Of a DNA stretch of 64,000 bases, positions 1 to 64,000 are shown in pieces. The notes beneath the pieces were generated by a model, which worked only from the letters and a program-made list of their open reading frames with translations, made no database searches and was not told the origin of the DNA. Numbering within the stretch: the first letter of the stretch is position 1; each line of letters starts with the position of its first letter. Source of the stretch: Epiperipatus broadwayi (lineage: Eukaryota; Animalia; Onychophora); assembly GCA_028023455.1 (NCBI GenBank), contig JAQFVV010000009.1:10292001-10356000 (forward strand), written 5' to 3'. The translations under genes and the position numbers were made by a program.

Positions 1-2410
1 ATCAGAGTAAACAACATTTTAAAATTGTTATGGGAGACTTTAATGCTAGAATTGGTAAGCAACTGAAAGATGAAAGTGCTGTAGGTAATTTTGGTTATGG
101 TAATAGAAATGAGAAAAACTTTATATTATGAATTCTTTTTTTGAGAAAAATGTTAAAAGGAAATGGACATGGAAGCATCCAAATGAAGGTACAGCAGAAT
201 TGGATTATATTTTGACTAACAGAAAATACATATTTCAAGATTGTAATGTTCTTAATATATTTAACACAGGAAGTGATCATTGATTAGTAAGGTGTAAGAT
301 ATGTGTTAATGTAAAACTAGAGAGACAAAAATTATTAAGGAAAACAATATTTACAGTTGATATTCATAATCTTCAGAAACATTCTAATGAATTTAAATTA
401 AAACTTACAAATCGGTTTCAAGTATTAGTAGATTTTGAACATGATTCAGATTTGAATGAAATTAATATAAAAATAACTGATACACTTTTAAAAACTGCAA
501 CAAAGATAGCTGGTAGAAAAAAGCAGCAATTGACCATTAAAATTTCTACTGAGACTAGAGAATTTATGAAGAAAAGAAGGAATATGAAGATATACAAAAA
601 TGATGCATTAAAAAGGATTGAATATCTCGAATTTTGTAAAATGGTGTGGAAAAGAGTTGAAAATAATATAAGAAAGTATAACTGTGAACTAGCAAGGAAA
701 GCTGTAGAAGAAAACAAAAGTCTCAAGAATGTTAAACAACATTTTGGTATTTGTAGGAAATTTATATCTGGAATAAGAAAAAAAAATGTAATTATTACTA
801 AAAAGAGAAATGACATCATGAAATTGGTAGAAGATTTTTATGAAGAATTATATAGTAATAAAGAACAAGTACCTCCTATATCTATTACACCTTCCAAATT
901 GCCCAGAATTTTAAATGAAGAAGGTGAGACATGCAATTAAACATATGAAAAATGGAAAGGCTCCAGGTAATGATGGAATTATAATTGATGTATTAAAAGA
1001 AGCAGGTGAAAAAATATAAATATTTTTAGCAAAGTTATAAACCAAATGTGTAAATGATAAAGGTGTACCAAATGATTGGAAGAATGCTGTAATAATATTA
1101 ATATTTAAAAAAAGTGATAAAGAAGATATTAGAAATTACTGACCTATCGACCTTTTATCAGTTTTATATAAAATTTTTACCAAGATAATTACAACTCGTC
1201 TACAGAGAATATTGGATTTCCACCAACCAAGAGAACAAGCTGTATTTAAAAGTGGTTTTAGTACAGTAGATCATATCCAGGTATTGAGAGAAGTTATAAA
1301 AAGGACAAATGAATATGAGTTGTCATTATGTTTTGGATTTGTAGATTATAAAAAGGCATTTGATTCTATAACCATTTTTTCAGTGATTAAAGCATTGAAT
1401 CATCAAGGTATAGATCCAGGATATTGTCATATTTTAAAGAATATTTATAAAAATGCAACAGCAACAATTAGATTACATAATGATACTGGGAAAGTCAACA
1501 TTGGGAAAGGTGTAAGACAAGGTGACTCCATATCTCCAAAACTTTTTACTGCAGTGCTGCAAGAAGTCTTTTGTGGATTAAAATGGGAAACTAAAGGAGT
1601 GAAAGTAAATGGAGATTATTTAAATCATTTAGATTTCACAGATGATGTAGTTGTTTTTGCAAATAATGCTTCAGAGCTGCAGGAAATGTTGCAGGAGTTA
1701 GCAGATGAAAGTAAGAAAGTAGGACTAAAGATAAATGTTAAAAAGACTAAAGTAATGTTTAATCGATTTGCTCAAAATATGAAAATAAAGATTGATTATG
1801 GTGAATTAGAAGAAATTAACAATTACAAATACCTTGATCAGATTATTAATACAGATGGAAACATAATGGAGGAAATTAATCATAGAATTAAACTTGGTTG
1901 GAGTGCTTTTGGTAGAAATAACTTGATACTAAAAGGAAATATGCCTATGTGTTTGAAAAGGAAGGTTTTTAACAAATGTGTTTTACCAGATCTTACTTAT
2001 GGAACTGAGACTTGGACACTTGATAGAAGAGCAATACAGAGACTTCAGACCACTCAAAGAAATATGGAGAGATGTATGTTGGGGGTAACAAGAAGAGATT
2101 GAAAACACAATTATGGGTAAGAGAACAAACAGGTGTTACTGACCTCATTGAAAAAATTAAAAAATTGAAGTGGAGTTGGGCTGGACATATTGCTAGAAGA
2201 GATGATAATAGGTGGACAATTGAAATTTTAAACTGGATTCCAAGAGATTTTAAAAGACCCAGAAAGAGACCACATGTAAGATGGATGGATGAAATAAGAA
2301 AGTGTGCAGGGGTGATGTGGAGAAGAGAAGCTAAAGATCGGAGAAGTTGGATTAAACTTGAAGAGCCCTTCATCCTGCAGTGGATTGATAATGGTTGATG
2401 ATGATGATGA
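1..2410 (+). mobile_element. Degenerate RTE-clade non-LTR retrotransposon (APE C-terminal part + RT + C-terminal domain), 5' end outside window
   Basis: GDFNA at ~32-46; RT motifs in ORF 1212-2102 (QAVFKSGFST, FVDYKKAFDS, GVRQGDSISPKLF, DFTDD); RTE-type C-terminus LKWSWAGHIARRDDNRWT...RPRKRP..RWMD in 2072-2398; (TGA)n tail at ~2396-2410; frameshifts between ORFs. Confidence 0.92.
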
Positions 2411-2861
2411 TATAGATATCTGAAAGTGATATAAAGATTAGTATAATTACCTGCCAAGTTTAGCATGGAAGTTTTCTTTAATAGTTGAGAATTTTTTTAA
2501 AAACCCAAGATTTTTTTTTTCAGATTTCCAGTCTATAGCCAACTTAATTCATTATCCTATATTACTTAACAAATGTATATCTAGTTATTTAAAATTGAAG
2601 AGTAAAAATTTTCAAAATAATTTGACTTAGATATTTGAGTGTTACTAGCTTACAATAACATGGTATGCTGCCATTGATGAAGATCAAATGTTTTATTGCT
2701 TGATAAAAATATTCTTTTTCAAGGCATTTTTAGAGTTATGTAACATGCTTTCTAAATTATTTAACCCACACACATAAAGTGTTTAACTGCTGAGAATTTT
2801 TTTGTTGCTTAGTAATTCTCCATATGATTTTGCAACTTTATTTAATTAAGAATGTAATTAT

Positions 2862-3540
2862 ATTTCTTTGTCTCTCTCTCTTATGTTAATTCTGAAAATT
2901 GTTTGTTAATTATGATTGGCACTTTACAATTAAGAAAGAGAAGGGAAAAGGTCATGAACTACTAAGAAGTTTTTACAGTAAGATTAAGAATTTAACATTA
3001 CTGTACATTAAACAGTTAACTGATTTTTATTTATACTATATATATATAAATAATTTTTATTTATACTATATATATATAAATAAAAGAAAATCCTCATAGT
3101 ATAGTGGTTGATGCGTTCATCTGCCATGTTTTTTATAGTTTTCAAATTTGGTATAGCTTGGGAATATTTTAAGACCATTCAATATTGGATAAGAATATAA
3201 CTACAATTTCTTTCTCTCTCTCTCTTTTGTTAATACTGTGAATTGTTTGTTAATTAGATTGGCACTTTACAATTAAGAAAGAAAGAAAAAATGATATAAA
3301 ATACTAAAAAGTTTTAAAGATATCTTAACAATTTAACCTTTATATGTGTTAAACATTTAATTGACTTTTATGTACATTGTGTATATACAAAATAATTCTT
3401 ATATTATAATTAGATGGTATATTTATCTGTCATGTCTTTGACATGTGTTTCAAATATAGTCTAGCTTGATTACATTTTAGACCATCCAATGTGATAATCT
3501 GAGCTGATTAATAAGTGTTGATGAACTGATCCCAAAACTC
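2862..3540. repeat. Diverged tandem duplication, unit ~340 bp, with an internal ~31 bp tandem in copy 1
   Basis: tttctttXtctctctctc...aattgtttgttaatta-gattggcactttacaattaagaaaga recurs at ~2863 and ~3209. Confidence 0.85.
3091..3128 (+). other. tRNA-Asp-like 5' half (SINE head or tRNA fragment)
   Basis: TCCTCATAGTATAGTGGT resembles the tRNA-Asp 5' end (TCCTCGTTAGTATAGTGGT); ctgccatg/ctgtcatg at the anticodon position in the two duplicate copies; no T arm. Confidence 0.35.
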
Positions 3541-3649
3541 ATTTGTAATATGATATCATTTACCTGTATCTAGGAAAATGGCATACACCCTTTGGGCACA
3601 CTGTGTTTATACTTCAAGTGTATAAAGAATTATTTTGCTTCATGAAATA

Positions 3650-3907
3650 AAGATTATTTGTGAAAGTATTCTCTTTGATTGTTAGTAATCAATAGAATAT
3701 ATTTTCTAAAAAAAAAATTTAAAACCCAAATAAATATGAATTCATTATGATTGTTGTTTTTAATAGTTCTATAAATTCTTTTAAGTAACACTATATTATC
3801 TGAATAATTAATTAAGATTATATGAAAGAAAGATTATTTGTGAAAGTATTCACTTTGATTGTTAGTAATCAATGGAATATATTTTCTATAAAAAAATTTT
3901 AAGACCC
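3650..3907. repeat. Direct repeat pair, ~78 bp (about 3650-3727 and 3829-3907)
   Basis: aaagattatttgtgaaagtattc-ctttgattgttagtaatcaat-gaatatattttcta occurs twice. Confidence 0.85.
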
Positions 3908-4179
3908 ATTTTATATTATTCACATGTTTAAGCCAATTTTTTTTAATGGTTTTTACATTTTATTTTCTAATTTTCTACTTTGAAGCATCTGTATTTCAAG
4001 CCTTCTTACTGAAATTCTAAGGTCTCATGGTCCTGCTTATATTCATAATGGTTTATGTTTAGGTCTAGGATTGGTAAAATTTGGTAAAAAAAATTTAAGT
4101 TGTAATCAGACTTAAGATTTTTCTTTCAGCTACTTGGTTCTTAGCCATTCCAGTACAATTAAAAAAACAACCAAATGAT

Positions 4180-4295
4180 TTATTCCTCAGGAGGTCATGT
4201 GACATGTAAGTACTAAAAGTGACAAGATTGAACTCTGATCAAGGAATCATTAGTTCTTGAGTCCTCCACTCTATCATTGCACTAAACCATATAGA
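4180..4295 (-). mobile_element. Degenerate tRNA-derived SINE-like element
   Basis: Minus strand has A-box-like tttagtgcaatgatagag and B-box-like gagttcaatc; ggaggtcatgtgac-like motif recurs at ~33735 and ~43222. Confidence 0.35.
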
Positions 4296-5049
4296 GCATT
4301 TTAACTGATTACCCAATATATCTAATTGTTCTTGATTAGAGAATAAAATAGTGGTGGAAAACTATTCAAATCATCCTCACTCAACAGTTAGCAAGACTGG
4401 TAATATATTTTTTCTCCTCTTGATCTATGAGGAGCTTTTGGAGTGGTCTTTTGCTGAGGTTCTTTTATCTTTTTCAATCTAATTCTGAGTAACATTTTTA
4501 AGCCCTTAAATGGTCCTTGTATATTAGCATTAAATCATTATTTTAAACATTGTTTTAATGAATGAAATTAGCAAAACAGAAACTCAATACATTCTTTTTT
4601 AAAAAAAAAAAAATTATCTGAATATAAATAATTTCAGATTTATGAGGTCTTATAATAGATTAGGAAAAATCATTTTATTACTTTTAATTTATATTTTTGT
4701 AGTATAATAGAACTTTTCAATTTTTTGCATGAAGGCAGATTGTTTTGAATAAACAATAGAATAAGTGATAGTTGCCTGATATATTACTATTTAATAACTA
4801 ATGTTTAGAAACCTTTAATATAAAGACATATATTAGAATTAAGATTATGTAATTTTAGTAGATTACTCATGGATTATCAAATAGCAGTTTCTTTATGTCT
4901 TTGCTTTGCTTAGTCATTGAAAAAATGGGAGTTTGTAGCATTGAATCTTTTTTATTATAATTAAAAAGAATATCCTAAAAAATTTCAGATCTTTTTACTA
5001 TCTTTAGTTTTCAATACCAACGATTTTTTTTCTCTTTTCTGGGTAATTG

Positions 5050-6620
5050 TAACATTCACATAAATGTTCAGGACATTTATACAGAAAAGACAGTTTATAT
5101 TTTTTATATTCATGCTAAGCATATTTTCAATATATTGCAATATCACAATCATAGCACTTTCATTTTCTTTAATGTTCAGAGTCTATATGTTTACTTGACA
5201 ATTATTTTAATATTTAAAATCATTTAAATTTGTGTGTTTAATATTCAATATTTAAATCTCTCAAAGATCCCCATTTTTTGTGATTTTTTGTTTATAGCAA
5301 ATCAATCTTTAGCTATTATTGTCCAGGCCTCTTTAATTTTCCTTTCTCTTGGTGCATATAATTCCAGCTCTAGACAAATCAAATTTATGGCCAGAATTTT
5401 GTTCATGGTCTATAAATATTGAGGAATATTGCTTTTCTTTGCTCTATTGTACAAATATCTATGCTGGCTGGTCTTGTTGAGAGATTAGCCCTTGTTTCTC
5501 CATAATATGCAAAATTACAAGTAGCTTGTTTGCATTTAATTTTGCAAATGATTTGATGAGCTGATTCCATGGGAAGGTCATCATTCAAATTGTTAAGCAG
5601 TATGGTTAGTGAAGGGGGAGTACAAAAACTTATATTTTTCAGAGCATATTCTTTTTAATTTCTGGGAGATTTTCAGAATGTATGGGAGGCTTGTCCATTT
5701 TTTAGTCTCTATGACTTGATACTGAGAAAGTTTTTTTAGTTTATTATAAAATATATCAATTGTTTGAAAAATTTTGTTAATATTATATCCTAAGTTTTGT
5801 AAATCTTAATATATGCATCTATATTATTTTTCCTATTTGTTTTAAATTTACACAATTTTAAATTCCTATATAAAAACCTTTAAAACCAGCATCTTTATAA
5901 GACATAGGTGTTAATGACTTGGGATGGATCACTCCTTTTATTTATATTCATCAGTTTTAGTATTATTCTGTAGTTTAAGATATTAAGCTGCTTCTGAATG
6001 AATAGATTCAAAAATCAATAGTCCAAATTAGAGATAATGCATATTCTAATTCTTGATGAATTTTTGTAATTTGTGTTTCACTTGCACAGATTAACATGTC
6101 ATCTACATATCTAACACACAATATATTAGAGTTCAAAGACAAAAAACATGGAATAATTGTGTTTTCAATTTTTGTAAAATATAAACTGCTTGCAATGCAG
6201 CTAAACAGAAACACCATTGTCTATCCATGTTCCATTCTATAGTACTTTTCATTTGATATTGTAATAATGTTTTTATTTATCCATTTCAGGACATCGGAAT
6301 AGTTTGAAAAATATTTCAATTGACTTCAAACATGGTATAGATCTATACAGTTATTTGACTACATATAAGGAATTAAATAATTTCATTTCTTGCTAGTCCC
6401 CCTCTGCTTGGGCCATAAATATGGAAACAGAATCTTGATTCTGCTGGTATGTTAAAAAAACTACAGTTATACATCCAACTAGTGATATCTAAATACTCAT
6501 CCAAAATTGTGTGGCTAATTGATTTGTTTATATTTGAGAAAAAGTGAATTTAAATTTCTTTTCAAACTTGAATCATAGGTCTTGGGCATTGAAAGCTAAT
6601 ATATTAATCATCACATCATG
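5050..6620 (-). mobile_element. Degenerate Penelope-like element (RT + C-terminal GIY-YIG + HHR-bearing 3' end)
   Basis: Minus-strand SLYVVK*LYRSIP (motif A), KYYRMEHG*TM (B'), CVRYVDDMLI (6008-6217 ORF), CKIKCKQATCNFAYYGETRANLSTR (5403-5588 ORF); HHR at 5112-5157. Confidence 0.85.
5112..5157 (-). ncRNA. Type I hammerhead ribozyme, A3:U8 core variant (degenerate)
   Basis: GTGCT-ATGATTG-T-GATAT(TGCAAT)ATATT-GAA-AATATGCT-T-AGCAT: 5-bp stem I, 5-bp stem II, GAAA intact; position 9 is G and stem III has a mismatch. Confidence 0.6.
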
Positions 6621-9126
6621 AGAATTGTCATTCAAGATAGAGAAGAGTTTCCAACTGACTTATTATGATAGACCATGAATAATTTTGATGCATGATAGTA
6701 TCTATATTAAGTTTAGAAGTTTTTAGAATAGTATGGGAACATGTATATTAATTTCTCTTTCCATAGGTAAGAAAATCTAACTAGAAAATAAGAATATTAT
6801 ATGTACATGATATGTATTTAATTACCATAGTTTTTTGTTCTTAGCATTGTATTATTTAGTGAGTTTTAACATCATGTGTGTATGTTTATATATGTATTGA
6901 ATGCTATCTTTAATGTGTATATTAAGTAGATGTCAGGTGTATTGCAAATCAATTTGCAAATCAACTACAGTACCATGAAAAATAATACATATTTTACAGG
7001 ATCCAATATTTATCATTAAATCATGAATTTATCAGTTACACTGGATCTGTCTATTATAATAAAATATCTTTTGTAACTTTACATAAATATGGGAGTTCAA
7101 CAAACAGTCTTTTAAAATATAAAAGATATTAAGACATTTTTATAAATGGGTGTTGTAAGTTCTGTGTGATACTTTTATGATCCCATGGTTGACAGATTAA
7201 CATTAATGCTTAATAACATACTGCAGATATTTGTCACTCTATCGTTTATTTTAAGCAAATAATGACAGTATATATATATCCCACTTCATATTTAAAGAAA
7301 CAAAAACATGTACATTTGCAATATTTCTACCATCGTAATAATTGTATAGTCTCTGGTGAATAATTTATTATTTTATTGTTTTGTTTAATTGCATCTGAGT
7401 ACATAATTTGTTAATTCAAATTTATTTAATATATATGTATTAGTAAATCAGCAATCTTTCATTTCATCAGTCTCGTCTTTAATTAAATAAACTGCATTTT
7501 ATTTATTTTAAGTTCCAATATTTTTTTTTCATAGAGTTATCTAACAATTTTTTTTAAATTGTGAAATGTAATTTAAATTTTTTTCACTGTTCTTGAAAAT
7601 ATTTTTTCGTACTTTTCATGGCCCAAATATTTTAATTTTCTTAGTACGATTTGCTTTACTATCCTATTTCAAAAATTACTATTATATTTCTTATCTTTAA
7701 ATGACTATTATAGATTACTTTTAAATATTTGTTTACGTATCTTAAAGATATGAGAGCATGTTGAAATTTATGATGTTGCTTTAACATTGAGACGCTGGTA
7801 TAAACTGCTCTCTGATGGCAAACAACAGACATTAACGTTGATGCTGAGTTCTACTTGCTTCAAGATTAAGACAGAGAACTTTATATACCTACATGTTTGT
7901 TATATTATTAAATGATTGCATTAATGTTAACTGCTCCCTTTCCTACCTCTCCTGTTTTAGACTTACAGGTTTTATCTCAGAAAATTTAGCACATATTTTA
8001 TAGTATATTGTATACATTAATTAATTGTTATGTAAATATTCTAAATTTAAATTTAATATTTAAAAAGTCATGAATAACAGATGAAAATATGGAATGTTGA
8101 TTCAAGTATATGCTAACATATATATAACTATGTATAAAGGACACAAATAGACACAATGTTGATCTAGGTTGTAAAGAATGATAATATTCACCTATAAACA
8201 TTCCCTTTGATATCACATGTCTATTGCAGTAAATGCAAAATAACATTAATAGATGTGCATTAGCATACACTCTGCAATAGTTGAAATAGTATTTTTAATT
8301 ATACATACATTCATAGCTAAAAGAAATATTTGCATTTGGGATAATATCTAATGTCTAGTCAAAGTAAGTAACCAGTAAAACTGCACATGAATCAGTATAT
8401 TTTCATTATAATATCAGCTATAGAAATGAGTTTAACTTTTATATAAACTCTTTCTGCTTAAGAGAGAAAGTAATAATATTCAATTATAATATTATTAATC
8501 ATTATATAGAAGGATATTGAACTAAGAACAAGGAGATAAGGCCATACATTTAATAAAAAAAATGTTTAATTAATAATAAGGCTGGATAATATATAATAAT
8601 AGACATTAATTTAACAAGTACATTCACTTAAATATGAATCATTATATATATATACGTTAATTTATATAAGTATCTAGGTGCTACTATTTTAAAATGCTAC
8701 TTCAAATAACTCTAGCTTGTTATAAAATATCTAAATTATTTAATATATTGAAATGAAAAAAAAGTTTTTATATTTTAAAAGTATAAACATTAAATTTAAG
8801 CAAGTTTATAATTTGTTTCTAAATTTGTGATGCTAGATTAAATTATTGTTAACGAAATAGTGTGCAATGCCAAACTATAATCAAAAGGATATGGTTTAAT
8901 GATGAATGACACACACTGTTATGACATCATTCTTCTCAGACAAATATCATAATGATTATTACCAATTATTTTTAAGGCCAGAAATAATCATTAGGCAGTA
9001 AGTTTTGGCTTTTTAATAAACTAATAATTTGATCTCAAACGTTGGTTTGAACTCAACTCTCCCAACATCCTCTTCCTTGCTGAAACTAAACTCTCCACTT
9101 ACTTCAACTATAAGATTTACTCCACT

Positions 9127-10300
9127 TTGTCCACCTTTGGTCTTTTCAAGTATTCTACTGCCTTGACTTCTGCTGGAGGAGTCACCATCCTCATTAATAA
9201 ACATGCCCCTCCCTCTACCTTTTCCATCATACATATCAATGCTCATTCTATTATCTTGGAGGTGCAATTTGGGTGCTTCAGAAGTTTTGTGATTTATTTA
9301 TATCTGCCCTCCAATGACAGTGACACCCTCATTAAATCTATTATTCACCGAATCAACAACATCACAACTACCACCTCCCTTCTCATTCTTCTTCTGGGTG
9401 ACTTCAATATGGGCTACCAGTCCTTTACAAACAAATATCTACATCTCTTCTCCAGGGGCTTAATGTGTGGAAAGGGCTTTTTCCCAGTCCACACCTACTC
9501 TTTCTACACCCATAAGCATAAGACCCTCATTGATTTAACATTCTACTCTCCTGATCTCCATTTCATGATTGAATCGGCCCAACTCCACACTATGCCTTTT
9601 TCAGATCACAAGGCATTACACCTCTCCCTTGACATTAACTCTGGTCCTCCAGTAAACCTTGGCCTCAGAAGAACAATATGATTCCTCAACAAAAAAATAC
9701 ACCAATAGCACTGCTTTCAGAAATTTATATATACCTTCATAAAATCAATATCCTTCAAATGGAGCCCATCTCTGCATGGTTTGCATTTGTGGAAATCCTG
9801 CAAGCTGCCATCCACGAATACACCTGGAATTTCTGAGGGCCACTCAAGTTGCTTGCTTCCATGGACAAAATTTCAGAGCAACTAAATGATCAGGAGAGTG
9901 GGCCATTAGACATTAGCACCATCATCCAACTGAAACTTTAATACCATGATGATCAAAAGGCCTTGGCTGAGTACATATCAGTCCAACACACACAAAGGTA
10001 CACGGAGAAATAGCATTGTTGGACCAGAAGTTACCTGGGTGGGCTCTTGGTTTCCACAGGAAGCAAACCATTCCCTCATCCAACACAGTCAGCAACAAAT
10101 CCTACATAGGTCAGGAATTGCTCCTTCATTTGAGAAACCATTACAAGCACATACTTCTCAAAGCTGACATCCCTCCTTTCACTATGCCATCAACCTTGAA
10201 TGTCAGCTCTGATCCTAGCATCACCCAGGCCATGCTACTTAACAAACTGAAAAGCTTTTCTGACCATGTCCACCCTTTTATAGGGCAAAGTCTTTTAATC
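9127..10300 (+). mobile_element. Non-LTR retrotransposon fragment: AP endonuclease domain plus downstream linker, clade uncertain
   Basis: ORF 9127-9681 has GGVTILI, IYLYLPS, LLGDFN, LIDLTF, SDHKAL; GC-richer than flanks; truncated before RT. Confidence 0.8.
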
Positions 10301-10760
10301 ATTTATCACGAAGACAGAAATCTTTTGTTTTGTGTAGATTTTTATACTTCTTGTTATATTTTACAGTTTAATTAAGAATAGCTAAATCAATATTTACCTA
10401 TCAATATTTATTTATTTAATAAGATGACAAGTATTAATAGGATTCCAGCCAGGAGATAGATTCACCAGCAGCTTTATCAAGTCAATTCTGCCATTATAGC
10501 CATAAAATTGACAGTGATAAGTTACATTTATAAAGCAGGAGTTGTCCTGAATCTGTTTTTGAAACTCTACTTGCATCTAGAAGGATCAAATTCAACTGAC
10601 TTTGTTTTTGGATCTGGAAGAATAAATTTATTTGAAATGTCAAAAGAATTCCATTATTTATATCATAATTTTTAAATTGGTTGAACATTCAAAAAGAATT
10701 TTATTTGAGTCTTAGCTAGGGACAAGTCCAATCTGCTTAACAGTTTTTTTTTATATATTT

Positions 10761-10902
10761 TCTATGAGGAAATTTGTTTTATACCTAATAGAAAAAATAA
10801 GTGAAAGAACAGGAAACCTCTGCAAAGGAGTTCTATGAGGCAATTTGTTTTATACCTAATAGAAAAAATAAGTGAAAGAACAGGAAACCTCTGCAAAGGA
10901 GT
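10761..10902. repeat. Near-perfect 71-bp tandem duplication
   Basis: tctatgagg-aatttgttttatacctaatagaaaaaataagtgaaagaacaggaaacctctgcaaaggagt at 10761 and 10832. Confidence 0.95.
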
Positions 10903-11699
10903 GTGTCAGTATTATTTCTTATGGTAATATTTAATTGGTTATCCAAAAGTTTAATGTGGAACTTTTTTTCCAACAGGGACACATTATTCATCATCAAAAT
11001 ATGCTGATGTAAAGGAATCCTTAAAAATATTTGCATTACAATTGCAAGTAGTGCAAGCTAGCTTTCCAAGTAGATTATTCTTAGAAATTAATTTTTATTT
11101 AACCTTAGATAAATAAGGAAAATAAGTTAGACTATGATTGAAGATTATTTCTGAATAGCATGGGCTAAAATATTTCAGACTACTATTGCAAAAAATATTA
11201 ACATTATAAGATGATTTCCTGTTGTTTAATTAAAAATAAAGCATATTGCTTTTATTGGATTAGGAATAAAATCCTAATCTTAAAAAATAATTTCAATTTT
11301 TTTCATATTGTTATTGTGACACCTTTTAAGAAGTTAAAGCAAATATTGGCAGTACAGATTATTTTCCTGGTTTTCCATATGTGGAAGATCACTGATGAAT
11401 ATATTAAATAAAGTAGATGAGAGAACTGAATCCTGTGGCAATTTATTCAGTAAAATTGTGTATGTACTATGATGATCATTTAATGTCATTTGAATTTTTT
11501 TTATTGGTAAGCATTTTGTAAAATGAATTAATGTTTTTTTGCAATTAAGAATTTTATAAACTCTTAGAAGAAAATCATTTACTCAAACAGAATCACAAGG
11601 TGAGATTAGATCTGTAAAGGTAGCACCAATTTTTAAATTATTTTGAAAGCCTTTTGCAAAATTAGTTGTTAAAAGAAAGCTTGCTTTTTCTTAGCGTTA

Positions 11700-12400
11700 A
11701 ATAACCAGCTTTATAGAAAAATGGCTCCCAACTATTGACAGAATTCTTATTAATATGATTTTTTCAAAAAGCTTGATAGAGAATACATAATAATGATAGC
11801 AGACAATAATTTTTTTAAATCACTACTGTCTTTGTTTGGTTTTAAGACTGCTATAGTTTTGCTTACATACCAAATTTTTGGAATACTTTCTTTATAAATA
11901 ATAGTACTGAATAATTTTATCAATTGTGCTTTGGCTTTAGGTCCTACATTTTTAGAAATCTCTGAAAGCATATTATTTTCTTCTGGTACTTTTCCTGATC
12001 TAAGATAATCAAGGGTAAATTCAAATTCATCAATATCTACCAATTTTATCAGATTAATATTAGAGCAATAATGTGAAAGAAAAGCTTTCAATTCTATCAA
12101 TCTTGGATTTATAATTCTGACATATGAGAGTAGCAGCAACCTTGTTAGTAGTACCAATAGTATCTTTTGGAGGTACTTTGCATACATTAAGTTTCATAAA
12201 AAAGACCAGGTCTTATGACTAAATATTGTTAAGTTTTGCTTCTCAGTGTTTCTTCTCCACTTTTCTTTTCTGGCATCATTCAATAATTTTTTAAGTTTGT
12301 CAGCAATTTCTGGATCTTTGATAAACAAAAATTGGCTATAAAGAGTTAATCAAAAATGAAATGATGACATTAATTTCCGGAGCTAAGGCTCTCTACTTGC
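11700..12400 (-). mobile_element. Non-LTR retrotransposon RT N-terminal fragment
   Basis: ORF 11750-12187 LRSGKVPEENNMLSE...LIKLFSTI...IPKIWYVSKTIAVLKPNKD matches the KAPG.D.I...L..LFN....P..W...I..I.KP.K region. Confidence 0.75.
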
Positions 12401-13349
12401 AGACTGAGTTGCAGGAAAATTGTCATCCATCCATTCCTACCTATCCATAATTTGATGCCCTATGAATCAATTATCTGGACAAAAAAAAAAAACAATTCTT
12501 AGTTACATAAAAATATTTTCCAAATTTTCACTTAGAATCAAATCCCAGGTAGTAAATATTTTATTTTTGCACACACACATATATAATAGGTTATTTTATG
12601 CATTATATAGCAAAACTAACAATTTTCATTCATTTTTTATGTAACCTCTGAGCAGTCAATGATTTAGAAATTCCTCTATTCTAAATGAAAATCATATAAT
12701 CAGGAAATAGGAATAGAAGTATTTTATAATTAATTACAGTCATTTTAGTTCAGTGATGTACAGTCTTTTTAAACTTACAATCCCCTGGATAAAAATTTGA
12801 TACAATCTATTGTTTTTACCGTGCCTAAATTAGGTATGAGTATGTAAGGATATTCATAATAAAACAATAATAGTTTTAATTAATATACTAATTTATATTT
12901 CCTAATATTTTAGTATTAAGCACATACAATTTAAAATGAAATTTTTGAAACAATCCTATACTAACAAAAAAAAATTATGATATATACAAAAATAATTTAT
13001 TTTCATGTGATTTGTATTTAAGTTTAAAAATTAATTATTTTTTTTCAAAAAATTATCATTATTCAAAACTTAAGAGTATTTCTTAAAATTTTGTGAATTC
13101 CAGCAATTTTTAGGTGATCCCTGAGAGATCACAACATATTGGTTGTGCATCACTGATTTAGCTAACTAGTCACTCACTATATGAGTAAGATTGGATTAAA
13201 CTTAGATAATACCCAGGCAGTTTGAAGCAAGTTTAATATTGTTAAAAATTTGAATTTATGTTATTATTTTGTTGACCTTTGAGCATTTAACACTTTTTGT
13301 ATCAGAATTAGACTTAAATGACAGAAACTTATATATAATGCTAATAATT

Positions 13350-14065
13350 AGAGCAATACCTATATCAATGTAGAGCTCCATAGTGCTACTGCCAATCTAC
13401 AAAATAGATGATAAATGAAAGCAGATGAAAAATAAATCCACTCCCAAATATAAACCATGATCTTGTAAGGACAGTATATTTAGATAATGATATCTACAAG
13501 AATGAATGTCAAATCCATAGAGATTCTCACATTGTCTTTTTCAAATTGGCTGTAATTTATACTTACAAAACAAGTTTAAAATTCTATTCATTTTAATGGG
13601 CATGCAAACAATCAAACAAATATCAAATATATAAAGTTCAAATTATCTAGTGTTAATAATAAGTAATAATTGTATTACTAAATTTCCTAACACTTGTAAT
13701 ATTAATGACATGTTCCCTAATTCAGTATCATTATACAAAGAAAATCCATTTCTATTTACAGACCATAATATTAAAATGATCATTGATCTAGACAGTGATA
13801 TGTATAAGACTTATTTGATATTTGGTCAGTTGTTGTAAGTTTATTTAAATGAGTAGAAATCAACTCTGTCTTATAAATACAAATATATAGCTAATTTGAA
13901 TAAAACTACAAGGGTATTTCAGAGGATTTGATATTTGTCCTTGTAAATATCATTGTCTAAATCTATCCATGCATGGTCCACAGATAGAAATGGATTTTTT
14001 CCATCTGCTTTGTAGGTAGGCAATAATACTAGAGGGTATTATATTAATATATCTATTGCTAGAAA
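13350..14065. repeat. Diverged inverted repeat (arms ~13350-13525 and ~13905-14065) with a partial third copy at ~13740-13820
   Basis: aaagcagatg..aaaaatcca..tttaga-aatgatat-tacaag matches in reverse complement. Confidence 0.65.
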
Positions 14066-14109
14066 GTTTTCCACTACAATAATCATATTTTTTATTACTT
14101 TATGATAAA

Positions 14110-14112
<3 letters not shown>

Positions 14113-14146
<34 letters not shown>

Positions 14147-14176
14147 CATAAGTTTTATATATATATATATATATAT
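14113..14176. repeat. Interrupted (TA)n microsatellite
   Basis: Direct reading. Confidence 0.9.
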
Positions 14177-15202
14177 TTGTAACAAGCAAATAAATGCATG
14201 GATGAATCAAAAATATGTATCACATATTTGTAATATCTTTACTTTAAAATATATAGATAAAGAAATAGATTGAAACAATACAAATATTATAAAATTTTAT
14301 TTTTTTTAACAAAATTATATATATAATAAATATTTAATGGTAATAAAAAAATGTTAATAATATTTTCTTTAAAAATATAATACTATTAATATAACATTAT
14401 TTTATCTAGCTTTGAATGTTTCATTTAGTTAATAAAATATATTCAATAAATTAGGTAAAGGAAAAAAAAGGAAAGGAAATATTAATTTTCAATTTTTTTT
14501 TAACACATATTGTCTACCTGATAATTTATATAAAATTTAATCATTTATTTTAATTATTTTTATATTAAAAGTCAAAAGAAAAATATCAAGTAAAATTACT
14601 ATATATTAAAATAACTTTATAAGAAAAATCATTTACATTTATTGAAGTTGAGAGGAAGAAATTGTGATAAAAACAACATTATCAGTATTGTGTTATATAT
14701 TTTTTTTTATTTTTATTAAATAAATGTTTCTTTAAAAAAAATTTTTTTTTTACAATTTATTATGACATCAAATTTAACCTTTAATATTATATATGTATTC
14801 AAAGAACAGGAGGAAATAATTATGAAGTAATGAATTTTCTATAAGAAATAAAACAAGAAAAATAAAATGTAACATGAGATCCCTGGGAAATGAATACTTC
14901 ATTTATTAGAAACATCACTTCAATCTTCTTTGCCATTAATTTTTGATAAATTTGGAAGTTTTTTTTATCTGAAAATAATTGTTTACTGTCTTGCTTTGCC
15001 TTAAATATATTTTCAAATTGAAATACTATTTGAATCTTTCAAAAGATAACCTGATAATTTATCTAAAAATGTTTTCTCAATTTTAATTATTTACTTCTGT
15101 TTAATTTATTCTACTCTGCATATGTATTTATTTTATTAAAATTATTGGGTAGTTGTAAAAAGTGACCATTCATCTATTATTTGATGTTAAAAATATAATA
15201 TA

Positions 15203-16318
15203 CACCTGGGTCTCTTTTTACGCAGCTTATTTAACATGATTTTGAAGTTACGCGATTCATGTTTCACCTGAAGTCAAACTCCGATAATGTGCTATTACTT
15301 TAAATAATAAATTTTGCGCACTTACGTTATATTGAAAGTAATAGCACATTATTGGAATTCGACTTTCATCTTAGTAATTTCAATATTTTCAGTGCTTTAT
15401 AATAGTAAGATTTTATGCAATAATAAAATTAAAATCATGATTTCCACATTTTATGTATACACACATTAAATTTTACAAGATTATAATGTAAATTTGTTCA
15501 AACATTGTGCATGTTAATTTTGCATTTTAAATCACATTCTGTTTTTGCTTTTTAAAAAAGAACGTAATCAATTATTAATCATTTAGTGTCCACAAGTTTA
15601 TTTTTAAAAGGTGAGTAATAGCAGTGGGCACAATTAAATTTGACAATTAAAAATTAAAATCTGATTTTTAATTGTAATTAACAATTTAAAAATTACTTAC
15701 GGTGACTTGAAATTAATGTGATGTGAAATTTGATTTTTAAACAGAATTGAAAATTAAAAAATTAAAGACAAAAATAAGAATTTAATTTTTAGTTGTTAGT
15801 TTCATAAACAATTAATAAAATCATTGTCTCAAAGATTAATTACTAATTACATTGTCACCAGAAAACCATTGACACAACATGAGTGTGAAGTTGGCGCTAG
15901 TTGTATTTCCTCTTGTGAAGAATTTTATTTTTTACCAATTTGCAAACGAACGTGTTTTTCGGCAAATAGCGATAATAATTAAAACGTGTATAAAAAAATG
16001 TAAATTACTGTACTGTAAATTATGCATAAAAATATATTATTTTGAATAAAATTAAATATTATAGTTAAAAAAAGTTTGTCTTGTATCAATTTTTTTCAAA
16101 TTTGAAATTTTTTATTAATCATATTTTATTTCCTTATTTTTTTTTTTTTGCGCGAATTTCAAAGTAATTTTACGTTGGTGCTTTGCTTTTATGCGAATTT
16201 TGAAAAATCACAGACTGCAGCCCCCCTTTTTCAATGTAAGTTATGTCTATTTTTGCACGATTTTGTTTGCGCGTGTTTTCTGAGGAACCTATCTATCACG
16301 TAAAACAAGACCCAGGTG
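15203..16318. mobile_element. Non-autonomous Tc1/mariner-superfamily (pogo/Tigger-like) element
   Basis: TIRs CACCTGGGTCTCTTTTTACG / revcomp CACCTGGGTCTTGTTTTACG; TA on both sides (15201-02, 16319-20); no transposase ORF; CpGs retained. Confidence 0.8.
15270..15367. repeat. Nested ~98-bp hairpin / mini-MITE inside the pogo-like element
   Basis: gaagtcaaactccgataatgtgctattacttt pairs with aaagtaatagcacattattggaattcgactttc. Confidence 0.75.
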
Positions 16319-17767
16319 TATATCATTAGAATGATCCAATACTTAGACAACTTATATATAGTTACAAAAATATTTTTGGAATGATAAATGAAGTAAATTA
16401 AATATAAGAAAAATATAAAATACCATGAGTGGATGCATTATGATAATATAAAAGAAATATAAAATAGAACAGTTGAATGAGTACTCAGGACTAATATAAA
16501 AAATGTAGAATGGTTTAATGCTTTCTAATTTATACTATACAAGGAATATAAAATTGAACAGATACATTTTAAAACCTAATGTACAACAAGAGAGAATTAT
16601 AAATAAATTTTATGATTATTCCATGCTAAATATTAAGATTAAATGATATTAAATATAAGTGCAATATTTTACATACTACTAATCACATTTTTTTCTTGTA
16701 TTTGTGTAATAGAAATGATAGGAAAAAAAAGTGAATCTAAAAATATCTGTCTAATATATTTAGCTAATCTTATTTATTTTAAATATTAATTTTTAACAGA
16801 AATGACAAACTTTAACATGTAATAAGCATCAATTAGTTTGAAAATACATTATATTTAATTAATTTAAGATTGCAATTTTTTTTTTTAAAAAGCAAGAATT
16901 TTAATTAAGAATCCCTAATATTTCTTTTATTGTTTGGGAGGCTTGAAACAGTATGATTTATTCATCAACCTGTTTCACCTACTATAATCCATAGTACTAT
17001 ATTTTCTCTGATTTAAATCTATCCAAGTCCACATATATTAGTTAATTTAATACTAAAATATTTGTAATGGTGTATATTTATGTGTATGTGCATGTATTTG
17101 TATCTGCGCTCACATCTAATAGACATATTGTTTGTATGTGTATAATATATACGCAATTATAATTTTAAATTCAATAACATTAATTTAAGTTGTGAACATT
17201 GTTTTATATGTGGCAGCACACCTATGTATATATGTGAAGGGAACTGTAATGTAATAGATTTAGTAAACATTACAACTTTTCAAAATTATATTTCTAAATA
17301 ATTTTTTAAGTTATTTCTTTTATAGAATTGTTAGTATTCGTGTATAAATCTCAAATTCAGGGGTGTCTGTCTTATGTATATGCTAGTTGACACCTTAAAT
17401 CTCTTTTTTTAAAAAAGAATCAAAAGTTATAGAATTCTCAGAAATACTTCTCATTAATTAAATAGTAAACTGAGAACCAAAATTTTACTATGTTTTAAAA
17501 TAATGTTAAAAAAACAAAAGACAAATCATTAACTCTGTCCTCCTTATCAATAACTACTGCTGGATCTTTGTCTTTGCTAAAATTAATGTGCACCATTAAA
17601 ATTTAAGAATTTGAAACTAAAGATTGTAAAATTGAAAATTAAAAGGTGTAAACAACTTTTAATGGCTTGTGAGAGGTAAGAAAGACTTTCTATAAAAAAA
17701 TCCAGTTTTAATTCAAAATAAGCTAACTCTTAATTGTGCTCAAATATATCCAGGCACTATGCAAAAT

Positions 17768-17895
17768 TGATGATGAAGACCCAAGGCTAGAAGCCATACC
17801 ATGCCTTCTTTCTCATGGGGAAAATGGTCTAGAAGATGGAAGGAATTCAAAAGAGCTGCCTGCGAAAGCCACCAAGAATGAAGCAGCCCATCAGT
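17768..17895 (+). mobile_element. Possible Helitron Rep scar
   Basis: Translates DDEDPRLEAIPCLLSHGENGLEDGR, loosely like the Helitron E..FP.LFP.G.NG motif; short and unconfirmed. Confidence 0.25.
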
Positions 17896-18829
17896 GAATA
17901 TTAGTACATTGCCATGCTGCTACCACAGCAAGAAGATGATCAGTAACTAATCTTTTGTAGAGCCCTTAAACTAGATTTTAATAAATCGTTTCTATAATTT
18001 TCTAAAGCTAGTTATACTATAAATGTGCACAAACTATGAAACTAAAATTATTATTAATAATTAAAATTCTGTAATGAATATATACTTCTTGATTTAAATA
18101 TCTTATTGTAACCTTGTTTAAAATAAATGTAAAATCTTGCCTAATTAAAAGTTAATTAATGATATTTTTGTAATCATGATAACTATTTTAGTTATTTTTA
18201 ATCTATCCAATCTGCGGATATGCCTTCATTACTTTGTTTATTTGATATTTCATTCATTATGCTATGCCATCCCTCAGAGCAGAGATTATTAAATATTATA
18301 ACAGTAGAGAGATAATTTGACTCTCAAAATAAATCTCTGGTCTGAAAACTAATTTTATATCTGTTGAGCTACTATGTTTTAGCTTCCTATAATCAGGTTT
18401 GCATGTTAAATGATTGTATTTAGTTAAATAACAACAAGAATGATATTTAAAGCCTATTATAAGTAACTAGATAAGTCCCAAATATGCTTTATTCCTCCTT
18501 AGTTTATTATCATAAACTATATAGATTTAACTGTAAACTAGATCAGTTAATTAACCCCTTTTAGTATGTTTAAGTATGCTAATTTATGAATGGGAGTATA
18601 GTAGTTTCACAGATCAAAACTAAAGATTTAGCGCTTGATTAATTTTAAAGTTTATATTTCAGAAAGCATTGCAAATGTGTCTTTATGAAGGACATCTGTG
18701 TATTACACCTTGCTATATGTATTTTTTATTAGAATGGGCTTTGGTGTAAGGGCCACCCCATTACTCTTAGTTTGGACAGTTTTCCTTTATAAATGGGCTT
18801 AGGTTTTTAAGGCCTTCCCATTACCTTAT

Positions 18830-19100
18830 TTAGAACTGCAACATGAGGATCCAGATTGTCGTATAAACTGCTCCGATCATCTGAACTAAATGTTCATGTA
18901 TTTTGTGATAGCAAGTCATGCATTCTACAGGAACTGAGTACTTGGTATTGAATCCTCTGAGTAATTGCACATTTGAGTCACAAACATTATTTAGTTTATA
19001 TAGTGCCATAGTGTTGAAAGCTCCATTGCAAAGCACCAGTTCATCTTCCTTTATATTATTCAATTCAGCATTGATCTGAATCCTGGATCTAATTTATCAA
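18830..19100 (-). mobile_element. Possible AP-endonuclease scar of a non-LTR element
   Basis: IKEDELVLCNGAFN resembles the GDFN motif region; TCYHK resembles the T.. motif preceding RID. Confidence 0.3.
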
Positions 19101-19635
19101 TATGATCTACAAAGGGAGCACATTTATGCTCATTATGTAATATTAATGAATAAGTTATAATTAATAGTGTCATTCTTGTATGTTTAACCTTGACAAATCT
19201 TGGCATGGCATAGTATCAATCAGGCATATTAACCATAGATAACCAGATTAAGAGAGTGGCAATAATTAATTGATAAAATTTGTATAAAATGTAGAGATGA
19301 GATTTTGTGCCCATCCACTCATCATTAAATACCTGCTATGTAACCTGAGACAATATTGCCATATTGTTAGTAATGATTTCTTTTTAGAAATATATATAAA
19401 TGTATTCATGTTTAATGTCTTATTCATAGCTCATTTACCATTCAATTAAATATTTTAAATTATCATGTTAGTTTTAAGTCCACCTATGTATTATCTAAGT
19501 AGCCATAGATGTGTGTGTTTAGATATTTATATATTAATTGAGTCATTTATTTCCTGAGTCTCATGTTTTACCCTTTTCTACTGCCAGCATGTGAACTAAG
19601 AAATTCCGAGTGTAGCCTCATATATGTCATTCATA

Positions 19636-19750
19636 GGGTAGTAAGTCATGGAGTGTTGGTTAAGGAGTTGAGGTGTGATCAGATTCGAGGTCTCAACTCA
19701 TCTAGATCAGCCCTTAGTATAATTTGCCAGGACTCTGGATTTTGTTGCAT
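19636..19750 (+). mobile_element. tRNA-like SINE remnant
   Basis: catggagtgttggttaagg (A-box-like), gattcgaggtctcaactc (B-box-like); GC-rich patch. Confidence 0.35.
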
Positions 19751-20149
19751 GAATATACAAATCTGACTGTTACATTAATAATAATTATTTACTAAAATTA
19801 AGTTTATCAATAGACTTTTTAGAATAATTTCAGTCTTGTCATAATATTTCAAACAAATATAATATCAACCATCAAACTTGACACATGTCACTGCACTATT
19901 TTTTATTATCTAGTGACACTATATTTTTGACATCACAGAGAAAGAAGTGAATGTAGATATTCATGTAACATTATTTTATTTACAGATAAAATTCTTACAC
20001 TGAAGATAAGAAATATCAGACAGAAAATTAATAACAGTTTTTTAACTCTGCATGAAGAAATATTTAATTCATCAACATTTAAAAGAATTCACTTTATTGT
20101 TGGGAGATTAACTGGAGTCATAGTATTTAATGGTACTGAATTATTTAAT

Positions 20150-20330
20150 GTTTCAAAATCGAAGGTAATAGTGATAATAATACAGCCATCTCTAAAGATG
20201 GAAGAGATAAATTTGTCAGAATTAATGATTATGAAAATTTGTAATACAAACTTCAGAGAAGCAAACTACCACAAAAGCCAACATAATTTTAACATTCTAA
20301 AGTCTATCAACACATATTATCAAAAAATTT
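20150..20330 (+). mobile_element. Possible PLE GIY-YIG C-terminal scar
   Basis: DNNTAISK...DYENL...EANYHKS...ILKSINT resembles the PLE tail (SAL..H...DW.N..IL..E.N..KR). Confidence 0.35.
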
Positions 20331-22112
20331 CAAAACAAAATAGTTCTGGACATTTTCAAATTTTCAATTACCATTTTCTGCAACTTAGAAGCAGTAGTTT
20401 TACAAGTACAAAAACTCAAACAGCACAATGGGTGGAAATTTATCATAATTGAATAAATCAGCATTTAGTTTATTCAATTAGTGACCTTTTTTAACAGCAA
20501 AATATGATAATTAATTGAATATATATTAGTAATATAAATGTTCAGTCATTTATACAGGGTAACCATATATTTTAGCTAAACATTTCTATTCATGCTTAAC
20601 ATGCTTTCAATATATTACATATCATATTCATAGCTCATTCACTGAACAAATTTGTTTTATTTACTTTTATTTCAATAACAATTATTTCCATACCATATCA
20701 TAGCAGCCTACTATTAGAACATTTTAATGTCTAGGTTTTTTGTGATTTAAATATTGTTTGCTGACAACACTAAGTTTTCAAAATGACTTCTTATAATCCA
20801 TACAGACCATATCATTAAATATTGGATTAAGGAACATGTAGATGACAATGTACCTTTACCATGTTCTTCTTTAATTACTTAGATTAAATGTTATTAACTT
20901 TTTGCAATCATTCTTAGATAATAAGAAGAAAAGTTGATATTTTTTAAATATATTTTTAAGCACTTTCTCTAAAAAATATAGTTTACTATTTATGTAGATT
21001 TCATATAAATGTTATTATATTTTAATCTGTATAGAATGCATGCAGTTATTATTAAAAGATATTAAAAGTATTTTTATTATTTTGTCCATATTTCTCTCAC
21101 TAATATAGTATGAGGGAGAAGCTGATCAAAATATATAGGTTGTAATATTGTTTTAATTGCTTGAATAATATAGATGGGTATGTTTATATGTATTTAGGTA
21201 AAAGGATTGATAAAAAATATTAAATTTGCTATATATATTTAAAATTAGAAACCAGAAAATTATATTAAATATTTAAGATAATGAATATTAATGTCGATTT
21301 TAAATGAAAAAGCATCATAATAATAATGAAGAAAAATTACATCTACAAACAGTAATTTGTAATATATTCTGAATGCCTTATATAATTGACATGCAAAGTT
21401 TCATTGCAATAATGTCTAGCTGCCATGCTGATAAAAATAAATTTGCTTAAATTAACATTTTAAATCTAAAACTTACTTTTTATTTTATATGTTTTTACTT
21501 TCTAATATTTTTATTATGATTAATTAATTTATTTTATTAACAATAATTTATTATTTATTTTTAAATATTATTTTAACATAGTGGTGAGTGGTGGATTTGG
21601 AGTTTAAAAAATTCTGAATCCATTTTCAGTTGAATAAAGTAAAAACAAAAATAGTATGTCACATAACTTCTTAACCACATAGCTATATATATATATATCC
21701 ATTATTATTTATTAATATTGAAACAAAATTGTTCTTTACATATATACTAGGTACATAACCGCATGGGTTCTAAGAGTTTACACTATTTTTACCCCTATTT
21801 TATTATTCGTCACGATCACAAGAAGGATAATTATTACTAATTTAAAAAGAATGAAACTAGATATATGGAAGAAGCATTTTAATGATAGATATATGTTTTC
21901 TGTTTTGTCTGATGAAATTTTACTTATATATATATAACAAATTTTAAATATTTATTGCAGATGTCTCTATTCTTTTAAGCATGTAGCCTTGAAATAGTAA
22001 TTGATGTATGGTGCAGATCTTTCATAAAAAGGCCAGAAGTGATAATTATAACTAATAAATAATAATAAGTATGTTTGGAAGAATATACATATAATTCTTT
22101 AAAAAATTTACA

Positions 22113-22152
22113 GCTTAGCATTGCTTTCGACCAGATCGATCATATTCACAGA
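22113..22152 (-). ncRNA. Type I hammerhead ribozyme, G3:U8 (A3:U8-family) variant
   Basis: CT-GTGAATA-T-GATC(GATCT)GGTC-GAA-AGCAATGCT-A-AGC: intact CGAAA, 4-bp stem II, AGC/GCT stem III; stem I only 2 bp. Confidence 0.65.
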
Positions 22153-22840
22153 ATTAATATGGATGTATAGAAAATAGAATTTATAAGTTAAATTAAGTTG
22201 ATAAATTTAAAAAATAGAATTTATAAGTTAATTAAGTTTATAAATTTAAATATACCTTTTGCAATACCTTTTGCACGACTTTAATATTAAATAGATCGAA
22301 ATTGTGGCCTGATTCTAATTCATTTTTACTTAAAAATTAAATAATTCTTTTTTTTTAAATGAAAAACAGTATCTAATATATTTTTTTAGATACCCAGATA
22401 AGCTATCATTAATCCAATATCACTAATTCAAAAACTTCAATTGCAAAGTACAATTTTGATTTATTGGTATAATTAATTTCTGTAAAATAAAACATTTTGA
22501 GCAGACATAAATATAAATATTTTCTTTATTGAATGCAAAAACTATTTCAATATATAAATACTACTGATAATAAATTAATGTTTATTGAAAAATTTTAATA
22601 GACTTTGGTTTAAGAAGGAAGCAAAGCCTTGTTGCTGAAATTAAAAAAAATCATAAATCCCAAAAAATCATGCATTTAAACTTCTATTTTATAATATTTG
22701 ACTGCAAGTATAATGTATATACTGAGCTTTAGATGCAATTAGAGGAGATTTGAATGTAAATTTTCAAACTTCCTCAGCTACCCCACTCCGTCTTATATAA
22801 TGAATACATATAACCATATACGTGAAAAAGGTAAATGATC

Positions 22841-22884
22841 TCCAATATATCTATTTGGTGCTAAACTAGCACTCATCAGTTAGT
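22841..22884 (-). ncRNA. Type I hammerhead (HH-470 family), G12C-mutated
   Basis: ACTAA-CTGATGA-GTGCT(AGTTT)AGCAC-CAA-ATAGATAT-A-TTGGA. Confidence 0.8.
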
Positions 22885-23544
22885 CCAGGTAATCATCTCC
22901 ACACATATATGTAATCAGTGCTCATTTTATATTAAGATAACAAATCTTTAAATTTTAATGGTCAGGCTTTAATTAATTTTCTACACCCTCCAACTCTTCA
23001 CCCATCTATATTATTGAAAATCTGATGACAGAATGATCAAAATCTTTATTGATGCCAATATTGTTTCCATACCCATGTTGACTTTAATTCATTTTGATCT
23101 CTCATATATAATGTCCATTTAAATATATAGGAGGGTTGGGCAGAATTCGGGCTGAAACTGTAATATTTGACTACAAGTATAATGTATGTGCTCAAACCCA
23201 CTCTAATTATATCTAAAGTCCAGTATATCAGTATATACATTATACTTGAAGTCAAATATTAACATTTAGTCTGAATTCTGTCCTTCTCACTTCTGTATAT
23301 TTAAATGGACATATTAAAGTCCTATATATGAGGGATCAGAGTGACCTAAAGTCAATATGCATATGACAACAATATTTGCATCAACAAGGGCTTTGAGCAT
23401 TACACCATCAGACTTTCAGTAATATAGATAGCTGAAGAGTTAGGGAGTGGAAAAGATTGAAGCCCGTCCATTAAAGTTTAAAGATTTATTATCTTAATAT
23501 AAATTGATCACTGATTATATATGTGTGTGGAAGATGATGATCTG

Positions 23545-23588
23545 ACCAAGTGAGGAGTGCTGGTTCAGCATGAAATATGTATGTTAGA
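23545..23588 (+). ncRNA. Type I hammerhead (HH-470 family), degenerate
   Basis: ACCAA-GTGAGGA-GTGCT(GGTTC)AGCAT-GAA-ATATGTAT-G-TTAGA; C3G and H17=G. Confidence 0.75.
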
Positions 23589-26500
23589 GATCATTTATCT
23601 TTTTCACATGTATGTGGACATGTGTATCGGTTATATAAGATGGAGTGGATGGCTGAAGAGATTTTGAAAGTGTGTCCAAATCCCCTCTAATTTCTATTCT
23701 ATTAAATTTTATGAAACATATGAATAAGGATATCTGAGATGTTTATTTCATGTATTTATTTAATATAGATGATATCATGTGATATGAGTGAAAGGAATTT
23801 GGTACTTGTAGATTACTTTGAAATAACATTGTCTTTTATTAAAAAAATATTAAATGTTTAGTGTTATTTATCAAATCCAATATTTGAACTCTAAACAAAC
23901 AAGTCATTACATTTTTATTTTAAATATTTTTTTGCATTTGTTGAGCATGAAAATGTAGCATCAGAAGTGCTGTGAGTTAAACTACAATCTCACACTTTAT
24001 GATTCTGTTTATCAATTAATTAAAATTGAATTGCTTCAGTGTATTTAAGACAAACCATGACTTGAAACTCAAATCAAGGGTGGGGACAAAAGATTTTTTA
24101 AGAGCCAGTTATGCCTTTTAGGAAAGCCCAAAATATTTTCAGGAAATTAACTTGTCATTTTAGCTGGCTATTTAATTAGTTATTAAATTAATAGCTAATT
24201 TTTTTAAATGTGAGATAAAAATCTGAGGATAATTTAGGTTGAGCAAGTTTTTTTTTTTTTCAAAATAATCTTTATTTGCACAAAAAGTAAAATATACATT
24301 GTAAAATAGAGTTCATGTTTACAATCATGACTGAAACATTAAAGACTAATTAGTTATTAAATTAGATGATGATTACAAGATTAAAAGTAAACTTTTATGT
24401 TATGTTACTTATCAAAAACAATTTATTAAACAAGAAAAAAAATTGTTACAATTGTTAAATTAAATTTACATCACTTTGAACTAAACTGTTTTTTGCTTCA
24501 AAGAAACTACTCTGGTTCTACTCCCAAACAAGTTCTTTTCTTGTAATTTCGGAATATGCTTTGAAAAATTGTTTATAAAAAAAAAAGTACCTTATTCCAC
24601 GTGTTCTGAAATAAATTTGAAGGCGTGAGCATTTTGACTCTGTCTTTAATTTTTTTTATTACACCAATGTCAGTAAAAAACAAACAAACGTTTTTATGTG
24701 TATAATATTATTTCTAGATAGAGAGATATCGTGTAGATACTGAGCTTATAATTTTTGCCTTTAATATTTATTCAATCTGTGCTGCTTATTGATCTTATCA
24801 TACTGTGTTTAATATAAATATGATTAAGGAATTAGAGAGGTCATCTTTTTTGTCTAATTTCCATTTTGCTCATTACTCTAATGGAAAAAGTAATGGATTC
24901 AAAATATAATGACTAATGAATTAATTTTTAACTAAAGTAAATAAACAAGAAACATATATTTGATTAATTTATTACATCTGTTGAGCTTATCCTATCACTT
25001 TGATGTTTAAATGTCACATGCCCTTTCAAGCAGCTATATGTAATTAAGTTTTTCTTGCCCTTTATAGGTTGATTTTGTGTAAATACTGGAGCTCAAGGCC
25101 CATGGATCATAATTCTGTTCTGTCATTTCAATTCGAACAATTCTCAAAATCGCCCCCCCCCCTTGAAATTGGAAACCACTGCTTCAATACATTAATTTTA
25201 TTTTAGACTCAGTTGTTATTTTTATGATTCATATCGCGTTGAGTTCCTTTCCATTATCGTATTCCACAAAACAAGGCCACATTTTTATAATATTTATTTT
25301 TCTTATCGATTTTTTTATTTTCATCTTAAATGCTCAGGTAAATTAAATAGTTTTTTAATTCAGTGAACTTATTTTCAATTTTGACCTAAATATATGATTT
25401 ACGTAAATTAAATGCAAATTAAAATTTCATTTTTTTTTAATGTATGCACATTGACGAAATAATCTGTTTTGATTTTTCTTTAATAGTTCTATTTACTGCT
25501 GATTATCTAACTAAATTATAGGTTACACTCTTCAATTTACTATAAATGTTTTGTAATTAGATTCATTTTTGCTTGACAAAATAATGTAAATATATACTGT
25601 ATATATACTTGTTCATGCGTGCATATATATATATATATGAAGAGTATAGTGATATAATGCATCTATAATCATATATATATATATCTATTTTCATTTGGAA
25701 ACTAAAACAAGAGAGAAAAAAATATAATGCTCTTACTATTAACAGATGATTAATCTGGTGAATTGATTTTTTGTCTCACTGTGAAGACTACAGATCTTTT
25801 TGCTCTGTAGTAGATTGTTTAAGGATACTCTATGCTTTCATTTATTAAACTCATAAATTAATATATATATATATTGCTAATGTTGACAATTCAGTTCAAA
25901 ACAGGAATCTAACATAGAACCGGTTTTTCACTGTACTGTATGTGTGACAATATGCAAATATATGATTTTTTAATGATATTCATGCATAATATTATGATGA
26001 TAATTAAAAAAATTCTGTCTATGTATATTTTTTTTATAATTGTAAGCCAATTACTGACATTTTATTGGTAGTTCCAGTCAACTAATAGTACTACTGATTG
26101 ATACTATTATGCTTTAAGTAGTTTTTCTTGTTTGCAATGATTGTTTAAAAGATTCTATTGTTGAAATTGGTTGACTTTTTGTACAATTATTAGAACCTGA
26201 TAATGTAGTTTCTAAATACCAATTACAAGACTTTTTTTTTTTTTTAGCAAATTACTGTTATCATCAGGTACTAATATATATATTCAATGATTTTCTCAGC
26301 TTATACCAATTTACATCAGCAACATGTCTTTACAATTTTAGAAGCCATAATGTAAACAATGAATCAAATAAGTTGATTTTAAATGGAAAATAACAAGACA
26401 GTCTCTTAGTTCTAATTTTTTAAATATAAATCAAGGCCAAATAATTATTATAATTTGAACCTTATGCAGAAGAAGAACAATAAGCTCTAAAAACATTGTA

Positions 26501-27974
26501 AAAGTCTGGCTAGTACAGTCTCTTAACATACATTTAATTTTACAAACTTTTTACAATTAAGTTTCTGGAAAAATTTATCATAGTACACATATATTATTAA
26601 TTAAATATGAATTAAAAGAGTATATTTGGGCTAGGAACAATTTCTAATTTAATAAATGATCAGTAAAAATCATTAATATATTTCTATAAAAGTCGTTTTT
26701 ATCGAAGTTGTGATTGCAGAACATTTGGCACTTGTAATCAAACTTTAGTAAATTGTTTTCTGTGTAATACTAAACAAGATGATTGCTGATTTAGCATAAA
26801 ATATACATCTTGGAAATCATCCATATTTTTTACATCTTATGTTTTAGGAACATGTGATGAAATAGAAGTTTGAAATATAATATATATGAAATTAAAGTAT
26901 ATCTAAAAAATATGTATATAAAGTTAAATTATAATAAGACCAGATAATAATAATTATAATAGAATGAACTTAAATGAAAATGATATATTTGTGTGTATAT
27001 ATATATATATATTTAAATTTTTGATTTTTATTAGTATATCTCTCAACCCCATCTCATTACAAACTCATCTATCAGTCAAAAAATATAGATATATAGCATC
27101 ACACATGTAATGTTAACACTACTTGGAATTACAAAGACATACATGTGCTTTTTAAAAATTCATTTAAGATAGGTCCAGAAGTAAAGAATGCTAATTTAGT
27201 GTCAGGTATTGCATTATATTAAATTCTTTATTGGCTTATCAGGTTGGTTTCATATTTCTATTGCACATTATCTTTCTTGTTCTATACATTTTTGTATTTG
27301 GTTAAAAACCTGTCCACTCACAATAGTATGATAGGCAATAATTTTGTTTTTAAGACCGGGATGACACAAATTCACAAACATTTAAAAGAAGTGAATGACA
27401 GGCATGCCTAGAAAGATGAAGACCATTGAAAATCAATTAATTGATGATGAATGAGTCAAACAAATATTGTTTATTGACCACTATCTTATTATTTCTTCAA
27501 AGAAGTTGTTAAAAATGCACAAAAATAGAAATTACCTTGTAAATCACAATTTGTTTCTGATATTATTATTGTGTAAGTGATATTGGTATATTTAACCATA
27601 TAAAAGACATTTTGCCTATTGATATTATACAGTATTTGATAGATGCTAGTGATTGCTTTCCTTTATACAGTTGAACATGATAAGTTGCTGTATACACAAT
27701 CAACATCTTATGTATTAGTAATAAGATATTAAGATAAAACAAAAAACAACAACAAGGCAAAATAGAAAAAATATATAATAAAAAAGGATTAAGGATTGAT
27801 AAAGAATTTTTATTAAAATTTTCATTGCTGTCATAAATATTGGTCATTCTGTTTTAATTCATCACAAAATTAAAAAAAAAAGCTTTTTCAATTACATTAA
27901 AAAGTTTAAAATACCACCATGATTTATTATACATTAACAATATATATATATTACTGAATGATTGATTCCTCTGG

Positions 27975-28070
27975 GAATTCATAAGAAGTTTAAGAACCAG
28001 TAGTGATTGAGCTGGAACCAGTAAACTATAAACTTTGAGCTCAGAGTTTGACGCTCTATCACCATACAAA
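27975..28070 (-). mobile_element. tRNA-like SINE remnant
   Basis: Minus strand ggtgatagagcgtcaaactctgagc...ggttccagctc...atgaattcccagagg, similar in layout to the 4180-4295 element. Confidence 0.3.
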
Positions 28071-28745
28071 ATTCCACAGGGCGATATATATATAATGAAA
28101 ATAAATTTTAAATAAAAATAAACTTTTATTTTAAAAAATTTTAATTTTAAAATAAAATTTAATTAATTAAGCTATGTTCCAGGAGACTAGAAAGCTGTCT
28201 TCGATGCTATAGCAACTATTCCTATATCAACAAGAAATTTTAGTTAAATAAATGAAATGATGACTCCATTAATATCTTTAAATATTAAATTAGTTGATCT
28301 ATGCTGTTTATTAATCGTATTGGGTTATCTTTAATAAAATTTATTGCGGAAGAGTGAGTTTACTTCCGCATACTAAAGGTCACTTTTCATCAGATGGCGA
28401 TGACACTCGGTAGAAGAAATGAAATGAGATTCATTTTTTAAAATAAAAGTATAATTAAAAAAATCTAAATTTGATATTTCATTGAAAACTGTTTCCCTAT
28501 ATTGAAAAGAACAACTTAATCTATTCTTCATCTATTATACATAATGCAAAATACTGTGGACATAGGCTTTGCAATTCAATCTGATTAAGCTTTCATGAAA
28601 CATGAAATTTGGGTACAATTTAATCAAAAAAAAAAAGTTAAAATAATTTATGGAGCAAATTTTTAAAAGTTGTATATATATCACATAATACTCATCCATG
28701 CACTTTACTACTGTTACACAATGCTTTATTTACCACCCTCTTTTA

Positions 28746-28788
28746 CAATTTACAGTTTCGATTGCCCCATCAATCTTCTTCAGATCTT
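28746..28788 (-). ncRNA. Type I hammerhead-like motif, canonical core with one extra A
   Basis: CTGAAGA-A-GATTG(ATGGGG)CAATC-GAA-ACTGT-A; perfect 5-bp stem II; stem I poorly paired; AATAAA ~20 nt downstream. Confidence 0.6.
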
Positions 28789-31700
28789 TTATATCCCCTA
28801 AGTTCAACTGCTCAATATCATAATATTACAGTCTCTTAAGTAAGACTGCTATTATTTATGATGACTTTTTTTTCTTTTCATTAGTTTTTCATTGTTTAGT
28901 TACTGATCTATTTGTATCTCTAAGATATTGTGTTCATTGTACTTCTAACATTATTTCATTAATCTCTCATATTTTTAAAGAATAAATGTCTTACTAGTCT
29001 TTCTTGACTTGAAACAGAGATCAAGGTTCATGAATCATAGCTTTAGTTTTTTTATTTATGATGCTTGAACTTCATGTGACTTCTTGAGCAACAAAGTATT
29101 TGATTATTTTTTAATACCATATTTGCCTTTTTTCCCCGACTTGTTCTTATATGTTTTTGCTTCTGAATATTATATGACTTATATAATATATACATGAAAC
29201 TTTTTTGTTTATCAATAACTTACCATATAATATTTAATTTCAAAGAATGTTAGCGAATATCTTGGCCTTTTTTAAAAATTTATTTACTAGTAGTAAAAAA
29301 AAGTAACTAGGACTTCTTTTCTTTTCTTTTTTTATTATCATTCCAAACATTTGATATCCAATTTTTAAATTTTTTATATCAAACTATGTATTATTTTTAA
29401 AAAAATATTTAATTTTTCTGAAAGTCATCATCTGCAGTCATATAGATTATGTAATTTCTTGCAAATTGTCAGAACTGTGTTGAAAATTTAATACAAAATT
29501 ATTGTAAAAAAATGTTTGGCGTATTTAAGAAAGATGTTTGGAACTTTGGTAATTATTATAGTTGAAAGAAAATAAATTAACTAGAGTTAAAAGTCAAAAT
29601 ATATAACAATTTTTAAAATTAGGTTTTTTGAAAGAGAAATGGGTGATTATTAGTCTGGTTATATTCTTTAAAAATAGCACAAGTGCAAATGGCATGGTTT
29701 GATTTTTGTTTTAAATACTATAAAGTAAATAAATAATTGAATAGTTTATTACTCATGGTTCATAAAAAGTTTAAGCTTTGGAAATTACAAAACAAAGTCT
29801 ACATTCCTCTGTTCTATCATTGCATTAGATTGCACAGGGCCATTAAGAATTGCAAGGATGAAAGAATTACAATTTACAAATATTATATATAACAAATACC
29901 AAATACTGTACAGTAAAAATTAAAAAAGTAATACTCTTTTTTATTATTACTATTGTTAAAAATATTGTGTTTAGTTTAATATACTTTTAAAAAATGATGT
30001 TGAGTGTGAAAGTTCCTTATTCATTATGATTAATTGGATCGATGAACATATTCAGGATTAATAAAGCATATATTTTTATAAAAATAATGTAAATATTGCT
30101 CGACAGAAATTGCTTATCTATTTTTGTCTATTGCTTATATATAACATATGCTTTTATATTTTATTAAGATTTTTTTTCTGTAATACATTATACAACTATA
30201 TAGTTTCAGATGCCCTTTACGATAAAAAAAAATTATTTAATTCAAAAAAACATTGATTAAATTATCATTTTATAAATATTTAAGCAATTTATTGTTTTTT
30301 TGTTTGTTTGTTACTAGTTGGTTAAGGTAATAAAATATGTTTTTCATTTGGTTAAGACGAAAAAGTTTTATAACTTCTATTATAATTTACTATTTATTAT
30401 TATTACTGACTAAATTAAAAATAGCAACTTATTATATTGAGGATTTTTTTTTTTAAAAAAGTTTGTATGAGTTTTGTAAAAAAATACAAAAATATGTTGT
30501 TTTTATTGTTTATATATGAACAATTTTCTAAAATTTTTAAAGTCTTTATAAGCATACCCCATTAATAAAAAGGAGTTACTATATTTTCAAATCATTTTGG
30601 ACATTTCCCAATTAATTTTGCATTTTGTGAAATGGTTCTATTTAGTGAACTTTTATAAATCTACAGAGAACAGTTGGGAAATAATCATGCATGTATATAT
30701 GAATGTAAAATGTTTCAAGAGGATATGTCATAAATCAAAAAATAATGCTTAAAAATGGTAGATTGAAAGTGGTAATGTATCTAACCATTTCAGATTTATT
30801 TTGTAATAAAACAAAACATTTTAATTATTTATTCACAATTTTAATTTAAAATTCTGTTTATGTAAAATTAAAAAAAAAAATCACTTTCTACAAGTACATT
30901 ATCATATTTAAAAATAAAGCAACTTAATGTATGTAAAATGAATATATATATATCAAAGAAATAAAAGCTTTCATAAAAAAAAAAAAACCCCACAATTATC
31001 ACCTGAAAAAAAGATCCAAACAGTTTTTATAATAGGTAAAAAAGTCAATTAAATTCAAAAAACAAAGATTTACTGAACTAGGATTTTTTTAGGGATTGAT
31101 ATTTCTGAAAAAGAAAAAAAGAGACATTTCTAATAACTTTCGTTTGTGAGTATGTATTACTGAATAAGATAAAAAAATACATGCACAAAATATACTTTTT
31201 TTTTCTCAAGTTCTTACCCATAAGGTAGGTTGAAATAAGAGAGAAACATAATACCCTGACTAAACAACAACCCTCAGTTATTGTTTAATTGCAGTTTGCC
31301 ATTACTTCCACATTCATAATACTTTATTTTGGCATCTTATTATTTAGATGTATATCATAAACTTTAATGAGTAATGATAATATAAAGCATATAAATTCAC
31401 CAGTGATAAAGACTTTGTTTCCTTAGTAATCAGCATATGCTCGAGTTAGTATAAGACACAAATGTAAAAATAGTTGGATACCTATTCTTAAATAATAATT
31501 GGATAATTAGCAAGATTATCTAAGATTGTCCTTAAAAAATTCTACTATTGCTTATAAGATTATCCCAACTATCTATAAATATTCAAATTAAATTTAGTTA
31601 TAAAGGTTAGTAATTGATATATAGTTTAGCCACAGTACTCTGATGTTAGATCCATCTTTTAATTAATTAAATTTTTTATATCATTAATATATCTTTAATC

Positions 31701-32439
31701 TACAGTTTTTGATTACTAAAAAAAGTTGAATAAATAACAGAATTTAGTTTATATTGTTTGTCAATGTTTCCTGCACAGAGAACCGGGAAAGTTAGTACCT
31801 ACTTTCATGTTGGGTTTCTTCCCTCTCCACTTTGCTGATTTATGAAATGTGATAAAATTAAATAACATATTGCTTAGATAAACTCATGGTATTATGGCTA
31901 ACTGATTGCTTGCCATACTCATACACTGGGATTTGAATCCTAATGAAATTTGGATAATTTTTTAAATATCTAAGCTAGATTAGATTTTTAGGGAGGGGAT
32001 AGCCAGCTCTATTCATCCTAGATTTCCACTAAATGTTTGTTGATAATTGGGTACTCAATATTTTTTAGCTTTTAGAGTTAAAGATTGTCTACTATTGATC
32101 ATAATGATGGCAATCTGATAATTTTGTCCCTGTCAGAGTTGAAAGAAAAACTCCTTTATGTACTCTCTTTACCTTAACAATAATAGCTAGTTATTTATTT
32201 ACCAAAAAATGCTGGTGGGTAAGTTATAGTGATAAGATCGCCTGTCATTTTGATGTAAATGTGACAACCATGAATAGTTTTGTTTTTGTGGAATAATCAT
32301 CAACAATCTTTGTCACACTTGCCCATTGAGTAGAACAGCAATGAAAAGCTTGAAAAAAAATTTTTAATGTAAAGATTAAATGTTTTTTTTTAATTTATTT
32401 TCTGCAAATACTGAAAAAGAAAACAAAAAAAAAAATTGA

Positions 32440-32860
32440 ATTTGATGCTGGCAAACACTTTTGAAAAAACTATGGGCAACAAGGAAATTCAACAAAGAGG
32501 ATATTTGATCGAATTTAATTTAAAATAGTTTATTTGAAGTACTCATAAACTTGAGTGGAATTGTCTTATTTAATTAATTTATTTATTAGAAAAGCATACT
32601 GTGTAAAAAAAAAAGCGTTCATGACCAAAAAGTTTGATTAACATGAATTGGATGGACTACATTATAATTCACCTGATGAATATTTTTATGAAGCCAGAAA
32701 AACTAAACAGGTAACAGACCAGTCTGGAGAAATTCCATTTATATGATCATTATTTTGTTTGTTATGGACTACATGGGGAGGGGGGGGAGTCACCTAAGTT
32801 TACTTATGGATTGTTGAAAAAATCCCCTGGAATAAAACCTAAATCGTGGATTTGAAAGCT
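32440..32860 (+). mobile_element. Tc1/Tc3-like transposase scar
   Basis: KNYGQQG.. then FMTKKFD*HELDGLHYN...QSGE resembling FSDEKKFNLDGPDG..YYW..RQ.GG of Tc3-type DDE domains. Confidence 0.5.
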
Positions 32861-35708
32861 AATCACTATATTATAAGGCAGAAATAAAGGCGCATTAATA
32901 CATTCAATGTTACTATTTGCAATAAAGTTATCTGCCAATATTTTTTTATTTATTCCATTTTTAAACATTTATTTTTAATTTTATTTATTGATTTGAAATG
33001 ACAAAGCCATAGGATCCAAATCTGTTTATAAAATTATTTTTGATCCTTTTTTTATTGAATCATATCATGTAGGAAGATGGTTTTATTTTTTTCAATCAAT
33101 TGATTAAGTTAATTAAAGAACTTCGTAACATTGTTTTGATTTCTGTTGACTAGTGTTACATTATGCTTTTGTCAGGGCTAAGCACAGTATTAGTTGTCAT
33201 AGCAATGACATCAAACATTTCCATTTTTAACTGGTAGAGATAAACTATTATATTTTCATTCTCCGAAGATGATTTTTTTTATGTGTTTTTAATAGGCTGT
33301 GACTGTTATTTATTTCTCCTTTTAGAGCTGACCCACATAACCATTTTTGAAGATGACTTTGTATAATATTAATCATAATAAATACATGGCAAATTTTATA
33401 GAAGGATTATTTTACAAAAAAAAAATCAACAAAACGGAAAATAAATTTGCCTTGGAAAAATGTCATTTAATGATTTTAAGTTCACAAATCTCATTCTGTG
33501 TAAACATTTATGAATTCACGTACACATATATATATTCGCTTTCACACTGACAAGATAAACTTTATTAAAGGAATGTGAATATAATAGATATAATTTCACT
33601 TTCATTTTATTAATAGAAGAAAATTATTATGCTGTGGCAGTGAAAGATACTTTTTCTGGATATACCTATCATTGAATACAATGTGATATTATCGTTTAAG
33701 CAATTATTTTATTTATCTTATCGTAAGTTTCTCTGGAGGTCATGGGACATTTAAACGTAAAACTGACAAACTAATTGTTTATTCAACTAAACTGTGTTCT
33801 TTTTCTCACATGGTATAGATTAAGAAATATTTACTTCTCAAGTTCGAGGCAAATCACCCAGTTTCCTCTGATACATTTAACACGTTCCAACATTAGGAAT
33901 TATTACACTTATACAAATCTAAAGAGTCATGCTATGAGTAATTAGCTTAATTTGAAAGAACCATTTTTTTTCTTAACCCAGAGACCAAAATATTATTACG
34001 ACAACCATTTTCTCTGTTTGTTAATGAAGTGTTTATCTGAACATATGTAATGCAACAATTTGTCCACTCTTTTCTGCATTACGTAGAATATATGTTTAAG
34101 AAATTTCTATCTATGTTTTTTTTTTATAATACAAAATTGATTAAATGACAGCTACTCATAACTTTTAATAATAATACTGCTACCTATTTCTATAGTTTTA
34201 AGATTTTATTTTTGAATTTAGTGATTCTGAGATAGCTTGGAATACAGATGGACTAGTCTTAAGATTGCTATCACCCAGAAACTTTATTGCAAATGCTCAA
34301 GCTAAGGTTTTTGCTCACATTTTGATGAAAGTGAACAAAGTACTGAAATCAAATAGTAATATTTGTTCACAATCATATGCCGATGTTTGTTACCCTTTTA
34401 AAGTACTTGTATCTTAATATTACAATTACTTCATGAACTTTATTGAGCACTTTACATTTATAATTGTTTGAAAAAAATATGTTTTAATAGAAATGAAATT
34501 TATATATTTTAGTTATATATTTTAAATACAAATTTGTTGACACCCATCCAAATAATTTCCTGATGAATGCTATATATCTGCCTGAAGAAAGCCAATTAGT
34601 CAGAAAGGGATCTTAGAATCATGTAGTTTTGGTTATTGTTTATTTATTACTTAAGATTACCATTAAGTAAGATGAATTAAATAAATATAAACTAGGGAAG
34701 TCATATGATGCATGAATTTAGTATAATAACAAAATAAAAAATAGATCTGTTTTATAGTTATTTTGATTCATTTTCACATCTGCTAGGAAATGAGTAAGAC
34801 TTTCCCTTTAACATTTATTATGAAAATATAAGTAATACAAACATAAAAAAAAACAACTTAAAATGTACTCAAATATGTAAAATGTTCTGATATAAAATAA
34901 AATTTTTATACCTTAAAATGGCATATAAACTTTTATAAGATAAACTGTTCAAATATTAAGATTATTTGTGAAAAGAAGATTCTTTTTGAGAAAAGATTTT
35001 TAATGAGTTAGATTACAGCCCAGAACAAACATATGTTCTCTAAGCATAGTTTTATTTTTTTATTGGATATGCATATCAATGAGTGCATAGATTAACAATG
35101 TAAAAGATATTCTTCAGTTTGTACTGTGTGTAATTAAATTTAAATGAATTTTTCACTTATGTATCTTAATGATAAAACTTTAACTGGTGAAATTTGTATA
35201 ATAAATTATGTTTGCAAAAGTTAGCAAGGTCTTAAAAAATGACCACTAGTGATCAAATATTAGTCATATTGCTTTTGTATTATTATTTCAAAGTGCCTTG
35301 GCGCTGAAAACATACATTTTTATATTTAAAAGTAAACATTTCTCCATCATTCTTTTAATGTTAATTGATTTGATATAATAAGAAGATAATCTATTAATTA
35401 AATAAAAAATTGGCAATTTCTTTACAAGTAAAGAACTTGATGCCATATTTTTATTAAATATTTTATTTTATTAGTTAAATTTGAATTGCTAAACGTTTTA
35501 TAAAAAAAGAAGGGTTACTTATTATTTTATTTTATTTTAATAGTTCAATTTTAATTATTAAAATAAAAAATGTGTAAATACTCATACTAGAATTTAATAA
35601 TTATTATACTAATCTTTAGTTAAGTTTTAAATTTATATTTGGACTGAAAAATTAAATAATTTATAACCCAATAAAATGATTAGTAAATAATTTTTAATAT
35701 TTATCCTA

Positions 35709-36142
35709 CTAAACACCACACAATCACCATTTATTATGCTTGCTCATAACTATTATTAAAACAGGCAAAACTCTTTATACAGTAGTGCCACTCAGTGCTA
35801 GACAGAATAATGTATGGGTGCTGAACTGAGTTCAGATCTATATGACTATATAAGCTATGAGCATGGATTGAAAATATTATTGTGTTTTCAATTTTAGTGT
35901 CATAGTTTTGTAGTTAAGTAGAAATAAAAGGTGGCTGCCAGAGAGTTGCATTGGATCCTAAGATCTAGGTGCAGTGCTCTCAGATTCAAGGCTCCTCACT
36001 GATAAAATCCACAAGCTAGAAACTAGTCTAGGGATATTGAATGAGTAGGCACTAGATAGGGATTTTATGCACAAGCCTTCTGGCATCCATTGATTACTCT
36101 GACTTGCACTGAGTGGCACTATTGTATGGAGAGTTTTGCCTG
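35709..36142. mobile_element. Small PLE-type inverted insertion
   Basis: Arms ~35757-35825 and ~36078-36148; 17-bp TSD with 2 mismatches (35692-35708, 36143-36159); 48-nt one-sided extension; weak HHR-like motif at 35994-36033. Confidence 0.65.
35994..36033 (+). ncRNA. Weak hammerhead-like motif
   Basis: CCTCA-CTGATAA-aatccacaagcta-GAA-ACTAGT-C-TAGGG; palindromic stem III and GUC site, but stem II does not pair and 3:8 is C:A. Confidence 0.35.
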
Positions 36143-37559
36143 TTTTATTACTTATCCTATCTTGAACAATGTTATCAAAATGAATGCAAGTAATGTCATA
36201 TTTGTAAATTGAATTGTAACAGTTGTATATCATAGATCTGGGCCATTGATGAAAATGAGTTCTTCCAGAAGTATATCTTGGGATTTATTTTCTTTTAAAT
36301 ATATTTTTATACTTGTCTTTTATGAATAAATAACCTTTCATGGAAGGAACTAAAAAGTAATCTATGAAAATAAATGTAGGCAAAATAAGCAAAAATGTTA
36401 TAGAAGCAAGCAAATCTTCATTGATATATGATGAAAAACATTAGAGATGAGAGAAAAAGATAGTCTTCTGCCAGTTAGAGTCATTGAGTAATTAATATAT
36501 ATATAAAAAATTAAAATTCCTTCACAAATAAAGTGAGCACCATTGCAATGAATTAAAAAGTTAGCATGAATTTAAATTCATTAACAAAAGTAATCAAATG
36601 GTTTATTGCTCAAGAGAATTGAATCCTAGTTTATGGATTTGAACTCCAGAGACTGATACTTAACCATTGCATAATTTAGTTCAATGGGAAAAGTGGCAGA
36701 CTTTAGAGGTCAAGGTCATTAGGTCATGGTTCAATTTTATCTTGCTCAAACTTCATGTAAAGCAACAAAACATTTTTAAAAATATGTTTATACATTGAAA
36801 GTAGTTATACTATAATAGAAATTAAAGCATATTTTTACATATATATATATATATTCAAGCTTGTTTATGCATCATGTGTACATCTGCACTTTAGTTTTTT
36901 ATGAAGTTTGAGTTTATATTCAGTCTAGCCTCTTAACAAAATAATAAACTTGCTTGAAATTTGCTCATGTTACAAACAGACTTATTGATTTTTGCTTTCA
37001 GATAGATGTTCCACAGCCAACTCAATAACATCTAATATTGCCAATAAATGATATTCTAACAATTCTTAGCTAGCAAATAGAGATTTCAGGGTAATCTGAG
37101 CAGATCAAAAGAGTAAATGCCTTGAATATAAATAATAATCATAATAATAATAATTTTAGTACAAATATGATGTGAGTTTCACTGTTGGTGAAGGAAATAT
37201 CATAATTTTTTTGCCACTAAGCCCAAAGTTATTCTTAGTTTTTGTTTTCTGTTAATTAATAAAGTTTTCTATGACCTTTGTAAATATCATTTAAGTCTAG
37301 TTAATATTAAACAAAATTTATAGAATAAACAATTAGCTGCAATTTGATATCATCAATTTACATGATTATACTCCATATGGAACCAATTAGTACACTTTCT
37401 CCCAACTTTCAATTTTGTCTCCAGTTATTGATCTTCTTCTTCAAAAAAATATAATTTTGCACAACTTTATTTAGCAGCCATTTTTACTTTTCTTATGCTA
37501 AATTCACTTCAACACAATGACATCACACTTGATAACCTATTAGAGGTACTAAGTAAAGG

Positions 37560-37745
37560 CTCAATACCAGCAGCTCGTGCAACAACTTTTTGTTTATATA
37601 GTTTCTGGTGCACCAGATGTACTTTCTGCCTTGGAGACAATACCACAAAGCACCCAGCCACATTCTGAAAGAAGCTCGAACAATTAAAGGCCAGAGATGG
37701 CAAAATTGCACACCCAGATATATTTGCTACTACATGGTCACTATT
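37560..37745 (-). mobile_element. Possible C-terminal Zn-knuckle region of an REL-type non-LTR element
   Basis: DHVVANISGCAIL resembles the ET..HI.SGC..L motif of R4/NeSL-type elements; short. Confidence 0.3.
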
Positions 37746-38900
37746 AAAAACCTGAAACAAAACATAACCTAAAAAACAAATTATAATTTTTCTGTAACAA
37801 GAACAATTATTTTGTTGTTGTTTGTTTAACATATCCCTTTCTTTAATTATTTTTTCTGTTTGCTCTAAAGCTATATAGTTTTAAACCATGTATTTTCAAC
37901 AATGTAACTTTGGTTAACAACAAATTTATGTAATCTAATTCGTACAATAAAGTATATTATTGAAACATACAATTTTTTATAGTTAAATATACTTATCACT
38001 AGAGTCAATATTTATATACTTTAGTGGCAGCAGTTACAAGATAATTTTAGAAATATTGAATTTATTAAAATATATAATTACTGATCCACTACTAAGCTTG
38101 GGTTAAAACTTTAATATGTTTGAGATTTTTAAGCCTGAATGTAATAAAAATAATAAGAGTGGGTGAAGGATAAATACAACATGAAAAAAAAAAGTTCTAT
38201 CTGCCAATGAAGGCTGTTTTTTCAAAACTAATCTGAAAGATTTCTGTGATAAAAAGATTACTATTGATTATATAGGATATATTGAGTGAGTGTAAACACA
38301 TGATCTTGAACTCATACTAGATGTAAGATAAAAATCTTCATGTAGGATATTTTTTTGATATATACAAATAGGCTTAATAGTTTGAATACAATATAAAATA
38401 TAATGGTCATTACATGAGTTCATTGTTATTCTTGAAAAAAAATTGACTAGCAAGAAACTTGATATGGAAATTTATTAAAATTCCCTGTCTAGAATTTATA
38501 GACAAAATTTAAATGTTTTTGTTTTAAAATCTGTAAATAAGAATAATTTTTAATTGAAAGTTTAAAAATATAATCAAAAATAATATTAGTAAATATTTGT
38601 TATTATTTAATCAATCTTTTAATTCTGATTTGTAAATTTTAGTACATAGTGATTAGTATTCATCCAAGGAATTGCAATATTTTATCTGAGTTGGGATACT
38701 GAAGACACCCTTTCTAATTATAGTTTAAATATAAGAAATCATATAATTATTAGTACCAATATATATATATTATCTTGATGCTAAATGGTTAAAATTGCTT
38801 CCAGGGAATAATAATCAAAAATTAAATATTTTTGATTAACTATTTAATATTACTTTTTATATTCATAGCATGTAAGTAAAATTATTTACTTATATATAAT

Positions 38901-39250
38901 TAAAAAGAAAAGATTTCACCTTTTCACATATGCATCTTAATAATTTATATAATAGCTTAATGGTATCATGTTGAATACAAAGAAAACTCTCAAACCCAAA
39001 CACAAGATAGAGACTTCATAAAGATAAGAGTGGCCATCTTATTTTTAACCTAATTTAATTATATAAGCCAATCTGAAGCATCTTGGTTCAAGAAAGTCTT
39101 TATCTTGTGTCTGAGTTTGAGAGTTTCCATTGGACTCAACATGATATTACTGAGTTATTATGTAAATTATTAAAGTGCATATGTGAAAAGGTAAAATCCT
39201 TTCTTTTTTAATTACATGTGTCCTATGTGCTTAATAAATAAATTTGAACA
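38901..39250. mobile_element. Small PLE-type inverted insertion without ORF
   Basis: Arms ~38897-39017 and ~39092-39214; perfect 15-bp TSD TTACTTATATATAAT at 38886-38900 and 39251-39265; 36-nt one-sided extension. Confidence 0.75.
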
Positions 39251-41573
39251 TTACTTATATATAATAATTTTAAATGTTATTGATGTTGAGCTGGCAATGA
39301 CATTTTGATGTATAAATTGGAGGCAATTTCTCATAATGACAATTAATAAAAGATTGAAATGTATTATGTTAAATAATAAAATAATATTATAAGTGAAGAC
39401 ACTAATTTCCAATTTTAGTTAATTATTTAAATATTAAATGATGTAAACACAAACATATCCAACAGAAATTCATTAGATTATAATAATATAAACACATTAT
39501 TTTTTAATTATCACTCTCTCTCTGTCTACTTTCATTATTTTATGAGCTTTTTAGTAATAATAATAATAAAATCACATTTGTGCCTTTTGTCTTTCAATTT
39601 AACTGATTTTTTTTTTTTAAATGGTTGTTATCATTTTCTCCATTTTCTGAACTTGTTTTATTTATCCTTTTTTTCTAAAAGTAAAATCTCTACTTGATTT
39701 TTCTTAATATCTTTATATCATACAAATTCTAAATAAATTTCCATAGCCATTAGGAAATGTTTAAGAATCAATCATTAATGAAACTTCTTACCTATATAAA
39801 AATCTTTTTGCTTTATTACAGTCCTTCAAAAATCATGTTAAATATCTTCTCATTGTTTAGTATGAATATTATATAGACAATAATAATATAAGATGATACT
39901 GATGCTTGCAATCATAATCATATTAACTGCATTTTTTACTAGAGAGAAAAAAACTATCACAAACTTATTCAGGATACTATGTTGAATAGATATAATGTTG
40001 ATCATTATGTAATCATCAGGGAGAGGTTAAGGTTGATTTGATAGAAACTAAAAATAATATTATATATCACATTGTTGTGTCCAAATTAATGATCTGAAAC
40101 AAAAAAATAATGCTGCAAATGAAGAAATTAAAACAGACACATTACACTTAATAGCATAACCATCATAAATCAAACCAAGGCAATGCATATGGATTATTGA
40201 GTCCTAGGAGTTCTTTTGTTTTACATATTTGAAAAAATATTAGGTTATATGTTATAAGCAATAAAAATTTTGCATAAAAATTCAAAAATTATAGTCATGC
40301 CATTACTTACACTGTGTGGGGATTTTCAAATCCTTTATTCATATAAATTTATTATTTTTTTCTAAAAAAAAATTTCAGGCTTAGATTTTCATTTTAAATT
40401 GTCGTCTAGCCTTCTACTATGGCCATTATTAAAAACTTGCAGTATCTATATATATATCAATTGTTTTAGAGAAGGACAAACTGTTGATGTTTTGTTTTTA
40501 TTTATATATAATAATAACTCATCTCATTAAAGCTTAATCTACTCAAATATATGTATAAATGCAGATTAAGTTTATATGTGTTTTCACATTAATTTTAGAA
40601 TTTTGTCTTTTATTCCATATTGATAATGGTAGATGTGATTTTATAGCTTTTTTTAATGAAAAAAATAAAATAAATAGATATCAGTGGCTGAAGATTTAAT
40701 TAATCTGATTTGTATTTTAATTTCATTTTGGAATTTATTACTTTGGAAAGTTAATTATATAATTTTATGATCCTTTTAAACTCAAATTTTACTTCTAAGT
40801 AATATATTGCACTAATAATATATTTAGCTATATAATAGAAGCTCACTAAAACTTAATTAAAAAAATTACTTTCATGTAATATCAAACAAAAGTTGTTTAC
40901 ATAAATAATAAAGACTCTTCTAGTATAGTTATTAGGATATTTTCTATAGCAACCATAATGTTAGGTTCAAATGCGGGTGGAGTTTGAAAATTTTTCCAGA
41001 CAGCTGAAAATTTGTCAATCACAACTAGGATTTTTTTCAGATAGTAGTTTATAGTCAATGCCAAATACTGCAACCAGGGGGCCTCTGGAGAGTATATGCC
41101 AAACTGAGTTTTATTCTTGTGAATTTCAAATCATAATTATAAGTATTTTAAATGATGTATTTGTAAACATTATTGCAAACAGAAAGATAGTTCTCTCTCT
41201 ATATATAGATTTTTTTTATAAATTATGTAGACAGACTCCTTATAAAAATTATACTAATATTATAATTTTAATTGTGATTAGCTTGTGTGAAAATAAATTA
41301 TTTATTTTGAAATTATTACTGGGGAATGAATGGAAGTCTAACAGTGTATGTCCAGAGATCTACACAATCTTAATTCAGCTATATCCATAGTTATAAAGTA
41401 TTAATTGTTTAATGGATATCTAACTATTTTTAGTTTAAGGATAAAAAATTTCAAGATAATTGGATTTGGTGACATAACTGTTCATGGAAAAACAACAAAT
41501 TTTTAAATACACTTTTTCTCTTCAAATCTTGATTTTTTTTATAAACCTTTTTTTATTATTATTTCAGTTTTTT

Positions 41574-41614
41574 TCCAACTTTTTGACCATATTGTATGAT
41601 CATTGTCAAGGATT
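41574..41614 (-). ncRNA. Type I hammerhead, U3:A8 variant, G12A (CpG decay)
   Basis: TCC-TTGACAA-T-GATC(ATACAATAT)GGTC-AAA-AAGT-T-GGA. Confidence 0.6.
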
Positions 41615-41787
41615 GTTCATTTCATTCAAATTATGCCAAATATCATTAAAATAAAATCACTAATAATCATTTCACTATGTTCTTTATAAATATGATTCAA
41701 TTTTAAAAAAAAAAATCTTTCTTTTCAAATCTTATGGATTTTTTTATGAACCCTTTTTTTTTATTTCAGTTTTCAAGGAAAACTGAA

Positions 41788-41828
41788 ATCATTGACAACG
41801 ATTATATAATATGGTCGAAACATTGGAG
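41788..41828 (+). ncRNA. Type I hammerhead, U3:A8 variant
   Basis: TCA-TTGACAA-C-GATTATA(TAA)TATGGTC-GAA-ACAT-T-GGAG; two-copy consensus stem III is ACGT. Confidence 0.65.
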
Positions 41829-42512
41829 GAAAATTGAAATAAAAAAAAAAGGTTTATAAAATAAATTAAAAAAAAAACAACAAGATTTGAAAAGAAAAAA
41901 ATATGTTAAAGAATTTATTGGGATTTTAAAATTTTTTAATATATTAATAGATCATATTTATAAAAAATAGAGTGAAATTATTATTATTAATTTTATTAAA
42001 TTGTTAATTGTTGATATTAAAATGAATACTTGTTTGTAATATAATGCCATTTCACTAATAATAAGGCTAGTCTTGCATAGCTCTCAGCCCTGAGTTTATA
42101 GTTTACTTTTATATATTGATAGCATTAAACAATGTTGACTTCTGTTTACATTTACATAATCATTAATGTAGTCAGTAGATATTAATAATGTTAATCTTAT
42201 AAAATAATAATTATTTTATTTTTTTCTTATTAATTATCATAATCTTTTATTTTTAAATTGTGTTAGGATAATGTTTTGCAGATGGTTTCATTCATAATAA
42301 AAGTTTTCAAAGAATTTAATCTTAAACTTTATTTTTGGCTAAAATCAGTCGATCAAAATCTAATTTTTTTTTTTTGAATGATTTGTTGTTATTGTATTAC
42401 TTTATTTTTTGAATTGTTTTGATATTATTTTATCATTGTCATTAATCTTTAGGGGATTATAAATATATTTATAATCAAAAGGCTGCTAATTTATCCCCCC
42501 CCCTATGTTTAA

Positions 42513-42584
42513 TGCATTGACCTGGAAGCGAACCTGGGCCAGCTGCTTGGAAGGCAGCTATTTTAACCACTAGGCCACCAACGT
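42513..42584 (-). tRNA. tRNA-Gly(TCC), probably pseudogene or decayed copy
   Basis: 72 nt ACGTTGGTGGCCTAGTGGTTAAAATAGCTGCCTTCCAAGCAGCTGGCCCAGGTTCGCTTCCAGGTCAATGCA; perfect anticodon arm GCTGC-CTTCCAA-GCAGC; 1:72 mismatch, T-stem A:A mismatch, A58C. Confidence 0.8.
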
Positions 42585-44989
42585 TTGACTAATGTCTCTT
42601 TAATCATAATTCAAATATCCAGGAAGTAAATTCACCTACTTATACTTTTTTTTTTTAAATGAAACTGTTTCCTGGTGGACAATAAGACAATTAATTAGTT
42701 ATACAGTATTTTTATTCTGCTTTTATTTCTGTTTGCACATAAATTAATTGTTGTTGTTTTTAACACGTGGAATATTAATACTTAGGCTAGGATGTAGTAA
42801 TTTACAATTTGGCAGGTTTCTTTTTAAATTTATGAACTTTTTTTACTTAATCTATAATAATATTAAGAATACTTGGCTAAATATTAGAAGCTAACTGCTT
42901 TATTTATAGAGACACTGTTGCATTATTGATTTATAGTGCATTTTTATTTGTTTAAAAGGAAATTTCATGCCAATACATTTATCATCAACAGGGATTGATA
43001 TTGGATGGTTAACTGTGTTGGATGAGATTATGTAGAATTCTTCAATTTTTCACATCAATTAGACCAGCTTGTTAACCACCATATTTTTAAATCAGATAAA
43101 CATATGATAAATATAAAGAGCATGTTTTTTTAAAATTTTGGTTAGATGAGAAAACGTTTGTGGTAATTTTATTTTGATCATATTGTGAGATTACAAAAAA
43201 AAAAAAAAAATCAAGTCAGATGTCACATGACCTAATTTAATTTAATTTAAGAGCTTACTTGTGAGCTCTATATATAATATTGTGAGATTATCCATTTTAT
43301 TAGAAAGGTGTATAATACTCAGAAGTTAATGATGAAAGAGGAATTTTAGAAGGACTTCATAACCACTACAATAAATATGTCATCAAAGCTTCTCAAAAAT
43401 CAAACAGTTGACTGATCATTTTGGAAGAATGTCATCCATATAATTATTAGGAGCAAACCTGAAATATCTACTAGTAATAAGTATTACAATGAGTGATATT
43501 TAAAAATAATTTTAATTTTAGAATTATGCATTTACTTGACCTAATAAGGGCCTCATGCTCATAATTTGAATTTTTTTAAAGCTACTCAACCTAGCTAGCT
43601 ATTAACCTTTTGATCAGGAAATGTATATCTAGTTATATTTAGCTATAGGTTACAGGTTATTCTGGATTATTGAAGTGAGTAATGAAGTGCTGAATATAAA
43701 ACAAAGTTTAATAATAATATGATGTAATCTTCAACCAAGAAGAATGAAAGTGTCATCTATTTATATTGAAGTTTAATATTTAACTCATTCTTTTAATGTT
43801 TATCGACATTTTATTCATACCTTTTATTCAATTAATATTTGATCAGATTAATACTGTATTTATAAGTTCATTGACAGAAATTCAAGTTATTTTTAAATCT
43901 CTTTTTTTTTATACCTATGTTGTATTTCTGAAGCTGTTAATCTTGTCATTTTTTTGATTGTTATCACTTTATTTACTTTTTGTTTTTAATTTATAGCTTT
44001 TAGATTGTTTTTTTTTTAATGAATGAAGTGAAAAATATTATAATGAAATTAAACTTATTGATAAAATAAAATCAATTATCTTTTCTGTATTCATTTCAGC
44101 ATTACAAATATTGTTTGTGTTTTTCTCTTTTTGAAGCAATTAAATATCTTTTGGAGTCAAACTGATAACTCTGAAATGTCATTCAAATCAATTAATTATT
44201 GTTTTCATTTATTTAAAAATTACATAATTGTTGGTATTGTCTAATTTAATTGTTTGACAATAATCACATACAAACAAATAGGAGGATTTTCATTTATTTT
44301 TGCTTCCTCTTTCCTTCTTTAGATAATTTATTTTTCAAAAATATAACTTTTATTCGACCTTATATATACAGTAACATTTCAGTATGAATGCAGGTCTGAT
44401 GATTAAAATGCTGAAATAAATTATGTTGGGGGTGGGGGGGCGGTGGAAGACTGATGCTTAAGCTTTGTTTTTTGGTTATTTCATTCTATTACACTGATAT
44501 TTAAGTGGATAATCTTGTTATCAAGAAGAACATTTAACATATTTAATAGTTTGAAATACTGTATGCTTTCTACTATTCCTAGACTGAATATCTTTTTCTT
44601 AATGATTTTATATAATAATGATGATAATAATAAAAGTTCAATTGATAGCTCCAGAAAAACTAACTAGAGTGAATTACTGCTAGTGAAAATGTTGAAAGAA
44701 CAAAGAGAAAATCATGTGTTGCTTTGTTTGTTATAATAATAATGACAACCATAATTTTAGCATGACAAATCTGTTACCAGTGGCAAAGGCTGCATTTTGT
44801 TATAATTATATTGTTGTTTCATGATTATTGGGATCTTTAACTTTCAGATTAAGCAAGCTAGATTTATTGGTCAATATTAGGTAGTTATCTAAATTTATTA
44901 AAGATTTAGATACAAAGCTGATCAAATGTTATTATTTAATCATCTGACTTTATTACTTAGTTGCTTCAAATCTGCATTCAGACTATCAT

Positions 44990-45474
44990 TGTAATACAAG
45001 ATTTCTTTGAAAACTTTATGTGCCAAAATTATATGAGTAAAGCAGTATTGGCATTATTAACACCTAACCCGCAAAGCTACTACTGTTTACTTTTTATTAT
45101 TAAGGCACAGTCAGATCCATCATGCTATTCCATCCTTGCACTACATTAGAAACTGGCAGGACCCCAGTGTGAACCACAAGAAATCAACCTGGTCTGCAAA
45201 GAGACACACGATGTGAAAAGAAAAATGAAAAAGGCTTGCTTCATCACTATGGATTGCAACACTATCAATCATAAAGACACATACTTCTCAATATCGAAGA
45301 AATGGAGCAATTAATATTTAACTTTGTATAATTTGCATATAATTATAGAGTTACTTCACTCAGAGCTATGAATATGAGAGCACACCTCTCAAAAGAGCTC
45401 AGCAGAGAAATTTAATAATAAAAAGTAAACAGTAGCTTTGCGGGTTGTGTTAATAGCACCAATATTGTTTTACT
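44990..45474 (+). mobile_element. 5'-truncated PLE (GIY-YIG C-terminal tail + HHR) with inverted terminal copy
   Basis: EINLVCKETHDVKRKMKKACFI...NTINHKDTYFSISKKW; arms 45033-45103 and ~45411-45477; 15-bp TSD CATTCAGACTATCAT at 44975-89 and 45475-89; 43-nt extension. Confidence 0.85.
45359..45407 (+). ncRNA. Type I hammerhead, A3:U8 variant, G12A (CpG decay)
   Basis: GCT-ATGAATA-T-GAGAG(CACAC)CTCTC-AAA-AGAGCT-C-AGC; perfect 5-bp stem II; CUC site. Confidence 0.7.
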
Positions 45475-47950
45475 CATTCAGACTATCATAAGTTAGCATA
45501 TTATTTTTATTAATTATTATTCAAAGTAAGCTACTTCATTATAATCATGGGTTATTCTATGGTTTCATGACTGGTTCAATTTTCTTTTTGCATCATATTT
45601 ATACAGAATAAGAGTTCTTTACATTCTGCAGTTTTTATATAATTAGTTAAAAATAATTAGACTTTTGATAGTGGAGAAATAGTTATAGAGTAGTGAAAGA
45701 AATTAGTGTTAAAAAGATAAACTGTGATTCTCTGTGCCCTGAAGGGTATTATGCCTTTCTCATCAGTACTGATATCCATATCATATTATAATCATAATTT
45801 CTATTAATTAAGTAAATGCATACAATCATTTGACCAATCCAAATTAAATTGAGATCTTTAACATCTTGCTAATAATAGGTAGATACCAAATTATCCATCA
45901 ATGTTGAATAGCAAATAGGGATTGCTATAAGCTAACTACATAAAAGAAAACTCATAACGCTGTTTGGGGTATGAAACAACTTTAAAATTCACTCAATTAG
46001 ACTTGAATCCCAAGTCATTGATATGACAGGCAACTTGCACTAATCAATAGGATAACAGTATTTCTCTTTTTTTATGTTATACTTTGTAAATTAAATGTAA
46101 ACTAAAGAAATTAAGTAATTTTTTGTATGATAGTACAAGTCCATAATAAATCTTTATCATTTATTATATGCTAATATGAAAACTTGATTTTTATAAATCA
46201 TTTATATATGCATGTGTATGTATTTAAAAGTCATAATTTATTCAACATTGAAATCTTAATGATTGTAGCATTAAATACTTTTTTTTTTATCAACCAGTAA
46301 TTAAATATTAATGTAAAAAGATAAATTAAAAATTAATATTATTTCAGTTTTTCAAATATCAAACACTCTCTTATATCCATTTTTCATGTACAATTAAAAA
46401 CAAAAATAATGTCTTTAAGAAACAAATAAATTTGGACAAATGTAATAAATTATCTCAAAAATGAAATTAACAGAATTCAAAGGTTACATTAATTAATATA
46501 CTTTTGATAGTGTTTTAAATTTTATTCAGATTTCTATTACGTTTTGTTTGGAATTTAAAATTGCATTATTACTTTGGTAACTGATTTTATTTCTATATAT
46601 ATATTTTTTTCTATCTTTAAATATTAAAATGCTAGAAAGATTGAAAGGCGCTGACAAACGATCCTCTGCGATGATGAATATTATCATTTTGTCATAATAC
46701 TCGTTGCCAAGTTACTTAACAGAGAACTTAATATACATAGGAATCTATTCAAACTTTTTAAGTTTTAATATAGTGTTCTAAAAAGTTTTTGTTTTTTTTT
46801 TATTTCACTTGAAGAATGTTTATCTATATGTCTTTTAATATAATTTTTTATCTGAGCTAGATTTTTTGTGAGTAAGTAAATGATTGGTTTTCTGGGTATT
46901 TTATTATTATTATTTAAATAAATGTCCAATTTTTTATGAACAATGCATTTGATAAAATTCAATAAAGTAATCATATAAGGGAGCACTATATTTCCATTTA
47001 TATGACCAAATTAAGATATTTTTGTTTATTTTCCATACTTTAGATTTTGAGTTCTGTCTTTCTTAGCACTTAAACTGTACTTATTAGAAGATAAGATTCA
47101 ACATTAATCTAGGAAATATCTTCCATAGCGATTTCTTGATGCTTCCAGTTTTCTACATGCATTTCACACTTATGATTAAAGACATCTGAAGAAGGACAAA
47201 TGACATACTATAATATTACACATGGAATAAAAAAGTGGCTGAACTTAAATTAATGATTCTAAGTAATATATCTAGTAAGAAAGATTTATTAATCTTTAAA
47301 TAAGTTTAAAGTTTATATCAGACTTAAAAATGATATAATAATCATTAATGTAATAATCGATTTGTGCTCATTATTAATGTATTTATCATATTTATCTTAA
47401 GATATTGCTATTAAAAGAATAAATGAAAGAAGTTTGGCACTTGTAAATTGAATTGTAGGGAGACCTGTTTTTGAAGTGTTTTATGGCAAAAAATCATTGT
47501 CATGGACATAAACATATCTCTTGAAATGAAAGTTTGATTGATGGTTGAAAGATTTGGCTTTAAAAAAAAATATATATATTTTTTAAAGTATTGATGCAAT
47601 AAGTGAAAAAAAATGCTATAAATAGAGCATTGATAGGATCAGTATTTTGAAAAAACATTTTAGGAATTTATATTGAACAGACCTCATTATATATGTGTGT
47701 ATTTAAGTACTTATATATGTATATGAGGATTTTCTGGAGATTAAAAACATGTTTTTGAGATAATCACTTGACATAAGATTAAATTATATAAAGGCTGAGA
47801 ATAAGAGTCAAAATTTATGTTATTTACAATTGAACAAACATGGATAATTACTGGTAATATGTAGGATATATGAGCACAGACTTTAAGATGACCCATCACT
47901 CTCCACTCTATCTAATAATACTGATACACTCAAGCACATATATGCTGAAA

Positions 47951-48020
47951 AGATAAATAATCACCAATATATGTATTTCATGCTAAACCAGCAATCATCA
48001 GTTGGTCCAGATTATCATCT
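47951..48020 (-). ncRNA. Extended type I hammerhead ribozyme (HH-470 family)
   Basis: AGATGAT-AATC-TGG-ACCAA-CTGATGA-TTGCT(GGTTT)AGCAT-GAA-ATACATAT-A-TTGGT-GATT-ATTTATCT; intact core and long bulged stem I; U.U at 10.1:11.1. Confidence 0.88.
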
Positions 48021-48085
48021 CCCACACATATATACTCTAAGTGCTCAGATATATATTAAGATAGACAATCTTCATACTTTAATGG

Positions 48086-48129
48086 ACCAACTGATGATTG
48101 CTGGTTTAGCATGAAATACGTATATTGGT
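48086..48129 (+). ncRNA. Type I hammerhead ribozyme (HH-470 family)
   Basis: ACCAA-CTGATGA-TTGCT(GGTTT)AGCAT-GAA-ATACGTAT-A-TTGGT; palindromic stem III ATACGTAT; predicted cleavage after A48124. Confidence 0.9.
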
Positions 48130-48725
48130 GATTATTTATCTTTTCAGCATATATGTGCTTGAGGGTATCAGTGTTATTAGATAGAATGGAGAGTGATGGG
48201 TCATCTGAAAGTCTGTGTTCATATACCCTACATATTACATATATAGACACAGGTATAGGATAAGCCTGTGTTTCAGTTAAGAACTGGTAGTAAATTTCCA
48301 AAAGATCAGTTTTCTGTTAGAGGACAACAGATAATGATTCTTAGAAAAGTTCTAAAATGAAGATAATAAGATGATATTAAAAAGATATTAAATTATTATA
48401 GAAAAAGTGATTTATAGAAAACTATGAGGTGATGAAAAGGCTTTGCTATTTAGATGGTATTCAGGGGTGAGAATGATATATATATATTATTCTAATATTG
48501 GAATCCATTGTTGCAATAATTCTTGAATTTGAAATGCTTTAATAATTTTAAATTAACGAATAGTGGAAATATATATATATATAACAAAATAAATGTGTGT
48601 TATAGATACAATATGTAAAACTTTAATATGTGTTAGTATTAAATATGCACACATTATATAATTCGAATATGATATAGTGGACAATTATCTTGAACAATTC
48701 TATAAATAATAACAATTTATTAAAT

Positions 48726-48766
48726 CTCCAAACCTTTTCGAAGGCTTACCCTTCATTATCAAGAAG
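48726..48766 (-). ncRNA. Type I hammerhead, U3:A8 variant, in PLE 3' repeat
   Basis: CTTC-TTGATAA-T-GAAGG(GTAAG)CCTTC-GAA-AAGGTT-T-GGAG; perfect 5-bp stem II; two-copy consensus stem III is AACGTT. Confidence 0.75.
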
Positions 48767-50411
48767 TACAAATTCTCTTATCGTTTTTCAACGATATACT
48801 GATATGTAAATATTCGACCAAAACCGGGTGAAAATGCAAATTAGAATCAGAGCGCCTCCACTCGCCATTTCTTTGACAAGGCTTAAAACAACTCTCTTTT
48901 GTTCATTGCATGCTCATCTGAGATGATCAAACACACCTCCTTAATCTTCCTTCGCAAATCACTCTGCTCCCTACACAATACTCTTGGTCCATCTGGTCTG
49001 CATGAATGAACCACAGCCATTGCATGCTGCACAAAAATTGAAGGGTGGGATGAATCAGCTAAGGCCTTATTGTATGAATGCACATGTTTGGAATTATCTT
49101 GTTTGAACCGATGCTTTCGTCTCCCCATAATATGCAGCTGGGCAGTTGTTTTTGCTACATGCGATCTTGTAGACTGCATGCTGTGCTTGCACAGGAAGAA
49201 TATAATCTTTGGTGTTGTTTATACACCTATTCAAATTAGGGAGCAACCGAAAACACACACAGAACTCTGAGCAAAAGATCATGCACATTTTTCTATAAAT
49301 ACTTTGGGATATATGGAAGCAAAATTCACGGTTTATCTTGTTTACACACGTGATTAGACCCTTTTTTAAATTTCTCAATATTATCATCAATGGCTCGTTG
49401 GTTATATTGTGCCTTAATGAGCTCATTTCTATAAGTTTCAATATTGCTTATTTTGTCAGCTTCAAAACTACACAAGCAGTTATTTCTATGTAAAAATAAT
49501 TTGAGGCCAGCAAATTTATGTATATCTGGTGTATTTGATAAGTAATGTATATGGCCTCTGATATTAATTGGCTTAATGTTCATTTTGTAATAAAAGCGAT
49601 CAGCTTCAATCATTACTTGTAGGTCCAAATATTTAATACTGTTCGATGCTTCTTCCTGACTTACATTTATGTTAAGCCTGATGCTGTTATGAGGTCAGCT
49701 TTAATATCCTCAATGGTTTCCTCTGGAGCAGCTACAAAGATATCATCCACATGCCTAGCATACAGAACTAATCCATTATTCATATATCTAGGCACAATAA
49801 TTCATTCATATGCGTTCATTATAAGACTGGTGATGATAACCACTCATTGGAAGACCCATAGGCCAACCATTGAGCATATGATACCACTCATGATTGAAAA
49901 CTGCATAAATATTTTGGTTCATTCATTCTAGCAGAGCAACAACAAACTTGATCCGCTCAAGGTCCATTCCATAATTAATGAGTGCTTCTTTTACCACAAT
50001 GATCGACTTAGGTCTATCACTTGATCCATATAGCTCTGCTACATCAAGTGCAGTCATTCCTGTGTGTTGCTCTGGATGTACATTTTTCAATTTCTCAATA
50101 AAATCAAATGATGATTTGACAGAATACTCTCCATATCCAGTAGTTTGGGTGATCCACTTATTTATGATCTTGGCCACTTTATAGTAGTGTACTCCACCAA
50201 AGTTGATCATCAGCCTTAAAGGCACACCTTCTTTATGGGTTTTGGCATTTGCAAAAATTCTTGGGAAAGTAGTGACCGAAGGATACATTTGCAGGTATTC
50301 TGCCTTAATAAATGCTTTGAATGTGTGCGGCCTAAGCACAAACAATACGAATTTATCTTTGTTTAACTTGAAATTAATCTCAGGCACTTTTTGGAATTTT
50401 AGCTTGTCAAT

Positions 50412-50448
50412 TTGATAATGAAGGGTAAGCTTTCGTAAACGTTTAGAG
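50412..50448 (+). ncRNA. Truncated second copy of the U3:A8 hammerhead at the inversion junction
   Basis: TTGATAA-T-GAAGG(GTAAG)CTTTC-GTA-AACGTT-T-AGAG; 5' strand of stem I lost at the junction; A13T. Confidence 0.65.
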
Positions 50449-50829
50449 ATTTAATAAATTGTTGTTATTATTTATAGAATTGTTCAAGATAATTGTCCAA
50501 TATATCATATTCGAATTATATAATGTGTGCATATTTAATACTAACACATATTAAAGTTTTACATATTGAATAGTGGAAACAATGACAAAGTTCAGATTTT
50601 TTTGTTTATTCTCTTTGTCAAAAAAAAAAAATAATTAAAAACATGGATTTGCTTCTCATATTATCATATTGCAGATTAAAGTATGACTGTTTGAATTAAT
50701 TTCCATATAAATAATTGAAAGTCAGACAGAAGTGATTTATTTTTCAACCATATGTACATTTCTTTGCTGCTAAAGTATGTTACATCAATATAGTTAGTTC
50801 TGTGAAGTTTAAATTTATCATCCATGTTA

Positions 50830-51140
50830 CTACATATTATTTTGTACTGTATAATTTGATCTTCATATGTGTACTAGTGAAACCAGTCACTTCCTTGAAA
50901 AGTAATTAAATAAGACAAACTAGTTATTAAAAAACAAAAACCAGATGTATCCAAAGTAGCAGACCGTGTATATGCCAGTGAAGATATAATCGATTGGGAA
51001 AAGAGAAAAATGTTTGGCAGAGAGAGAAAAAGTACAAAGAAGAATATTTACAGAAGCTCCTCAAATATTAATGGTAAATAACCCCATGAGTTAATCTTGT
51101 GTAATAATTCATAATGTTTGGAGATCATACATTAACCTTG
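50830..51140 (+). mobile_element. Older PLE GIY-YIG scar
   Basis: TSETSHFLEK (Y.GET.R.L), KPDVSKVADRVYASEDIIDWEKRKMFGRE (SAVAEH...IDW), NVWRSYI. Confidence 0.5.
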
Positions 51141-52049
51141 CTCTTAAGGGAAAAAATGGAGAAATCAGTAGAGCTCATATATAAGTATATAAAATTTCTA
51201 CTTACTTTTGCCTTTATTCAATTACCATACTAATACTGTGATCTGACTAGAAGAAGAGAATGAATAATGGAATTTGAAGTATTGTGTTACATATAAAACT
51301 ATATGCTATTACTAACACTTAAATATACTTGAAATACTTGAAAGGTTTAAATAAAATTTGAATTTTTTAAAATATATTTAACAATTAATATTAGATGATA
51401 GAAATAATCCAACATATAATTATCACTAAAATATCATCATCACAAAGTTTTAGACAAACAATAAATAATGATAATAAATAAGAAAGTATTTTCTGAATAA
51501 AAATTGCATGGAGCCATGATATCTCCTATATTCTGTTTCTAGCACTCCTTGTGCATATTGTATATTGCATATAATAGCTCATATTTTGTTGACAAGCTTT
51601 GATTGCAATACTGTATGTACTGCTTACTGTATTGTTAGTGTCCAGTACTTTTTAATAGACCATAATATTATTTTTTTACTATATTATAAGAACAGCAAAC
51701 ATATAATACTTTTTATAGGAAAAGAAATATTGAGATGTGCTTTAATGTAATAAAATAATAACATCAAAAAATTTCATTTTTGAAATATGTACATGAATAA
51801 AGATAAAATGCTACAATTCTTGTGAATTTATAAGATATTTAAACACTGAAAATGACATGATGAGCTTTGATCCAGAGATCTTTAATTCACAAATCTGTTA
51901 CAATTTTGCTAAACTACCCAGAAAAAAAAGAGAGATCAAATGGTTAATAATTGTTACTAGTCACTCATTATACTAGAAATTATCCAACAATGAATAATAT
52001 TTCTGTGATATAATTTCTATTACACTACTCTGATGCAAGGTGGGAATGT

Positions 52050-52245
52050 TTTCTATCCACTTTTAGCATCTTGTGGAGGGATATCCGTAATCATAAACAT
52101 ACGATCAAAGACATGTGAAAAAGATCTATGATCCCCAAGATGCACATTTCGTGCTGAACCAGCACTCATCCGTTGCCCCAGATCACAATCTCTTACACAT
52201 ATTTTTAGTAGATTTTGTGATATTAAAGTTCCAGAAGTTACCATA
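52050..52245 (-). mobile_element. Solo fragment of the HH-470 family
   Basis: Flanks match the family (atgtgtaagagattgtgatctgg...; gatcatagatctttttcacatgt). Confidence 0.7.
52135..52175 (-). ncRNA. Type I hammerhead (HH-470 family), U4G-mutated
   Basis: CAA-CGGATGA-GTGCT(GGTTC)AGCAC-GAA-ATGTGCAT-C-TTGG; keeps the undecayed GCACGAAA and an AUC site. Confidence 0.82.
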
Positions 52246-55200
52246 TTGAATTTTAAACAACTACTTTATTAAATCACATTGGACAATAAATACATTGAAC
52301 ACTTAATTTATCTTGCCTTAATGCTATTGGCAGTTACTTCTCAGTATAAGAACAAGTTAGCAAGTGTAATTAAGTCTTTGCACTATTTAGTGTATTGAAA
52401 CTAAATTTATTGCTTTTCTGCAGCTTTTATTTCTAAAACTATTCAGTACAAATTACATAATTTAAGAACACCTAAACAATGGGGGGTGGGGAGAGACTAA
52501 ATCACTGGATAGCAGAAAAAAATGTTTCACTTTTTTTTGTTATTCATTAATATAATACAATATACTAGATATTTATGTATATTATATTTAAAATGATACT
52601 GTAACAAGCTGTCATACATGTTTTTTTTTAAGTTTTTTTTTGCCATTGCTAACATTATATTTATATACTTAGAGATCGAGCTTTTGTATTAGCAGGAAAC
52701 ATTTTTATCATAGAAATAAGCAGGCCCATAGAAGATGCCATTATGGTATGCACGATAAATGTGAAAACATGTTGCAGTAATTATGCAGTAAAATAGTGTA
52801 GTAATGGCAAGATTTGATTGTAGTTGATAGTAATTGTTTGCCACTACACTATTTTAGAATCTTAAATTTAGAACAGCATCAGAAAATAATATAACATTCT
52901 TGCATCATTAAGTCATGTATATATGTTTTGTGCTCTCAAACAGAACAACTACTGTATCTTAAAAATAATTACGAATTGTCAATACTATCAAAATATTTAG
53001 GATTTTAAATCTTATAAAATGATTATAAAATAACTTTGGAATAGCCCATTGATTGGAAAAGTTTCTCTAAAAGATATCCTAAGAAAAACAACGAAAAGAA
53101 AACATTAATTATAATTTTAGCAATTTTTTTAACCTAATTTATGTCTTTATAAGAATAACTACATATTACTAATTCCTAATTAGATATCCAAGTTGATTTG
53201 ACCATGGACTATCTACCTTAGAGAAAAGTCCAATTTATGAAAATTTTCTAGGTTTTATCTAGACCAAATTCGAGTCTTGTATCAACGGTATACTAGGAGG
53301 CATTCACTAATCATTAAGCATAAGATCCTTCTATCCTATGTTATATAAATAATTTTTGTTTTTAATTATTAGTAGTCGTCAGTAATTGTTTTATTCTTAA
53401 ATTTATCAAATCCCCGTCCCCCTCTCCTTATTGAAACAAAATATTTATTGCTATTATTTTTATAAAAATATTACAAAAAGTAATAGCCAGCAATAAATTA
53501 CTATTGTAATATATATTTTTTTGACTGCTTTGAGTTGATTCTCATCTCCTGTCATCAGCTTGTAATCACTAACCGTAATCTGCCATTAACACAAGTGTAA
53601 AAGTGACAGAGATAAATCTTAGATAATTTAGTAAGAGACTAAATTAAGATTTGAGAAATCAGGTTTTAGATTACTTTCGAAAACTAGATAACTATAATTA
53701 AATAAGAAATTCTATATATCAGAGAAGGAGAGTGAAATAGGTTATACTAAGTTAATTTTAAATAAATATTAAAATAATAGATTATATAAAATCTTTTTTA
53801 CAAAACATCATGTGGGACCCGAATACTAAAGAATTTTACTCTATGCAATGCGCTATTCTCTCTTTTTTTCAAATATTTCTATTGACTTCTCTTCATCATT
53901 AAAATTTTTAAAGAAAACAAAATTCGCGATATATAGTATTTAAAAGACGTGTGTTTTCAATTATAGCCAGTATCTAAGGAACTGTCTGTTTGAATATATG
54001 TATACCAGATTAAGATATTGAAGTAAGAAGATGCAATGGTTAGCTTCTTAATATAATTGTTGAGCTATTTTATAGTTAGACATTCATCATGTACATTAAG
54101 AAATACTAAAGTTTAGACTTGTATTATAAAATAATAAAGCTCCTTCCTTACATCGCCAAGAAGTATTCTACCATATTAAATTTTGGACTAATAATGTTTT
54201 AGAAACATATCCAAAATCTCTTTTTTTTTTATTTCTATTATAATTTTAGCTTAAATATAGAAAACTAAAACTAGGGGAAAACAATGGCAAGATTATAAAA
54301 GCAATCAATATGTTTTTCAACGTATTAAATGCATACTAAAGAGACCATTATTGTAAAATTTCTTTATCGAATTAAACATGTTAAAATGGATGAACAGTGC
54401 AATAGTTTCTGGGGAAAGGAAAATCTTCTTTATGTTATAAGGATTATCTCAAATATATTATCTGTTTACGCTTAAATTTAATATATTTGTATCTATTATG
54501 AAAATTTCCTTCTTTGTATTTCTACTTCCTGTCTCAATAAGAATTAGTCACAAGCTAAGATTTTTTGAAATTGAAAACATAACAAAATCTATCATGAGTT
54601 TACTTACATTAGTAAACTATACCAGAAGAAATATTGTAAATGATCACACAATTAAATTGGAGTCTAGTTTAAGAATATCATGTAAGACTGGTTAATATTT
54701 TAAAATAATATGTTGTTCATATTTTCAATGTATCATTGCTTAGAAATCCAGACTTGTTAAAAATATGTAAATAATTTTAATTATTATTTTCTTCTTTTTA
54801 ATCATAATTACATCAAATAATTCTCATTATATGATTGTATATTGGTAATTATAAGTTTTACATACAAATATCATTATAATTTCTTGCACATTTAATTTGA
54901 ATAATTATTAAAAATCTTGATAACAATATTAAAATTAAACCCAATTTATCAAGAACAATATTTGGATTATCTGCTCATTCTTGTCACAATATTTGGTTAA
55001 TATTCCAATTTTAAATTAAAAATCATATGTAGTTTTTTTATTTTTTATATTCATAAGTTAAATTATTATTCTATTAGTTAATTTTGCTAAATTCATATTT
55101 GTTTTATTCTTTGCACTCTGGTGATCAATCTGATTCACCCTTTCTATACTGAATTAAACTGGATATTGTGTTATATATATATATGTGCATGGTCTAAATT

Positions 55201-56495
55201 TATGCATAAATAATATTCTTAATCCAGACTTAAATTCAATTGTATAGTCATTTATAATATTTCATTTTTGTTTTATATTTCATCTTGATGTAGTTTTGTA
55301 ATAGAAATAAGCTCATAATAGATGAATAAATATTGTTGAAGGTGCAAATTTCAAAAAATCCAAAGATGTAACAAATTCTTGATCAGACAGTGTGTCATAA
55401 TGCAAAAAAAAGTAATCTTCACAACTGACTCTTGCAAAGTTGCTGTATTTAGAATGTAGCATTAAATGACAGCACTCATTCACATAAGCCTACTACAAGA
55501 GATCATTGACCTCTCCTAAAATTGTCTTTAGTAGTTCATTATTCAGCATTATATTGCTGCAGTGCTCTATAAAACAGATTATATTATTTCTGAATTGTAA
55601 AATAAAGCTGTTAATAATAAAAGAGTACCTAAGAATTTGGTCTCATGGTATTTTGAGGTAAACAACTGAGTATTTCCATCAGATAAATTTGACATGTGGA
55701 AGCCCAATAGCATTATACTTACTTGCATTTACTCAGTTTTATTATAATGTACATATAAAATTGAATTTTATCTAGAAAATCTAAGTACATAACTAATTTA
55801 TTTTTTTAACATATACAAATTAATAAATGTTTGTTTCTAATAGAAAAAAATACAGTGTACAATTATAACAATAATAATAGTTATTATTGCCAATGCTAGA
55901 AAAAGAAAAGTTTCTTTTGGAAAGAAAATCTATGGAAGGAAGAATATGTAAAGAGAACATGGTGTTGAGCAATATAATTTATCATTTATCTTGATATCTA
56001 TAGACTATTTAAATTATAAACAGCACTTAATATCTCAAAAGTTTATCACACATAAATGAATTATTGAATCAAAAAAAAAAAAAGACCCAAAGATAAAGAA
56101 AACACTGATTCTTTTTTTAAATTCATTTCTTTATTGGATTATAAAATATATTTATAATCAAAAGTATTTTTAAAAACATTAAGTAGCTATAAAAACAATA
56201 TAAAAATATAGTAATAAATTAATTTTCCCTTCACTAATAAAATTGTAATTATAAATATGCACTTTTTTAATTAAATAGTGAAGCTATTTAATACGAAAAA
56301 AAAGTCACATATTTATAATATAAATATAGAAAATTAGAATATTATATAAATATAGATAAATTACAATTTTATATAAAATAATAGCATTTGTTCTATTGTA
56401 AACTATCAAAACTATTACTTAAATCAAGCTACAAAGTGAAAGTTAAAAGAATTCAACATAATACATTATCTAATTCAAAATTTTTAATAATTTTT

Positions 56496-58320
56496 TGTAA
56501 CAGTCTGCCAGAAGACAGGGAAAAATATCTTACTACAGTCAGACTTAGAGTCTTCTGGTAGGATGCTGTGAATTTTCAGTGGCCTAGCTCTAAGTTCACA
56601 CATTAAATTTAGATACAATTTAGGCTAGTTTATCCATATTTCACCCCTTTTCAGATTCCATTATGCCTCAGTATTCAAACTCAGGGAAAAATTTGCCTTT
56701 GACTCTCTTCAGGGGTGAATTTACACTAGATAGAAACTACTGCACTTCTATACAGGTTCCAATTAATTTAAAGATCCATCCAAACCTATTACTATATTAT
56801 TACATAAGAATGAGATGTGTGTGTATGTATATATATCCAGTTATGAGTTGATGAATAAATGTATAAATGATTTTGATAAACTAGAGACCAATGTAATTTA
56901 AATCAAATTAACATTTATTTAACAACAAAACAAAAATTCAAAATTTTTAAACATGGTAAAATAATATAATTGTATATGTCAAGAATGTATTTCTACCATA
57001 TTAGCAATTAAATGTTTTCACTATTCCAACCCTTACCCATGGTAGAAGCACATAGATTGGCACTAATTATTTATAAAGTAAATAAATAAAAAAAATCTTT
57101 TATTAAATTGATCACAAAGTTAGCTAACTAATTTATAATATTATACAAATATATTCACAATAACCTTATCGTCCAATTGTAGTTTTTGCTGTTACATCTT
57201 CTTTGGGGACCCACCTCTATGTACAATTCTCAAAAGTTGATAGGAAAGAACATCCGCACTAGAAGATTTATCATTTATACCAAAAAAATAAAGATAAACA
57301 ATTGTTAATTAACAATAAAAAAATAAAACAGTGTCCTGTAGTAGTGTACTTGCTTAATATGGAATAGTATCAAATAATCTTACCTCATTTTATATCAGTG
57401 ATGATGATCAAATATCAAGTCTCTATGGAGAGAAAGCTGACCTAAATTTTATTTAACATAAAAAATATTTTGTCTAACTTACAAATATAATATATATATA
57501 AATCAAAATGTTCATTAATTCATCTTGTTTAATGTCCACGAGTTTAAAAATATGTCTCTTATGCATACAGTCTACCTCTCTTTGAATCATTCTTCCTCAG
57601 AAAGTCATTCATCACCTGCTAAAATTCCTTGGCAACATGGATGAAATGATAGTTTCCATTTTCTGCAGTTACTTCTCTTCTGGATCCATTTAGATATTTA
57701 GTGTAAGATATTTGATGTTTTTTAAGCATTACATAGGCAAGTAGATTAAATCATCATGCATCTATGGTAGGACTGTAGCAACCCAGCTCTATGGCAATAT
57801 TAATTTAGCCAGAATACATTGTATACCAGTTTGTAATAGATTTACTTCTTAATTTACTATTTGTCATTTAATGATTTACATAAGAAAAAAGTTACTTCAT
57901 CATTTATATATATGCTAGCAATGTTTTAATTCTCTTTTCTCCATGTTCTAATAATAGCACAGTTTTTATTTTTAAATTTTAATTTAAAATCAGTTCAGTT
58001 CTTTTGTCAAACCATACAAATTTATCAAACTTTTCTCTGTTTAAGTGTTGGTTGTAATTTCTTATAATTTTGCACTATGAAGATTACATGGATAAACTGG
58101 AATATTCAAGCAAATCATTCATTTTCTCTTGGATCTGAACATTCAATCTTTAAAAGTTAATTTTGTATAGTTCTTGTGCCCTTTATTCAAGCAAATCATT
58201 CATTTTCTCTTGGATTTAAACATTCAATATTTAAAAGTTAGTTTTGTATAGTTCTTGTGCCATTTGAAGAATAACATAAGATGATGGAAATGAACTGGGT
58301 TTGCTTTTATACCCCACTTA
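56496..58320. repeat. LTR-like repeat, left copy (minimum extent)
   Basis: Colinear with 62131-64000; contains a private 82-bp tandem at ~58103-58265. Confidence 0.8.
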
Positions 58321-59140
58321 GTTTCTGATATTTAGTATAGCAGCATTTCCATTTGCTTTTCTATTGCTGTAGCTGTCTATTGTTGTGTGTATTATATTGA
58401 TTGTAGTCAAAAAATAAAATTACATAATAGAATTCTACTTTTATCTTCCATATTTGGTTGCCTAGTGATTGGCTTGACATTAGATCATTACTTTGTTTAC
58501 TAAGTCTAAGTCTTTATTCATGACATTCAACACATTTATAAATAACTTATTGTTGGCATACATATATATAGGAAGAATTTCTTTTACTGAGTTTCTCTTT
58601 TTCATTAAACAAGGGAAATTAGTTCATTTGTGACATTTATTTAATTTAATGCTTAATAAAGCAAACATTAATCACACACACATAAATATATATGATTATA
58701 AAAAAATGATAGTGCATATTCAACTATCTCTTAGTTAAGCTTATGTTTTAACTGCATTTGATCTAGTAGTATGGATAAAAATAAAGGCTGATTTCAATAG
58801 GACTGTAAGCTATCCTTACAATTCCCCTATGCTTACAAGGTTAAATTTTATATAATCAAAATTTTAACACTTATATAATGTGTGTATTGATTTAGCATTG
58901 GATTGTTTTTGTTTTGTTTTTAAAGAAGAGTTATAAAGCCTACTTATCTTCTGATATTTCCTTGACTATATCTAAGTTCTTTCATAATTTTCTACTTCAT
59001 TAACTGCATTATAGTAAAGTTAGATTTATATATTGGTCTCTTTTATATGATAGTTATATGGTTCAAACTCAACTGGTAATGTGTCTCTATTACAGATGGC
59101 ACATAGTTAAACATATTAGCCTTCATCTTGCTCTCTTTTG

Positions 59141-59457
59141 AGATTTACTGGATTTTTCATAAGGACTAAACAAAATATTGAAGTGACTATCATTTGGTAT
59201 GGATCAACTCCTACATCTTGATTGGCTCTAAAGTATCCCAATAATTGCATTTGTGCTTACCTGGGTATACTCTCATCACAAATTAATGACCCTATATGTA
59301 AGATTTACTGGATTTTTCATAAGGACTAAACAAAATATTGAAGTGACCATCATTTGGTATGGATCAACTCCTACATCTTGGTTGGCTCTAAAGTATCCCA
59401 ATAATTGCATTTGCGCTTACCTGGGTATACTCTCATCACAAATTAATGACCCTATAT
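59141..59457. repeat. Near-perfect 160-bp tandem duplication
   Basis: agatttactggatttttcataaggac... at 59141 and 59301. Confidence 0.95.
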
Positions 59458-59619
59458 ATTTTTTGATGTCATCTTTTTCTTTCTAGTTTTAGCTAAAGAA
59501 ATTACCTATCTTTTCATTTGCACATAAGTCAAGTACATTAGTTATGTGGTCATTCTGACTGACTAAAATATGGCTTCATATTACATGCATTGCATGTTCC
59601 CTTAATTTCCCCTTCCACG

Positions 59620-60090
59620 TCTATCCAAAATCACTTGGACATTATTGTTTTATAATAGTAAATGGTCCTTCATATGGGTGATACAATTTGATATCTATTT
59701 CCTAGTGGTTTATTTATATAGGGCATTGGACTTTATCTCCTATCTTAAAGTTGTGTGTACTACTCTTCTTGTTTTTATTCCTTTGTTTGGTCTTATCCAT
59801 TAATGGTCTATACACTTTATGTATATTACTTTCCATGTCATTTTGAATATGTTTAACCATAGGTTGGTACTTAGTAAATAATGTTGCTTTTATATCACTC
59901 TTGGATTGCTTGGCTGGCCTATACTCTATGCATGGTTTATTGGCCATAAGCTGTGATTTAATAAAACATGTAGGTTCATCTATCCATGCTCTACTTGATT
60001 TTGAACATCTCTTCCTTGTGTTTGTGATGTCATCAGTTATTCTCTCTCTTTTTTTAAACATAATTGGGTTTGTTCTTTTGGGTTAGTCCA
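59620..60090 (-). pseudogene. Integrase C-terminal fragment with GPY/F motif
   Basis: HNFKIGDKV in ORF 59714-60061; KLYHPYEGPF at 59660-59689. Confidence 0.7.
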
Positions 60091-60169
60091 GTTTATATGT
60101 TCCAAGTCACAATCCTTGAGGTCCATTTTTAATATTTGCTTATTAAGCATCATTATTCATATGCTAAAT

Positions 60170-60573
60170 AAATGGGACTGGGGACATTTTTATTTCTTGA
60201 TTTTTAATATCATTATATCCATTGTTCTCCAATGGGTTTCTATATTTTGATCATCCCCTTGGTTATCGAGAAAATTTAAATGTCATAATATAGGTCTGTT
60301 CACTTCATTTGTGTCTTCAAAATTGGTCTTTCTATTGTGACAACCTTCTTTTGTGGCAGCCATTATATACATAACTTATGGGAATGGGGACCTTTTTATT
60401 TCTTAATTTGTAATATCGTTATATCCATTGGTCTCCAATGTTCTTCTATATTTTGACCATCCCCTTGGTTAATGAGAAAATTTAAATGTCATAATATAAG
60501 TCTGTTCACTTCATTTGTGTCTTCAAAATTGGTCTTTCTATTGTGACAACCTTCTTTTGTGGCAGCCATTATA
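60170..60573. repeat. ~206-bp tandem duplication in the retroelement interior
   Basis: aaaatttaaatgtcataatata..gtctgttcacttcatttgtgtcttcaaaattgg at 60271 and 60477. Confidence 0.9.
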
Positions 60574-60574
60574 A

Positions 60575-61500
60575 TTAGTAATGCCCTGGTCTGATAGTTG
60601 TCATTCAGTTCAACAACATCTGGTCTGAAAAACATGTAAACTTCTTTTTGTTGGTAAATGCAAATGTTTTGGGATGATTCCAAATATACATCCAATTCAT
60701 TTACCATCACACCTTCTTTCATGTATTCTTTCATAATGTCTTTGGAATATAGGGTCACCTCAACTCTCACATGTTCATCATTTGACTTGGGATTAATGTG
60801 AAAATCCTGTGGGGTTAATTTCACTTGACATTCCAGAGTATCATTTGACAGTTCTTCTCTCAGCTCGTGAGGTTCACAATATAACTTAAATTGTACATTA
60901 TCCACAGGCTGATTCATAGAGTGGTTTGAGCTCTCTACCTGACTTTGTGGATTGCATTGGTTTTCTATCAATGTTGCTAATGTCTTTGTGTTCTGAAAGC
61001 TTTCTGCCTCTATCCTTCATCCTGAGTTTTTCAGAACAGGTTTAACTACTTCAACAATGATATGATGATTCTCTATCATCACTCTGCTGTGTGGCAGTGT
61101 GATGCATTTTGTTGCATTTAATGTTCATTCGACTAACAGTGGTACACTTGATTGCTTTATTTTTATTTTTGAACAGGCCTTAATATTATTCATATTTGCC
61201 TTTGAATCTCCCCACATATGGTTCATCTCTTCTGTCATATACCTCATGTCATCTCTAAGGCTACTTATGTTACTATTCACTTCCTCTCTGATACTGCTTA
61301 GGCTACTGTTCATATTATGATTCCTGATTTTTACAGACCTTTGGAGCATCTGTTACATCATTGTCATCTCTCCTGTAACTTGTGCTATTTTGCTTTCAGG
61401 TACATGGGCCATCTCATCATAAAGTGCTCTTTGAGTTTGAGGTAACACTTGATCTGTGATATGTGCCTGTGGAGGGTGATCAACTTTGGTCATAGACCCC
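60575..61500 (-). pseudogene. Broken gag-like ORF (N-terminal coiled coil)
   Basis: ORFs 61125-61349 (SSIREEVNSNISSLRDDMRYMTEEMN) and 60489-60971; located between LTR-like repeat and integrase; no diagnostic motif. Confidence 0.45.
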
Positions 61501-62130
61501 CAGATATTTGAGTCCATACAGATGCCTCCCCAATACTAAAAAATATTATCTTCTACTTTGCTAACACTGGTACTTTGTTGTTCTCCAGAAGGTTTTATAT
61601 CTTTGCTTAATAAATGCTTTCTACTTCTAGTTATCATCAAATTTTTTTTATCAAGTTATTTCTTCCTCCATAGATGCAAATAAATACATGTCATAGGACC
61701 TTCACCCATTCCTTGCCATTCAGTGCTTATATTTAACTTCTCTCTGTATTTTTATTTGTGTATGTGTTGTTTTTAAATGCCTACTTTTTTAGCCTGTCTT
61801 TTTATTTGCCTAATTTACTTATTTTAGTTAATTATTTATTTATGGTCTCAGTTTATCATTTCATTCTCATTGGTTAATTTATTCAATGATTCACACAATG
61901 TTTTTCCTTTTTTTTTTTTTGAATTGTTGTTTGGAAATGGTCTAAGTTCATGAGTCTCATTGTTTTATGTTTGGGTGTATCAGTTGGTTATTATCCAGAT
62001 AAATCCATCAGGTTTATATACTATATAAATTTGACAAAAGAATGAACTAGATTTTTTTTTAAAAAAAATTGACTAATCCATGCCTGGAACTCCTTAGAAG
62101 AAACTCCTATTTTGTCCCCCTAAAGTTTGG

Positions 62131-62477
62131 AGTAACAATCCACCAGAAGATGGGGAATGCATCTTACTATGATTGGACCTAGGGTCTTCTGATAGGATGT
62201 TGTGACCTACACTATGATCATATCTACCTCCAATGGACTAGCTCTAAGTTCATATAGTTCATTCTTATCTCACTCCTCTTTTGGATTCAATTATGCCTCT
62301 GTATTCAAATTCAGGGAGAAGTTTACCCTTGGCTCTCTTTAGGGGTGAATTTACACTAGATATCAACTACTGCACCTCTGTACAGGTTACAATTAATTTA
62401 AAGATTCATCCAAACTTATTACTATATTATTATGCATAGAAATGAGATGTGTGTATGTATATATATATATTATATAT

Positions 62478-62514
<37 letters not shown>

Positions 62515-64000
62515 GTTGATGAATGAATGTATACATGATAAACTAGAGATCAATCAAATTAACAATGTTTATTTAACAACAAAACAAAAATCAAAACTTT
62601 TAAACATGGTAAAATAATATAATTGTATGTGTCAAGAATGTATTTCTACCATATTAGCAATTAAATGTTTTTACTATTCCAACCTAGCTTGGCACTAATT
62701 ATTTACAAAGTATATAAATTAAAAAAAAGTTTTTTTTATTAAATTGACCATGAAGCTAGCTAACTAATTTATAGTATTATACAAGTATATCCATATTAGC
62801 CTCATTATTCCAATTACAGTCATTACTGTTCTATCTTCTTTGGGGACCCCTCTCTATGTACAATTCCCTAAAGTCCACACAAAAGATTATTCATTTATTT
62901 TGAAAAATATAAAGGGTAAACAATTGTTAATTAACAATAAAAAAATAACACAAACCCTGTCTTGTAGTAGTATATGTGTTTAATATGGAATAGTATCAAA
63001 AAAATCTTCCCTCATTTCATATCAGTGATCAATGATCAAATATCAAGTCACTACTGTAGGAAAGCTGACATAAACTTTATTTAACAGAAAAAAATTATTT
63101 TGTGTAACTTAATAAATGACCCCCATTCACTCTCTTGCTTTCAAGTATAATGGAGTCTTTCAGTTCTAGGCATGTTTAAGCTAGCAAGTATGGAGATAAA
63201 ACAAAACTAGAATTTTTATAAACAAATATAAAAATATATATATAATAAATCAAAACGTTCATTAATTCATCTTGGTTAATGTTCATGAGTATTGCAATAA
63301 TGTCTCTTATGGATACAGTTTATCTCTCTTCGAATCATTCTTCCTCATTAAGTCATTCATCACACACTAAAATTCCTCATCAACATGCTTGAAACAATGT
63401 TGTTTCCATTTTCTGCAGTTGTTTCCCTTCTGAATCCATTTAGACACTTAATGTAGGACATTTGATGTTTCTTTAGGCATTATATAGGCAAGTAGATTAA
63501 ATCTTCATGTGTCTATGGCAGGGGTGTAGCAATCCAGCCCTATGGCAATCTTAATTTAGTTGGAATACATTGTATAGCAGTTCATAATAGATTTACTTCT
63601 TAATTTATTATTTGGCATTTAACGGTTTTTATAAGAAAAAAAGGTACTTCATCATTTATATATATGCTAGCAATGTTTTGCTTCTATTTTCTACATGTTC
63701 AAATAATAGCACAGTTTTTATTTTTAAATTTCAATTTAAAATCAGTTCAGTTCTTTTGTCAAACCATATGCATTTATCAAACTTTTCCCTATTTAAATGT
63801 TGATTATAATTTCTTATAAATTCGCACAATGAAGATTATAGGGATAAACTGGAATGTTCGAACAAATCATCCATTTTTTTTTTTGGGGGGGATTCGAACA
63901 TTTGATCTTTAAAAGTTAATTTTGTACAGTTCTTGTATCATTTGAAGAATAACCTTTAAAAGATCACGGAAATGAACTGGGTTTACTTTTATACCCTGCT
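62131..64000. repeat. LTR-like repeat, right copy (truncated by window end)
   Basis: Colinear with 56496-58320. Confidence 0.8.

Follow-up and report, generated by a model that had tools for sequence, protein, structure and literature searches.

How does a stretch of DNA that encodes no protein come to carry two copies of the same repeat in head-to-head orientation, each copy slightly longer than one repeat unit and each with the remains of a ribozyme? The question is raised by a locus in the genome of the onychophoran Epiperipatus broadwayi, within a 64,000-nucleotide stretch of contig JAQFVV010000009.1 (by "the window" we mean this whole stretch). Two head-to-head copies of a 469-bp ORF-less repeat, amounting to 1.07 and 1.03 units, span window positions 22692-23692. 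A preliminary description, made from the sequence of the window, had proposed that each arm represents just over one turn of a circular RNA template. In our judgement the locus is very probably an ancient insertion of a non-autonomous, ORF-less, hammerhead-bearing mini-PLE (a "non-LTR retrozyme") copied by PLE machinery. This kind of element is already known, and the family described here is a new instance of it. The parts of the locus are as follows, in window coordinates.

22682-22688, no strand: candidate target-site duplication, left copy, TTCTATT, read from the letters of the locus
22692-23192, minus: left arm, sense strand minus, 1.07 units, with its 3' end facing outward at 22692, the "long" end ...TCAAATATTA
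22692-22736, minus: one-sided 45-nt "tail", in the left arm only, between the short ...CCTCTAATT and long ...AAATATTA 3' ends of the family
22828-22897, minus: left-arm hammerhead relic (covariance model 77.6 bits, E 1.4e-15; family alignment)
23161-23192, minus: 5' terminal redundancy of the left arm, repeating 22692-22723
23193-23692, plus: right arm, sense strand plus, 1.03 units, without the tail, from ...CAAACCCACTCTAATT to the "short" 3' end ...CCCCTCTAATT at 23692
23533-23601, plus: right-arm hammerhead relic (covariance model 77.0 bits, E 1.9e-15; family alignment)
23692-23698, no strand: candidate target-site duplication, right copy, TTCTATT, whose first T is the last base of the element, so that the two overlap

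The layout can be written as <[long end ... 5'] [5' ... short end]>. The palindrome of ~1 kb reported in the preliminary description is borne out by a repeat search of the locus, in which the inverted-repeat pairs I1-I5 tile 22692-23648, and the two arms are 78% identical. The palindrome is imperfect: the right arm exceeds the left by 37 nt at the centre (23193-23229), and the central hairpin is formed by 23161-23192 paired with 23230-23261. The redundancies described within each arm are likewise present, with 22692-22723 of the left arm found again at 23161-23192 (91% identity, spacing 469) and CTCTAATT of the right arm found at 23201 and 23685, 484 bp apart. An ORF check of the locus gave no ORF longer than 69 aa in the inverted pair, in agreement with the view that the arms lack a recognisable ORF, and the GC content of the repeat unit is 31-33%. 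The 7-bp candidate duplication said to flank the pair is also there, TTA (22689-22691) intervening between its left copy and the end of the element. Taken alone, this TTCTATT duplication is weak evidence.

The claim that each arm carries one type I hammerhead stands in part. A covariance model derived from intact copies of the family and applied to the whole window yields exactly one match per arm, but catalytic positions are mutated in both. In the left relic, CUGAUGA extends from 22879 to 22873 and helix II from 22872 to 22858, the ancestral site of cleavage maps between 22846 and 22845, and the core carries a G12 to C change at 22857. The core box of the right relic reads GUGAGGA (C3 to G at 23550), followed by GAAA at 23572-23575, and substitutions are also seen at 23583 (A17 to G) and 23586 (G1.3 to A), together with a 1-nt deletion in helix I. 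The conserved core of a type I hammerhead consists of C3 U4 G5 A6 N7 G8 A9 ... G12 A13 A14, an A15.1-U16.1 pair and a nucleotide other than G at position 17, and neither arm of the window retains it. Because core positions are mutated (G12 on the left, C3 and A17 on the right), the two motifs, judged by their sequence, are relics of ribozymes and not ribozymes, and both would be catalytically dead. A single sense copy per strand could not free a unit-length RNA at this locus anyway. Rfam detects no hammerhead in the whole window at the gathering threshold, nor at the locus at E up to 10. A second CTGATGA, located at ~23022 in the left arm (plus strand), was rejected as a ribozyme: it has neither helix II nor a GAAA box, is not kept in the right arm, and is not matched by the covariance model.

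Across the 95 copies aligned, the conserved core is present at the family level. The family alignment contains helix I (AUGAUCU-GGA-CCAA pairing with UUGG-AGAUCAU), CUGAUGA, helix II (GUGCUG-GUU-CAGCAY), GAAA, a minimal helix III of 2 bp with a 4-nt loop, and an AUA cleavage triplet, with cleavage predicted at AUA|UUGG. Three helices thus surround the core and helix I is open, which is the type I topology. Helices I and II are recovered in the centroid fold of an intact copy (L054:1488-1961), and a sister subfamily shows a compensatory change in helix I, from AUGAUC/GAUCAU to AUAAUC/GAUUAU. Both core boxes are kept in 29 of the 95 copies, and 11 of the 95 appear fully intact. The alternative type III topology, suggested by Rfam RF00008, was rejected, as position 17 would then be G in most copies. 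We conclude from the aligned copies that the family ancestrally bore a predicted hammerhead of type I in which helix III had 2 bp and ended in a palindromic loop. Since AUACGUAU of the ancestor is self-complementary, two copies could pair and thereby build a stable helix III; given the 2-bp helix III and the palindromic ACGU loop, the ancestral hammerhead probably acted as a dimer. It resembles the dimeric minimal hammerheads of amphibian satellite 2 and axolotl HHR_Amex1 (PMC7229834) in its very short helix III, palindromic loop and bulged helix I, and differs from them in having 2 bp and a tetraloop in helix III instead of 1 bp. Younger sister arrays with a 410-bp unit in the same genome have the form of 1 bp and UGCA in helix III; one of them is at G000:C15:9132161-9133394, and another of the younger arrays, of ~473 bp, is at G000:C686:207729-208674.

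Searches of 20 family loci with Rfam at E up to 1 gave no hammerhead, and the intact copy L054 matched RF00008 alone, scoring 19.1 bits where the gathering score is 48.5. We suspect that the curated Rfam models miss the hammerheads of this family owing to the very short helix III. The hammerheads of PLEs have been termed "atypical minimal HHR variants" (PMC7229834).

The repeat is dispersed in the 5.6-Gb genome, where two counts gave at least 6,730 and at least 8,823 first-look candidates. This supports the earlier reading of the unit as a member of a real family, of retrozyme or mini-PLE type, that has no ORF and carries a hammerhead. Pairwise identity of the copies is ~81%, and pairs from the same locus (82%) are no closer than pairs from different loci (81%). 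Many copies are in a single orientation or form partial tandems with seamless unit junctions, reaching about 2.7 units in one case (L035); the arrays are mostly of 1-3 units and interspersed. Terminal redundancy is accordingly not unique to the window locus but recurs at many loci, with 59 same-orientation junctions. Genome-wide, 174 tandem pairs at a spacing of 459-488 bp keep both core boxes. Comparison of genomic copies shows no higher conservation in the hammerhead region than elsewhere in the unit, which fits neutral decay after insertion.

The preliminary description had also raised the possibility that copies are always contiguous with a PLE ORF, the unit then being only the terminal repeat of a coding element. 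Comparison of the flanking sequences of the first 30 loci revealed nothing in common, so that at these loci no coding PLE has the unit as its terminal repeat. Neither an RT nor a GIY-YIG ORF lies within the unit, and this together with the unshared flanks of the first 30 loci makes the unit non-autonomous. PLEs with RVT_1 and the VYKIAC..C..YYGETK endonuclease motif are abundant, numbering at least 34,375 candidates in the genome.

The footprint of insertion was characterized at 59 loci. Junctions between neighbouring copies comprise 59 in the same orientation, 38 head-to-head and 0 tail-to-tail, which means that the 3' ends of inverted neighbours face outward in 38 cases versus 0 (p = 7e-12). 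The 3' ends fall into two sharp classes 43-45 nt apart, and one side consequently bears a "tail"; a long end is combined with a short end in 21 of 23 inverted pairs (p = 3e-5). The last ~150 nt of the unit include this tail and its small hairpin. Priming is placed at two fixed positions, lying 109 and 154 nt to the 3' side of the point where the ribozyme cleaves, in accord with the earlier suggestion of priming ~150 nt 3' of the ribozyme. Head-to-head pairs at three loci are flanked by clear target duplications, which measure 10 bp (L008), 12 bp (L012) and about 9-10 bp (L029), and the mean longest word shared between the two flanks is 8.1 compared with 6.0 for mismatched flanks. The long ends adjoin (TA)n or AT-rich DNA in 8 of 27 cases versus a background of 0.9%. 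The partner arms, which are the unbiased arms in this sample, range from 50 to 1300 bp, and their 5' ends cluster neither at the hammerhead cleavage site nor just past one unit.

The whole of this geometry is the published footprint of PLEs (PMC11167929, PMC8557442). Insertions of PLEs are typically marked by partial tandems, by a neighbouring copy that is inverted and truncated at its 5' end, and by a tail of 30-40 bp confined to one end (PMC8557442). This tail corresponds to the interval that separates two internal RT start sites; the target is nicked and extended on both strands, with multi-copy RNA as the template (PMC11167929). The family shares with PLEs the partial tandems that form pseudo-LTRs, the adjacent inverted and 5'-truncated copy with 3' ends outward, the tail at one end only, bounded by two fixed internal RT start sites, the target duplications of variable length in AT-rich or (TA)n DNA, and the location of the hammerhead in a repeated non-coding part. 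It differs from them in that the whole unit is non-coding, with no RT/GIY-YIG ORF. Some observations count against this reading. The tail of 43-45 nt is slightly over the published 30-40 bp, and no autonomous PLE sharing the sequence of the unit was found in the one coding family sampled (12 loci; no similarity at E < 0.01), which is the family represented at 48.5-50.6 kb of the window. A Pfam search with short ORF pieces of the PLE relic in the window gave no match.

The anatomy of the locus, the family, the geometry statistics and the core mutations are direct observations; which enzyme acted, on which RNA template and in which order is inferred as follows, in line with the published PLE model. 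Acting in trans, a PLE RT/GIY-YIG endonuclease would cut each strand of an AT-rich target, and the stagger of a few bases between the two nicks would give rise to the TTCTATT duplication. Each freed 3'-OH would then prime reverse transcription at an internal position of an RNA made up of several 469-nt units. One strand would begin from the distal site, ...AAATATTA, and its counterpart from the proximal one, ...CTAATT, which lies 45 nt upstream. The two cDNAs would run inward for 1.07 and 1.03 units and join head to head. Multimeric transcripts of the source arrays would be processed by the ancestral hammerhead. The locus would afterwards have decayed neutrally, leaving arms that are 78% identical and cores that are both mutated, and no function is expected at the locus. 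The pair accordingly continues to be read, as in the preliminary description, as a single old insertion.

The strongest competitor concerns the template and not the machinery. A circular 469-nt RNA, produced by hammerhead self-cleavage and ligation, could have been copied by PLE-type rolling-circle reverse transcription for a bit more than one turn per arm. Such a circle would account for arms longer than one unit, extending up to about 2.7 units at L035, and for the seamless unit junctions in all tandems; the hammerhead of the family looked functional by its core and pairing, the 174 tandem pairs with both boxes at 459-488-bp spacing could free monomers, and metazoan retrozymes yield circular RNAs (PMC7229834). 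However, what arms exceeding one unit call for is a multimeric template, and a circle is not required, as a multi-copy linear RNA combined with internal initiation gives the same products, and this linear route has been demonstrated in vitro for a PLE (PMC11167929). Genomic tandem arrays that could yield multimeric linear transcripts exist. A search for sequencing runs that contain the stretch gave none recorded as RNA. Moreover, since partner arms are spread from 50 to 1300 bp with unclustered 5' ends, "just over one turn" is not a rule, and in view of this spread and of the PLE footprint we do not retain the idea that an arm corresponds to little more than a single turn of a circle. We consider a circular template at this locus unlikely. 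The more general proposition is that the 469-nt units and the 410-bp sister arrays give rise to circles by means of their hammerheads and that these circles serve as rolling-circle templates from the internal RT start sites. It is equally doubtful, but if true, circle templates would directly tie viroid-like RNA circles to a defined retrotransposition machinery.

An origin at the DNA level, by inverted duplication of a satellite-like array through fork switching or repair, or by two insertions that are neighbours by chance, is much less probable. Replication errors can make tandem and inverted repeats, and the divergence between the two arms is as large as that between unrelated copies. Against this, the same head-to-head geometry is found at unrelated loci in all 38 of the 38 inverted junctions, where independent insertions would yield tail-to-tail junctions as often as head-to-head ones; tails are one-sided in 21 of 23 pairs, and the target duplication brackets the whole pair. 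A foldback or MITE-like DNA transposon with the arms as long terminal inverted repeats, as could be imagined from the ~1-kb near-palindrome, the short flanking direct repeat and the lack of an ORF, is hardly tenable and already contradicted by the architecture of the family, in which the ends are non-equivalent (...AAATATTA versus ...CTAATT), many copies are in a single orientation or partial tandems, the inner ends vary as in 5' truncation, and the target duplication varies in length.

Among known systems, the family of the preferred reading, a mini-PLE copied in trans, has the layout of the metazoan non-LTR retrozymes (Cervera & de la Pena 2020, PMC7229834), that is, short, ORF-less, AT-rich units that each contain a single type I hammerhead, head-to-tail copies, thousands of copies per genome and target duplications, where present, of >4 bp. 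It differs from them in its interspersed arrays of 1-3 units, as opposed to long tandem arrays, and in the catalytically dead copy of the window. Also counting against the preferred reading, the 469-bp unit is slightly over the quoted 150-450 bp, and the hammerhead is not recognised by Rfam. The family is also similar to the non-autonomous MRC1 and Chlamys families of Chlamydomonas (PMC8557442) and to the Xenopus retrozymes related to PLE pseudo-LTRs (bioRxiv 10.64898/2026.07.22.740005), which are short and ORF-less, with pseudo-LTRs and multiple head-to-tail copies, and presumably trans-mobilised. The Chlamys examples, unlike the present family, lack hammerheads.

Animal retrozymes have been proposed to be non-autonomous derivatives of PLEs (bioRxiv 10.64898/2026.07.22.740005; PMC7229834). 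This tie is recent and comes mainly from co-occurrence and sequence similarity in vertebrates; in Xenopus the link is sequence similarity to pseudo-LTRs, whereas here it is the insertion footprint. The family adds independent support in the form of an ORF-less hammerhead unit that displays the complete insertion footprint of PLEs, repeated at dozens of loci in an apparently AT-rich animal genome. There is also a consequence for genome annotation, in that such repeats make palindromes or hairpins of ~1 kb in which Rfam misses the ribozymes entirely and gives weak microRNA look-alikes. In the E-value searches of the locus and of the 20 family loci, the only matches were such microRNA-precursor look-alikes, far below gathering scores, and we regard them as artefacts caused by the palindromes.

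The locus in the window is an old, dead copy of an element of a kind already known, a head-to-head pair of inverted arms built from a 469-bp unit. Its anatomy is as the preliminary description had it, i.e., a palindrome with terminally redundant arms, lacking an ORF (none exceeds 69 aa in the locus). In a repeat search of the window, the inverted pairs I1-I5 together cover 22692-23648, and a direct repeat links 22692-22723 to 23161-23192 with an offset of 469; the two copies of CTCTAATT, at 23201 and 23685, lie 484 bp from each other, and TTCTATT at 22682 and 23692 is a candidate target duplication around the pair. The palindrome is imperfect: the left arm ends at 23192, and the right arm, starting at 23193, has 37 additional bases before the common 32-34-nt block that builds the central hairpin (23161-23192/23230-23261). 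Matches to several plant and animal microRNA-precursor families of Rfam at 23145-23276 (25-37 bits, far under gathering scores) were rejected as an artefact of the inverted junction.

Outer ends of the two arms
22692-22736, minus strand: left-arm tail, the extra stretch of an arm ending at the long site 22692
23692, plus strand: right-arm end, at the short site

The preliminary description was right to suspect a family of hammerhead units, and the genome search it proposed reveals a dispersed one: in the 5.6-Gb assembly to which the window belongs, the 469-bp unit as query gives at least 6,730 first-look candidates, and a more typical natural copy gives at least 8,823 (best identities just 84-87%). 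Family copies are ~81% identical to one another and the two window arms 78%; since two copies at one locus resemble each other no more than copies at different loci do (82% vs 81%), the insertion is old and its arms decayed independently. Of the two origins suggested earlier for the divergence of the arms, an old insertion therefore stands and two different masters are unneeded. With the family masked, none of the first 30 loci has flanking sequence in common with another, which means that at those 30 the unit does not form the terminal repeat of any coding element.

We mapped 59 loci onto one natural reference copy. The blocks are partial tandems of 0.1 to about 2.7 units with seamless unit junctions, and neighbouring inverted copies lie head to head, 3' ends outward, in every case (38 vs 0, p = 7e-12). 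The 3' ends fall into two sharp classes, a short one ending in CCYTCTAATT(A) and a long one ending in TCAAATATTA 43-45 nt beyond; one long and one short side are combined in 21 of 23 inverted pairs (p = 3e-5), the window locus among them, and (TA)n adjoins long ends in 8/27 vs 0.9% background. The longest word shared by the two flanks averages 8.1, compared to 6.0 in mismatched flanks. Target duplications bracket head-to-head pairs, which makes each pair one event.

Target duplications bracketing head-to-head pairs
Locus L008: CATGTATTAT
Locus L012: AAAATATCTTTT
Locus L029: about 9-10 bp

The 7-bp TTCTATT at the window locus fits this pattern, weakly when taken alone, as 30% of mismatched flank pairs share a word of at least 7 somewhere. 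Two loci on different contigs, L048 (G000:C12514) and L049 (G000:C22), agree in an unusual arrangement of blocks and in their ribozyme variant (GUGUUUGUUCAGCAU) but have different right-hand extents; they may be assembly haplotypes or products of a segmental duplication.

This geometry is the footprint that has been published for Penelope-like elements (PLEs), whose partial tandems form pseudo-LTRs, with an inverted 5'-truncated copy adjoining the 5' end and, often at one end only, a tail of 30-40 bp (Craig et al. 2021, PMC8557442). In vitro, a PLE protein makes a nick in each DNA strand and extends both; two adjacent sites inside the RNA serve as starts of reverse transcription, the tail being the stretch between them, and the envisaged template is an RNA with several element copies (Frangieh et al. 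2024, PMC11167929). In the 469-bp family reverse transcription would begin at two sites that lie 109 and 154 nt 3' of where the ribozyme cleaves, and a multimeric template would yield arms a little over one unit; together these would account for everything at the window locus. The earlier proposal, that the arms are slightly more than one turn of a ~470-485-nt circular RNA, is not needed, and a circular template is the less likely possibility; partner arms free of search bias (n = 36) range from 50 to 1300 bp with unclustered 5' ends (p = 0.2). A small conserved hairpin in the 45-nt tail (AGUAUA-N5-UAUACU or GUAUA-N5-UAUAC; 22692-22745, minus strand, and the corresponding positions of L010, L013 and L054) may be the counterpart of the stem-loop at which PLEs initiate reverse transcription; it is weak in energy, with no clear advantage over shuffled sequence.

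By its footprint the family belongs with the animal non-LTR retrozymes, which are proposed to be non-autonomous PLE derivatives (PMC7229834; bioRxiv 10.64898/2026.07.22.740005), and it would work as they do. It differs little from them (unit 469 bp, tail 43-45 nt), with arrays that are mostly short and interspersed.

Rfam searches of the window, the locus and 20 family loci gave no hammerhead. The family alignment contains a motif of type I, which lies on the minus strand in the left arm and on the plus strand in the right.

Hammerhead motif in the family alignment
Helix I: AUGAUCU-GGA-CCAA pairs with UUGG-AGAUCAU
Core box CUGAUGA, between helices I and II
Helix II: GUGCUG-GUU-CAGCAY
Core box GAAA, after helix II
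Helix III: 2 bp and a 4-nt loop
Predicted cleavage site: after AUA

Helices I and II are recovered in the centroid fold of an intact copy (L054), and in a sister subfamily helix I shows a compensatory change to AUAAUC/GAUUAU. CpG-retaining copies read GAAAUACGUAUA. Because AUACGUAU is self-complementary, we infer that two copies could pair as a dimer with a stable helix III; amphibian retrozyme hammerheads, with a helix III of one base pair and a palindromic tetraloop, need to work as dimers (PMC7229834). Both core boxes are kept in 29/95 motif-covering copies and 11/95 look fully intact, about as expected from 10% neutral decay, and conservation of the hammerhead does not exceed that of the remaining unit. 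The commonest ribozyme-killing change in the family, G12 to A, makes up half of the losses and lies at an ancestral CpG (GCACGAAA to GCACAAAA); it arose from GCACGAAA by CpG decay, as did the loop variants ACAU/AUGU from ACGU. Across the whole window, CpG observed/expected is 0.21 and GC 26.5%.

A covariance model made from 15 good family copies matches exactly once per arm (77.6 bits left, 77.0 bits right), as the preliminary description held, although both motifs are mutated in the core and are predicted to be broken.

Ribozyme defects at the locus
22857, minus strand: left arm, C at G12
23550, 23583 and 23586, plus strand: right arm, G at C3, G at position 17 and A at 1.3
Plus strand: right arm, deletion in helix I

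With one sense copy per strand, the locus could not release unit-length RNA even with an active ribozyme.

The genome has at least 34,375 first-look candidates for PLEs with RVT_1 and the endonuclease motif VYKIAC..C..YYGETK. Copies related to a relic in the window (48558-50579) have a 556-aa ORF with both; the 469-bp unit has no sequence similarity to this sampled coding family (L060-L071). The exact 27-mer CTGATGAGTGCTGGTTCAGCAYGAAAT occurs 10,618 times in the genome vs 0 for a control and is retained by just 6/97 family copies, so hammerhead-derived modules must number tens of thousands or more. Both boxes are kept in 174 tandem pairs at 459-488-bp spacing, members of the 469-bp family and its sister, which is homologous to it along the whole unit (L074-L076). 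A further 227 pairs genome-wide at about 400-426 bp, with both boxes and CpG intact, come from a distinct ~410-bp family that has just the ~80-nt ribozyme module in common with the 469-bp family (examples G000:C15:9132161-9133394, L072:1463-1944 and L073:1474-1946). In this ~410-bp family helix III is a single base pair capped by a palindromic UGCA loop (GAAAUGCAUC followed by UUGGGGG). Units are almost identical in some of its arrays; it looks younger and is a better candidate for live retrozyme RNA than the 469-bp family.

Other features in the window
26760-26827, plus strand: hammerhead-module relic, 24.5 bits, badly decayed
42513-42584, minus strand: tRNA-like sequence, 33.7 bits vs gathering score 29, the sole Rfam match at gathering threshold in the window
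47950-48019, minus strand, and 48075-48142, plus strand: sister-subfamily head-to-head pair found with the covariance model, the minus-strand copy having an intact core (86.8 bits) and the compensatory helix I change
48558-50579, minus strand: coding PLE relic, internally deleted, with relatives L060-L071
52121-52190, minus strand: hammerhead-module relic, 67.3 bits, 410-type, U4 to G
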